DNA of 64,000 nt from Phyllosticta citribraziliensis (GCF_038025025.1 NW_027117343.1:1736001-1800000), one strand, 5' to 3'; positions 1 through 64,000 are shown, counted from the stretch's first letter. Numbers and translations are program-made. Notes: generated by a model not told the origin, from the letters alone.

Positions 1-452
1 TATCTAACCTTAGTCTAATTAGGTAATTATCTAATTAGGATAACTTCTAATATCTAGAGGTCTTAAGACCTACTAATCTAGTCTAATTAGACTAGACCCT
101 ATAGAGTTCTAAGATATCTAACCTTAGTCTAATTAGGTAATTACCTAATTAGGATAACTTCTAATACCTAAAGGTTTTAAGACCTACTAATCTAGCCTAA
201 TTAAGCTAGACTTTATAGAGTTTTAAAGTATCTAACCTTAGTCTAATTAGGTAATTACCTAATTAGAATAACTTCTAATATCTAGAGTTCCTAAGACCTA
301 CTAATCTAGCCTAATTAGGCTAGACCCTATAGAGTTCTAAGATATCTAACCTTAGTCTAATTAGGTAATTACCTAATTAGGATAACTTCTAATACCTAGA
401 GGTCTTAAGATCTACTAATCTAGCCTATATAGTTAGGCTAGACCTTATAGAG
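1..452. repeat. 114-bp tandem repeat, at least 4 units (may continue left of the window), each with three palindromes
   Basis: Unit start TATCTAACCTTAGTCTAATTAGG recurs at 1, 115, 229 and 343 (period 114). Confidence 0.95.
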
Positions 453-740
453 TATACTACTTATAAAAAAGATAATAATACTTAGAAAGATTATAAGCCT
501 AGCTCTAACTATTAGTTTATATATAGGATGCTTCTATTTATTATACTAAATCTATTATTATAGTAGTAATAGTAAGTAATAATACTATATACTATATCCC
601 CTACCTACCCTACCTACTACTAGTAGGCTAGGTATCTAATACTATAGTACTAACTCTACCCTTATTCTTTACTATAAAATAAAGTCTATTACTACTTTCT
701 AGATCTACTTCTTATCCTAGTACTACTCTTCCTCCTCCTT

Positions 741-990
741 AATAAAGCCCTTATTATACTTATCTTTATCCTTAAAGCTATTTAATAGGATCTTAAGTAA
801 GTTTAGCTTCTAGTCTTATCTCTCTTTTTTAATAAAGCCCTTACTATACTTATTCTTATCCTCTAAGCTATCTAGTAGGACCTTAAGTAAGTTAAGCTTC
901 TAACCCTATCCTTCTTTTTTAATAAAGCCCTTACTATACTCTTCTTTATCCTTTAAATTAGCTAATAGGAACCTAAATAAGTTAAGCTTT
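741..990 (-). repeat. 90-bp (30-codon) tandem repeat, about 3 units, inside a RIP-degraded minus-strand reading frame
   Basis: AATAAAGCCCTTA at 741, 831 and 921. The minus frame reads KKER*D*KLNLLKILLNSFKDKDKYNKGFI, with only TAA/TAG stops explainable by RIP. Confidence 0.8.
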
Positions 991-3411
991 TAAGGCTTAT
1001 TTAAGTAGGCACGCTTCTTCTTATTAGATATAGTAGGGGGCTTATACTCTAGCTTAAAATAGGCCCTTCCCTATATTATAAGTTAGTAATAATAGAACCC
1101 TTATATTACCCTACTATATAGATATAGATTACTATCTACCTTCTACTTCTACTTCTATAGCTTACTACCTATAAACTAAGTAGTAGCTTTTATAGTAGAG
1201 GTACCCTTCTTAGTATCTTTAAAGTAGATCTAGATATAGCTAGTATTAATATAAGTATAACTAGTATAAGTACTACTAAATATAATACTATTTTCCTTAC
1301 TATTAGTCCTATTAGCTACCTTCTTATAAGATTTAAAAATACTACTACCCTTTAATAAGTAGGCCTTATAGGGCTTAATAGGGTAGAAGGCTAGATCTAA
1401 GTAATAACTAATAATAGATATAGTAGTATATTTAGTAGTAGAGTAGTCTAGTCTAGTATTAGGGTTATAAAAGTCTAGGGTAGTAATAATACTTAGTAAG
1501 GAGCTAACTATAGTATATAAGATAGGACTATTATATATAGTAGTATTATTATAGCTTATTACTAGGAGGGTCTTAATATTAGCTTATTTTATCTTACTAT
1601 AGCTATAATCTAGTAGTAGGTTAGTAGTAGTATACTTATACCTTAATAGGGTTAAAGGAGTAGATATATCTAGTAATTATTAGTATAGTACCTCTACTAC
1701 TTATTTAAGGTTATAGCTTATCTTATTCTTATTATAGTTACTTACTAGTCCTTATAGAAGCTAGGAATATAGGTAGGGTAGGGTAGGAGCTATATAGAGA
1801 GATATAGGGCTAGAAGAGGATATAGCTTAGTACTAGTAAGGTATTCTTTTATATTACTAAATCTATACTAGCTATTTACTAGTACCTATACCTACTATAG
1901 AAAGTTATAGCTATAGGTATAAGTATAGGTACTAGTAGTAGTAGTATAGGTAATTTAATTTATTTAGTTTCCCTCCTATATATATTACCTCCCTCTATTT
2001 TACTATCTCTACTTATAGAGACCCCCCTATATATATAATATTAAATTAGGTAGTTTAATTATAGAGTAGGCCCTAGTAGACTTCCTAGATATATATACTC
2101 TAGTATTTATATATTCTTATAATTACTAGATTTTTATTATATATATATTATATAATATAATTTAGGTTAAGAAGTAGTAGTCTACTACTTATAATATATT
2201 TACCTATTTAGTCTTATAGAAGGTAAGCCCTATAATATATAACCTTATAACTAATAATTCTAGTTTAATAACTCTCTTATTACCTAAATCTTAGCCTCTT
2301 TACTATATACTAGATAGGGTTAAAACTACTTATATACTTTATTAATATTATTATTATAACCTCTTATTTATCCTTCTATATATAAAGAATACTAAAATTA
2401 TATCTTTAACCTCTACTTCTTACTACTAGTCTAAGGATACTATCTCTAAAACTATATTAATAATTAAGAGGTTCTTTATTTATCCCTTTAGTTAGCTCTA
2501 GTATTAGGGCCCTAGTAAGGTCTTTAAGTACTTTTATTTTATTATCTTATATTAAGGAGTGCCCCTTAAGTCCTATATCTAGTTAGGAGACTAGCTATAA
2601 GCCCTCTTCCTCTATTATTAGTACGTTATCTAGGCCTTATAACTTAATAACTTCTATTACTTCTTTAACTCTAGGCTTATAAAAGAGCTCTTTAGCTATA
2701 TAGAGTCTTAAAAGTATATTAATATAGTTATAATTAGTAGAAAGGAACTTATACTATAGACCTTTAACTATATTATCTACTTATTACTCTATACCTCTAC
2801 TACTACTATTAAAGCCCCCTATTATAGGTAGTATAACTACTATAGTAAGTAGCTAGGCTACTTCCCTTACTTAGTCTATAAGGATAGGTATAGCTATATT
2901 CTAGATAGTAGATATACTAGTTATACTTTATCTAATAAGAAGTATAAGTTTCCTAGCTAGTATTAGCTACTATAGGATAATAGTATACCTAGATTAGATC
3001 TAAATAATACTAAAGTTATTATAATTAGTAGTAATAATAATAAGGCTAGGAGTAAGGATAATACTAGATAGGTAGATATTAATAATCTTAATAAGGAGCT
3101 TACTAAATACCCTCTTATCTATAGATCTAGATATATTAACTAGGAATATTAGATAATTATTTATAATAATTAAGGATAATACTAGATATATAGCTATCTT
3201 AATAATATAAGTTTACTTTACCTATCTTCTATATTATTTACTTTTACTCTATCTACCTAGTTAAAAGTTACTCTACTATACTTTATTTAGGTAGACTATA
3301 CTATAGGAAAGGGACTAGTCTAAGGATACTACTAATCTAATAATTATCTAATATTTACTTAAGAAGGACTAGGGTGTTATAGTATATATAATAAGGTAAC
3401 TTAGTTAATTT

Positions 3412-3834
3412 TATTACGACTTATAGATTTCTTATTATATAGGTAAGGGCTAAAGGTAAACTACTAGAGAATATATATATATCTTAATTAAATCTAATAA
3501 GTTAAAAGAATAAAATATAAAAGATACTTACTACTTATATATTTCCTAGTCCTTCCTTTATACTATTCTACCTCTTATCCTTTATATAAGGGTCCTTAGT
3601 TATTATTAGGTAAGTTATAAAGGTAAGGTATTAATAGGCTATTATATAGTATCTGCCTAGGGCTATAGTAGCTAGTACTAGGCTATAGTAGCTAGTACTA
3701 GCCTATAGGTTTTAGCCTGAGCTATAGTGGGCTGCTACCTAAGGTAAGGCTTATACTTCTTATAACTATATAATGCTAGGTTTATCTATACTAGCCCTAG
3801 TACTTATATAGGTATATATATACCTATTATAATA
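3412..3834 (-). repeat. 3' LTR of the Gypsy element
   Basis: 423 bp, near-identical to 4609-5031 and 11664-12086, adjacent to the PPT. Contains an internal 20-bp direct repeat GGCTATAGTAGCTAGTACTA x2 (3661-3700). Confidence 0.92.
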
Positions 3835-4608
3835 TACCCCCCCTAAAGAGAAGCTAAAATTATAGGAATTAGTAGCTATAGGCGCTTATATAGGTATAGA
3901 CTTATAATATATAATAGTAGTAATTTAGTAATTTAAGCATTTTATATAGTTATAAAGTATAATTATTAGTCTAGGTCTACTACTATACTATCTCTTTCTA
4001 TTACTATCTCTTTTACTATACGACCTATAGAAGGTTACTATCTTACTTAGCTATATCTAAAGCTCCCTATTAAAGTATATTATTACCCTAGTCTAATTTA
4101 GCTATAATCTAGTAAACTAACTATCGCGCATAAAGGTTCTAATAATTTAAATAATTTATACCCTACTAATAGTAAAGTAGACATTCCTAGCTACTATATA
4201 CTTAATATATCTACTACTTATTATAGTCTAGTCTATTAGGACTTATTACTATTATATAAGAGTTATAGTATTAAGTTATTATTATATAGTATTATTTATA
4301 ATCTATTATAGTTACTACTTACTTAGAGAGCTATTTTAGCTAGTAGTATCTATAAGGACTATTATATAGAGTTCTAAAGTAAGTAAACTTTAATTCTATC
4401 TCTTTAGACTATTACTAATTATTATCTAGGCTATTAAGTAGTATTATATATCTAGGTTTTACTACTTTATCATCCTGTCTTACTAACTAATATAATTATA
4501 GAGGAGGATACTTATATAAAGACTTAGTTAGGCTAGGCTTTACTTATTTAGCTAGGAATAGCTATAGGCTTATTACTTTACCTATAGTATACTATAGTAT
4601 TAGGTTCT

Positions 4609-5031
4609 TATCACGACTTGCAGATTTCTTATTATATAGGTAAGGGCTAAAGGTAAACTACTAGAGAATATATATATATCTTAATTAAATCTAATAAGTT
4701 AAAAGAATAAAATATAAAAGATACTTACTATCTATATATTTCCTAGTCCTTCCTTTATACTATTCTACCTCTTATCCTTTATATAAGGGTCCTTAGTTAT
4801 TATTAGGTAAGTTATAAAGGTAAGGTATTAATAGGCTGTTATATAGTATCTACCTAGGGCTATAGTAGCTAGTACTAGGCTATAGTAGCTAGTACTAGCC
4901 TATAGGTTTTAGCCTAAGCTATAGTAGGCTGCTACCTAAGGTGAGGCTTATACTTCTTATAACTATATAATACTAGGTTTATCTATACTGGCCCTAGTAC
5001 TTATATAGGCGCGTGTACGCCTATTATAATA
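4609..5031 (-). mobile_element. Solo LTR of the same Gypsy family nested inside the full-length element
   Basis: 423-bp LTR copy with its own TSD GTTCT (4604-4608 and 5032-5036). Confidence 0.92.
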
Positions 5032-6049
5032 GTTCTACTTAATTAGTATTATTAGTTATTATATAAGGTTTATTATCTATAGCTATATAGCCTGCTACTA
5101 ACTAGTATATTATACCATATTACTACTAGTTTACTATTATATAGCCTATTTTAGAGGAAGAAGGTAAAGAGCCTATTTATATATACTATTATTATAATCC
5201 TATAGCTTATTAGGTTCTAGTAGCTAAGTACTTACTACCTACTACTTTATATAATAGCAGTAATAGTAAGATTTATATTATAGCATTACTAGTTAGCTCT
5301 AATAAGGTACCTATTAAGTAGGACTTTAAGTTAATACTTTATATTCCTTATAAGAATATAGAGAGTATTATATAAGTAAGTTTATCTTACTAATATAAGG
5401 GATTCTTATCTAACTAACTATATAGGTATACCTTAGTAGTTCTAAAGTATAAGAGCGCGCTAAATATATCTTAGTCTTAGATAATAGTATACCTTACTTA
5501 TATATTATAGTTTCTACTTAGTAATTTAACTACTTATTAGTTAAAACTTAAGCTAGCTTATATAATACTTTTCTTATCTAGTATACTAGAATTAATAACC
5601 CTATTAGCTGTACTAAGTATTATAATAATACTAATACTTATATATTTATTAGTTATTACTACCTACCTAGTTTCTTATAGGGCCGCTGCGCTAACTACCT
5701 TTAAGGTATAGGTAACTTAGACTATACTATTAGTAACTTAAAGGGTACTAAGCTACCTACTTATTATAAGAGGCGTAAAGATAAAATTTATATAAAGGAG
5801 TTCTAAAACTTATACTATTAAGCTAGGATAGAGGATTAAACTAATTAGGCTTTAGCTAAGTAGGACATCCTACCTAATAAGTTAAAGGATCTAGAGGAGA
5901 CTATCTTATATAATAATAGTTATAATAAGAAGAAGGGAAAAGGATAGAAGTAAAAGGTAAAAAGTAAAAAAGAGGGAAGTAGGGGATAAGTAGTAAAAAA
6001 GAGAGACTAGAGAGTAAAAGTTAAGATTAATAGTATTTATATAAGGGTA

Positions 6050-9000
6050 AATAGTAAACTAATTAGTCTACTTTCTATATCTTTATAATATTTACTATAG
6101 GCCTAAGTAACTTATTTTATTATTACTTTCTATTTTAATCTATAGTTCTTCTTAGAGGAAGGTAGTCTTCTATTTTTCTAGATTTTTTAGTAGTCCTACT
6201 ATAGTAGGGTATAATAAGTAGAATTCTTTAATTTTCTATAGTATACTACTAAAAGAACTTATATTATACTACTAGTTATCTTAGTTATATCTAGTCTATT
6301 TAACTTAGTATTAAAGCTTCCTATATAAGACTTAACTAGCTTAAATATAGTCTACTTCCTACTTAGGCTTATCTTAAATAATCTTAGGTTTAGGTTTAGT
6401 ATATTCCTAACTAGGAAGCTATTCTATTTTAGCCTTATATAGCCTATTAGTATAGAAAAGGTTAACTATCTTTATATATAAGGGAAGATTAAGGATATAG
6501 AAGGGTCCTTTTATTCCTATAATCTTAAAAGGTCTAGTATTAGGAAAGTCTAATTTAAGGTTTAGCTAATTAGTAGACTATTCTATTTTCTTAATATAGA
6601 TATAATCTCTAACTATAAAGTCTAGCGCGCGATAGTATTTATTAGCTTATTAGTATATATACTCTTAGGATTTAAGAATAAGATTCTTTATAAATTTAAA
6701 AGCTTCTTATCTTCTCTTTTATAGTATTTATACTACTATACGAGCTATTTTTTCTAGTTACTAGGGGGTTTTAGTTCTTTATTACTAGTTATAGTATAAT
6801 TAAGGGGAATATCCTAACTTAATCTTAAAAGGTAAAAGTCTAGTAGCTTTATAAAGAAGTATTACTTATATAAGGTCTATTAATAGTAGAAGATTAGACT
6901 AATTATTCTAAAAGTAATTAATAAAAGGTCTTAATCTTTATATAAGATACTAATTAATAATCTCTATAATACTATTAATTTAAGAGTAGTAGGATAAGTT
7001 AAAATACTACTCTATACTAGTTAGCTTATATAGTTTATTTATAAATACTAAGATAAACTAAGGGCCTTAGTTAAATAGAATAGACTTAGGGTTTCTATAA
7101 ATATAGTAGATATATTTATAAAAAAGCCTAGAGACTCCTTTAGTATTAATCTTCTTTATATAAGGTAAGCTAAAGGTTCTTTAACTTAACTAGTCTATAA
7201 TAACTAGGATTATATTATAGCCTTTTTAGTCCTTAGGCATCTCTTTAAAATCTATAGCTAAGTATTACTAGGGTTAAGTAGGAATCTCTAGGGGTTATAA
7301 AAGGCCTAGGTCTTTATTATAAAACTCTTTTATTTAGTAGTAAATATAGTATCCTTACCTATAAATATTAATCGTGTAATTTATAGCTAGCTAATAATAA
7401 TATTACTTAAGGAGTTTTTATATCTTTATAATACTAAGATAGGTAGTTATATAGGTAGTATATAAAGTATTAAGTATTCTTATATAGAGGTTATTATAAT
7501 CTAGTATAAAGAGTATACTATATTATAGTAAAAGACTATCTTTTAGTTTCTAACTATTTCTTTATTTAAGGTCCTCTAAGAGGGCTTTCTATCTTTAGAG
7601 TTCTAATTTAAAATCTTCTTAGTTTATATAGAGGAGTTTATCTAAAAATAATACTAGAAGAGGAAGTTCTTATTCTAAAATAGAAAGAGAGATAATAGTC
7701 TTTAATAGGATAAGATATATCTCTTATATAGCTTTTACTTTTTCTTTCTAAGTCTTTAGGTCTTCTTATTTTTAAGTAAGATAATTAGTAATAATATTTT
7801 CCTTTCCTAGTTAATAAGAGAATTATATATAGAATTCTATAAAAAACTTAGACTATCTAGCTTATTATTAATTAAGTTATTATTTAGTAGAGTAGTACTC
7901 TAATACCTAATAGTCTATAATTATAAGAAAAGGTTTTTTAAGGCTAATAAGTATTAGTCTCTATTCTTCTAGTCTATTCTTAATAGCTAGTAGTTCTTTA
8001 TCTAAAATTCTATAATAAAGTTCTATATCTACTATTACCTTAGAGTAGAACGCTACTAGTTTCTAATTATATAAAGGTTACTAGAGCTATATTAAAATAC
8101 TAGTAGTAACTCTATTACTTATATTAGTCTCTATATAAGTATTAAGAGTAGGGTTATAATTAGCTAGGAGTATATTACTATATATTAGCTTCTTAAGTTA
8201 TTAAATTACCTCTTCTTCTAGGGGTCCTAGTTATTACTATTTTACCTTAGAGTATAGTTTCTCTAATAGCTAGCTAATTTATCTATAGTTAGGGAGAAAT
8301 TATTAGTAGAAATTATAGAAACCTAGGAAGGATTAAAGAGCTTTAAGGGTTTTTAGTATTAGCTAGTTTTATATAGGTTCTACTTTATCTAGGTCTATTT
8401 AAATGCCTTCTATAGAAATAATATATCTAAGAAACTTTATATAAGTAACTAAAAACTTACTCTTCTTTAAATCTACTTATAGTCCTACTTTTTATAGTCT
8501 TACTAGTACTTTTTTTACTTATTCCTTATACTCTATAGGGTTTTTAGAGATAATAAGTATATTATCTATAAAAGCTATAATAAAATCATCTAAATACTTA
8601 AAGAGAACCTGGTTAATAAAATATTAAAAGGCTATAGGTCTATTACTTAATCTAAATAGTAAGATATAGTATTTAAATAACCTATATCTTATATAGAAGG
8701 TGGTTTTATCTTTAGAATTCTTAATAAGATAAATATAGTAAAAAGCTTATTAAATATTAAGCTTAGTATAAATCTTGCCCTTTCTAATATACTAAAGCAA
8801 CTTTATAATAAGAGGGAGGGGGTATAAATCCTTAGTAGTTTATTTATTAAGCTATTAGTAGTCTATATAGAATCTCTATCCCCTACTAGGCTTTTTTACT
8901 ATAAGAATAGGAGAAGTATAAATAGTAAAGCTCTCTATAATAAAGCCTTTCTAAATATTCTTAATAATATACTCTTTTATAGCCTTAAGCTGCTCTAGAG

Positions 9001-11300
9001 ATATTCTATAGAGAGGGCTAGATAGAAGCTCTAGTAGACTATTATATATAAGAGATATTTTATAATTAACTCCTATATAATATAGTAGTAGCTTATTAGA
9101 CTCTATTTTAGAAAATACATCTTAAAATTCCTTATAAGTAGCTAGTAGCTTAGAAGCTAATAATTCCTTAGTTTCTTTATCTTTAAGAGCTACTTAAACT
9201 TATATAAGGTTAATAGTATAGATCTCTATTAGTATAACTTATATTTTATAGATAGAAAGCTTAAAAGTATCTTAAGTTTAAAATTTAATTCCCTTAATAA
9301 CCTATACTAAGAGAAGAAGGTATTTATTAAAGTTTTTATCTCTATAGTCTATATCTACTTAATATTCTTTCTATAGTTTATTACTTTATATAGAGACTTT
9401 TAGTAGGTATAAAAGATACTAAAAGGATTAGTTAACTAGTAGCTATCTCTAGACTAGTTTATATTATTTATAGTCTAGAAGAATATTATACTAGTTAAAA
9501 AACTATTATCTAAGAATTATATTATTATAGCTAATATTATAAATAAAAGTATAAGTAGAAACTATTTAATCCTAGAAGTAGAGTTAAAGATAAAAGTAAA
9601 AATTAACTTTCTTATTTATATATTAGTTAAACCTAGTAATATTAAGCCCTTTACCTATTATTCTCTTTTTTATAGCACCTATAGACTAGAGAGTTAGTAG
9701 TAGCTTAGAGTAAATAAAACTTATACTACTAGTACTAGTATTAGCTAGGGTATAAATTTCTAAGGTATAGCTATTAGATATAATTAAGGTTTATATAGTA
9801 AAGGGTATACCTCTAATAAAGTAACTAAGATTTATATAAGAACCCTTAATATATATTACTCTAAGTTTAGACCTATAGTAGGAGACTTTACTTAGGTCTT
9901 ATTATTTTCTAATAAAGACTAATCTCCTTTATTTATATAGATATCTTTAATACTTTCTTCTTTAACTAACTCTATTACCTTTATCTCTAGTTATAGGTAT
10001 TATCTCTATAAATAGCTAAACTAGCTATAGCAATTATATAGTCTAATCTCTATATAGACTTCTACTTTACCTTTATAGGTTATATTATATAAGGGAGCCC
10101 TAGATATAGATTATACCTAGATATAACTAGAAGATAAAGTACTTATACTATTTAAAATAGTTATCTTTACTTATTCTTATTATCTCTTCTTTACTTATTC
10201 CTTATATAATATAAGTATTAGTTTTCTATAGTTAGAATAGTAGTTACTAAGACTTTAAGTAATAGGGTAGGCTTATTAGAAGTACTTATAAAAGTTAATA
10301 TCCCTATCTTACTCTATAGTAACTATATAGGTTTAAAGGAGAGGATCTATTATATTATAAAAGTCCTCTTTCTACTATTCCTAGGAAAGATCTATATTTA
10401 AGGCTAATTATATAAAGTTTAATTAAAACTTCTAAAGGTCTATAGGGATATAGTATATAAGAGAGTATAACTACTTCTTTATATCCTTATATTTATATAG
10501 ACTCTAAAGGAGGTTATCTAGAAATTTAAAGATATCCTTATTTAGAGTAACTTTATTAGCCTTTATATAAGAAGTAAGGAAAGGAGTTAGGTAATATAAG
10601 ACTTCTCTACTAATATAGGAAATAATATAACCTATAATATTCTATTTAGTCTCCTCTACTATATCTTTAGTAAAGTAATTATAGTTTTATTTAATTTTAT
10701 TTTATATAAGGAGGGTCTAGTATTTATATAAGGGGTCTTCTCTATTAGTAAGAAGAGGAGGATTAGGAACCTTACTACTTTAGTATTTCTTACTATTTAA
10801 AGATAAAGTAGAGGTTTTAGTAGTAGTTTTCTTTATATAGTTAGGAGGAGGTCTAAGAGTCCTTATAACTCTACTAGTAGAAGGATCTTAAGAGAGGGTA
10901 ATAGGTCTTAGGTACTAAGCTAATAAAGAGGGCCTAATATATCCTTCCCTTAGAACTTCCCTAAGTCTATTAGTATAGTTTAAGAGTATTTACTTAAGAG
11001 CCTAGTTTTACCTTTATATATAGTTTAGTTACTACTATACTTAAGACTTATTTAAGGATATAATCTTAGATTTAAATTAATTAATATCTAAGTATAGTAC
11101 CTTTATAAACGCCTCTATAACTAGAGCTTAAACTATATAAGTTAACCCTAGGTCTTAGGTATATTCTTTTACCTCTACTACTAGGACTAAGTAGAAATTA
11201 TATAGGAGAATAGGGGTAGGTCCTCTCTTATTATTATTTAATAAGTATCTAGTATTATATAAATCTTTAGTTCTTTTATATAAATCTTATTAGGTTAATT
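6050..11300 (-). pseudogene. RIP-degraded gag-pol (RT, RNase H, integrase); boundaries approximate
   Basis: Minus-strand translation: RT DKTTF.IRYRLFKY.ILLFRLSNRP..F..FINQVL..YLDDF..AFIDNILI (~8545-8710; FIDN derived from FxDD). RNase H DKELLAI (~7982-8002). Integrase core SILFN*GP*F...SYYS*INS..E..N*YL (~6935-7085; derived from SDRGPQF/YHPQTDG) and GPF (6500-6508). Confidence 0.9.
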
Positions 11301-11663
11301 AACTAGTACTAATACCTTTAGTAGTACTAGATATATTAGCTTTATTCTTAGCTATACTATCTTTATAGTCTTCTACTTAGAATATCCCTTAAGTAGGTTA
11401 TAAATAGGATACCTTCTAGATATTTATATACTGCCCTATAGCCTTAACTAAAGACTTCTATAGTTAATATATACTTAATACTCCTTAGTCCTTAGATAAT
11501 ACTAATACGCCTAATAAAGATAACTTAGGTTTATTAGGGAAAAGTAATAAGTAGTCTTATATAAGACTATAGCTATATATAATATTACTTAGGTTAAATA
11601 TTATAATACCTTTATAGGTAAAGAAGTAGGATAGAGCTAAAACTTAGAATAATCTTTTATATC

Positions 11664-12086
11664 TATTATAACTTATAGATTTCTTATTATATAGGTAAGG
11701 GCTAAAGGTAAACTACTAGAGAATATATATATATCTTAATTAAATCTAATAAGTTAAAAGAATAAAATATAAAAGATACTTACTATTTATATATTTTCTA
11801 GTCCTTTCTTTATACTATTCTACCTCTTATCCTTTATATAAGGGTCCTTAGTTATTATTAGGTAAGTTATAAAGGTAAGGTATTAATAGGCTGTTATATA
11901 GTATCTACCTAGGGCTATAGTAGCTAGTACTAGGCTATAGTAGCTAGTATTAGCCTATAGGTTTTAGCCTAAGCTGTAGTGGGCTGCTACTTAAGGTAAG
12001 GCTTATACTTCTTATAACTATATAATGCTAGGTTTATCTATACTGGCCCTAGTACTTATATAGGCGCGTATACGCCTATTATAATA
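11664..12086 (-). repeat. 5' LTR of the Gypsy element
   Basis: 423 bp, matches the other two LTR copies and lies upstream of gag-pol on the minus strand. Confidence 0.92.
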
Positions 12087-12149
12087 AATTTAGTAATAGT
12101 TAGTATTATTATTATAAGGGGATAGAGTAGTAGTTAGGGTTTAGATCTA

Positions 12150-13200
12150 CTTATAGCTAGTATATCTATATAATTAGTATCTATATCTATACTTATACTA
12201 GATCTAGTACTAATAGGCTTAATAGGCGTATATTTACTAACTTATAGGGTAATAATAGTATAGTAGGGAGAAGTAATAGATTAGAATATAGTATTACTAT
12301 TTTCTAAGCTTAGTACCTTATAACTTACTACCTATCCTTCTCTATAATATTATAGTTAGCTGGCTTATAGTTATATAGCTAATATAGTAGGTCTAGTATA
12401 TAGTAGTATCTAATAAATAGTAGATATATAAAGTTACCTAGGGATAGAATTAGTATACTATAGTCTATAAGGAGGTTATTAAATAGTTAAAGGTATTAAC
12501 TATTATCTACTATAGATATAATCTATTCTCTTAGTCTTAGGGTCTTCTTTCCCTACTAGTACTTACTAATAATTATACTACTAGTAAAGGAAACTACCTC
12601 TACTAGTAGGGTATAGAGCTTACTATTATAGAAGAGTAGTATATCTATAGTACTAGATAGGAGGATAAACTTAGAGTCTTATAACTTATTACTATAGAGG
12701 ATGTCCTATAGAAGCTAGTAGTAAAAAGGCTATATAAACTCTTTATACTAAAGAATAATATTAGAAATACTATATTCTATATTATTAATTTCTAGTAGTA
12801 TAATTTACTATAGCTAGGACTATTACCCTAGGCGTACCTATTTAATCTTCTAGTATAACTAGTAGATAATTAGAATTAAATATAGAAACCTTATATAGTA
12901 AGACTTACTATAAGAGTTATATATCTATAAAGAATTATATTAGAGGATATTATTATATAGCGCGTTTATATCTACTAATATTAATATCTAGTAGCACTCC
13001 TACTCTACTATAAAGTATATAGTAATAATAGAGCTACTAGTATTATATATCTAGTTATATAGGCTCTTAGGGAGGGGCTATTCTTTAGCTATTAAATCTA
13101 GAATAGAGAACTAGTACCTAAGAAGCTCTATTCTAAATAGCTACTAGGTAGTACTAGCTCTAATAGACGGGTATTAGGCTATTAATAGATCTAGATTTAA
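12150..13200 (-). pseudogene. RIP-degraded ORF with a possible Ulp1/C48 protease catalytic core
   Basis: Minus frame reads EC-Y-*-ILILVDINALYNNIL*YNSL (~12928-12999), which de-RIPs to ECHWxLxLVD...IL.YDSL. EINNIEYSI (~12766-12790) further on is compatible with an ..ECG. motif. This is an inference from reversing RIP by eye. Confidence 0.35.
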
Positions 13201-13707
13201 TATAGTAGTTAGTTAGTATAGTAGTATAGTTAATACCTATATTTATAGTAGATAGGTAATAGTTCTAGGGAGAGAAAGAGAGAGAGTATAAAATAAATAT
13301 AGTAATAGTATAGTCTAGGAGCTTAGCCTAAACTCTAAATATACTTACTTATAAACTATATATATAACTAGTTTATTCCTATCTACTAGTTATTAGTAGA
13401 CTACTTAATACCTACTAATAAAGTAAGATAAGAAGATTAGAGACTCTATTTAGGGCTACTTTAAGGGCTAGATATATACTACTATAACTACTAGTAAGAG
13501 TAGTATCTAGTAGTAGCTACTAATAAGTCTAAGATTTATTAAAATATATATAGTAGTTAGCTAGTAATAATGCCTTAAATAAGGCTAGTAAGATATTATC
13601 TAAATAGTAGGTATAGTAATCTTATAATCCTTATTCTACTAGAGGCTCTTAAGTATAATATAGTATTAGAATAGGCTAAATATACCTCCTAAGTTATATT
13701 ATAATAG

Positions 13708-15119
13708 TATACTTTAGGTAATCCTAATTAGGTAATTACTAAGGCTACTTAGTACTTAACTAATAGTTCTAGGTATCTAGATATAGTACTTAATAAGTAG
13801 TAATAAATAATAACCCCTAAAGATAGTTATATATACCTAGCCTAATCCTTTATTATATAGGACTTATATATACCTAGATAGGTAGAGTATAGTAGGTAGA
13901 GCTATATAACCTAATATCTAGTCTATTAGCTTATATAATAGAGAGGTACTTCCCTATTAAATAAGAGGTATAAGGAAGGGGAGTAGACCCTTTTAATTTA
14001 TATTACTATAACTAAATAACCTTAGACTATTTTCTAAAGGCTACCTAATAGATAATAATATAGACTAAATTATTATATACTTAGTTATAAGGAATATATA
14101 GAGGAAGAATAATAATTCTTAATAAAGAATTAATAAATAAAATAAAGAAGAAATTACTACTAAAGAGAAAGCTATTCTAAAGGGCTAGAAGGCCTCTTTA
14201 TATACCTTTCTAGTTAGTACTAAGCTGATCTACTAGCTAGCTATTAGTAAGACTTATTTATTAGTTATAAGTTACCTCTAACTCTTAACTATAACTCTTA
14301 CTATTAAAGTTCTTCTAGACTAATTTATTTAGATCTAGACTAAGGACTATAACGCTACTATATCCTTATTCTAAGGAGTAGCTTTAAAGTCTAAAATATA
14401 AAGGAGATAATATAAACCTTAACTAGGTTAAGTACTCTAGATTTACTAGAGGTACTAACTTTTCCTTCTCCTTTTTACCTTTTATTTTAGAAGGAACTAA
14501 CCCTACTATTTTTCCCTAACTAGAACTATTCTTTAGTCCTTATATAGCTCTTTATATTCTAATATTAATAACTAACTTTTAACTATTAGTTCTTCTAGAA
14601 TAAAACTTTACTTTAATTCTTAAGAAGGGATATCCTCCTTTTTCTCTTTCTTAAATCTAAATTACCTCTTACTTATAAGTTATACTTTTTAGGTCTTATA
14701 ATAGCTTTATATATAACTACTATAATAATAGCTTATTAGGAAATATAGTAAGATTCCTAAGAGCCTAATAGTATACCTAGTAAGTTAGGTACTAGGGGTA
14801 ATATAAGGGTTTACCCCTAGATAGGTACTACTATAAGTAGTAGAGTTTAGTCTATTATAATAGTCCTTACTATTTATAATACCTAAGCTAGTTTCCCTCT
14901 TAGCTAGTAGAGACTAGTATTAAGTAAGTAAAGATTCCTTTCTTACTAAGAAACTTCTACCTTAAATATCTTTATAAGTACTAGCGCTATAGACTTAAGA
15001 GCTATACTATTTAATAGGGCTTAGCCTATAGTACTTATATATAATATTAGGGGATAAATAATCTACTTATTATCTTTATACTTTAGTATCTAATCTAAGG
15101 TAAAGACCTTATTTTTATA
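13708..15119. repeat. ~1.4-kb RIP-degraded segment, copy A of a direct duplication
   Basis: Starts TATACTTTAGGTAATCCTAATTAG and ends ..TAAAGACCTTATTTTTATA. Collinear with 18646-20608. Confidence 0.85.
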
Positions 15120-16871
15120 TATATTAAGAAGTAAAGTATTAAATATTATCTATATATAGATACTACTTCTTATATTAAAGCCTAAACTATTAAAGTAATA
15201 GATAGATTACTATATATAATATCCCTTTTCTTATTATCTTACTAAATAGGGGATCTCTCTTTATAAGATAAGGTAAATATATATATAGATATATATATAG
15301 ATATATATATATTATTATAGTAACTAGTAGAGTAAGCCCTATAGACTTCTAATACTTAATAGATAATAGTAGTATATATATATAAGTACTATAGAAAATA
15401 AGGCCTTCTTTATATAATTATAAATAAAAAGGGTAGAATTATAAAGTATATAATAGGTAAAATTATCTAAATATATAAAAGGAAGGAATCTATTCTAGAA
15501 AAGAAATAGTATATTAAGAGTTTCTACTTAAAGCTAGTATAAGTACTAGTAGTCTATAGTAGCTAAGTAAGCTATAATAGTATATAGCTATATATATACT
15601 AGTAATACTATATAATCTATCTAGTAGAGTTAAGATAGCTTATAGATTATTTTTATTATTATTACTACTACTAGTAAGGGTATAAGTAGCTATACTACTC
15701 TAAAACTAGCTTATCTTTAATACTACTATACTATATATAGTAGTCCTCTTATATACTATTACTATCCTAATACTTAGAATTAGTAGAGTAGTAGTAGATC
15801 TTATAGCCTAGGGTTTTATTTTAGTAGTAGATACTATATAGAATATAATACTTTTAATATAGGCCTTACCTATTATTATTATTTACTTAGTAATATTATT
15901 ATATTCTTACTATACTACTATACTAACTTTTTAATTTATTTACCTACTTATTAGCCTTAAATAATACTATTAACTTTAAAAGTAATAATAGCTAGTATAT
16001 ATAGTATATATAAAGATATAGTATTTTAGTCTAATATAGTATAAAGTAAAATTAAAGTAATAATACCTATTAGTAGGTAGTAGCTAATAAAGTACATCTT
16101 CTATAATTAATAGGAGACTTATTAATAGTATTATAGCGCCTAGTAGAGTAAGTCTTATAGGCTACTAATAATTAATATAGGAGGAGTAAGAGTACTTATT
16201 ATATAGCTTATATAGAATAACTATTATTAGCCTATAAGATAATCTTAGGAAATAATAAACTAGTAAATAACTTAATAAAGAAGAATAGATCTTTAAAGGG
16301 TAAAAGTATTCTTAGAAGAGGATAAAAGGAGAGAGGTAGGATATAGTTATATAACTAGTTATATAAACTTAGTTTTATAATAAATAAAACTTTCTCTTTC
16401 TACTTTTAATACTTATTTACCTTCTAGCTTTTCTTTTCTTTATCTTAAGTAGGGCTTATTTATAGTAATAGGCTATATATAATTTAATTCTCTAAGTAGG
16501 GTTATAGTAATAAGAGTAGTATATTTATTTAGAATAGAGAAGGAGAATATTAAGATCTTAACCTTTAGTTTTATTTAAAATAAAGGAGGAGAATATAGAG
16601 ATCTTAATCTTTATAATTATAGTCTTAAATAGGAATTTTTATAAAAGGAGTATATCTCCTCTTACTATATAGACTAGATTTACCTATCTTAGCTATATAC
16701 TTCTTCTATAATCCTTATATAATATATAATATTAGTAGAGGCTAAGTTAGTTATCTAGCTAAGTCTACTCTACTATCTTATACTAACTAAATAGGGCTAC
16801 TATATATATAAGTAGTAAGTACTAAATACTAAATACTAGATATTATAAAATATAAGTACTATAGCTACGCG

Positions 16872-16876
<5 letters not shown>

Positions 16877-16904
<28 letters not shown>
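16877..16904. repeat. (TA)n microsatellite
   Basis: Run of about 14 TA dinucleotides. Confidence 0.85.
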
Positions 16905-16909
<5 letters not shown>

Positions 16910-18645
16910 TACTAATTAGTAACCTAATATAAAAGCTCCTATTATAGAGTAAGGCCTTAGTAAAATTTATAACTTTTAAAAGCTTACTAGTAGAATTAAT
17001 AATATAGGACTTTAAATTATAGTATATACCTTCTAGATAAGATATACCTTAATTACCTTAGTATTATTATTAAGATATATATATCTAATACTACTACTAT
17101 TAATAAGAATCCTATATTATATTAGAATAGTTAATAAGTATAGTCTAGCCTAGGGCTTTTTATATCTAGCTAGGGTCTCTACTATAATAGCCTTATTAAA
17201 GTATATTACTTTTATCTATATCCTTCTCTATTTAGAATAGCTTTACTATCTATATATATAATTTAAACCTATTACTTATTTACTAGATATAATAGATATA
17301 GAGAATTTAAGAGATAATTAATAATATATCTAGAATATTCCCTAAGAGTATCTTCTAATTAGTAATAAATAGGCCTAGTTTATAGCTAAGTATCTATATA
17401 TAGATATTTATCTTTATCTTCTCTAGATTAGAAATATAAGCTACCTATTAGACTTATATCTATATAGTTAATACTAATAATATAGAGTAAGAGTAAAATA
17501 AGCTTAGTAGTTATATATATATAACTAAGTTATACTATCTTAGACTTATATCTTACTATATTAATAACCCTAATATAGATAAAGAAGAGTATATATAGTC
17601 TACTCCTTATTTAGTATAAGTTAGTTCTAAAGTCCTAAAAGGATAATTCTAGCTTTACTACTCCTATTCTTAGTAATAACTTTAGCTTAGGTATAAATAG
17701 GAGATAAGGCTAGTATTATAAAAGAATAATAGACTATTTTATAATATAGTAATAATAGATAGACTTAGTATCTTTAGTTATAATAGAAGGTTATATACTA
17801 TTATTATTATTTCTAATACTAGTAATATACTAGCTTTTATAGCTACTTATAGAGATATACTACTATATAAATAAAGTCCTTTATATCTAGTTAGACTACT
17901 ACCTACTTATAGAATATATTACTTATTTTTTATACCTAAATCTAATAATACTTATATAGATTAATAATAGCTTAATAGTTATATATCTAAGTTAGCTTAG
18001 TAGTTATTTTAGCTTTAAGATTTAGAGTATACTAGTTCCTATTTCTTATACCTACTATATATTCTATCTTTAAGGTACTCTAGCTTATACTCTTAGTACT
18101 TAAAATATATATTAGTAATATTAGTATTCCCCTCCCCTTAGTCTATTATTATAGATAATAGATTTTTAATTTAATTATCTATATATATAGTATATTAGAT
18201 ACCTATTAGTTATATACTCTTTATATATCTAGCTAGAGGACTAGTCTTACTATAAGTTCTATTATTATAAGAATTAACTTACTTATAATATCTACCTTAG
18301 TTCTATAATAGAAGCGGCTAAAATTACTATTTATAATTAGATAAACTAAGATCTAGAAGTAGGAGATTTATACCTCTAAGTTATAGAGAAATTATAACTT
18401 TTAATATAAATTATCTTATTAGGGCTAAAATATTTAATAAATAGTCTTATAGTAGTAGTATTATAATAATTAATTAATTTATAGTAGGGTGAAATATTAA
18501 ATATAGTATATAGTAATATATCTAATAGAGGTATTTATAAAGAGGAGTAGTAAGATTTTATATAAATAGACTATTAGTAATAGTATACTATTTACCTTTA
18601 CTATTATATTATATTATCTAATAGGTATAATACTTATTATAACCT

Positions 18646-20608
18646 TATACTTTAGGTAATCCTAATTAGTTAATTACTAATACTACTTAGGACTTAACTA
18701 ACTATCCTAGATATATAGAAATAGTACTTAATAAGTAGTAGTAAATAATAATCCTTAAAGATAGATATATATACCTAGCCTAATCTTTTATTATATATAA
18801 CTTATATATATCTAGATAATAAAATACTAAGATAGAGTATAGTAGATAGTACTATATAACCTAATATCTAGTCTATTAGCTTATAGAATAGAGAGGTATT
18901 TCTCTAGTAGATAAGAGATATAAGAAAGGGGGGTAGACCCCTTTAATTTATATAGCTATAAGTAGAGTTAACTACTTACTAATATAATTACTTAGTAGGC
19001 TAAGATACTAGTACTAGAAGAGGTATAAGGGGTAGTATCTAGTAGGATTTACTATCTAGCTATTATCTTATTATCTAAGTAGTATAAAGCTTAGGAGTAA
19101 ATAATAAGTATAAAGGAATAAATAATTAAGTCTTTAATAGATAATAGTCTTACTAGATAGAAAAGATATTATTTATATAAGTAGTATATATATATAATAA
19201 GCTATAAAGAAGGGTATATAACTAGCTAATCTACTACTTAAAATACTAATAATAGAAGACCTTCTATTAATACTAAAGATAATTAGTTCTCCTAAATATT
19301 TATTAGCTATTATTACTACTACTTAACTATATAGAGCTATAACTTTATAGGATTCTAGAGCTATCTATTATTATATCTATATACTAGCCTAATCTTCTAT
19401 ATATATCTAAGCTAAAATTACTACTAGGAATAAGAATAATAATACTAAAATTAGCCTTTTAGAACTATAAAACTAGTACTAACTAGTAGTACTATACTAC
19501 TTATTATAACTAAATAACCTTAGACTATTCTCTAAGGGTTACCTAATATATAATAATATAGACTAAACTATTATATACTTAGGTATAAGGAATATATATA
19601 GAGGAAGAATTACTATCCTTACTATAAGAATTAATAAAGGAATTACTACTAAATAAAGGGTTATTTTAAAGAGCTAGAAGGCCTCTTTATATACCTTTCT
19701 AATTAGTACTCTAATAATCTACTAGCTAGCTATTAGTAAGACTTATTTATTAGTTATAAGCTACCTTTAACTCTTAGCTATTACTCTTACTATTATAGTT
19801 ATTATATATAAATTCTTTTAGATATAGACTATTAACTATAATAGTACTATATCTATATTATAAGGGGTAGCCTAAAAGGCTAATATATAAAGGATATAAT
19901 ATAAACCTTAACTAGATTAAGTATCTTAGATTTACTAGAAGTACTAAATTTCTCTTTTTTTTTTTATATCCTATCTTAGGAGAAACTAACTATATAATTC
20001 TTTCTTAAGTAGGGCTATTTCTTAGTACTTATATAGCTCTTTATATTAAAATAGTAATAGCTAACTTTTATTTACTAGTTCTTCTAGAATAAATCTTAAT
20101 TTAAATTAATAAAAAGAAATATCCTTTTTATCTTCTTCTTTAAACCTAATCTACTTCTTACTTATAAGCTATACCTTTACCTCTTATAATAGCCCTTTAT
20201 ATAACTATTATAATATTAGCCTATTAGGAAATATAGTAGGATTTATAATATCCTAATAGTATATCTAGTAAGTTAGATACTAGGGGTAATATAAGGGTAT
20301 ACCCCTTATTAGGTACTACTATAAGTAGTAGAGTTAAGTCTATTATAATAGTCTCTATTATTTATAATACCTAAGCTAGTTCCTCTCTTAGCTAGAAGGG
20401 ACTAGTATTAAGTAAGTAAGACTTTTCTTTCTTATTAAGAAACTTCTATCTTAAATATCTTTATAAGTACTAGTACTATAGGCTCTATAGCTATACTATT
20501 TAATAGAGCTTAGTCTATAGTACTTATATATAATATTAGGGGATAAATAATTTACTTATTATTTTTAAACTTTAATATCTAATATTAGATAAAGACCCTA
20601 TCTTTATA
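18646..20608. repeat. Copy B of the duplicated segment, with an extra ~550 bp (about 18954-19501)
   Basis: Same start and end as copy A. Similarity breaks after TTTAATTTATAT (~18953) and resumes at TATTATAACTAAATAACCTTAGAC (19502). Confidence 0.85.
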
Positions 20609-21822
20609 CTTATAAATATAGTATATAGTATTTATATTTCTATATCTAATTAAGTATAAAAGATAGTTAGACTCTTATAGCTTATAAGTAAGATATAGGA
20701 CTATATCTTTAGCTAGTAGTATTATAAATTTAAAGTAGAAGTTAATTAAGATATAAATTATTTAAGCTAGTACTTATATATAAATAAATAGATCTTATAT
20801 ACTATTTATTTATTAAAGGGTTAGAGTATTAGTAGTATATAAAAATAGTAAATAAGTAGGTAAATAATTTAAGAAGCCCTTATAATAGTATATATAGTAA
20901 GGCTAAATTAATAAAGAGACTTCTTAATTAAATAACTAAACTCTATATTAAAACTTTTAATAGCTATAAATAATTATAAAGTAGAATATAGATATACTTT
21001 ATTAGTATCCTCCTATTAACTAGGTACTTATAATAAATAGAATATAGATTATATACTTATAGTTAGAAAATTACTATAAGACTAGTAATATTATATATTA
21101 GTAAGCCTACTACTACTTTATTATTTTAAGTAGTATAAATATATTCTACTATATCTATCTTAACTTATATTATAGAGTAGGAAGTTAAGTTAGTTCTACT
21201 AAATAATATAAGTAAGTTTAGTATATATATATATATATATATACTAGTAAGCTCTTATTATATAAATAAAAAATAAAAGTAGTAGATAGATTTTAGCTAG
21301 ATAGTAATAAGGGTAGTAAGATAGATAGAAATAAAATTTAAAAAGTAAAACTTTAATAAATCTAATAGAATAAAGATAGCTATTAATATATAAAAATATC
21401 TTAAATTTATAATATAGTAGTACTCTAGATTCTTATAATTAAGTAGCTTTATTTATAAAGCTTAGTAGCTATAGCTATATATCTAAAACTAAGCTAGAAG
21501 ACTATTCTAAGTAGCTTAGTAATAATTAAGTTTCTATCTTAATTAGTAATAGTTAAATACTTTTTAAAAGTAATTAATAGCTATATTATAAGTAGTCTTT
21601 ATACTATAGTAAACTACCTTATATAACTTCCTCTAGTAACTTTTTATAGATAGAGTAGGTATTTAGAGTATAGTTTTAGTAATAGAGTCTTTATAGTTAT
21701 TATAACTAGATATTTTATCCCTATTATTACTTATAATATCTTTAGTCTCTAATATTAATACTACTATAATATTTAGAAATTTAGGTAGTATAGCTAAGGT
21801 AAATATATAGATAGAAGAGTAG

Positions 21823-21865
21823 TAGGGTTAGGGTTAGGGTTAGGGTTAGGGTTAGGGTTAGGGTT
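21823..21865 (+). repeat. Interstitial telomeric repeat (TTAGGG)~7
   Basis: TAGGG + six perfect TTAGGG + TT, exactly at the AT-rich/gene-rich junction. Confidence 0.97.
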
Positions 21866-22053
21866 GAGGATCTTGTATTAATAGACTTATGAGTCAGTCC
21901 CAACGGCCCATTTAAGGCCCCACGTTCTCTTCAGAGCCAATGGTCGCAGAGTCGCCCACTACCTGCTGTGACATATTTCCTTTTGCGTTCGCGATCGCAT
22001 TTGTCGGAGAATCAGGACAAGCAGATCACCGCCGACGAACCGCAGCGCCAGAC

Positions 22054-23061
22054 ATGAGACTGCTGGCTCAGGTAGCTCTCCTCGGGAGCGCCGGAATGGC
22101 CCTCGCGTTCTCGAATGCGCTCCACCGGCGGACTCCTCCTCCAAACAATCCCGACGACCTCATGATCTTCCTGTGCAATGAGATTCCCGAAATTTGTAAA
22201 AACATGTGCTTTGGTCCGTCTGCCTGCGAGCCACCTTTTCAAGGAAACACAGCTCATAAACAACTTCAGGCGCTTACTGTCAATACATCGGCGAGAGGCT
22301 ACGCTACGACAAGCCCGACAGTGCAGAAATGGCCAGGAGGTCCCAAGCAGCTGGATGTGGTGCTCCCGACGACAACCGTTGTGCAAAGAGCGATCCGCCG
22401 TTGCAGTGCGATCAGTATCCGTTCTTAAGCACAGTGTCGACGAAGAAGAAAATGCCTGACCGCGTCAGTCGCTGTGTGCCGGGGGACCAAAACACGAGTA
22501 CGTATTGGCAGACACGACGCGACAAGCCCTCCGCAGCGGCGAGACACTGACCTCAGATCAGAACAGAGCAGCATCATCAACGCTTTCTACAAGTCGTCCT
22601 ACTGCCGCGACGGTCCTTGCGAATTCACCGTCAGCTTCTCCAATCCTGGAGGCGTCAAGTACTGCGAAGCGTACTATGACCGCAGCGACTGCGATAAGAA
22701 GGAAGATGTCCAAGTCGTGGGGCCCGGCGACGACAAGATCCCTAAGTCCGAAGATCCGGGTCCGGGTATTGGCGGTCCCGAAGGCCCTGAAGGAGAGCCG
22801 GAGCAAAGGATGCGTGCGAGGGGAGACGAGCAGCAGAGCCCGCCGACGCAATTCAAGCTTGACTCTGGCCTCGAGATCTTCGTGCCTGGCGGAGCGTTCA
22901 TCGGTCAGCGGGCTTTTATTGTGGTGGCGCTCGATCAGTCATTGTGGGACGAGCAGGTGCGGACGCATCAGCCTGACCCAGATTTGTCGGTAGACGAGTT
23001 TGATTACATGCTTGACAATCTCCAAGTAATCGAATTCACAGTGACGGAGCAGATTGGTTAA
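22054..23061 (+). CDS. Secreted cysteine-rich NucA/NucB-like (His-Me finger) deoxyribonuclease-family protein, 3 exons
   Basis: Signal peptide MRLLAQVALLGSAGMALA. Introns ~22214-22270 (gtccgt..cttcag) and ~22498-22561 (gtacgt..ctgac..atcag) join FLCNEIPEICKNMCFGAYC...CDQYPFLST...SRCVPGDQNTKQSSIINAFY. This matches the fungal NucA/NucB pattern CDEYPFAST...RCVP..QN..QG...FY. Confidence 0.72.
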
Positions 23062-23181
23062 TCTGAGGAGCTCTTCTCAAGATATCAGTCCGAATATAAT
23101 CGTGTCAAAGATCGCATTCTATATTCTATGAGCCAATAAAGAAGACTGTATCCAGACTGAAAGGGTGCAAAAGACAGCCGC

Positions 23182-24438
23182 CTACTCATCCGGTCCCTCT
23201 GGCCGCGTGCTCGCTGCCATGTTGCACTGGCGAAAGAGCCTGACCTCGTGGTCGGCAAACGCACCGACGACAGAGTGAATGACGCCTTGATTGTTGAAAA
23301 GAACCAAATCGCCTTCTTGCCAGTCGTGGGGATAGACGTACTTGGGAGCAATCGCCGGCCGCTGCAGGCGGTAGACAATGTCTCTCACCTTCTCCAAGTC
23401 GTCGATGACGGTGCCGTCTTTGAGGTGAATCTTGGCCACAGCGGCAGGATGAATCTGGAGCGCCAACTTTCCAGTGACGGGATTCTTCCAGCACATGGGA
23501 AGAACCAAAATCTTTTCCTGCTCGACGGGAGGAAGATCCGATAGTGGCACCTCTTTGCTTTCAGACACCATGCCCAATCCGGTAGAGCGAGAAGCCGCAC
23601 TGCTCATCCAAATGTACGGGTGGGGCGCGTATTCAATCTTGCTGGTGCGCACAAACTCCTTGTCCTCGTCCGAAAGCAAGTCATACATGCGGTTTCCAGA
23701 CACAAAGGCAGTGGTTCCGAGAGGGACTTCCAGCTCGTCGCCAGTGCCATCGTCGTAGCGGCAGATTTGCCGACGGCCCTTGGGGACTTGAACGGCCAGC
23801 AGGCTGGTGACGCGCGGCGGGTTGAGGTCGTACAGCGCGGCGTCAATGTGCCACCGGTAGAAGCGAGTGTAGTCCAAATCTTCCTCCTCGGGAATGCGCG
23901 TCTTGTGAAATGTCCGGTGGTGAGGATGCCTCAGCCGAATGTTCTCGAGGCCCTCATATTCCTTGACCAAGCCGTTTCCAATCACTTGCACTTGCGGTTG
24001 GTGCGGGACGGTCTTCAGGTCGGGATGAAGTACGCTGCGCTTGGCGTCGAGCGTCTTGCCATGACCGTATGTGGTGACAGAGGGATCGAAGCGACGGGTG
24101 AGGTCGTATTGGGCTTTGGGCGACAGAGTCGGGGTGCTCTTGACCACCACGACACTGTTCTTGTACAGGGCGTCGCGCAAAAAGTCAAAGTCGTCATCTG
24201 CAAGAGATTAGACGCGATCCAACGTCTCAAGACTCAACAGACTTACCAAAGGAGGTTACCGATCCCCGGAGTGCTCCCTTTTCATGTTCCCGTTTACCAT
24301 TCACAGTCCATAGAGACACCCAGACTTACCGGAGAGATTCTCGACATCCAAGCCGGTAATGACGGCGCCAAAGTCGACATCTGACCCAGGCGCCTTGTCG
24401 ATGGGCCGGAGCGAGGCTGTAGAGACGCGGGAAGGCAT
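23182..24438 (-). CDS. xanA: Alpha-ketoglutarate/Fe(II)-dependent xanthine dioxygenase (TauD/TfdA family)
   Basis: HPHHRTFHK, FYRWHIDAALY (HxD), HDWQEGDLVLFNNQGVIHSV and R.FRQCN.A are typical of XanA. ATG at 24438 (MPSRVSTASLRP..DVDFGAVITGLDVENLS) is followed by a gtaagt intron. Confidence 0.88.
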
Positions 24439-24577
24439 GGCGGGCTTTGTTGACAGTACTTTGATGGTGGAAAAGTCGGAGCGGGATGTGGAACTCGGAG
24501 ACAGTCAAGCAGGATGGGGACGAGAGAGGCCAGAGGGGAGCGAGCGGATTTTAAGTCGATTCAGGAGCAGGCGATTC

Positions 24578-24584
24578 CTTATCA
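24578..24584 (-). promoter_or_regulatory. HGATAR (AreA/Nit2 GATA) site in the xanA promoter
   Basis: TGATAAG on the minus strand between the UaY site and the ATG. Short motif, so support is contextual only. Confidence 0.5.
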
Positions 24585-24657
24585 GCAGTGGCGTCTGTTG
24601 CGTAAGAAAGCTGGCGTGGGGGAGGACGGGGGAGAGGCGGCGGAGATGTTGGCGTCG

Positions 24658-24671
24658 TCGGCGCTGGCCGA
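24658..24671. promoter_or_regulatory. UaY-type Zn2Cys6 binding site TCGG-N6-CCGA in the xanA promoter
   Basis: TCGG-CGCTGG-CCGA lies ~220 bp upstream of the xanA ATG and matches the UaY consensus for purine-catabolism genes. Confidence 0.7.
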
Positions 24672-24819
24672 GCCGGGCGACGCGCGAATTCCCGGTCTTG
24701 TCTGATTGGCCAAAGCGCTTATTCATTGCAATCGCCTCGAGGTCTTCCGGCGAGAGCCGCTCTTCAACACAACCACGGCACCGACACAACGGCTCGAGAA
24801 TGCTTAATTCTACAACCGA

Positions 24820-26909
24820 CTACAGCTGAATCTGCCCATCGACAATCTTCTGGAAATCGTCCTTCTGCAAACGCACGTAACTCGTTCCTCTCGGCGGAAG
24901 CCAGTACAGCGTGTCGCCCGACGCTTCCACCTTGTCCAGGTCCATGCCCTCCTGCCGCAAGCGCACCTTTTGCATCTTCATCGACCCCGTGTAGTCCAAG
25001 GCCTTCGTTATCCTCAGGAAAATCGGCACTGCGTACCGTGGCAATCTGCTCAATGCGTGTTGAGCCAATGCCGCAAAGTCAAACGTCTCCTCCGTTACAC
25101 CGTTGGCCAACGTCACGGTAGCGCAGCCGCAGCGACCGTCGGCGTGTGGAGCTTCAACACCGTACACATTGGCCTCTGCAATCTGTGGAAATTGACCGAG
25201 CACGTCGCTGACCTCGTTGGTCGACACGTTTTCTGATTTCCATCGGAACGTGTCTCCTAGCCGGTCCACAAAGAAGAGACGACCATCGCCATCCATGCGA
25301 AACATGTCGCCAGAACGGAACCACCTGCTCATCTGATCAGTTGCCATTCTCTCTTCTCCAAGGCAAAACTCACAAATCTCCCTTTTGGAATACGTCAGTA
25401 ATCATCCGCTTCTCCCAGGCCTGTCGGTTTCGAAAGTACCCAGAGTCTTTGGTGAAGAAGTTTCCAGAGTAGCCATTGTCAGGAAGCGTCGTGTCCAGTT
25501 TATAGATTGCCTCGCCCGGCTCATCTGTTGCGCACTTGACAGCCCAGCCTCTTTCATCTCGTATTATCTTGTTGTCTTGGTCGACATCAATCTTCACAAT
25601 GGCTTCCGTCTTGTTCATCAATTTCCACAGCAGCCCTCTCCAGCCGACAGTGTGTCGAGAAAATGGTCCAAAATTGTGGTTGAACGAGCTCCTTCCAACA
25701 CCATCGCTGGCGGCATACGTTTCGAGAATTTTCTCTATTCCGAACCGCTCGCGGAAGGGCTCCCAAATGTCCGGCCTCATCCCGATGCCCCAGAATGTCT
25801 TGACGCAGTGTTTCCGGTCCAGTTCGGTTGGTGGTGCGTTCATCAGGTACCTACAGAGCTCTCCGACATACAGGACAACGTTCGCGCGAGAAGCGACGAC
25901 TTCAGGCCAGAATCGCGAGTGGGAAAATCTGGGGCTGAGGACAAATGAGCCGCCGACGACCAGAATGGGCCGGACGCAAAACATTTGAGCCGCACCGTGG
26001 TACAGGGGCATGCAAGTGTACATGCGCGACTCCGATGTCAGCCCAATAGTTTGAGAAACTGCGAAACCCGTCAAGATGTCGCGCGCGTAATTCACTTGGG
26101 TCGCCTTTGGCATTCCAGTCGTCCCTGATGTGTAGACGAGTCCGCTAACGTGGGTTGCTTCGAGGGACTCTAGACGCTCGACTGGAACAGGGCTGCTGTC
26201 ACCAAGCCTATCTGCAAAACCTGGCTCGACAAACACCGCCTTGACGTCTGGGAAGTCGTCTTTGCTCGCCTCGATCGACGACCGAGCTTCCAAGTCCCCA
26301 ATCACGTAGCGGCTGTTGCAGAGCTTGCGAATCTTAGCATGATTTCTGCCAGGTAACAAGCAACCTGATAAGACAGTATGATGCTCACCTGAATGCAGTG
26401 CGCGAGGCTTTTACCCGTCAAATGGCAGTTGATGTAACTTTTGACGGCGCCAATCGCATCGAGTGCCAGCCAGAGCAGAATCCATTCCGGACTGTTTTGC
26501 CCATCCAGGGCAACAACTTCGCCAACCTCGATGCCCAAGTCTTTCATCAACCAATTGGCGATTTTCCGTACATCTCGGAGACATTCTTGATATGTCCACG
26601 ACCTCTTCTGGGCACTCCCTGCCTCAAAGATGAAGAAGATTTGGTCGGGTCTCGCCGCTGCTTGCTCCTCCAGGAGATGGTAATTCAAAAACCGCCTCTG
26701 CTTCACCCTGTTTTCGATGAATTGAAGAGCCCTAAACATTCGGTGCAACCCAAAATTGGTGGTCACATCATGAACGATATGGAATTTGGCATTGAGGTAA
26801 GCTCCGGCGGCGAGGACGGCCGCAGCCGCGGCAGCGGTAGAAACTGCATGCAAGAGTCGTCAGTGAGACGGGTAAAATACCATGGAATTTTGGAGGCTTT
26901 ACTCGACAT
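24820..26909 (-). CDS. Very-long-chain acyl-CoA synthetase / fatty-acid transport protein (FATP, Fat1/CefD1-like), multi-exon
   Basis: AMP-binding YTSGTTGMPK. FATP signature WFRSGDMFRMDGDGRLFFVDRLGDTFRWKSENVSTNEV. MPLYHG, YVGELCRYL. Start inferred as ATG TCG A|gtaaag..cag|TT TCT ACC (59-nt intron). Confidence 0.9.
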
Positions 26910-27398
26910 GTTTCAAACCCCAAAAATGTCACCGCACGACCAGCATCGACGCAGTGCAAAGAGAACGACTCCTCATCAGTACGAAAATTGCGGAGGTCAT
27001 GCCATCATATACCTCGGCCGCTCTACGCTTGTACCACGCCTCGGCTGCCGTTGAGATGGACAAGGATGGTAAGGATGGCGCGAGCCAAAACGCGGGGAAC
27101 GGCACTAGCAAAACTCCGATTTGCTTACACAAGGATGTCAACGGCGGCTTGCCGTTCCTCAGTAACCTCCGGCAAAGTCTTCCTATCACTCGTGTCGACA
27201 TGGACGGGAACGGTGGCGTTGACTGCCATTTTACTCGGGAGGAATCTCAGTCGGAGTCTACACTCTTCCGGCTTGACTGTTCGATTTTTCTCTGTACATG
27301 TCGTTGCGCCTACGCTTTACCACTGTCGGCAGGTCCGGTCGCCTTGGTCCACTGGATCCCCGCTATACCCCACTTCAGGCATTTTCTCAACTCGCATG

Positions 27399-29188
27399 TC
27401 ATTTGATCTTGACCCTCAGCCCCTCGCTATCAGCATGTCCGAATGGAGCGATCCAATCATGCGCCATTTCCATGTCTCGTTCGGTCGTCTCGAAGAGCTC
27501 CAGGTCGAATCGCCGGAAGAGGTTCCCGGCCGAGAGCACCAACTCGAGCTTCGCCAATTCGAGGCCAATGCAGCTCCTACTGCCCTTGCCGAACGGCAAC
27601 AAGTACTTCCGCATAAGTCTCCGCTGCTCTTCACTCGCAGAATTTTTTGGCTCATTCAGCCATCGTTCTGGGATGAACTCTTTCGGATTAGGAAAAATTG
27701 ACGCGTCGTGATGTAGGTCCATGATTGACATGGAGATGACTGTGCCGGGCGGAAAGACGTACGTTCTCGCATTCGGGTCGGATGTCGCGAACACCAACGG
27801 ATGTGCCCTGTTGATGCGGGGGAGGCGTCCAGATACTGGACACGTGATTCGTAACGTCTCTTGGATTACGGCTTGCAGATAAGGCAGTCGGCTGAGCGTT
27901 TGAAAGTCAACAAATTCTTCCGGGGAAACTGACGAACACGCCAGCAGTTCTGACTTCAGGCGATGAAGGACATGAGGGTGTTGGTACAAATGGTACACCA
28001 TCATGGCAAGACTGAGCCCGGTCGTTTCGGTTCCGGCATTGAGCAGCTTCCACCAAAGATCAGACCGTATTCTATATCGTGTTGAACGTTTGCTCACCGT
28101 TTCAGCTTCGATTGCCATTCTCCAGACGTTCTTGTCTTCTTGCGGGAGAAGTCTTGAAGCGCCGAGCTTGAGATCTGTTAGCTGACACAGCAGACGATGG
28201 GTTCCTTAAGCTTACTGCGTGAAGAGCTGTTGGAGATTTTCCAGCCTCCAGTACTCCGCCAGCGTCCAGCTCTTTCTTTGCGTGGTCTTGCAACTCCTGC
28301 GACAACGATTAGTAATGCCTAGCACCTGACGGCGAAGCCTACGGACCTCTCTCTTCTCCAGCAGTCCTGCGATGTTTGGATTGACCGCTTTCAAAACTCG
28401 ACGCGGCGTCCACTCAAGGGCCGCAAGCACTGGGACATATCGTTGCCACGTCATGGAAGCCGAAGCCACCCTCACAGTCCTATGGAACGAACGAGCAAAG
28501 TCTGGAGAATCGAGGACGTTGCGGCATCGCGGTTCCGTCATCCCCGAAATCGTGTCCATCGTCAGGCATCGGAAAGCGTCGCTGCAGTTGAATGTTTCGC
28601 CAGTCCGCCGGGCTCCTTCCATGCGAGAAAACAGCTTCTGCAAATGTCGCAGCAAGGCTGGCTCGACCTTGGCCACATTTGCGACGGTGAACAACCTCGC
28701 GAGCGCGCCGCGGCGACGACGATGGGCGTTATGGGGACCGGTGGCGACTCCACACACGGTTAGCGGTTTTGAGGAACAGCGGGTGCAACGCGCGTACAAA
28801 CTGAGGTATTGGTTCCGTCAAAGTTGTAGAACCATTCGTCCTTCTCATCCCTGGAGGTGTACAGAACGTCGAAGAAAGCGGGATCATTGATGTGGACCTC
28901 GCGCGGACTGATCCGTACTACGGGACCTATTCCGGGTGTCAGCCGAAGTCACCTCGAGTCTGGCGGAGGCCATGCAGAACCATGTTTCTCGTGCATCTCG
29001 GCGATGCGAAAGACGTATTTTCCGCCCATTATCGCGTCCCAAAAGAACTCATAAAGCAAAGTTGCCGCTGCGATCTTGTTCCCTGGCACAGAAGCCAATG
29101 GATGGAAGACAAGGCGGTACACGATCTTGGATACAACGTACCCAAGCACCACCAAGGCTGACAGCAAGTAGAACGAGATTTCGGCCAT
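27399..29188 (-). CDS. Cytochrome P450 monooxygenase, multi-exon
   Basis: N-terminal TM anchor + FHPLASVPG, GPVVRISPREVHIND, I-helix AGTETT, ETLR, PERW, heme motif PFGKGSRSCIG. Confidence 0.95.
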
Positions 29189-30368
29189 GCTGGATCGTTC
29201 ACGAGTAGATGGGGGTTCTACAAAGTGTCAGTGTGATGGAGGACCTGGAGCATGCATAAATACCACAGCAAAATGGCCGTTGCTCCAAATGAGGGCCTTT
29301 GCGGCTTCACATCCCGTCCAAACAAATGTCTGCGACAGCTCTTCTCCGCGACGAGCACTAGCAACGAGGTCAGAGTCGACCCATGCTCTATCCTGGCCGC
29401 AGCACAGCAAGTTGCCGGTGACTCCCTATCCAGGATCATGAGGACTTTTTGGCAAAGTTACAGATCATCTGCGATACGACCGGCCAGCACTGTTCCTCGT
29501 CCGACGGTGTTTCGTAAATGGGGCCAATCATAGACCTGCGTTAGTCCGACGAGGCCGTCGTGCGACGACGAATAGATGAGAAGGCGCATCTCTAAGCTGA
29601 GAGCAGGACTTTGTGCACTCTGGGCATTCGATGGCCTGCAGGGCTTTCCTCTTCGTCGCGATCGAGTCCGAAGACAACGACCGCGCTGCCGTTGGATTCC
29701 GCAGATCTCAGCAGTATCGTGAGCGCTCTTTTTCTACTCCCTATCAGCTCTGCTGTCATCCACGCAGGCAACGGCTATGCGACGCTTTGTGTTTTGCTGA
29801 AATAAAGGTTGAACATCGGACATCCAGAGAAAGGTTCCAAGCCTCGGCGCGAAGGGCACTGGCAATCGCCTCTCCCCATTCTCCACTTGACATATGCAAG
29901 CTGTCGCCTTCCGCCCTTCAGAGGACATTGAAAGAGCTGCTCCTCTCACGACTCCACCGGTCAGAAATCCATGCTTCTTCCCGCCATGAGCCACAGCGGA
30001 GACTGCGGTGATTGGCAACATCTCGACGAGCTTGGCTCCGTCTGTTGTGCAAGCCGCCCATCACCTAAGCACCAAAGCGATCCCCATGGCATGATTTTCC
30101 CTGCTCAAGCTCTTGCCACTCAGTATATGATCAATCGTCAAGCTGAAGCCAACAAGTCGAAGGTCGTCAGCTGGCCAACGGCAGAACTGTCATCGATGAT
30201 CTTGTCGCAGCACATGGTGCAGTGTTCGACACACTCTCAGTCCCAGCCTTGGCCAGACGCCAGAGCTGACAATGTCCCAGGCGCAGTAATTTCGAGACTT
30301 GTGTCAAAGAGACTCAGCGAAATCGAAATCGTTGAAAATCCATCGATTCGCGTTTGCTTCTCTAGCAT

Positions 30369-31335
30369 TCAGGCCTCTGGAAGAGGAAGAATGTAACCCT
30401 GCAGTTCCTTTCGCTCCTTCAGCCCGACTCTGTGGTGCCTATTCGCCTCCCAAACCTCGCCGCCTTCTCCAAACTGATTCGCAAGGTGGCCGAGGAAGAA
30501 GTCCAAGTTCTTGTCCGCCTGCGGAAACGCGTCCTTGAAGGTCTTGAACACCTCGTCCACCGACATCTTCTTAGGCGCATTTGCTATCTTCTCTCGGAAC
30601 AGTTCAAGATACTTCCTCGTGTGTGCCAAGTCGGCTCTGGCATCCATTTTCCAGCCCTCTTCGAGGTGGCCCGGGACGATCGTCTCTGGATTGAGCGCTT
30701 CGATGGTGTCGAGCGTGCTCATCCAACCGGCCCAGATGGCCGGCGTCTCGATTTCTTCCGCCCTGCTCGCGAGTCAACACTGACGGTGGAGTGCCGTCTG
30801 CAAAGCGCACTCACCACACATGCGTGCTGCGCGCGTAAATGACGTCCCCGACAATCACGGTCCGTTCGGCCGGCAGCCAAAACAGCGTGTTGTCGATGCT
30901 GTCGCCCTGGACCGGGCCTAGCAAAACGACAACCCCCCCATCCAAGTTGAAGAAGCTAAACGGATACGGCTCGGGCTTGCGCGGCCGAGTCGGCACGAGA
31001 TCCTCTCCCAGCTTCGCCGGCCAATACTGGACCTTTTCGTCGTACTCGCGGTCAATGGCGGTGCAGACGTAGGGCGCGGCGTACAGCTTGGCCGCGGGGA
31101 ACGCGTCGAGGATGGGGTTGGCGCTAAAGTAGTGGTCGGGGTGGTGGTGGGTGATGAAGACAGCGACGAGCGGGTTGGGCGTGATGGAGCGAATCCAGGA
31201 CACGACGGAGTCGGCGTCGGGAATGAGGAAAGGCGGGTCGACGAGCGCGCAGTGCGATGGCCCCGTTATGAGCGTCGTGACGCTTGAGAGACCACGCTCG
31301 CTGGCTTGGTGGATGTGTGTTTGCAATGGCGCCAT
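30369..31335 (-). CDS. Metallo-beta-lactamase-fold hydrolase, 2 exons
   Basis: LVDPPF, THHHPDH (HxHxDH), GDVIY, and IVPGH in exon 2. Intron gtgagt..ctgac-like..cag near 30760-30813. Confidence 0.88.
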
Positions 31336-32098
31336 GTCTTTTTGAATAGGCTGTCGGTGGATGTTGAAATGCAATGCCACTCGGACAAGCAGCCTTTAAG
31401 AGCCCTTTCATATTCGATTACTGGGTCTCAGCCGTGTCGCTACGCGCCCGCTTCCGGAGGATTCAACGCGTCTTCCTGCACGGCACTTGATCTTGCTTTC
31501 TGTGTTGTGGGGTCGTAGAGCGGGGACACCCGGCTTTCCCCTCCACCCCACTCGCTGCGACTGGGATGTGCCAACACAGTCGTTAGACATACAAGACTGC
31601 AGTTTCTCTCAGCAGCCTTGTCCTTGAGAATGCTCCAAATCTAGTTACCCATTCGGTTGTTGCTGTAGGAGAGCGAAAAAGCTGGAGTGTCATCCAATCC
31701 CTTTGGATATGTCTTGCAAGATCTGCAGCCATGTCGATCAACGCGTCAGCTTCTGTGAAGAGATCCTGTTGGGTAGCTTCAGTCGGAGATAGATTTAGCG
31801 TGAAGTAGATACATACACACAAGCCAAGGCAGTGATAGGCTATGGATGCTCCGATGCAGTAGAGTACAAGCATGCTGCAAGGCAGACGAAGGTAGTAGCT
31901 GCTAAGACGAATGATGGCAGCCCTTGCGAAGCCACGGGCAATCTCGAGTGCAGACCACGCTCCTCGTTCCTCCCGAAGCCACGGCCGCAGAGTTGCGAGG
32001 CCGGCAGTGAGCAGCTCCGCAAGTGGCACATTCAGGAAGAAATCTGTCTTGTTGATCCTTTGCCTGCAATGGCTGTTCAGCGCAAACCCAAAACCTAC

Positions 32099-35000
32099 TC
32101 AACCCGTCCTCGCTTTCCAACCCTTCCTTTTATTGTCGTTGTCTTTCCAAATGCAACAAACACTGTGCTCTTCGCACCACCTTTGCACAATCCAAGGCTG
32201 CAAAGGCACTTCCTTCACCTCTAACCCGCTCTGTGCAGCAGTGGCCTCCTCATCGCTTTCCGCATCGGCTGTCTTGCCGCCATTTTTCTTCTTCTTCGTC
32301 TTCTTCACCTTGACAGCCACTTCCATCTGTATCCGGATTCCTCTCCCGTTCAGCCACTCAGATAAATCTTCTACAACGACTGGATCATAAAGTAGTATTC
32401 GTTCGTGCCAAGACGGCTCCCCAGGGTGGACTGGAGGTCGACTAGCCTTAATTGCGTCCGTAATGATTGAGAAGACTCCGGCCATTTGTTCCTCGGAAGG
32501 CACACTGGTTACACGTTTTGAGGGCGCGGCACGCGGCGCAGGTGGTATTGATGCGGCACCTTCGTTCCCCCCATGCGCAGACAGCTTTAATTTGGGAGAT
32601 TCCGAAGGAACCTTGCGCCGCCGAGGCGGAGAGGGCGTGATCTCCACATCTGAGTCTTCGATCTCGTCAATGTGGACCCATCCTTCGTCCTGTTTTGCCT
32701 TCTTGCGGCCAGGTCTTTTGGGTGGTGTGATCAAGCCTTGGGGGAGTTCATTCCGAGTTGCGACGTTGGGCTCACGTCGAGATTCAGGAACTCGTGTGTC
32801 CGGCGGTAGCGCGTCGGGAATGCTGATAAGGCCTTGAGGCAATAATCGCGATGCTTTGGAGCCTTTCCTGGCCGCGCGGGTCGAAGGAACTGTTGTGGAT
32901 TCACTGGCCACGAGTCCAGCAGTACGGCTTCTGTCCGCAGTCGACGTTGAAATGGCACGAGCGCCACTAAGCTGCTTGGGACTATAACTTCTTTGTAATG
33001 GTAGAGTCATATCTCTCGGTGCAGCATGCAATGGAATGTTCGTCGTGGAAGATGACAGTGGTCGTGTTTGCACAATTGGTGGCCTAAGTGATGATCGTGG
33101 AGGAGATTGGGCCGGCAAGTCTACATTCATCACAGTGGCGGATGTCTCACTGCAGCGCTTTGTAAGATCATCGTACTCGTCAATATCGACAAAATCAGGA
33201 GATGGAGATGGATCCTGAGGCTGCGCACTTGGGTGGGCCTCACCGTTTGCTGTATCCGAGAGTGGTGAACCCGGATCGTCTCCAACTGCTTGGTATTCCT
33301 CTGCTCCAGGGTCATATACGTCGAAGTTCTCCTCCAGAAGATTCCTTGCCGCCGCATTCCATAGACCCTTTCTTCTGCCCAACAGTGACAGTTCTCCACC
33401 TTCAGCAACGGTCTTCGAACCAAGCGTTTCTGGGCCGGTCGCTTGCATGGACGCCGCTTCGGATTCCTTCAAGGCCTGTTGTATCTGGCGCACAAAGGTT
33501 GGCGATTCTTCGTGGACAAGCTGGGACGAAGTCCCAAACAAGACCTCCTGGTCGTTGTATTTGAGCAACGCCGCTCCAGGAGACAACAGCTTGTTTGCAG
33601 CCAATTTGGCTTGTTTCTTTGCCTTCTCCGCTGTCTTCCTTGCTTTTTCTATCGAGGCTTTTGACGGGCTCTTCTGCCGAGCACGTTTGGGTTTCTCCGG
33701 CGGAGCAGATCCTGTATCATTTAGTTTTTCGGCAGAGGCATCGCTGGGCCGAGGCGCAAAGAATCCAGAGACTCGAGTGTCAACCGCAATTGTTGTCTCT
33801 GCTGGCGGAGCACGATATGCGGCCGTGGCCAACTCAGTGATTGTCTTTGGTTTCTTTTTGACAGGCGCTTTTTCCTTCGTAGGCTTCTCGGTCCCCATCT
33901 CGGCTTTTTTGGTTGCGTGGGCCGCTGATGGCACGGGGTTGGGGATCATCTAGGAACAAGGGTTAGATGTTGATGTCAAACTCTCATGCGCTACTCACCT
34001 CAAGCTTCCTCCGCTTGGTGAAGGCCTCGCCAGTTTCAGCCCGACCTTCCACATTGGCGCCACGTTGCGGGCTCTTCTGATATCCGAACCCACCAAGAAG
34101 AGTTGCGAACTGATTTTGGTCGGCACGCTGGCCTGAGGATTCTGGGGCCTCCGAAGGGCCGCCTGAAATTTCGATTGGCGCCCTGGATGTAGTGTCCTTG
34201 GTGGGAGTCCAACTCCTTCGCCTCTCAATGGCCTGATCGAGGTCAAGAGGAGCATTAACAGACTTGCTCTTGGGACTTTCATGCAATGGGTCTGCGGCAT
34301 TCTTTTGGGAGTTGTCGCGCGAGAAGTGCGCGGACACAGCGGTGGTTGCTTTCCTAGCCTTGGGTGCCTTTTTCACTTGTTCCTTTTCATCCGGCGCTGT
34401 CTTTTTCTGCCTAGGTTTGGATGCTTTGCCCGACTTTATTTCAGCCCCCTCGACGCCTTCATTCTTTTTTGACCGACCTTTGGACTTTTGGAGCTTAGGC
34501 AATTCGCTCTCGTGGCATAATTCGTCCGCGGCGACGGTTGGCTCAGTGGTTTCGAGCACGTCCTCCGTCGCCAAAGCGCGGGTCTGGGCAGACTGTGGAT
34601 CGGAAACGTCTGATTTGGACTTCGCACGTCGCTTTTTGAGGGCTCCGACAGCACTGGGTTCCCGATGCGCCTCAGCATTATACTTTGAGCCATCTTTTGT
34701 TGTGCCCATGTCATCCTTGCCAACTGTGTCCGACACCTTCGCCTTTTTTGTCCTTGATTGTCTGGGTTTTGGGGCCTTTGCTTTCTTTGCAGCTTTAGCG
34801 CCATCCTTGTCTTCCTCCTCCGCGGCGGGTTTTGTGGACTTTGCGGGTTCGTCGAGGGCGGCGGGAGTGGTGCGAGGTTTGCGGACAGCTTTGGTGCGCT
34901 TCGGGGGCGGCTTCTTCTCGATGGGTGCCTCTGGAAGATCGGCGTCGTTGTTATCACCCAGCGAGATCTGTCTCTCTTTTAGCAGCGAAGCGACAGTGCC

Positions 35001-35222
35001 GAAACCCAAAGTGGCGCCATTTGGGATCTCGGCGGCGCGTGAGCCACTCTTCAAGCCGCTCGGTTTGCTCTTGAGCAGATCTGGAAGAGAAGGAAGATCG
35101 GGAGACGGTGGCGATGACGGGACTCTCTCTCGAAGACAAGGTGGAGTGACGATGATGTCCGAGTCTGGAATGGTTCGCGGCGGCGAGGACGACAGGACAA
35201 CAATCTCACGCGCAGCGGCCAT
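32099..35222 (-). CDS. SLX4: Structure-specific endonuclease scaffold subunit Slx4, 2 exons
   Basis: Long K/P/S-rich disordered body with fungal Slx4 motifs (IVVLSSSP, RRRSWTP, KKKPKTITELAT, QEVLFGTSSQL). C-terminal SWHERILLYDPVVVEDLSEWLN...WCEEHSVCC. Intron ~33950-33999. Confidence 0.9.
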
Positions 35223-35824
35223 GGCGGTGGACAAGAGGAGCGGACGGCGGACGGGCGGGAAGAGCATCCATTGGGGTCGCGGGCGTCAAAGAAGCCAGCG
35301 CGTAGAAGTAAGGCGTGGGGACTTTCGTAGTATCGGAGAGGATGGCGATGATTGTCGACGGGCTGTCGCGACGGCGCGAGGTGTTGACGGCGACTGGCCT
35401 GTGCTCATCTGGTCCAAGCGCCAACACGTCCTCGCGACCTCAGCTGATCCTCCCGCAACTTTCCACCCGGACGACATGACATGGACATCTTTTCCCCTGC
35501 CCGGAGCTCAAGCTCAAGTCCTGCTTCAAATCTGCGGAGTCGCGGCGCTTGCCATCTCACCATACCATCGAGTGTGGTTCCATTTCGATCTTCACACCAG
35601 CAGCCATCGAGTTAACTTTCACCTGCTTGTTTTCAAGAATTCCGGGTTCCTGACGCTTTCTGATTGCACAGAATCTCCTTCATTTTCTATCTCCCATTTG
35701 CTCCAAGCAGAGCCTGGTAAGCACCTCAATGCTCAGGCATTGGGTTTCTTGCCTGACTCTGTTCCTCAGCCGAAATACCTCATTCCGGCCGCCAGCTCAT
35801 AGTTGAACCCTTATTTGCTGCCAC

Positions 35825-36707
35825 TCACGTTCCACATCCGCACGGCTCATAATGGTGTCCTCGCTTCGAGACGGGTAGATTTCCACGAAAGCAAACTGGG
35901 CAACCCCAGACGAAGTTGCCGTTTCTGAGGGCGTCAATCCTTTCTCCAATGGCGTCGCTCAAGGCACACTCTTCAGCCATGAGCCTTTCTCTTTCGTTCT
36001 TGTCAGCAACCTCATGCCTTCTTCTTATTCTCTCCAAAAGCCGGATATGTTGGAAAACTCCATCAGCCAACCTTGCAACCCTCCAGCTTGCCTCAGCATT
36101 CCGATCCAATTTCTTGACCAGCCAGCCCTTCATGATGGAGTCCCTCAATTTCACGTACGTCACTCTCTCTATCTTTGCCGCATCCTCGCAAAGTAGAAAC
36201 TTCCTCATGTGCCAGGACAAACAGCCACTCATGAAATCGATCGCGTCACGACTTGGCCTGTCCGTATTGTTGGCGCACTGTCGACTCGGCGGCAGTAGCC
36301 TTGCTTTTTCTGCCCAAGAATTGAGTCCCAGGTAAGGAAGCTCACGGAGACCGGGAAGAAGCCGGCCCAGTTTGTTCAATCTCCGCAAGGGCTGTACCGC
36401 GTGGTAGAGCGAATGTATTTCACATAGTTCCAGGTGCTGGAAGACTTTCTCGGTAATGTCCGGATATCCACAGAGGCCGTTGAGGATGGCCGAAGAAGTG
36501 TTGGGTTTTTGGAAAGGCACAAACGTTACTTTTCCCTGGTTCGGCCTGGACAACTTCTTTGCTTCTTCATGGACCCGGATCTCACCCCAGTGTTGCGATT
36601 GCAGTCTCTCAAGAATCTTGGCGCTGAAGGATGGTCAGACTTGTTCTTGGGTAGTCTCACGGCTGAATCGGAAAAGCTCACACAGGTTCTTCTTCAAGCC
36701 ACGCCAT
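35825..36707 (-). CDS. Hypothetical protein with an F-box-like segment and a Cys-containing C-terminus; start uncertain
   Basis: 242-aa open frame extended by a plausible exon MAWLEEEP|gtgagc..ctgac..cag. LCGYPDITEKVFQHLELCEIHSLYHAV resembles an F-box. Ends WGCPVC...HYEPCGC. Confidence 0.5.
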
Positions 36708-38110
36708 CGAGTGGAAGCCCGCGTGTCTGCCTTTTCTTCGGTTTCAAATTGGTTCGCAAAAGGACGATGGGAGTAAAGTTATTGCGTCTCCTGCAACCCT
36801 CAAGTCAGCAAACGCGCATATCCGCAAGACTCCCACACCATCTCAGCCAAACCCCAGTTGAATTTCAGGCCCATTTTCTTCAGAAGCATGTGCCCACGGC
36901 CCAGGCCGCGCGCGCCACGAAGACCACACGTGCAACGTCATCAAATGCAGCGCAAGTGTGTGTGCACGGGGCTTTCGCGGCGCCGCAAAGCCGGCCAGAA
37001 GCTCGTTGGCAGACGCGTTGTCAGTGTGAAGTAGCTGTATTTCTTGACATCACGGAGGGGAGGTTGCGAGCGAGATGGGGAGGGTGCGGACGTACTGTGC
37101 GACCTGGAGGAGGACAGCGGGGTGTTGTGTCGTGAGCGCGATAGATTTGGTGACTGGGTTGCTGTTTGGTTGTGTAGGCGGTGACGAGGTTTGTTTGGGG
37201 CAGAGAGACGGCCGGGTTTTGCTCTGGCCAGAAAGTGGCGTGAAGTGAAGACCAGGCGTCGAAGGCGCGTATCAACAGGCGTGGATCGAAGCAGAAGCAG
37301 GTTGACGAAGAGGTTTCCGAGTCTCTTCGAGCGCTTGGCTGGCAAGCGTAGACCTTGTGCGCGAAGCCCCGCCTCGAAGCTTCGGGCAGAGCTGTGATGC
37401 CGACAGTTTGGGTGCTCAGAGTGGTGACAAGGCGTCTTTGCAAGTGGGAAGCCTGGGATGGAGAAGTGATGAGAGCTCCGGGTGTTGAACAAGCGGATAG
37501 TTTGGAGCTGCGCCGTCACCTGGCGGGCGCCGGTCGAAGATTGGAGCACGAATCCACGATGGCCGTAGTCGATGTGAATGGAAGAAACGAGCAGGCAAGC
37601 TAGCTAGCTGACTACGTGGGAGAAGCAAACAAGCCCCGTCACGATGGGTAATGTTGACCAGCATGCAAAAGTCCTTTGTTTGTGCCGCCTTGACGATGAA
37701 ATCACCTGGTGAGAATCAAAGCACTCAGAACCTCCAGAACCTTACGTGATCATCTATCTGCACTTATACCAGCGGCGACCAAGCAAGCACAAGCCGGACA
37801 AGCACGAAACAGCCGAAAGAAATCAAAGTCGACATCAAAAGCGCCAGTGCCAGCGCGCAAACAACAAACATCCTTTCCGAAGCACACAACGAGCATTTCA
37901 ACGCACCCACACTCGTCCACGCACCAGCCCAACCATATTGGCGCTTCGCAGGCAGTTCTCGAGACCTCGAAGAGCCTCCCAGGCCAGGAAGATGCGGCAC
38001 GACATGAGAGGACAAGCACGCGACCTCCATAGGCCAGGGCGCTACCAGCACGAAAGATGCCCTTTTGGCATTTCTGGCCTAAAGAAGCAGCCGGCAAACA
38101 GACGAAGCAG

Positions 38111-38129
38111 CCCCCCCCCCCCCCCCCCC
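38111..38129. repeat. Poly(C)19 tract
   Basis: 19 consecutive C in intergenic DNA. Confidence 0.9.
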
Positions 38130-38961
38130 TCTCACTGTCAATTCATTCCCCCTTCCACTGCCTCGTGCAGTTGTGATTGTAGATTCAATATCTAGCCGCG
38201 TAGTATTCTTCCGTCGACACCGGTATCGATGTGAATTTACCTGCTTACTATGCCGTGTAAATGAGGTTCCTCGACAACGGCAGACCGCGGGCTTGACAAC
38301 AACTGCATATTTGAATCTCGAAACTGAGATCATGCTGAAGATGGTACGAAATTCGCACGTCTTTTGATGGCATGCTCGGGGCACTTTCTGCGTATGGAAG
38401 CTTCATATGGTAGATAGTATGTTCTAGCGCTGAAGATTCAAGCTGCAGGTAATTCAAGACTCCGTAAAGCGTGCGTGCAGGATGAAACGATGGAAATGGG
38501 CGGTACACGTACGCCAACAAGTTCAAAAGCCACAGACGCACGTTCCAAATCAGACAGCGCTGCCACACAAAACGAAGAAGAGCGATGTGCCGTGGCCGAT
38601 GAGCGAAAGACATTCAACACCGAGCAAAGAAGCCAAGTCAATATTCGAACGCCAGATCAAGAGAACAAAACGCCATTCTATTGATTGTGCCCACCGCCAC
38701 CCGGAAGCAGCTAGAGCGAAAAAGTAGCAGAGGCCGTGAAGCGTCATGGGAAGCGAGCCGAAAGACAAAGGGGATGGGTGCATGTGGTAATGATGCGCCA
38801 GAACTCCTGAGCGCCGAACGTGTTAGGGGATTTGTGATTTGAGGGGCAATGAAAAGAGGGAGCAAACACGAAGCAGGCGACGGCGGGTCCAGGGAGATTC
38901 AAAGGGACGGCTCATGTGCTGGACGAGCTTGCCCACCAGCCCAGTGCCTTCTGCCATTTCC

Positions 38962-41075
38962 TTATCCCAGTGTCACGCTGCCCTGATGAGTGGGACAACT
39001 GCCATCACCTTTGGTATCCCACCACGAGCGTATGCAAGCCTGGAAAACGTCGTCAGCCGAGGACCTCTGGAGAACGGGTGCTGGGGCAGACTTACCCGAT
39101 GGAATTTGCAAAAGCACTCCAGCCGCCCCATCTCATCACCCTCTTGAAACTCCTCAAAGCATATAATGCACTCCTGCGGCTCGCCCTTTTCGTCGACGCA
39201 GTCCTTCTCTGTCGCGCGATAACGCAGCATGCCGTGGGTGGCTCTGCGCCGTCCGCGTGATCCCTCGGCAATTACGGGTGGAGTTCCTGCTGGCGAAGGA
39301 CGTGCCGAGATAGCCAAAGGAGTTCCACCGCCACTTCCGGGAGTTCCTTGAGAAGGACCAGAGCGGCCAGCAAAGTTGGCTGCAATGCAATCTTCGACAT
39401 GGGCCTCGCGCTGGGTAGTGTTGCCGTCAAGGCCCTTGGGCGGAAGCTCCTCGTGACAGATGGGGCACTCGTCTTCCTCTGGTACTAGCCGGCGGCTTGG
39501 GGCTGGCAACGGCGGTTGAGAGGATGTGGGAGCCGCGAAGGGGCGGTAGCGAGACTGGTGTGCGGTTGAACCAGCGCTTTGAGTGCGGCTGTTGCGCATG
39601 TGCTGGGAAAGAAAGGGCAATGAGCCTGGATGGTGAGGGTAAGAGTACGGCGAACGGCCAGAGTCATGACTGCCAACGGAGCTGGGCAGTGTCGAAGAGA
39701 ATGGTTGCTGAAGATGTCCGAACCCAACACCTCGAGCGCGAGATGAGCCGTCGTCGCTACGGCTGCCGATTGCTCCATGACGCGAACTGACATCGCTCAG
39801 AGAGGGCCTGTGACCTGACATGGTTGGGGCCAAACGTGAGAAGGCTTGGCTGTCAAAGGTAAAGTTCCTGGATCGTCCACCGGGTGAGAGTGGAGTGTAT
39901 GGCTGAGCAGAGGGATCGTTGAAGCCGGCGGAGAAGAAATCGGGAAAGCGGGATTGTAGGTCTTGCTGGAGCGGTGGGTTAAAATTGGGATCAGGAACAC
40001 ACTACTAATTGTCAGAATCTTCGAACTTGGCTGTCTTTGATGCAGAGCGTGATTACCGGGTTGCAAACGCGCACCTCCTCTCCTCCTCCAAGAGCGGGAT
40101 TGTAGGTTAGCGGGGCTGACGGTCGATCAGTGTCGCTGTCTCCAGTGAGGTCGACCGTGTTCCCACCCTGCGGTATTCTTGTCATTTCATCCGGTGCTCG
40201 CACAATGTACTGACGAGGTATCGTGATGCGATGGGGTGAGCAATTGTTGCAAACGACGCGGCCGCATTTCCTGTATCGGCCAATGGTAAGCGATGCTGTT
40301 GGGAAACATTGCACAAGGCGGGCCGCTGCAGAAAACGCCTGTGCAGAAGATCATGTTTGGGAAAGATTGGAAAATTGCAGACTGAATGACTACAAGAAGA
40401 ACGTCGCTCGGGGACGACGGTTTTCACGTACCTGCAGTGATGCTTTCTATACCAAAAGCTAAACTGCGTTCCGCATACCGGGCAATTGGAAACATCGTTA
40501 TCAGGCTGCCATGTGGGAATAAAAATATCACTTTCTCTCCGCCCCTGCCCGTCATGAGACTGTGACGGCGCAAAAGGCGGAGCTGGTCGTTCCGGACTAC
40601 TGCTCGTAAGATCTATGGCGTTGGATGCCGATGCCCCAGGAGTGGCACGCTCCGTCCCTTCTTCTTGGCTCGAAGAGGATCGATATCCACCGCGTCTACC
40701 TGATGGTTCTGGCACAGTCAAGCGTCTCTTTCTGTCCGCTAGCCTGGCCGTGTCCGCTGTGCTTCCTTCCAGAGCGCCGCTCCATTGCAGCTCTGATTCC
40801 GGATTTCCGGACCCATTTCGCGGAAGGTGAAATTCGCCGTGCTGTGATGTGTTGCCATTATCTGCCCTCAGAAAGTCCATCCATGTTTCCCCGCCACGAG
40901 AGGCATTTGACGGTGCACTGCGGTATCTTGGTGTTTCAGTCTCGCCGTGCGAGACGTGTGTCTGGGAGGCGGAGTCTGAGGAGCCAGGCCCGGTCGCGTC
41001 GAAATCATTCGCAAAGCTGTGGTCATCGGAGTCGATTGCTTGGAAAGCTGACTCTAGAGCCGGCGTGTTGTCCAT
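38962..41075 (-). CDS. PIB1: FYVE + RING-H2 E3 ubiquitin ligase (Pib1-like), multi-exon; start may lie further upstream
   Basis: FYVE WQPDNDVSNCPVC..FSFWYRKHHCR|KCGRVVCNNCS. Middle ECPICHEELP..EAHVEDC. RING ECIICFEEFQEGDEMGRLECFCKFHR|ACIRSWWDTKGDGSCPTH. Confidence 0.85.
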
Positions 41076-41873
41076 ATGCCCGGCGGCGTCTTGAGCGGCT
41101 GTGGAGCCAGAGGCGGGCGAACGGATCCAGGACCGCAAGAAAGAGCGTGTGTCGGGAAGGCTTTATGGCGAGATGGAAACTATCTTTCCATCAAAGACGC
41201 TGTAGACGTTACGGCACATGCGCAAGGTCAGACTCGATGATCAGGGCGAGACGCAGGCGGAGACGCGGATGTGGGAGCGCACGGGTGGCGATGGTGATCA
41301 GGAGGATGCGGCAGTCGTAGGCGAAGATGGGCCGGACACAATGGAGCGAAAGATTGGGGGCTGGTAATGGAGTCGAGCGAAGTGGGATCCAGCGGTCAGA
41401 GGTAGGCAAGGGAATGGGTCTCGTGGGGTGGTGAGGTGAGCGGAGTGGGTGGTTGTACTGTACCTCTGTACCAGCAATGACGACGGCCCGCCCTTGGCCC
41501 GGAGTCTGCCTGATAAGCCTGCCTTATCGCCGCCGTGCTACACTCCGGGACATCAGACGCCATGGGCCATGGATAATCCACCGCAGGCACCGCATCATGC
41601 GTTGCCCCTGCAGCACTGTGGGCTCTTGGCATTGATGTGGGAGTCGTCCACAGTGCTCAATGTATCGAGTACTGGAAGTGTGTATTTGTCTCTTATATCC
41701 AATCCCAAGTTGCCAAGTCTAAAACTACAAGTCAATCGGCCAAGCAGACCCTCTATAACGCCTGCTGAATCCAACAACGGCTGTCAAGTGAAACCAGACC
41801 AGACGCCTTGTCCACAAACATGAGCCTTGACAATTTTTACTCACAAACAGTCCAAACAACAAGAACGGGACCT

Positions 41874-44139
41874 CTACCCACCAAAGCTCTGCCCTGTCCC
41901 GTACCCATCACGGCTCATGCCCAAATTGGAGCTATGACGGCGGAACCCAGTCCCCATGCCAATCGGCACGCTCGTCTTCCTACGCACACTCCTTCCAACA
42001 CCAGCTCCGACACTGCCTCTCGAATTCTGCGGCCGGTGTCGCGGCAGCGAGGCGGACAGTGGGGAGGTAATGTCTGCGGGAGAGGCAGAGTGAACCGATG
42101 CCGTGTCACTGACAGCGTCGCTGGACACGGTCGTCGTGCGCGAGAGGGGCAGCGCGGAGGGGACGCCGTATATGCCTTCATCTTCATCTCCTTGCTGAGC
42201 ACCAGCCTCGGGGTCCCTGTGAGAAACAGCACCACGACCACGGCGACCTCCATCGTCAGCCTCGTAACCATCCGTGTAATCGTCCTCGTTATCCTCAACG
42301 TCCGAGGGCGAGGGGGACGCCGAAGTCGATTCGTCGTCAGCGCTGAACCCCTTGCCCTCGACGAGGAAGAACGCTGGCACGGCACCGATCAGCGAGATGG
42401 CGGCAAGCACCCAGAACGGCACGATGGCGTAGCCACGCTTGACACCTACCGTGAACAGCGCGCCGCCAATAGCGGGGCCGGCAGCACGACCCACAGCGCT
42501 GACGCTCGTCGCGATGCCGTTCAGCGTGCCGAGGACGCGTAGGGAAGATGCGCTGTTCGTCAGTAGAATGGTGCTGCAGGGAAACGCAAACGTCGTGCAG
42601 GCGCCCTTGACCGTCATGATGGCGAACATGAAGACCTGCTGCGATAGCGGCGTAGGCAGCAGCGCCGTGAAGGGCGTAATGATGTAGAGCAGCGGGTAGG
42701 CGAGGGAGATGATTTGGAAGCATCGCAGCACGCCAAAGCGCCTCGCAATGGGCGGAAAGAGGAAAAGTTGGTAGAATATGCCCAGTGCGCCGTAGAGCGT
42801 AAAGAGGACGCCGATGCGCGACGAGTTGATGCCAAAGCCGTTGGAAAATTTGAGAGGGTTGGATGCGTCGTAAGAGCTGCCCGATCCTGGGTGTGCTGTG
42901 TGGTGCATGAAGACGGGGAGCAGCTGGCTAATGTCAGTACCCAGCTTGCCTGTCTACTGTGCTGCGGAGCTTCGGCTGAAGCTTGGTAGTAGTACCGTCC
43001 TTGTATGCCACGACTTTGGCTTCCAAGTTTGAAGCGGAAAAGATGCTTACCTGGTCATAGCCCAGCGAATGCGTCGCCAGCAACGTGTATATCAAGAGGT
43101 TGACCAGCGACTGGACGGTCAGTACTTCGCGTACAGTCACGGGCTTGGGCTCCTCCTTGATCGGGTTCCCCTCGCCGTAGTCGTGAACCGTCGTCCCCGG
43201 CGACGAGGCGCTGTCCGCTCGCTTGGGAATCAGGGGCTCCGTCTCTTCGCCCCTTGCCTGTCTCCAAGTGTTCTTGATGCGGCGCACATAGTTTTGCGTG
43301 GCGACAGTGAGCTTGTGGCCCAGAATGAGGCCGTAGTCCTTCTGGCCCTTTTTACTCTCCAACGTTTCCTAGCGAGATGTTAGACGGTGTCAACCGAAGA
43401 TGACGTTTGGCGGAAATTACATGGAGGAACAAAATGCCAGTGATGATTCCCACAAGGAACAGGGCGGCTGAGACAATGTTTGGTAGGGCGTACGGGAACT
43501 TCTCGAAAAAGGAATCTCCATGCGGTTTTGAGACATCGACATGCATCGGGTTGGACAAGGCGCCGCCGATTGCTGGTCCGAATACCGAGCCGACGTTGAA
43601 CACCAATGGCATAATGCTGAAAGCGCGCGGCTGCAGCTCCCGCCACGGACACAGCTCCGCGACCATTGTCCTCAAGATGCCGACACTTTTCCAAAGTTAG
43701 CTGAAATAGCGCACGACAAGATAGCGAACTGCTTACTTTCCATTGCCGGCGCCCTGCAGCGCACGCGCAGTCATAGCCATGGGAAGTGACGTGGAGAAGC
43801 CCCACAACAGACTCATAATCATGGTGTTCAAAAGGCCCAGCAAAATGATGAGCTTCCTGCCGTATTTGTCTGATGCGCGTCCCCAGAACACGCTCGTTGC
43901 ACATTGACCAATGCTGAATATTGCCGACGCTGTGCCCGCCCACTTTGCGATTTCGTCCTTGGGAACGCCGAAGCTCTCAATCATTTCTGGAAGGTAAGGA
44001 AAGACCGAAGTCAGCGCAATAGGCTCCGCGAAGCGACATAGTGCTGCCGAGGCTATTAGTCCACTTGCAGAGGTCGAGAAAGGTTCAGGGGCTTACAGAG
44101 AATGACAAACTGCCGCCAGGGCAGTCTCCGTTCGGTCAT
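41874..44139 (-). CDS. Major facilitator superfamily transporter (YCR023C/ZIFL-like), multi-exon
   Basis: LCRFAEPIALTSVFPYLPEMI, motif A WGRASDKYGRK, many TM helices, GTLNGIATS..AVGRAAGPAIGG. Confidence 0.92.
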
Positions 44140-44747
44140 GGCTGGGAGAGGCGTGAATGGGGAATAAGTGCACGAGGAGGAAAGTTGTTGTTTCTATACC
44201 GAAGATAGCTGACTGCGCACGGGCGGGGATGGGCGGCACTCAGCACGTCAGCGGCTAGGGATCCCTAGTATGGCGCTTGACCCGGATGTCGGCACCACTT
44301 TTGCCTCTCCCACTGCCGCTTCGGCTCATTTTTGGCTGCGCCGTTGGCCTGTAGAGATTGCAAGCCGGTCTGCTGTCCTATTCGATCCAACCTGACCGTT
44401 GCACATGGGTGTCAAAGAAATGGTAGCCTCGTCGGGTCTGACGCGGCGTCGAATGGCTGCTGCCAGGGTGAGCGGTAGTGATCAAAGGCCGCAATGCTTC
44501 AGCCGTACAGTCGAACAGCAGCACCCTGTGCTTAGAAGTCGCAGTCATTTGGACATCCGCTGAAGATGCGCTGCTCACGGGATGTACTATCCATTGTCCA
44601 CGTCTTGTCACACTCAATTTTGCTCAATTCGGTCCATTCGACTACTTGTTGTATAAGTGGGGAATCACGCTGAAAAAAAGACTCGAAGAAGATTCGCCGG
44701 CCAGGGCGCTGAGACGAGAGAGAACCACGGCACTAGAAGCAGGCTTC

Positions 44748-45008
44748 TTAACCGGAACTGACTGGAGGTATGAGAGCCACTTCGTCACCTTGGCCGAGGA
44801 CCAGAGCCGCATCGGCTTCCTCCAAGTCGACATAGTCGTAATTCACAGTCACGGCGCAGGTGGTCAAGACCTTGTGCGTGATGCCGGGGTAACGGTCCTC
44901 CAGCAGCGCAAACAGCTCCGAGGCCTTGACGGGGGCGGGAAAGTCATCGTGGTCACGGCCCGTGTAGGTCGAGGCGGCAGCAAAGTAGAGAAGCTTGAAC
45001 GTCGACAT
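44748..45008 (-). CDS. cnxG: Molybdopterin synthase sulfur-carrier subunit (MOCS2A/MoaD)
   Basis: MSTFKLLYFAAASTYTG...GDEVALIPPVSSG*, a ubiquitin-like ThiS/MoaD fold of 86 aa. Confidence 0.92.
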   Translation of the reverse strand: MSTFKLLYFAAASTYTGRDHDDFPAPVKASELFALLEDRYPGITHKVLTTCAVTVNYDYVDLEEADAALVLGQGDEVALIPPVSSG

Positions 45009-45416
45009 GGTCACTAGAGAAGCGCTGGTCAGCGAAATTGTCTTGACGCGATGTGCAGAAAGGCGGAGGGTCAAGACTGGATCAGAAAGTGAAGAAAAGT
45101 CCACAAAGGCAGAGCCTCGGATAATACATGCTATTTTGGTTGAATCTCATCATGCGAGTAGGGGGGGAGATGGAAATGGAAATGGAACGTACCTGCAGCT
45201 GTCCATGGGTGTGTGTGTTGTTGAGGTGGGAGATGAAGAGGCGGAGAAGACGCGGACGACGGTTGGGTTTTGTTCCTCCACCCAGGTCCCGCGGCGTCGT
45301 CGCTTGGAGCTGGAGCTCGGGCCTCCGCCGTGGCGCGTCTCCGGCCTTTGGTCCTCGTCGACCATTTTTTGTCAAGCATCTTGCGCCACGACACTACTTC
45401 CCCAACCCTCTCCGCA

Positions 45417-48400
45417 ATGCCCTCTGCCGCTGTCAGGGCTGCTCGAAAACATCCGCTCGCGCGCCATCATGATCTCCCCTCCGTTTGCTGGTCCTGCTTG
45501 ATCAGCCGAAACGCTCGTCTTGCCAGCACTTCATCCAAGGCCTCGACCAAGCCGCCACCGGAACGCAAATCACCAGACCATCCACGGACTACCATTGCCA
45601 ATTACAACGCCGGTCAAAGAGTCTCGCTTTCGAGCCAAATCAATGGCCACAGAAAGCGCGCGCTCGAACACCAGCGCAGCGCCGACGCGCGCTTCACTCC
45701 CGCAAATAATTCCGGCTCGCGTAGCTTTCACACCACGGCGGCCGCCCGCCAGCAGCAGATTACTAGTGGTGGTAACGATCACATCAAGCTCAGACCCGAT
45801 GGACTCACTTCTCGCGAATTCCTTGCCCAGTGGCAAAAAGAACACGGCGTGCCGAACCAAGACATTTTGGACGAGCTGGGTCTCCAAGCATATCCGGGAG
45901 TCTCGACGGGACCTGGCAATCTGGTCAAGTCGGGGATTCCCGATAAAGACGAACACCAATCAAATGTCAATGATGAAGAGCTAGACCAGCCTCAAGACTT
46001 GGCCCCACCGGACGAGGGCGTGGAGCATGTGCTTGGAGCAATGCACTTTACTCCCGGAGACTTGGTCGAAATTGCGTGAGTATTGCTTCGTGGCACTTCT
46101 TGTCATAGCTCATATACTGACTTGCACAATTAGAGTCGGAGAGCGCGATCCAGTCCTGGGCATCGTCATGCGCGTGTATACCAACAACGCCGCACTCGCA
46201 CAAATTTTCACTGAAGAAGGCAAATGGGGCAACGTGAATCAAGTCAAGATCCAGTTTGCCGTTTCAAACTTCGTGCCCCAGTCTCTAGTCAAGCCTGTGC
46301 TCAAATACCTGCCGGATAAAGTGGTCGACGCGTATGAAGCCGACGTGGAATTCAACCATCCCATCAACATACCCCGCGACGAGTCGACACCTATTCTGGA
46401 CAAGCTCAGAGATTTTTCCTCAGAGGCACATGCCATCTATCGCCAAAATGCTGCGAGATTGGAGAATGCGCATGCGCTGCTATCTCACCCCACCGATTTG
46501 AGATTTGGGTCTCTGCAGAGAATCACCCAGACATTGCTAAAAACCCCCAAACCTTCGCCAGAACATCTCTACGCCGTGCGCAAAGGCATCAACCACCACC
46601 AAATGTCTTTTCTCACAGACAAGAGAAGCCATCGCCTTACTGGAATGTATCAAATCGTTTCCCACGAGTTCAAGGATTCCGTCATGACCGCTCGCGAATG
46701 GATTCGCGAGTGGCAAGAGTACGAAGCAGAAAAGGTCGTCGGCCAATTCGACGAGGCAGAGTTGAAAAGAAAGCTTCCGGGCGCGGTCCATGTCCAAAAA
46801 TACCTCGAAAAGGCCCGCAGGCTCATTACAAAGAGTCGCAAAACCCGCGATCCCCATTTGTTGAGCGCAGGAGGATCACCTGGGCCGAGCAAGATCAAGC
46901 GTGAGATTACACCACAGACGGCCGCCATCAAGGCAGTCGAATCGGAACAGTTCACAAAGGAAGATCGTGTACTCATCCGCTATTTGGAGGCCTACGCTTT
47001 GTCGAACACGCTATCCGGATCAACGCAAATGCTTTCAACGCCGCCAATTCTCCTTGCCGCTTCGGAAATGTACCCTGGGAAGAAGTCCCTCGACTACACG
47101 ACCGCGTTTTGTTTTCTCGTCGAGACCGGCGTCATCCCACCGTTCGAGAACCGATCGAAGTATGACCCACATCTCTTGGTTCCGACAGCTCAGTATTCGA
47201 AGCCGCTGGACGCCATGTATAAGTGGCTGTCGAAACCGAGCCGCCAGAATGCGATTGGAGATGATTCGATGGAAGATCTACGGAAAGACTGGGGAGATAT
47301 GACAGTCTTTTGTGTCGACTCTGCAAGCGCCGAGGAGATTGACGATGGAGTGTCCGTGGAGAGCATTCCGGGTTCCGACGACCACTGGGTGCATGTCCAC
47401 GTGGCGAACCCAACGGCTTTTTTGAAAATCGACTCGGGCATGGCAAAAATGGCGGCTCACATGACCGAATCCATATACTTTCCCGAAAGGACGTTTTCCA
47501 TGCTTCCAAAATGGGCCGTTGATAGCGGCTTCAGTCTTGGTCCCAACACGAATTGTCTGACCATCAGTTCGCGGGTGGGCAAAGACGCCGCCGTCAAGGA
47601 CATCAAGATCCAAAACGGATTCATCCGCAATGTGGTCTCAATCACTCCCGAAACCATGGCTTCCCTGCTGAGCCCGGACGCACTATCTACGAAAATCTTT
47701 GATATCATTGTCGGTGGAAACGTGCCGCCTACCCGTAAAAGAGACATGAAATCCATCAATGATTTGACGCCTCGGCATGTACAGGAGCTCAAGTCGATTC
47801 ACGAGATCGCCCTGGGCCTTCTGAAAAAGCGACAAATGGGTGGCGGTGTCTCTTACAACCAGTCGCGTCCCGAAGTTTCAGTGTTCAACGACTACGAAAG
47901 GCCAGGACTTCCATGGATGCTGCCATCTCGTGATAAGGCGCGTTTTTATGAAGGCGATCCTGTCATCAAAATGACCGTCACACCGAGCGAGTCCATGTTT
48001 GACCACGGAACCGACGCGGGATTTGTGATTCAAGAGCTGATGCTTCTTGCCGGAGAAAGCGCTGCTAAATGGTGCTCAGCGCGCGACGTCCCCATCATCT
48101 ACCGTGGTACACGAGACAATCCGAACAACTTTACTCGAGACCAGCTTTTGGAAAAGTTTGGCTATATGCAGGCTGATCCAAGACCGAACGCGTCCATGGT
48201 ATGGGCAGGCAACTTCATGAAGTCAGCGGGTTACTCGACTGTCGACACCAATATAGTTCCCCACAAGGTCCTGGGTTTGTCAGGCTACACCAAGTGCACG
48301 TCGCCACTTCGCCGCTACGGCGACATGATGGTGCACTGGCAAATCGAGTCGGCGCTGCGACAAGAGGCCGAGGGAGTGGACTTGATGACCAAGAAGGGCA

Positions 48401-48828
48401 AGAAACAGTTTACCTTTACCAAAGCCTACGTGGCCAGTGTCCTGACACGCATGAGCCCCCGCGAGCGCCTCATCACAAAGACGAAGCGTTTGGCCAACAT
48501 GATGTGGGTGGCGAATGTATTCCAGCGCGGCATCCACCACGGCGAGTGGGACTGCCCTCGCATTTTCAAGGGCATCGTCTACAACTTGACCTCTCGAGAC
48601 TCGCCAACCGTCGGTTTAGTCTGGCCTGAATTCTCCCTTGAAGTCCAGATGGACATGCCGACCTTGAATGGGATTGATGATGAGGTCCAGATTGGCGATG
48701 TTTGGGAGGTCGAGCTTCGTGATGTCCACATGTTTTCTCGGCGGGTCGAAACGAGACCTCTCCGCCTGATTGACAGATTAACAATACCCGACGACTTCCC
48801 TGGCGATATCCGGAGGAGGTACAAATAG
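45417..48828 (+). CDS. cyt-4: Mitochondrial RNase II-family exoribonuclease (Dss1/CYT-4), 2 exons
   Basis: Arg-rich mitochondrial presequence. RNB motifs VFCVDSASAEEIDDGVS, HVHVANPT, ESIYFPE, YTKCTSPLRRYGDM. Intron gtgagt..ctgac..tag ~46076-46133. Confidence 0.9.
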
Positions 48829-49142
48829 GAGTGATTCATGGATCAGGAAAATGGAGGTGTTTGAAATGGTGCATTCAGACAGCGATGGAATTTTCCACTC
48901 TTCACAAAAGACACATCAATTTTGTATATTTGGTAGCTTCCATCCTGCGTCGTGGTAAACAAACCGTTTCAAGCGGCGGATTGTTTGGTTTGCAGGTGGT
49001 GTCGTGCATTCAGCCCGCGCGGCGCGAGCCGTAGCCGGCCGAATAATGCAGGAGGTTCGGCTCACGGAAGAGCGCAAAACGCCAAAGAATCTCCGGCGAC
49101 GCGGACCCTCAACTCAACTTCTAACCTTCTGGCCATGCCTCG

Positions 49143-50615
49143 ATGCCAGTTCATGACTTTGCCCTCCGTCTGGGCCGCAGCCTCCTACCTGTCGCCCTGC
49201 TAGCCACTCTCTACCTCTACCTCTACCCTCTCCTCCATGGCTGCGCTTTTCCCACGCCTCCGCATTCACGTCCGGCCCCTTTGCGACTCTTGGCCTTAGG
49301 AGACCCCCAAATCGAAGGCGACACGTCGCTGCCGGATTCCAAGGACGAGCCCTTTGCCAGTCTACGCGACTTTCGAAGCCATGTCGATGATCTCGGTCTT
49401 TTGCCTGCGGCGCGCAAGGCAAGCGTTGCACTCGTAGACGACGACATCCCGCGTCTGTTCAAAGGATACCGCAAACGCCTCGACCTCTTTGGCAACGACT
49501 ACTACCTTGCCCACATATACCGCACTTTGCACTGGTGGACACAGCCGACACATGTCGCGGTCCTCGGTGACTTGCTAGGAAGCCAGTGGATAAGCGACGA
49601 GGAGTTTGAATGGCGCAGCTGGCGGTTCTGGAATCGCGTGTTCCAGCATGGACACCGCGTCGAGGATGCCATAACTGCCGCGCCTCTCGCGCAAGAGCTT
49701 GGAGCCGATCCATCTTGGTCGTGGAGAGTCATCAACGTCGCTGGTAATCACGACATTGGGTACGCTGGAGACATTGACGACAATCGCATCGCCCGGTTTG
49801 AGCGCAACTTTGGGCCCGTCAACTGGCAGACCGTTTTCCGCCTGCCAAAGACGACGCCGACCGAGGAGAGCGCAGATGTGCCCGAACTGCGCGTCGTCGT
49901 TCTAAACAGCATGAATCTCGACGCGCCCGCAAAGGACGGAAATCTGCAAAAGGAGACCTACGACTTTATCAACGACGTCATTTCCCGCTCTTCGCCGGTC
50001 GAGTCGCGCAACCACTTCACGCTTCTCCTCACGCACATTCCCCTGCACAAGCGCGAGGGAGTTTGCGTCGACGGTCCGTTCTTCTCCTACTTTGACAACG
50101 GCGGCGGCGTGAAGGAGCAAAACCATCTGTCCCCGGACGCGTCGCGAGGAGTCCTCGAAGGGCTCTTTGGCCTCAGTGGCAACGAGTTTGCGCCTGCGCG
50201 GGGAATGGGCCGCAACGGCATGATTGTGACGGGCCACGACCACGCGGGCTGCGACGTCTACCACCACCACCTCCGCGGAGACCAATGGGACGCTGTACGA
50301 TGGGACTCGGTTGGCAATCGCACCGCCGATGCTGACTTGCCGGGCATCAGAGAAGTCACACTGCGAAGCATGATGGGCGAGTACGGAGGCTACGCCGGCC
50401 TCATCAGCATCTGGTTCGACCAAGGCCGGGGCGAATGGCAGTACGAGGTCGGAATGTGCAGTCTGGGCGTGCAACACATTTGGTGGGGAGTGCACGTGTT
50501 GGATATCGTCACCGCCTCCCTGTTCGCCGTCGGAATCGCCTTGAGGAAACTGGCCAAGATGAGGAAAGACGCCCCCGTTGAACCGTCGCCACCCAAACAG
50601 TCAAAAAGAGATTAA
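49143..50615 (+). CDS. TED1: Ted1-like metallophosphoesterase (GPI-anchor remodelling)
   Basis: GDPQIEGD, RLDLFGNDYYLAHIY, LGDLLGSQWI, GNHDIGY, LLTHIPLHK, TGHDH, EVTLRSMMGEYGG, with N- and C-terminal TM segments. Confidence 0.88.
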   Translation: MPVHDFALRLGRSLLPVALLATLYLYLYPLLHGCAFPTPPHSRPAPLRLLALGDPQIEGDTSLPDSKDEPFASLRDFRSHVDDLGLLPAARKASVALVDDDIPRLFKGYRKRLDLFGNDYYLAHIYRTLHWWTQPTHVAVLGDLLGSQWISDEEFEWRSWRFWNRVFQHGHRVEDAITAAPLAQELGADPSWSWRVINVAGNHDIGYAGDIDDNRIARFERNFGPVNWQTVFRLPKTTPTEESADVPELRVVVLNSMNLDAPAKDGNLQKETYDFINDVISRSSPVESRNHFTLLLTHIPLHKREGVCVDGPFFSYFDNGGGVKEQNHLSPDASRGVLEGLFGLSGNEFAPARGMGRNGMIVTGHDHAGCDVYHHHLRGDQWDAVRWDSVGNRTADADLPGIREVTLRSMMGEYGGYAGLISIWFDQGRGEWQYEVGMCSLGVQHIWWGVHVLDIVTASLFAVGIALRKLAKMRKDAPVEPSPPKQSKRD

Positions 50616-50891
50616 TCAACGGCATCATTGTAAGGAGTTTTGTCTGCACGTCGGTCGCCATTGGGTTTGAGAGCTACGCCAGCATCGAGTTGTCACCAAC
50701 CAAGGAGTCAAGGTAGTTTATGGGATGGTATTAATGCTAAAAGTGTCGTCCGCCGCGCGCCATTTACCGTATGCATTCCGACTTGTTCTCAACAATCCAG
50801 CGTGAAGGTATCTCCGAATCAACCAAAACATAAAGACAAAATCGCAGCGCCCCGTCAGCCACAGGTCTCTCTACCACATTCTGCTCTCTGA

Positions 50892-52984
50892 TTACAAGCC
50901 CGAGTCCTCCTGGCGGTACACGGGGTTCCTGTAATAGTCTCTCCACCCGTCGCAAACTCGCTCGTATTCCCCTCGGTCTCCGAGCGTGCTCAGCACCCGA
51001 TCTCGCTGCTCTAGGAACTGCAAGCTGAAGCCTTGTCCCACGTGCCAGGCTGTCAATCGAGTTAGTATCAATATGAGATTCTTTTCACGGATTTTCAGCT
51101 TACCTATATGGCAGTGCATAAGCCACGCGCCCGGATTATCGGCTGGGAAGGCTATGATCATGTAGCCCAGACCGGGCAGCATTGCCGTGTCTCGACGGAT
51201 CGGGTTGTCAAATTGCAGACCATCCAACGAGCGGTCCCACTGCCCCGTGCCAACGCCCAAGAGGTAAAAGTCGTGGCCTGGAAGTGGTCAGCATCTTGCG
51301 CGCAAACGAAACCATGTCGACTGGTGGGCTTACCGTGCAGATGGATTGGATGGGGCACCGTGATGTTCAACTCTGGCGCCTCTTGGATGACGAAATAGTA
51401 CCACCTGTCCTTCTGCGGGAGCTCGATGAGGTTGATCTCGCGGGGGAAATTGAAGTCGCCGTCAATAACGTACTGCATAGTCGGACGACCCCAGTCAATG
51501 CGCATGGCAGTACCATCCAGGTACCAGTGGAACAGCTGGCCGTCGTTGGTCTGCACCACGCCAGCGTCCAACTCGAGCGAGCGAATCGACTCCAGTAAGC
51601 CATCTTGTGGCACCTGATTCGCAACGCGCGGCACCAGATTGGGCATGTCGTTGCAGCCCTCAGGAATGTCGTCATGTCGCTGAGTATTCGGCTCGCCGCC
51701 GCCGCCGCCGTAACTGAGGATCGCCTTGATATTCCCCGCGTTGCGGTTGCGCGTGCAAGTCCGGTCAGGATCGTAGCGGATCCAGAAGTCGTCGCCGTCC
51801 TGATTCGCCTCAAAGATGACGTTGTAGCGCTGGCCCACGCCGAGCGAAATGTACGACGTGTCGAAGGGCGTGATGGGGATGAAGTCGGCCGAAATCACCG
51901 TCATGATGTGGTTGTCGATCGAAAAGTGCATGAAGTCGTTGACGCCCGAGTTGATGACGCGCAGCAGATATCTGCGGCCCCGCTCAACATTGATCCGGTT
52001 GTAGGACCCACCAGGCCCGTCTGGATTCACCATTGTCCCGTTGATGAGCCCATTGTCCGCTGTTGGCGGCCCTGTCCCCAGGTTGCTGTGGATGGAGCGC
52101 CAGTTCAGCGTGCCGACGGGCGTGTGGTACCAATCAGTCAGCATGTACGATCCCAAATCGACGTCGTAGTCTTCGTTCGCAGGACCCCTGATGACGATGG
52201 CGCCGACGACGCCGTCGCCGTATTGCGCCGTGAAGTGGCTATGGTACCAGCTCGTGCCGTACTGCGAGCACTTGAAACGGTATGTTCTAGAATCTCCCGC
52301 TGCGATTGGACCTTTTCATTCTTCGTCAGTCCTGATCCTTGACAAGTTGTGTCTGAAATTCATACATTCTGTCAGGCCGTTGACCCCGTCATATCCGTTT
52401 GTATTCAACTGCCGAAGACCGTGGAAATGGATGCTAGTTCCGTTGTCTTGCATCGAGTTCTTGACGTGGACCACCATCGTGTCGCCCCAATCTGCTCGTC
52501 ATCAGCCTCGAACATTTGCGGAAACACGAGAGTTCGTACCAGCTTGAAGCACGGGGCCTGGATATTGTCCGTTGACAGCCAGCACCAGACGCTCGAATCC
52601 ATCTGGCGCCAAAGTGATGTTGGTGATTTCCAGATGGTACTGCGGCAAGAATCAGCCCCCTGCTCTGCCCTGTGTTCTCAATAAACGTACCTCCACCACA
52701 TTGGATTCATCGGGGAAGTCTTCATCAAAATCTGTCAAGACGTTGTAGTGGTCTTTCCAGCAGTACCGCGAGTGACTGGAAAAAAGACATCCCAGCTTTG
52801 GCACTGGCAGGTCCAACTTGAGATTGAACGAGGATTTGATCTGCTTGAGGGTTCTCGCCACCAAGCCTCCGGAAGGTTGTGATGAAAGACCGTCTGTGGC
52901 GTCATTGGAGCGAGGGAGCAACGAAGCCGCGAGGGTGTAGGAGCACAGTGCCAAAAGGCACGCGCTCAAACGAAAGAGAAACAT
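50892..52984 (-). CDS. Secreted laccase / multicopper oxidase (AA1, asco-laccase), multi-exon
   Basis: Signal peptide. Cu motifs SIHFHG, SWYHSH, HPIHLHG and WLMHCHI|AWH. C-terminal DSGL plug typical of ascomycete laccases. Confidence 0.95.
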
Positions 52985-54419
52985 TTTCGGATCCACAAGA
53001 GGGGGTACAGGAGAAACCGTCGGATCGCCTCACAATGTACAGTATCAACAAGCGAGAGACTGAGTTTTAACAGCAGCCTCGCCCGCCGACGGCAACAGCG
53101 TTTTAAAAAAACTCGACTGGACGTCCAATTTCCCATGATCCGGAACGTCTTCTAGGTCTTTGATGCTTGTACATTTGGCCGCATGGCAGGGCCGTCTGTG
53201 GTCGAAAAAAGTCTTTCCAGGATCAGAGCACCAGTGGGCATCAAACGGCAGGCTGGAGCACCGGCAACAAGCCTGCATAGCCATGTCCACAGGGCAAGAC
53301 TGTGGTCCGGGAAGAAAGGAAGATCAGGTCCCGAGGCGAACACTCGAGATTCGGGCCGCCGTCAAGGATTGTGCAGCAGGGCTGATGGGAATGAAACAGA
53401 GCCGCCAGGCGATCGTGTTTACCTAAACGGGCAACTGTTGTCGCTATTTACAGCAGCGCTGTGCACAAGAGCCGCGCTGGGATGCTCCATGTCCCGCGCC
53501 AGAACCCTGTGCACATCTCGTTGACAAGCTTTGCTTGGCTCCAGCTGAGGTGCGGCCGTCATCCAGCTGTCACTTGTGCATGGTCGGCGAGCTGACGAAA
53601 CAGCGGCTTGCGATCTAGCGCTCTTGCTTCCAGGTGCTTCAGAGAGTCGTTTGCTCCCACGAGCTTTCGTAGACGAAAAGACAACGAAGAAAAATCCCCT
53701 TCAAGTGATGGCAGAGGACGTCGAGGCCAAGCTTTGATAAGGCTACCAACGTCGGCTCTCCAACCGGGAAATCTGCCAACTCTATTGCGAGTTGACCACT
53801 GCTAACCACAAACTACCTTTCTCGTCCCGCGCTGTGGACGCCGCCTTGGGCCCAGCCAAGACCGAGGCCTGTTTGAGCCCAAAGCTGATACCTGGTTCTC
53901 GGGCTCCTGCAACACCACTGTCCTGCAAAACCCGGTTATATCCACAGTGGGGCTATGGCATTTAGCCTCTCTGGCGCGATAAAATGAAGGACGTGATCAT
54001 GAACTGTCATTATGCAAGCCGATCAAAATATCAAGACGACCTCTCACGCGAAAGACAAAACGACGACTGTCCTCTACGGTACACGTTTACTCGCGATAAG
54101 GTCGCTCCATCAGAACGGTATCGACTTAGTGTCGTTCGCGTAGCCCAGGGATCCCTTTGATGCAAAAACAACACCAGCCTCCTATACTCGATCCCGCAGC
54201 CGCACCGAACTTGGAACCTTATTGAGCCTCTAGCCGCTGCGGCTGTGCTGCACGCCTACTACGTCGCTGGCAAGCTGATCGACATTCACCCGCACTCAAA
54301 TTCGACTTGCGGGCTCAATCACCCGCGTCTTGTCACTGACATGTTCCATTCCAAGTCCAATCATTATTTCCATTCGCATTCCGCGCTCGACTTAGCTACG
54401 ACAGGTGGAAGCTTCCAAG

Positions 54420-55099
54420 ATCAGCCCAACCTCGCCACTATGGGGCCCCCCAACCAACCTCCTCCACCACCGCCATGGTTCTCCCCAAGACAGGTAGCTC
54501 CGCTATATTTAGAGCATAGAGCGACCCGTTTCTCCCCGGACTTTGCTTCACCCCGACGAGGAGATGGTCGTTTTGACTGTCGTTGAATTGAAGCTGCTCG
54601 ACACTTTTACGGCGGACGTGGTGTTGTGTGCGGTTGAACCCGGAAAATGGGTGACGGTCGTAGTCAGCGTGACGTTGGACACTGCGGGTGGCGCCGTGGC
54701 AGCGGCAGCAGCGCAGCAAGCAGGGGCCGTTGTGACAACAGTGGAGCAAGCAGGCGTCGAGCTGGATCGTTTGGAGCTGGAGCTTGTCGACTTCTTGCTC
54801 GACGAGCTGCTCCTCTTAGACGACGACTCGGACGAAGACGTCACGACCCGCACCGACATGTCCAGAATGTCGAGGACAATGCTGAGAGCCACTGTCTCTG
54901 TTACAGTGGCGACTGGTGCCGCGACGGTTGAGTTCCTTAGGCGCGCGGAACTGAGGCTGCTCGGTGATGCCGATGCCGACGATGATGCCAGCGCACTACC
55001 ACTCCCGCGGCCCGTGGCAGTGCTAGTCGATGTCGCGGTAGTCTGGGCGCCGGCGCAAAATGAACCAGCCGCCAATACGAGAAAGGAAGCGAGTCTCAT
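54420..55099 (-). CDS. Secreted Ser/Thr-rich cell-wall-type protein; ends at TGA 54548, or via a 49-nt intron at ~54420
   Basis: Signal peptide MRLASFLVLAAGSFCAGA, then a strongly S/T-rich body with NxS/T sequons (NST, NVT, NTT). Possible gtgaag..tatag intron leading to a Gly-rich tail. Confidence 0.75.
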
Positions 55100-56061
55100 G
55101 ATGCGATGAGCGGCAAGTGGTTGTATTCTAGCCCCAGCCCCCGGAGCAAAAAACAACGCAGAAGGCTTAAGATACCCACAATATGCGATGGGTCCGCGGC
55201 TCTCATAAACACCTCCAGCCGACCTGGCGCGGAGCCACTTGATCCGCGAACGGACAACGACAATGACTGCTTCGGATTCGCTCTCTCTTCTTTGCGTGTG
55301 GCCGTTGTCTCCCTCAATCGGTACCTGTCAGCCGGTACGGGCCGTCTGTCTGTTGGGTCGTGAGCATTTTCGAAACTTGCGTGAGGAATTCCTTTGGCGT
55401 TGGGCTCTAGCGCTGACGTCCGTTGTCCATGCAGGAACATATTCTGCAAGTTCAAACAGCTGGCGCTCTTTGTGCGCCCTTCCCCTGGGCAGGAATAACC
55501 GGCCCAAGCCGTTTGAAAACCTGGGTTTGACACTTCTCTCCAGCTTTTCCCTTTGCTCGGGTCAATGAGGTCGCTCAGGTTCTCGTGCTCAGAGATAAGC
55601 ATATTAATATTCAGTTCTTTTTTGTTTTGGGATTTTCGGACCCTCTGACATCACCCCGGGACTCGAAAGAAACTTACGACATCACTACCGCGGCGAATCT
55701 CTCTTCGGACATTTGGGCGCCATCACGACATCTTGGACGTCTTTGATGGCGTCTTGTTGCTTCATCGTTTCCCCTTGCCGGTATTGAAAGTGGCAGAACA
55801 CCATCACGGCCTTTCTTGTTCTGTCCGCTTCAATTTCTTGGCCTCGATCGCAGGATCTATAATGAAAGCACGTTGCCAAGGTCTGGACTCGGCAAAGAAT
55901 CCATCAAACGGCAAGAGAAGGCCTTCACTGCATCTGCGGCGGCTATATAGATCACTTTGATCGGTTGTCGAGGCTTCCGGGGTGTTCCATTCAGTCTGTC
56001 ATTAGTATAGTGTCACTGTCTGGTCTTGAGCAAGGCTTCGTTTCCTTGTTGTCAAAACATC

Positions 56062-57315
56062 ATGCCTTTTACGCACCGTCGCAACCGTTCAAATGAGATC
56101 ACGCCGGCTCTGCGGCGTGTCATTCCGCGGGGAGACTTTATCGACATTCACAAGATTGAGCCCTGCGTCTGCGTCGTCGGTGTCGGCTTTGTGGGAGAAT
56201 CGCTACTTCGCGAATTCGGCCATGTCTTCAAGTCTATCGGCTTCGACATCTCTCAAAAACGCATCGACGAGCTGAAACGGGCGTTCAAAGACCTACCCAA
56301 TGTCACACTCACGGCCGACAAGGAGCAGCTGGGCCGAGCGACTCACTACCTCATCTCTGTGCCGACCCTTCTCAAAGAGGACCGCTCAGTCAATCTGTCG
56401 CATCTCCTTTCCGCCGTCAGCTTGGTCATGGGCTACGCGCGGCCCGGCGCGGCTATCGTCCTTGAGTCGTCTGTGTGCGTTGGGACGACCCGCCAGCTCT
56501 TCTCCGCCTACCAGGACAACTACCACTGCGGCATGTCGCCCGAGCGTGTCGACCCAGGGCGCGTCGCTCCCACTGCAAAGGCCATTCCCAAGCTCGTCTC
56601 TGGCCTGACGCCCAAGGCCCTGAGCCTCATCCAAACCCTCTACGCTCAAGTCTTCGATCACGTGGTTCCTGTCTCGTCGCCCGAGACGGCGGAGATGACC
56701 AAGCTCTTTGAAAACTGCTACCGCATGATCAACATTGCGTACGTCAACGAGATGGCCGACGCCGCCCGCAGCCACGGCGTCGACCCAGATGAGATGATTC
56801 GCGCGGCCAGCAGCAAGCCGTACGGCTACACGCCCTTCTCGCCTGGACTCGGCGTCGGCGGGCACTGCATCCCAGTCAACCCCTTCTACCTGTTCGCCAA
56901 CAACAAGAACCTGCCCGTGCTGGAGAAGGCGACGGCGCAGATGTGGAAGCGGCCCGACACCAAGGCAAGGACGTTCTACCGCCGCACCAGCTCCGCGTCC
57001 GCCGACCATCTTCCGCGCATCCTCGTCGTCGGCCTGGGCTTCAAGCCCGGCCAGTCGGTGCTGTCGTGCTCTCCTGGCATCTCGTTCGCCGAGCGCCTGC
57101 GCAAGTTGGGGTGCCGCCGTCTCGCGTTCTACGACCCGCTCGTTCAGCGCGAGGCCGTCGACTGGATGGAGAAGCTGGACGACGCCTCGTGGGACCCGCG
57201 GTATCTCGAGGACAACTTTGACGCCGTCGCCATTTGCATGCGGCAGGCGGGCGTCGACTTTGGCGTTGTCGAAAAATTGCAGCCGGACAGGATCAAGGTG
57301 CAAGAATTTAAGTAA
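56062..57315 (+). CDS. UDP-glucose/GDP-mannose dehydrogenase family, UDP-GlcNAc/ManNAc 6-dehydrogenase type (WbpA/TviB/WecC-like), intronless
   Basis: Rossmann VVGVGFVG, SVPT, LESSV, SPERVDPG, AEMTKLFENCYRMINIAYVNE, catalytic PGLGVGGHCIPV, and LGFK. Confidence 0.92.
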   Translation: MPFTHRRNRSNEITPALRRVIPRGDFIDIHKIEPCVCVVGVGFVGESLLREFGHVFKSIGFDISQKRIDELKRAFKDLPNVTLTADKEQLGRATHYLISVPTLLKEDRSVNLSHLLSAVSLVMGYARPGAAIVLESSVCVGTTRQLFSAYQDNYHCGMSPERVDPGRVAPTAKAIPKLVSGLTPKALSLIQTLYAQVFDHVVPVSSPETAEMTKLFENCYRMINIAYVNEMADAARSHGVDPDEMIRAASSKPYGYTPFSPGLGVGGHCIPVNPFYLFANNKNLPVLEKATAQMWKRPDTKARTFYRRTSSASADHLPRILVVGLGFKPGQSVLSCSPGISFAERLRKLGCRRLAFYDPLVQREAVDWMEKLDDASWDPRYLEDNFDAVAICMRQAGVDFGVVEKLQPDRIKVQEFK

Positions 57316-57433
57316 AGGGTTTTGTTGAGAGGATTTGATTTCGCTAGACTGTTGATAGTTGATAGTTGAGATTTGATTTTGTTTCGTTCGTCAAAGGTAG
57401 AGCAATTTCATGATCCTTAAAGAGCTTTGAATT

Positions 57434-60241
57434 CTACATGACTTCTGTCTCGTGTACATGTTCCTCGTCTGAACCCGAGAGTTGCGGACCTGTCAGGCCC
57501 TTCTCGGCCTTTTTCTCTGCTTCCAGCTTCTCTGCCTCCTGTTCTGCCACTGACGTTGCGGCTGGAGCCGACGAGGCAGTTACACCCGACATTCCCCACA
57601 CTGCATTGTCAAAGTCAGCTCATTGTTCAATCCGGCCAGGGGGAAAGTGCGAGGAAATTCTTTGTCTCGGAATCCTGAGTACAGCACAGTGACCAGGAAC
57701 AAACGTACCTTGGCTCCCCAAGTTCTTGGCGACCTTTGTGAAGACGGTGAGAGAGATGAACGGACTGATCATCTTGTTGATGCAGAAGCCAATGACGAGC
57801 TTGTGCGCCCGCTTGCGCAGTTCGTGCTCCAGGAAGAAGACGCAAAACATGAACCACATGGTCGGCAGCTGGCTGACTATGATCAGCGGTAGGAGCTCCA
57901 TGAATGTCACGCCCTCGGTCAGCCCTTTGAGGAAAAGAAACGTGTTGAAGATGCGGTAGTAGACCATGGAAAGCCTAACGACTTCTATTGAGGCTGCGAT
58001 GCGGGTGATGACTATCATCTGCGGCGATGTCAGTTGGCTGCCTTTCGAACTGAGTGTTGCTCATCGTACCTTTTCGCCCATCCAGTAGAAGTAGTTGTTG
58101 AAGTATGCGTTTGAACCCCATCGTCGTCGCTGGGACAGATAGTGCTGCAGAGACTGCGGTGCAACAGTCTCACTGACCGCCTCAGGAACAAAGAGCGTGT
58201 GGAGCTTTTTGTCTTGAGAGAGCATCGAGTACGTGAGCCGTCGATCGGTCCCCTAAGACATCAGCAAGCTCGGATGGAAGAAAAAGGTTGCGAGACTCAC
58301 GAGATACTGAACCTGGTGGTGGATGACCGGGTAGATGGTGATTGGCTCCGCATACTTTCGAATTGCACCAGCCATTTCCTCGCGGACAGCTATCATTGTG
58401 ATGCAACCTGGCAAGCAAGACACCTTGCCAATAAAGCCTTCCGCTCGCCTGCGAACGTACTGTCCAAAAGTGTACTATGATCTGTCAGTTCACATACGCA
58501 CCTCGCAGCCCGGTCTGCAAAAGATCTCTTGAACGCTTTTAGCGCGTACTCACTTGAAATTGCTGGTACAAGTTCCAGAAGGACCACTCGAATCCTGGCT
58601 CCAGCTCAACCAGGACCAGTCCGCAAGCCGCGATTGCATTCTTGTCCCTTGCGAGGGCGTTTGCTAGACTTGCCACTGCCCCTTTGTAGATTGTCGAGTC
58701 GGCATCGGTACAAAAGACCATGTCAAAGTCTTTGAAGTTCTGGCCTTCGGTCAACTTGGGTAGAATGTCCGTCCAAATTTCTTCTCTTAATAGTCGCGTG
58801 TACAGCGGGACGTTGTGGCGCGGTACGTTGAAAAGATCGTGGCACAGAATGAGGGAATCCTTCTTGCCTACAAGTAGGTTAACGTCAGCGTCTTTGCTTC
58901 CATATGCTCCCAATGGCGGCTCTTCTCACCGCTATTCTTCAGCTTCTCAATCACAATGACAGGAACGTCTTCCATGAATCCCGCTGTAATCTTGAGCACG
59001 CCTCGTTTGTGCTTCAGCGAGATGTATGGCCGCTGGAACTCGCGTACAAAGCGAGTCATGTGTCTGCGTACATCGCGCGGCTTGCCATCGAGCAAGACGA
59101 CCATGACTTGACGGTGCGGCTCAACATCGTTGTCCCGGAGCGAGTAGATGGTCTTGACAATTTGCTCCTCGCTCTCCGAATACGCCGGAATGAGTGTGAG
59201 GATCCATTGCGTGGGAACGGGCGGAAGTGGCTTGAAGATACGGTATATTTTCCTGACGAAGAGACCAAGCGCTGAAATGATGACGGAAAGAAAGTCTTTG
59301 CTTTTGATGAATAGAATGAAACAGAACACGACCATACCCTCGTTGGCGAACAGAGCTACCATGGCCATGCCAATGTTGAGGCAGAGGATCACACCGAAAA
59401 AGAAGATGCGTTGGTTGCGCAGGTCCTTGGGTCCAAGGATTCGAGCAGGGTCTTCGGGGTCTGGAATTTCGGGATATCTGCAGCCTTCGACCTTGTCCTC
59501 CAATCGGACTGATTCCTTCTCCGCTTGGCCGCCTTCGGCATCTTCTTGCGCTGTAACGTATCCTCCTTGGCTTTCTTTGCCAGTACTTTGAAGTGTATTT
59601 GTACGCGAGATGCCTTCTTCTGCGCACGTAGCGAAGGATATGGTGGACAACGAAGCTCTGGTGGGCGGTGCCGTGGAATATGAGTCGAAACTTGGCCTGG
59701 TGGATTCATCCACCCTCGCGGCCGTCTCCGTGTCGAAGTAGGCGGAAGAGGCAAGCGACGGCGTCGGCGCAGGCCGTGTGTCTCTGAGACTTGTATGCAA
59801 GAATGTCGGCACAGGACACACAGTGGTCGTAATCCCAGGGCCATTGTCATGGTGTTTATTCGAGCGCTCAAGATCCAGAGGAGTTTCGATAGTCGCCCAG
59901 CTCGAGGCTGCACTTCTGATAGTCTGTATTGGACATCCGAGTTGTGTGGTTGACACATCGTCGAGGACTGTGAGTGTGGAAGAAAGCTCCAAGGCAAGGC
60001 TTGATGTCGATTTTCCTGGGGATATCTGGGCAGGCGACGACTCGATGGTAATCCAGCTCGATGTCGAGCTTCTGGGCGCGTCGGTCGCTTCGAGCTCAAT
60101 CTGCTGGGTCGCCGCAAGTTCCGGGTCTGGCTGTTGCGCAACATTGTCGAGAACACAGGCTGTAGACGAGACTTGCGGGGTAGGATCTGTCTCTGTAACA
60201 GCATTGGAGTTGATGTCATCAACACCAGCCAAATTACTCAT
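57434..60241 (-). CDS. Atypical chitin-synthase-like processive GT2 glycosyltransferase, multi-exon
   Basis: LIPAYSES, KNS|GKKDS, FCTDADS, QQFQ|YTFGQ, TCLPGCITM, LGTDRRLT, YLSQRRRW, C-terminal TMs and Q|VWG. N-terminus is S/T/acidic and disordered, followed by TM helices. Confidence 0.88.
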
Positions 60242-61056
60242 TAATGCATGCCAGCCATTGCAGAGTGGCCGTCGTCAAGGGACATCACACGTTCCGTCTG
60301 TACATATGAGCGGGACATGCTAGAGAAACTCTCAACACCCGCATTGCAAAAGCAGTGTGGGGTGGATGATCCCCCGTTTGCGGGGAAGAGCAAAGAAAGT
60401 GCACTGATTCCGGGAAATTCAGCAAGAGCATGCGCAAAACAATGAATCTTGCACGGAAATCCAAGCATTGGCACGGCAGAAGTGTGGGGAGTGATTTTTC
60501 CCGGGATGCCACCAGAGGCGGCCGAGGGGGATTTCCTTGCTCATCGCGGAAACGGGAAGCTTGTTGATGTTGCACGTTCTGAAAAGATGGAGGTTGCAAC
60601 AAAGACAATGGATGTTGTCGAAAGGAGAAGTCGCAAACGCAGGAGTTGTCCAGTCGCTTCGCCTATGTTGCTGAAATTGGTTAGCTCCATATTCCTATCT
60701 TTCACGACACCTCTTCCAACGCGCACCTTCTCATCTGCCCATCTTCCATATCATGCATAGCAAGATGGACTAATGCTCAGAATCAACTCAGCTTGGCGTC
60801 CAAGCCTCTTCTCTTCACCGGTCAGTGTGTGAAACGGAAAAGAATGTGCGAGATCGACGAATCGACTACACAACAAAGCCGGCGCTTTGTTTGCGATCCA
60901 GCTGCCAGGGGAAAGAGAAATTGGCAAGAGTTTTGTTTGTCACTGGGGCCAAGGATGGCATCATGGAATCCATTGCCCAACTGTCGACCTTGAAAGACGC
61001 CACTATACCAACAATTTCCGCAACAAACTCAATAGCCGCGCGCTTCACCCCGGCTC

Positions 61057-62136
61057 TCACCCCTCCGCCAAGACAGCCTTGGTGTACGCCAAAAAATCAA
61101 GTCCATTCTCCGCCTTGACGGCCAAGCCTCTCGGGCCATCCCAAAACATCACGCCTCCAAACTTGGCCTCGTTCCAGCGGAGCAGATCCGGTCGTCGTGC
61201 CAGTCGTATTGCGTCACCAAAGCTTTCCGGAGACACGAACCCCAGGTTGTCGTTGTCGAAGCTCAGTCCTCCCAGCAAAACCTTGGGTGACGGCGACAGA
61301 GGCAACGGCACGAGGTCTTCGTACCAGGTCCTGAGCGATCGGCGGAACGCTGGCGTGCCGAGTGAACACGAGGCCTTGTTGTAGAAGCGGATGAAGATGA
61401 AGTCGACGAGGGCCAGAGCTGTCTCCGAGATGGGTCGATTCGTGGTATCACAGGTTGGAGCGGCCGAGATATACATGGGCTTGGAGGCCGACGCGAGGTA
61501 AGAGTGCAGAGCTGACACGAAGGTGTCGTAGTGGGCGGGTGAGCCGACTTCGTGGTCTGCCACGGTCAGTCAATCAGCCTTTCGCCCAGCAACGCCTTGG
61601 GAGGATTCGTTACCAATGTCAAACCCGTCAACGACGACATCGCGGCCCAAAGGACGCAAATATGGCACTGTTTTACCTTCTCCAAACAGCTCCCACATCG
61701 ACTTTGCCGCATCTTCGGCTGCCTGGCGTCCTTCGATGCCGGTTCCGAACGACGTGTTGGACGTGGAGCCGCCAATGCTCACGTAAATCTTCTTGCCCAA
61801 CTCCTGGCACCTCTTGACCTGCCTTCCGAGCTCCGTACACACGGCCATTCCCGGGGCCACTGTTGCATTGGCCGGTCTCGCGTCACTGCAGACCCATGGC
61901 CCAAAGTCAACCGTGGGATATCCGGCTGTGTCCGTGAAGCTGCGAACGAAGCCGAGGATGATGACGTCCACGGCAGCGTTGCTGCAAAGATTGGTCAGGC
62001 TCGCGTTGCGGCCTGAGGACTGCGCAAAGTATACGAAGAGATTCTGCGCGCCTTCGGCGTCGAAGTCTGCCCCCGTCGATGCTGGGAATGCGCAAAAGAT
62101 TGCTACTGTCCCGTACAAAATATGGCGCAGGAACAT
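61057..62136 (-). CDS. Secreted GH18 glycoside hydrolase (class III / subgroup B chitinase-like), 2 exons
   Basis: Signal peptide, KKIYVSIGG, YLRPLG. Splicing (gtaacg..ctgac..cag) restores the catalytic DGFDIDHE (DxxDxDxE). YISAAPTC, FIRFYN, FGGVMFWD. Catalytic domain only. Confidence 0.92.
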
Positions 62137-62552
62137 GGTGTGTGTTGTCGTCTCCTACACGACCGGCCACGCTGGCTGCGCACCCCTATCTCATGCGGGC
62201 CACTCGAGACGTCGAAGCAGACTGCGAGGCGCCCGCGCGATCTTTGTTCTCCACCAGGAGGCATTGGCACATCTTGTCGTTTCACGCAAGCGTCTCTCCC
62301 GATCAACTGACTATTCTTTCAGCTTCGATAAATCCCGCACACCGGCCTACGCGCCTAATCTTTCCATCTTGTCCAAAGACCATCTGCTTGCGAGTCTTTG
62401 TGCACGTCATCGATGCCCCCGCGGTATATGAGCATTGTCCTGTCGATGGCAGTCCTGCGGCATTTCATTTCGTTCATTGACCGACGTCTGGGTCCACCGA
62501 TCGCGATCCACCATCTGCAGTCACCGCAAACCGATTTCACAGCCGACAACAC

Positions 62553-62867
62553 ATGGCGCGCCAAAAAGCCAACCCGGGCCAGCTGCGTCGTAGCGAGCGT
62601 CTGCAAACACAGCATCAGCAAGCGCCACCGCAGCAGAAGAAGCGCCGCAACTCTCTCGAAATGCTGCGCGACGCCGTTGCGCCCTCGATAGCCAGGACGG
62701 CGCGCGCGGCGGCGGCGAAGACCAAGCAGCTGCTGGCCATGGCGACCAAGCTTGCCAAAGCCAGCGTCGGCGAGGGGCCGGCCGTCGTGCATTTGCATCC
62801 GGAGCGGGCGCGCCGGGGCTCGACGTACTCGGAGGTGGATGCGCTGTACCAGAATGGGTCGTGCTAG
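62553..62867 (+). CDS. Small basic hypothetical protein (104 aa)
   Basis: Good start context (CAACACATGG), GC-rich codons, divergent from the GH18 gene. LRRSERL, KKRRNS and RRGS motifs. No family recognised. Confidence 0.45.
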   Translation: MARQKANPGQLRRSERLQTQHQQAPPQQKKRRNSLEMLRDAVAPSIARTARAAAAKTKQLLAMATKLAKASVGEGPAVVHLHPERARRGSTYSEVDALYQNGSC

Positions 62868-64000
62868 GCGTGAGCGCCGTGGAGGTGGTCACGGTATGTC
62901 TGTTGTTTTTTGGGTGGAGTAATGTCTGGGCAAGGATGGTGCTGATGGGTGGTTTTGTTGCAGTGTTGGGAGGAGAGCTTGTGTGCCGTCGTGTCGAGGC
63001 CTCATGTGGGTGTCATGGCTATTTGTCGCACTCGATGGTCGACGGACAGAGCGAACGTTGGGAGATTGGAGCAAGCTCCAGGAGATTCAAGGCTGAGACA
63101 ATGGGTGGCCAGTCACTTCATTGGCTTGTGGCGCCTCACGGGCAAATCATCCGCCATGGCGACCATAAAAGCCCAAAGCGCGACCCATACTCCCCACAGG
63201 GGCTGGGTGGCCGACAGGCAATCGATCGGACCTGCCGAGATGGCAGACTACTACGCGCGCATGATACACGGAGAGGTATTATTACAAGAAAAGGACCATA
63301 CACACAACGACTCAACAAGGGATATCGCAATAGCAATATCGTAACAGAGACATAATACCTTGGTACATACACACATATGTCGGCACGACCAACCGGTTGT
63401 GCTGACGACTAATAACGGGGTTATCATGGCGCGTACTGTCCAGAGGTCTATGTTCGATACCCCTGCCCAGCTCCTACTTTTTTTTTCTCTTTTGTTCTTA
63501 TTGAGATTGTTGCGACGGTGGTGACTGTGGTGTTCCGCCCGTCTTTTGCTCCCTCCCAACGCATCCCTAAGGTGACTGACTGCCATGCGTCGTCTTTATT
63601 TTACCTGAGCGCATATATCTCTCCAAACCTCAGCTTCCAATATCGATCATCACCGCTCGTAGAAGTGCCACAACAAGTAAAAGGATCTCAGTCACTCTTC
63701 AAACAGTAAATACACGCGACATTCGCGCCCAATTCCTCCTGCAGAAACTTGCCCGTCTCCTCAACTCTGGCGCCAGATTGCTGAACCATGGTAGCAACGC
63801 TCAACCACGGCTACGAAAAAGCAGCCACCTCTTCCCTCTCCCTGCCTACCTACCTAGATACCCGAATAAACCATGCTTTTCTCCCAGAAAAGCTCTCTCC
63901 ACGTGCGTGTGTGCAGTACAGTGTCGCCGCAGTAGCTAGAGCCATCGATTCATTGTTAGATAACTAAACCGGTGCCTTCGTTGCGGCACTCATGCCTGAC

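Follow-up and report, generated by a model that had tools for sequence, protein, structure and literature searches.

A conserved, altered class III chitinase beside the UNGD and virus-like chitin synthase gene pair of Phyllosticta citribraziliensis

In fungi and algal viruses, the gene of the dehydrogenase UNGD lies next to that of a virus-like chitin-synthase-like protein (CHSL), and UNGD was suggested to feed the synthase (Chen 2014, PMC4059230). The same two-gene cluster and the same idea of precursor supply were described in Gonçalves 2016 (PMC5122149), and the delivery of UDP-GlcNAcA to the synthase by UNGD is already a published idea. The earlier note on this DNA had stated, correctly, that virus-like fungal CHS genes beside such dehydrogenases were on record. 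In Exophiala dermatitidis, both genes showed similar fold changes at low pH and under radiation (Chen 2014, PMC4059230). The accessible sections of a 2025 review (PMC12653383) recorded no product of the ESV-class synthases, and no characterisation of the UNGD+CHSL product was found in the accessible text of the literature searched. No chitinase was named among the cluster members in the accessible sections of PMC4059230, PMC5122149 and PMC12653383, and the literature searched, to the extent of its accessible text, contained no report of a GH18 linked to the UNGD+CHSL cluster. The CV-class or CHS8 cluster is composed of chs8, cda1, and UNGD (Kappel et al. 2020). Reports on this related class point to chitin as the product, including the lower chitin content after the loss of FgCHS8 (Zhang et al. 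2016, as cited elsewhere) and the chitinase-sensitive fibres formed by the CHS of chlorovirus CVK2, as quoted in the literature. The locus analysed here is a cluster of the known type, UNGD with a virus-like CHS, to which a GH18 is added, and its part without a report in the accessible literature is the conserved, altered chitinase as the third member of the known two-gene cluster.

The window, a stretch of 64,000 nucleotides from P. citribraziliensis, contained four contiguous genes, for a Ser/Thr-rich protein, UNGD, CHSL, and a GH18, all of which were located with nothing recognisable in the gaps, as the earlier note had described them. UNGD (56077..57315, plus strand) is a single exon encoding 412 aa, identified by Pfam and TIGR03026. 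CHSL (57434..60241, minus strand) has six exons encoding 819 aa, modelled from homology and a spliced contig. These two genes are convergent and their stop codons are 118 bp apart, in agreement with the distance of about 120 bp and the tight linkage of UNGD to a processive chitin-synthase-like GT2 proposed before. The gene of the secreted class III GH18 (61057..62136, minus strand) has two exons encoding 340 aa according to the splice model and the contigs of a relative, and 815 bp separate its stop codon from the ATG of CHSL. On the other side of the pair, the divergent intergenic region between UNGD and the Ser/Thr-rich gene (55100..56076) measured 977 bp from ATG to ATG, and no splice joint was present in the contigs spanning it. 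The ORF 55099-55650 had no Pfam match. Two runs of this same organism gave spliced contigs, by which transcription and splicing were demonstrated.

UNGD was identified as a nucleotide-sugar dehydrogenase by the N-terminal and central UDPG_MGDP_dh domains of Pfam, which exceeded their cut-offs, with the C domain scoring 21.1, below its cut-off of 30, and by TIGR03026, which scored 234.8 (cut-off 189.8). The protein carries GVGFVG, the GxGxxG of the Rossmann fold, and GVGGHCIP with the catalytic Cys; the G, C, I, and P columns of GGHCIP were invariant across 21 sequences. It was 96% identical to a protein of Phyllosticta citrichinensis and 61% identical to the E. dermatitidis UNGD. The UDP-Glc dehydrogenase models gave 40-53 bits, lower than the TviB equivalog (112.1 bits, cut-off 592) and the two UDP-ManNAc dehydrogenase equivalogs (123.3 bits, cut-off 750, and 109.5 bits, cut-off 459), which upholds the claim that its nearer relatives are the UDP-HexNAc dehydrogenases and not the UDP-glucose dehydrogenases (109.5-123.3 versus 40-53 bits). 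No equivalog cut-off was reached, and the enzyme might act on UDP-ManNAc or another UDP-HexNAc, giving a polymer with ManNAcA or, via epimerisation, with GalNAcA, as in teichuronic acids or the Vi antigen. The best equivalog score (123 bits) and the best PDB matches (the UDP-ManNAcA dehydrogenase 4r16, and Cap5O 3ojl) belong to UDP-ManNAc dehydrogenases, the Phyllosticta orthologues are listed at NCBI under the name UDP-ManNAc dehydrogenase, and an NAD-dependent epimerase adjoins the cluster at the L011-type locus. We nevertheless regard this substrate as highly improbable, for every equivalog score was far under its cut-off, TviB scored similarly (112 bits), and neither a 2-epimerase nor any other epimerase is present in the cluster of the window. 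UDP-ManNAc synthesis is not known from fungi. The tree of Chen 2014 (PMC4059230; Figure S4, as cited in the text) also placed the fungal enzymes with UNGD, and the oxidation of UDP-GlcNAc to UDP-GlcNAcA, as in EC 1.1.1.136 of the WbpA/TviB type, is the predicted activity.

The exons of CHSL are 60241-58930, 58867-58554, 58474-58301, 58252-58070, 58018-57709, and 57600-57434, with GT..AG at every intron, and the protein aligned end to end with an 821-aa model of Phyllosticta citriasiana at 87% identity. Introns 2-5 were seen spliced in a single contig from one run of the same organism, which left intron 1 (58868-58929) unspliced; intron 1 is therefore based on homology, as the spliced KNSGKKDSLIL agrees with the family consensus. 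The spliced protein contains FCTDAD, LGTDRRLT, QRRRW, and QVWG. In a 14-sequence family alignment, FCTDAD, LGTDRRLT, and QRRRW had invariant core residues, and in QVWG only the G was invariant. Pfam Chitin_synth_2 matched single exons weakly (19.6 and 16.1 bits) and intron-poor relatives at 90-107 bits. Among solved structures, the chitin synthases 7wjn and 7wjm gave about 42 bits (7wjn 42.5), and the Chlorella-virus hyaluronan synthase 7sp7 gave 22.6 bits, on which ground the identity of a class I hyaluronan synthase was rejected. The list of similar proteins, to members of which CHSL was 66-96% identical, holds P0133 of E. dermatitidis and proteins named ESV-1-84; the putative grouping with the E. 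siliculosus virus-like (ESV) clade, and not with CV/CHS8, is one of similarity. The adjacent UNGD gene that characterises the ESV class, division 2 of Gonçalves 2016, is present. Identity to the QRKRW-type CHS of loci L011 and L014 was only 24%.

These features of CHSL bear on a plainer reading, in which it is one more chitin synthase, its chitin is remodelled by a GH18 that acts as a class III chitinase of the ordinary kind, and UNGD serves another glycoconjugate or the control of UDP-GlcNAc supply. The closer match to the solved chitin synthases than to the hyaluronan synthase, the intact CHS motifs, the accessible CV-class reports indicating chitin, and the DxxDxDxE and FYN tyrosine retained by the GH18 are all consistent with it. 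It seems rather unlikely to us, however, since UNGD is found beside a GT2 across fungi and giant viruses with three different GT2 types, namely ESV-like, CHS8-like, and a non-CHS GT2 (L008, L062), and since both GH18 clades linked to the cluster lost residues of the -1 subsite that were kept in 22/22 other class III rows.

The UNGD and CHSL of the window belong to the families of the published pair and resemble the ESV-class cluster (Chen 2014; Gonçalves 2016) in both protein families, in their adjacency, in the proposed feeding logic, and in the absence of a polysaccharide deacetylase. The pair was also represented by consecutive locus tags in Capronia epimyces, Capronia coronata, Elasticomyces, Chrysothrix, and Neophaeotheca. 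What differs from the described ESV-class cluster is a class III GH18 that belongs to a clade of its own and lies directly upstream of CHSL here, in several Dothideomycetes, and in an Arthoniomycete. The CV-class or CHS8 cluster likewise unites UNGD, a virus-like CHS, and a polymer-modifying enzyme, but its modifying enzyme is a deacetylase and not a glycoside hydrolase, and the synthase of the window has QRRRWGSNAYF and LGTDRRLT instead of QRKRW. Near to the CHS8 logic are the metagenomic loci L011 and L014, where a GH18 from the sister clade accompanies UNGD and a CHS of the QRKRW type. Chlorovirus and giant-virus polysaccharide genes (HAS or CHS, GFAT, UGDH or UNGD, deacetylase) share the clustering of precursor enzymes with a processive GT2. 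In the giant-virus MAG L081, a CHS that shares these motifs (35% identity) was located within 5 kb of UNGD (40% identity); unlike the window, this locus has GFAT and two deacetylases but lacks a GH18, whereas the fungal genes contain introns and lie amid ordinary fungal genes.

The exons of the GH18 gene are 62136-61614 and 61556-61057, and the 57-nt intron between them (61557-61613) lies inside the DxxDxDxE motif. The unspliced ORF reads DGFDIGNE and the spliced product DGFDIDHE, by which a broken catalytic motif was rejected. Two runs of a relative with about 92% identity gave contigs with the joint 61556>61614, and the catalytic motif of the GH18 is intact as claimed earlier, but only after splicing. 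The same intron position within the motif was shared by the GH18s of the window, L002, L011, and L014. The best PDB matches were ScCts1 2uy2, AfChiA1 2xtk, Chit33 7zya, and hevamine, and the protein shares with these class III enzymes the DGFDIDHE motif, the Tyr of RFYN, the Trp of GGVMxW, and a signal peptide. It departs from them in the -1 subsite, which in hevamine is lined by Gln181 and Asn184; these roles come from the accessible text of one paper on hevamine (PMC3662789) and were transferred by alignment. Arg replaced Gln181 and Thr replaced Gln158, with Asn184 retained, so the canonical residue set is incomplete.

These changes were specific to clades. All six CHSL-linked GH18s fell inside one 19-row clade (SH-aLRT 99), and the GH18s that at L011 and L014 adjoin UNGD and a CHS8-like synthase fell inside a separate 8-row clade (SH-aLRT 99), in quick LG+G4 tree searches that flagged long branches for L002, P0183, and P0189. 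The Gln of QFYNN was changed to Arg in 19/19 ESV-linked rows and in none of the 22 others compared, all of which kept it, and the Asn of QFYNN, likewise kept in 22/22 others, was changed to Ala, Gly, or Ser in all rows of the 8-row clade. The Gln of APQC was gone in 19/19 and 8/8 cluster-linked rows and retained in 22/22 others; at this position, Gln158 of hevamine, the 19-row clade has Thr, Leu, Ser, Gly, or Val. Tyr183 of FYN was retained in every row covering the position.

The GH18 was found beside an ESV-type CHSL in six lineages. It lies upstream of CHSL in the window, and the metagenome locus L002 has the same order and strands; gene models of Neocucurbitaria cava and Coniocarpon cinnabarinum fuse GH18 to CHSL, and the two genes have the tags SLS58_000186 and 000187 in Diplodia intermedia and SLS57_011362 and 011364 in Botryosphaeria dothidea. 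Linkage of a GH18 to CHSL and/or UNGD extended to 10 species (same-length longest contigs), and the linkage to ESV-type CHSL is thus recurrent. It was not universal: the GH18 was present in only 1/5 of the ESV-type metagenomic lineages with enough flank and absent at L009, L028, L050, and L066, ESV-type loci with flanks of at least 5 kb. Fusarium, Colletotrichum, and Exophiala do carry the UNGD+CHS pair, and no GH18 of either clade from these genera was among the matches listed by a word-limited search. The membership of the GH18 in the cluster, as proposed in the earlier note, therefore stood for several lineages with a cluster-specific clade and failed for four of the five ESV-type metagenomic lineages.

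Such absences, together with a Ser/Thr-rich gene that has no homologue at 80 loci or among 240 proteins, would be expected if both neighbours were adjacent merely by inherited synteny of Dothideomycetes and the pair alone formed the unit. We consider this improbable. The GH18 is linked in Botryosphaeriales, Pleosporales, an Arthoniomycete, and an unplaced metagenomic lineage, its sister clade is linked to UNGD and another class of synthase at loci where the genes are ordered differently, and its active site carries the clade-specific substitutions. Moreover, only 7/80 loci had GH18 matches, and at each of them a gene for CHS or UNGD was no more than about 2.5 kb away.

Bacterial synthase-dependent loci contain a dedicated hydrolase, as in cellulose BcsA/BcsZ, PNAG PgaC/PgaB, and alginate Alg8/AlgL, and the TviB/C/E pathway of the Vi antigen leads from UDP-GlcNAc oxidation of the TviB type to a HexNAc-uronate polymer. 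The locus resembles these in that a membrane GT2 polymerase-translocase is accompanied by an enzyme that modifies sugar nucleotides and by a secreted enzyme for the polymer, but homology is limited to the GT2 and dehydrogenase superfamilies, the genes here are separate eukaryotic genes with their own promoters, and the bacterial hydrolase family is not GH18. On balance, we lean towards reading the locus as a Phyllosticta-type copy of the ESV-class cluster in which UNGD, the virus-like CHSL, and a dedicated GH18 may produce a chitin-like polymer containing GlcNAcA. Cytosolic UNGD would convert UDP-GlcNAc to UDP-GlcNAcA, and the membrane-embedded CHSL would polymerise and extrude a beta-1,4 chitin-like chain with GlcNAcA, alone or mixed with GlcNAc; the use of UDP-GlcNAcA by CHSL and the composition of the polymer are predictions from sequence. 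The secreted GH18, with its -1 subsite remodelled from Gln to Arg, would cut or trim the chain outside the cell in a role similar to that of the dedicated bacterial hydrolases, the polymer of CHSL being its predicted substrate.

The Ser/Thr-rich gene (54548..55099, minus strand) was recognised from its ORF and composition, and its membership in the cluster is putative. It begins with ATG at 55099, stops at 54548-54550, and encodes 183 aa with an N-terminus resembling a signal peptide and with 42% Ser and Thr (48 S and 29 T). The left edge at 54420 proposed earlier corresponded to a second exon, which was rejected since its joint was absent from all contigs, and the gene was therefore ended at 54548. 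Its proposed standing as a conserved cluster member did not hold either: tblastn found a homologue at 0/80 related loci, and the 240 collected proteins gave no match. The gene probably encodes an ordinary glycoprotein, either of the wall or secreted. At two other loci, Ser/Thr-rich secreted ORFs adjoin the UNGD+CHSL pair, but these are non-homologous. Contigs of all four runs compared overlap the gene partly or fully. Compared with the relative of about 92% identity, 11/16 listed differences fell at the third position of a codon (p=0.004). The sole indel within the ORF was 3 nt long.

The secreted class III family GH18 is a lineage-restricted, recurrent and sequence-specialised third member of a gene pair that is already published, and this third member was not found in print. 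The pair consists of a UDP-HexNAc 6-dehydrogenase-type enzyme (UNGD) and an ESV-class chitin-synthase-like GT2 (CHSL). According to the text available of Chen et al. 2014 (PMC4059230), a "novel CHS-like gene" of Wangiella (Exophiala) dermatitidis adjoins a UNGD, the two form a two-gene cluster, present in certain fungi as well as in viruses of brown and green algae, the UNGD was proposed to supply the glycosyltransferase, and both genes displayed similar fold changes under low pH and radiation. The names ESV and CV for these two classes in fungi come from Gonçalves et al. 2016 (PMC5122149), whose accessible part reported UNGD linkage in both and a polysaccharide deacetylase with CV, and stated that the functionality of the ESV class was without evidence at that date. 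In the portion seen of Kappel et al. 2020 (PMC7053769), Trichoderma has a chs8-cda1-UNGD cluster and CHS8 contains a QRKRW motif, and in that of a 2025 review (PMC12653383) both classes were still unclassified. As far as these four sources extend, therefore, the core pair and its precursor-plus-polymerase reading are in print and the product is not. The statement in the earlier note that the linkage of a virus-like CHS with such a dehydrogenase may not be new was correct, as the accessible text of the 2014 and 2016 papers showed. A search of the literature short of subscription journals and supplements yielded nothing beyond the cited papers on a fungal UDP-GlcNAcA or GlcNAcA polymer; within the same scope, which also stops short of the flanking genes in Figure 4C of Chen et al. 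2014, no chitinase in a UNGD cluster was found.

All four genes of the cluster were rebuilt, and the intergenic stretches held no recognizable gene, so that the contiguity claimed for them was borne out; no recognizable feature was present in these stretches or in the region past the GH18 within the window. The Ser/Thr-rich protein (183 aa, 42% Ser+Thr, signal-peptide-like start) is encoded at 55099-54548 on the minus strand, the UNGD, a nucleotide-sugar dehydrogenase of 412 aa, at 56077-57315 on the plus strand, the CHSL (819 aa, six exons) at 60241-57434 on the minus strand, and the GH18 (340 aa, two exons) at 62136-61057 on the minus strand, again with a signal-peptide-like start. The signal-peptide calls were made by eye together with a hydrophobicity count, and the introns of the window genes were short and GT..AG. 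The CHSL model aligned end to end with the 821-aa protein of P. citriasiana (87%) and matched the P. citrichinensis protein at 96% across 629 residues.

Splicing was assessed with Logan contigs from four public runs, their type guessed as RNA, which were aligned to 54400-62200; only contig cover or joints were used, and uncovered stretches in runs X2-X4 carry no meaning. Run X1 represented the same organism (0-1 differences per contig), with contigs spanning 30/30 bins of this region, X2 the same organism in a separate study (17/30 bins), and X3 and X4 a relative that was 90-99% alike. A single 1249-nt contig of X1 contained the joints 57600>57709, 58018>58070, 58251>58300 and 58474>58554, all CT..AC on the plus strand, which correspond to CHSL introns 5, 4, 3, and 2, and the first of these joints was found again in X2 and X4. 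This contig, the only one over CHSL intron 1 (58868-58929), was unspliced there with its four downstream introns spliced and ended 5 bases beyond in adapter, which may reflect either a retained intron or assembly along pre-mRNA. Since the contig was unspliced at this point and the spliced KNSGKKDSLIL was the family consensus, intron 1 was modelled on homology. The GH18 intron joint 61556>61614 was present in both X3 and X4, and the X1 contig across the GH18 was unspliced. These joints, which have no bearing on expression level, show that the CHSL is transcribed and processed in this organism, as is the GH18 in a relative. Separately, one 5022-nt contig of X1 (depth 277.8) lay over 54400-57396 without a joint, taking in the Ser/Thr-rich gene, the entire dehydrogenase and the 977 bp that separate these two divergent genes; transcripts that overlap, read-through, or DNA within the run could each account for it.

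The UNGD shared 96% identity with a P. citrichinensis protein and 94% with a P. citricarpa protein, identities that make the source of this fungal window a Phyllosticta or a very near relative. It scored 234.8 bits on the nucleotide-sugar dehydrogenase subfamily model TIGR03026, above the cut-off of 189.8, and 123 and 110 bits as a UDP-ManNAc dehydrogenase and 112 bits as TviB, versus 40-53 bits for UDP-glucose dehydrogenases. Its closest solved structures, 4r16 and next Cap5O 3ojl, were consistent with the UDP-HexNAc side, and on these comparisons the enzyme is closer to UDP-HexNAc than to UDP-glucose dehydrogenases. Every equivalog cut-off was missed, so we can only infer its substrate. The CHSL fell within a large family of fungal proteins in which the name "ESV-1-84" is frequent and which includes the Exophiala dermatitidis protein, and it carried the motifs FCTDAD, LGTDRRLT, QRRRWGSNAYF and QVWG. 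Its identification as a hyaluronan synthase was rejected, with 22.6 bits for the Chlorella-virus HAS against 42.5 bits for solved chitin synthases.

The four window proteins were searched against 80 metagenomic loci fetched around UNGD relatives. ESV-type CHSL with 39-82% identity adjoined the UNGD at L001, L002, L009, L010, L027-L029, L050, and L066, and at many other loci the UNGD was accompanied by a CHS further removed from the window CHSL (21-27% identity) and carrying QRKRW or QRRRWTL, often with a deacetylase close by. At L008:9782-17160 and L062:5872-11258, the UNGD (51-60% identity) lay beside a non-CHS GT2 (Pfam Glyco_tranf_2_3), the former locus further containing a GH16 and a Zn2Cys6 factor, and no GT2 was present in the flanks examined at L007 and L017. 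Several kinds of processive GT2 apparently serve as partners of the UNGD.

Matches to the GH18 were found at 7 of the 80 loci, representing three lineages. L002 reproduced the order and strands of the window, with the UNGD followed by the CHSL and GH18 on the opposite strand. L011:1521-12137 (also L012, L013 and L041) contained an NAD-dependent epimerase/dehydratase, a QRKRW-type CHS8-like CHS, the UNGD and a GH18 of a sister clade, while L014:2451-18626 (also L015), which may be a regulated five-gene cluster, contained a Zn2Cys6 factor, a GT1/GT28, the UNGD, a CHS8-like CHS and a convergent GH18 of the same sister clade. The epimerase of the L011 group recalls the TviB/TviC logic (UDP-GalNAcA). 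The co-conservation expected in the earlier note stood for the ESV-type CHSL beside the UNGD at nine of these loci. Of the five lineages of ESV type in which 5 kb or more lay past the pair, it extended to the GH18 in one (present at L002; absent at L009, L028, L050 and L066). For the Ser/Thr-rich gene it was not supported.

Four extra GH18-linked cases were taken from named genomes. The models of Neocucurbitaria cava P0183 (N0V83_002221), adjoining the UNGD N0V83_002222, and of Coniocarpon cinnabarinum P0189, which also has a MAPEG domain, both showed an N-terminal GH18 fused to CHSL; these are probably merged models of neighbouring genes, with a real fusion as the alternative. In Diplodia intermedia, the GH18 SLS58_000186 adjoined the CHSL SLS58_000187, and Botryosphaeria dothidea had the UNGD SLS57_011362 and the GH18 SLS57_011364. 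In 10 species, a GH18 orthologue and CHSL and/or UNGD were listed with a longest contig of equal size, which is weak evidence of linkage. The 337-aa GH18 orthologue P0241 of Neofusicoccum parvum bore the source name "glycosyltransferase family 2 protein", probably carried across from the adjoining CHSL.

The intron of the GH18 starts after base 1 of the third-Asp codon, so that the motif reads DGFDIGNE unspliced and DGFDIDHE spliced, and the GH18 genes of L002, L011, and L014 had an intron at the same position, also splitting the catalytic motif. The spliced motif ruled out a catalytically dead enzyme, as the unspliced DIGNE would suggest, and upheld the earlier description of the GH18 as catalytically intact. 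An ENGase was rejected as well, the PDB matches all being class III chitinases or their lectin/inhibitor relatives, with no ENGase chain.

In a first tree, GH18 exon 1 was searched against 1.84 billion representatives, giving 894 proteins at E ≤0.001, and 48 rows with at least 230 aligned residues were taken from the best 150 of the 894 and from P0183 and P0189, plus four spliced sequences. The four ESV-linked GH18s known at that stage grouped in a clade of 8 (SH-aLRT 100), and L011 and L014 in a clade of 6 (SH-aLRT 99). In a second tree of 49 rows, to which a profile search contributed named proteins, one clade of 19 (SH-aLRT 99) contained every one of the six ESV-linked GH18s whose adjacency was shown, its other 13 rows being ten named Botryosphaeriales/Pleosporales proteins and three unnamed ones; L011, L014, Phlyctema vagabunda and Coniochaeta fell in the sister clade of 8 (SH-aLRT 99). 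Both trees were quick LG+G4 searches; the second did not resolve the branching order among major clades, and long branches were flagged in it for L002, P0183, P0189, P0341, and P0385.

Active-site residues were counted in the same 49 rows. DxxDxDxE was intact in 18/19 ESV-linked rows, 8/8 sister-clade rows and 22/22 others. The QFYNN motif, with Gln and Asn both kept in 22/22 rows outside the two clades, was RFYN or RYYN in all 19 ESV-linked rows; in all 8 sister-clade rows it was QFY with Ala, Gly or Ser as the next residue. The Gln of APQC was kept in the 22 other rows and lost from both clades (19/19 and 8/8), and the Gln of YxGQ was Arg or Lys in 8/8 sister-clade rows. Aligned to hevamine, a class III chitinase, the window Arg corresponded to Gln181 and the window Thr to Gln158. 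In the text available on hevamine, subsite -1 comprises Gln181, Asn184, Ala224, and Gly81, and the catalytic residues are Asp125, Glu127, and Tyr183 (PMC3662789). From these counts and this mapping, both linked clades have therefore kept the residues of catalysis, altered the -1 surroundings and gained a basic residue. The catalytic machinery of GH18 enzymes needs the 2-acetamido group. Judged from sequence, the altered -1 site may fit a substrate in which the N-acetyl is kept and the ring differs elsewhere, for example by a C6 carboxylate.

On balance, we lean slightly towards a module for making and trimming a chitin-like polymer that contains GlcNAcA. Plain chitin as the product, with the UNGD in an unrelated role, is a serious rival that we consider unlikely. 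The best solved relatives of the GH18 are class III chitinases (ScCts1, AfChiA1, Chit33 and hevamine), and its active site is unlike those of chitinases at conserved positions. Returning to the GlcNAcA-containing polymer, we suggest only tentatively that the linked GH18 clade is a non-chitinase, namely a dedicated hydrolase of an undescribed acidic chitin-like polymer (poly-GlcNAcA or GlcNAc/GlcNAcA) that the ESV-type synthase would make from the UNGD product. In the ESV-linked clade, the carboxylate would then be recognised by the invariant Arg of subsite -1, and the sister clade would reach the same end via the opened Asn184 position and the basic residue in YxGQ. If so, UNGD, a GT2 and a tailored hydrolase or deacetylase would constitute a modular system of fungi and giant viruses for a surface HexNAc-uronan, and the GH18 would be a ready reagent for detecting and digesting the polymer. 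An acidic chitin-like polymer in fungal walls would matter for adhesion and for how chitin is masked from immunity. What the virus-like chitin synthases of fungi produce has been a standing question since 2014, for which the GH18 offers a concrete biochemical handle. The present analysis adds evidence of transcription and splicing for an ESV-type gene of a plant-associated Dothideomycete, a third gene that is conserved, and the pairing of UNGD with varied GT2 synthases and varied polymer-modifying enzymes.

A viral relative was present in a giant-virus MAG of IMG/VR (L081:7781-19069), in the order deacetylase, CHS, two DUF3627 proteins, GFAT, UNGD and second deacetylase, with no GH18 at the locus. 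Its CHS had ESV-type motifs and 35% identity to the window class versus 27% to the QRKRW class, yet it lay beside deacetylases, neighbours that the accessible literature ties to the CV class. A UNGD profile confirmed no relative among viral contigs; the L081 UNGD (40% identity to that of the window) was recovered by tblastn on the locus reached via its CHS, and the DNA patterns of the profile search were therefore too narrow.

The Ser/Thr-rich gene is, on its pattern of substitution, real and constrained within the genus. Against a relative of ~92%, 11 of the 16 differences listed, a count that may be incomplete, affected the third base of a codon (p=0.004), and the sole indel inside the ORF among them was 3 nt. 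No contig held a joint to a second exon or GPI signal (possible donor 54548), an absence that contigs cannot show. The gene had no homologue at any of the 80 loci (tblastn, low-complexity filter on) or among 240 collected proteins. The self-contained four-gene pathway of the earlier note was partly supported, for the published pair and its logic and for the GH18 as a recurrent partner, and not for this gene. Screened by composition, the window together with those fetched loci that reach 6 kb yielded four secreted Ser/Thr-rich ORFs. Three adjoined the pair, namely the window's own and two at L009 that are non-homologous to the window protein; the fourth, at L017, overlapped the ORF of the UNGD and is probably an artefact of an alternative frame. 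L050 had a WSC and Ser/Thr-rich ORF divergent from the UNGD, and L002 and L066 had no secreted Ser/Thr-rich ORF beside the pair. Because the numbers at loci are too small, membership of the Ser/Thr-rich gene in the cluster is left unproven and is not claimed.

The closest gene to the left of the cluster was a laccase-like multicopper oxidase on the minus strand (51161-52996; ORF 51161-52315, probable signal-peptide exon 52652-52996). Like it, the other neighbouring ORFs, encoding a cyt-4-type RNB exoribonuclease, an MFS transporter and a FYVE protein, were unrelated to the cluster. The G+C content was 22-29% in 1-22000 and 52-58% in the remainder of the window, with a sharp border near 22000 where an AT-rich block meets gene-rich DNA; the block resembles an isochore of RIP type or degenerate repeats.
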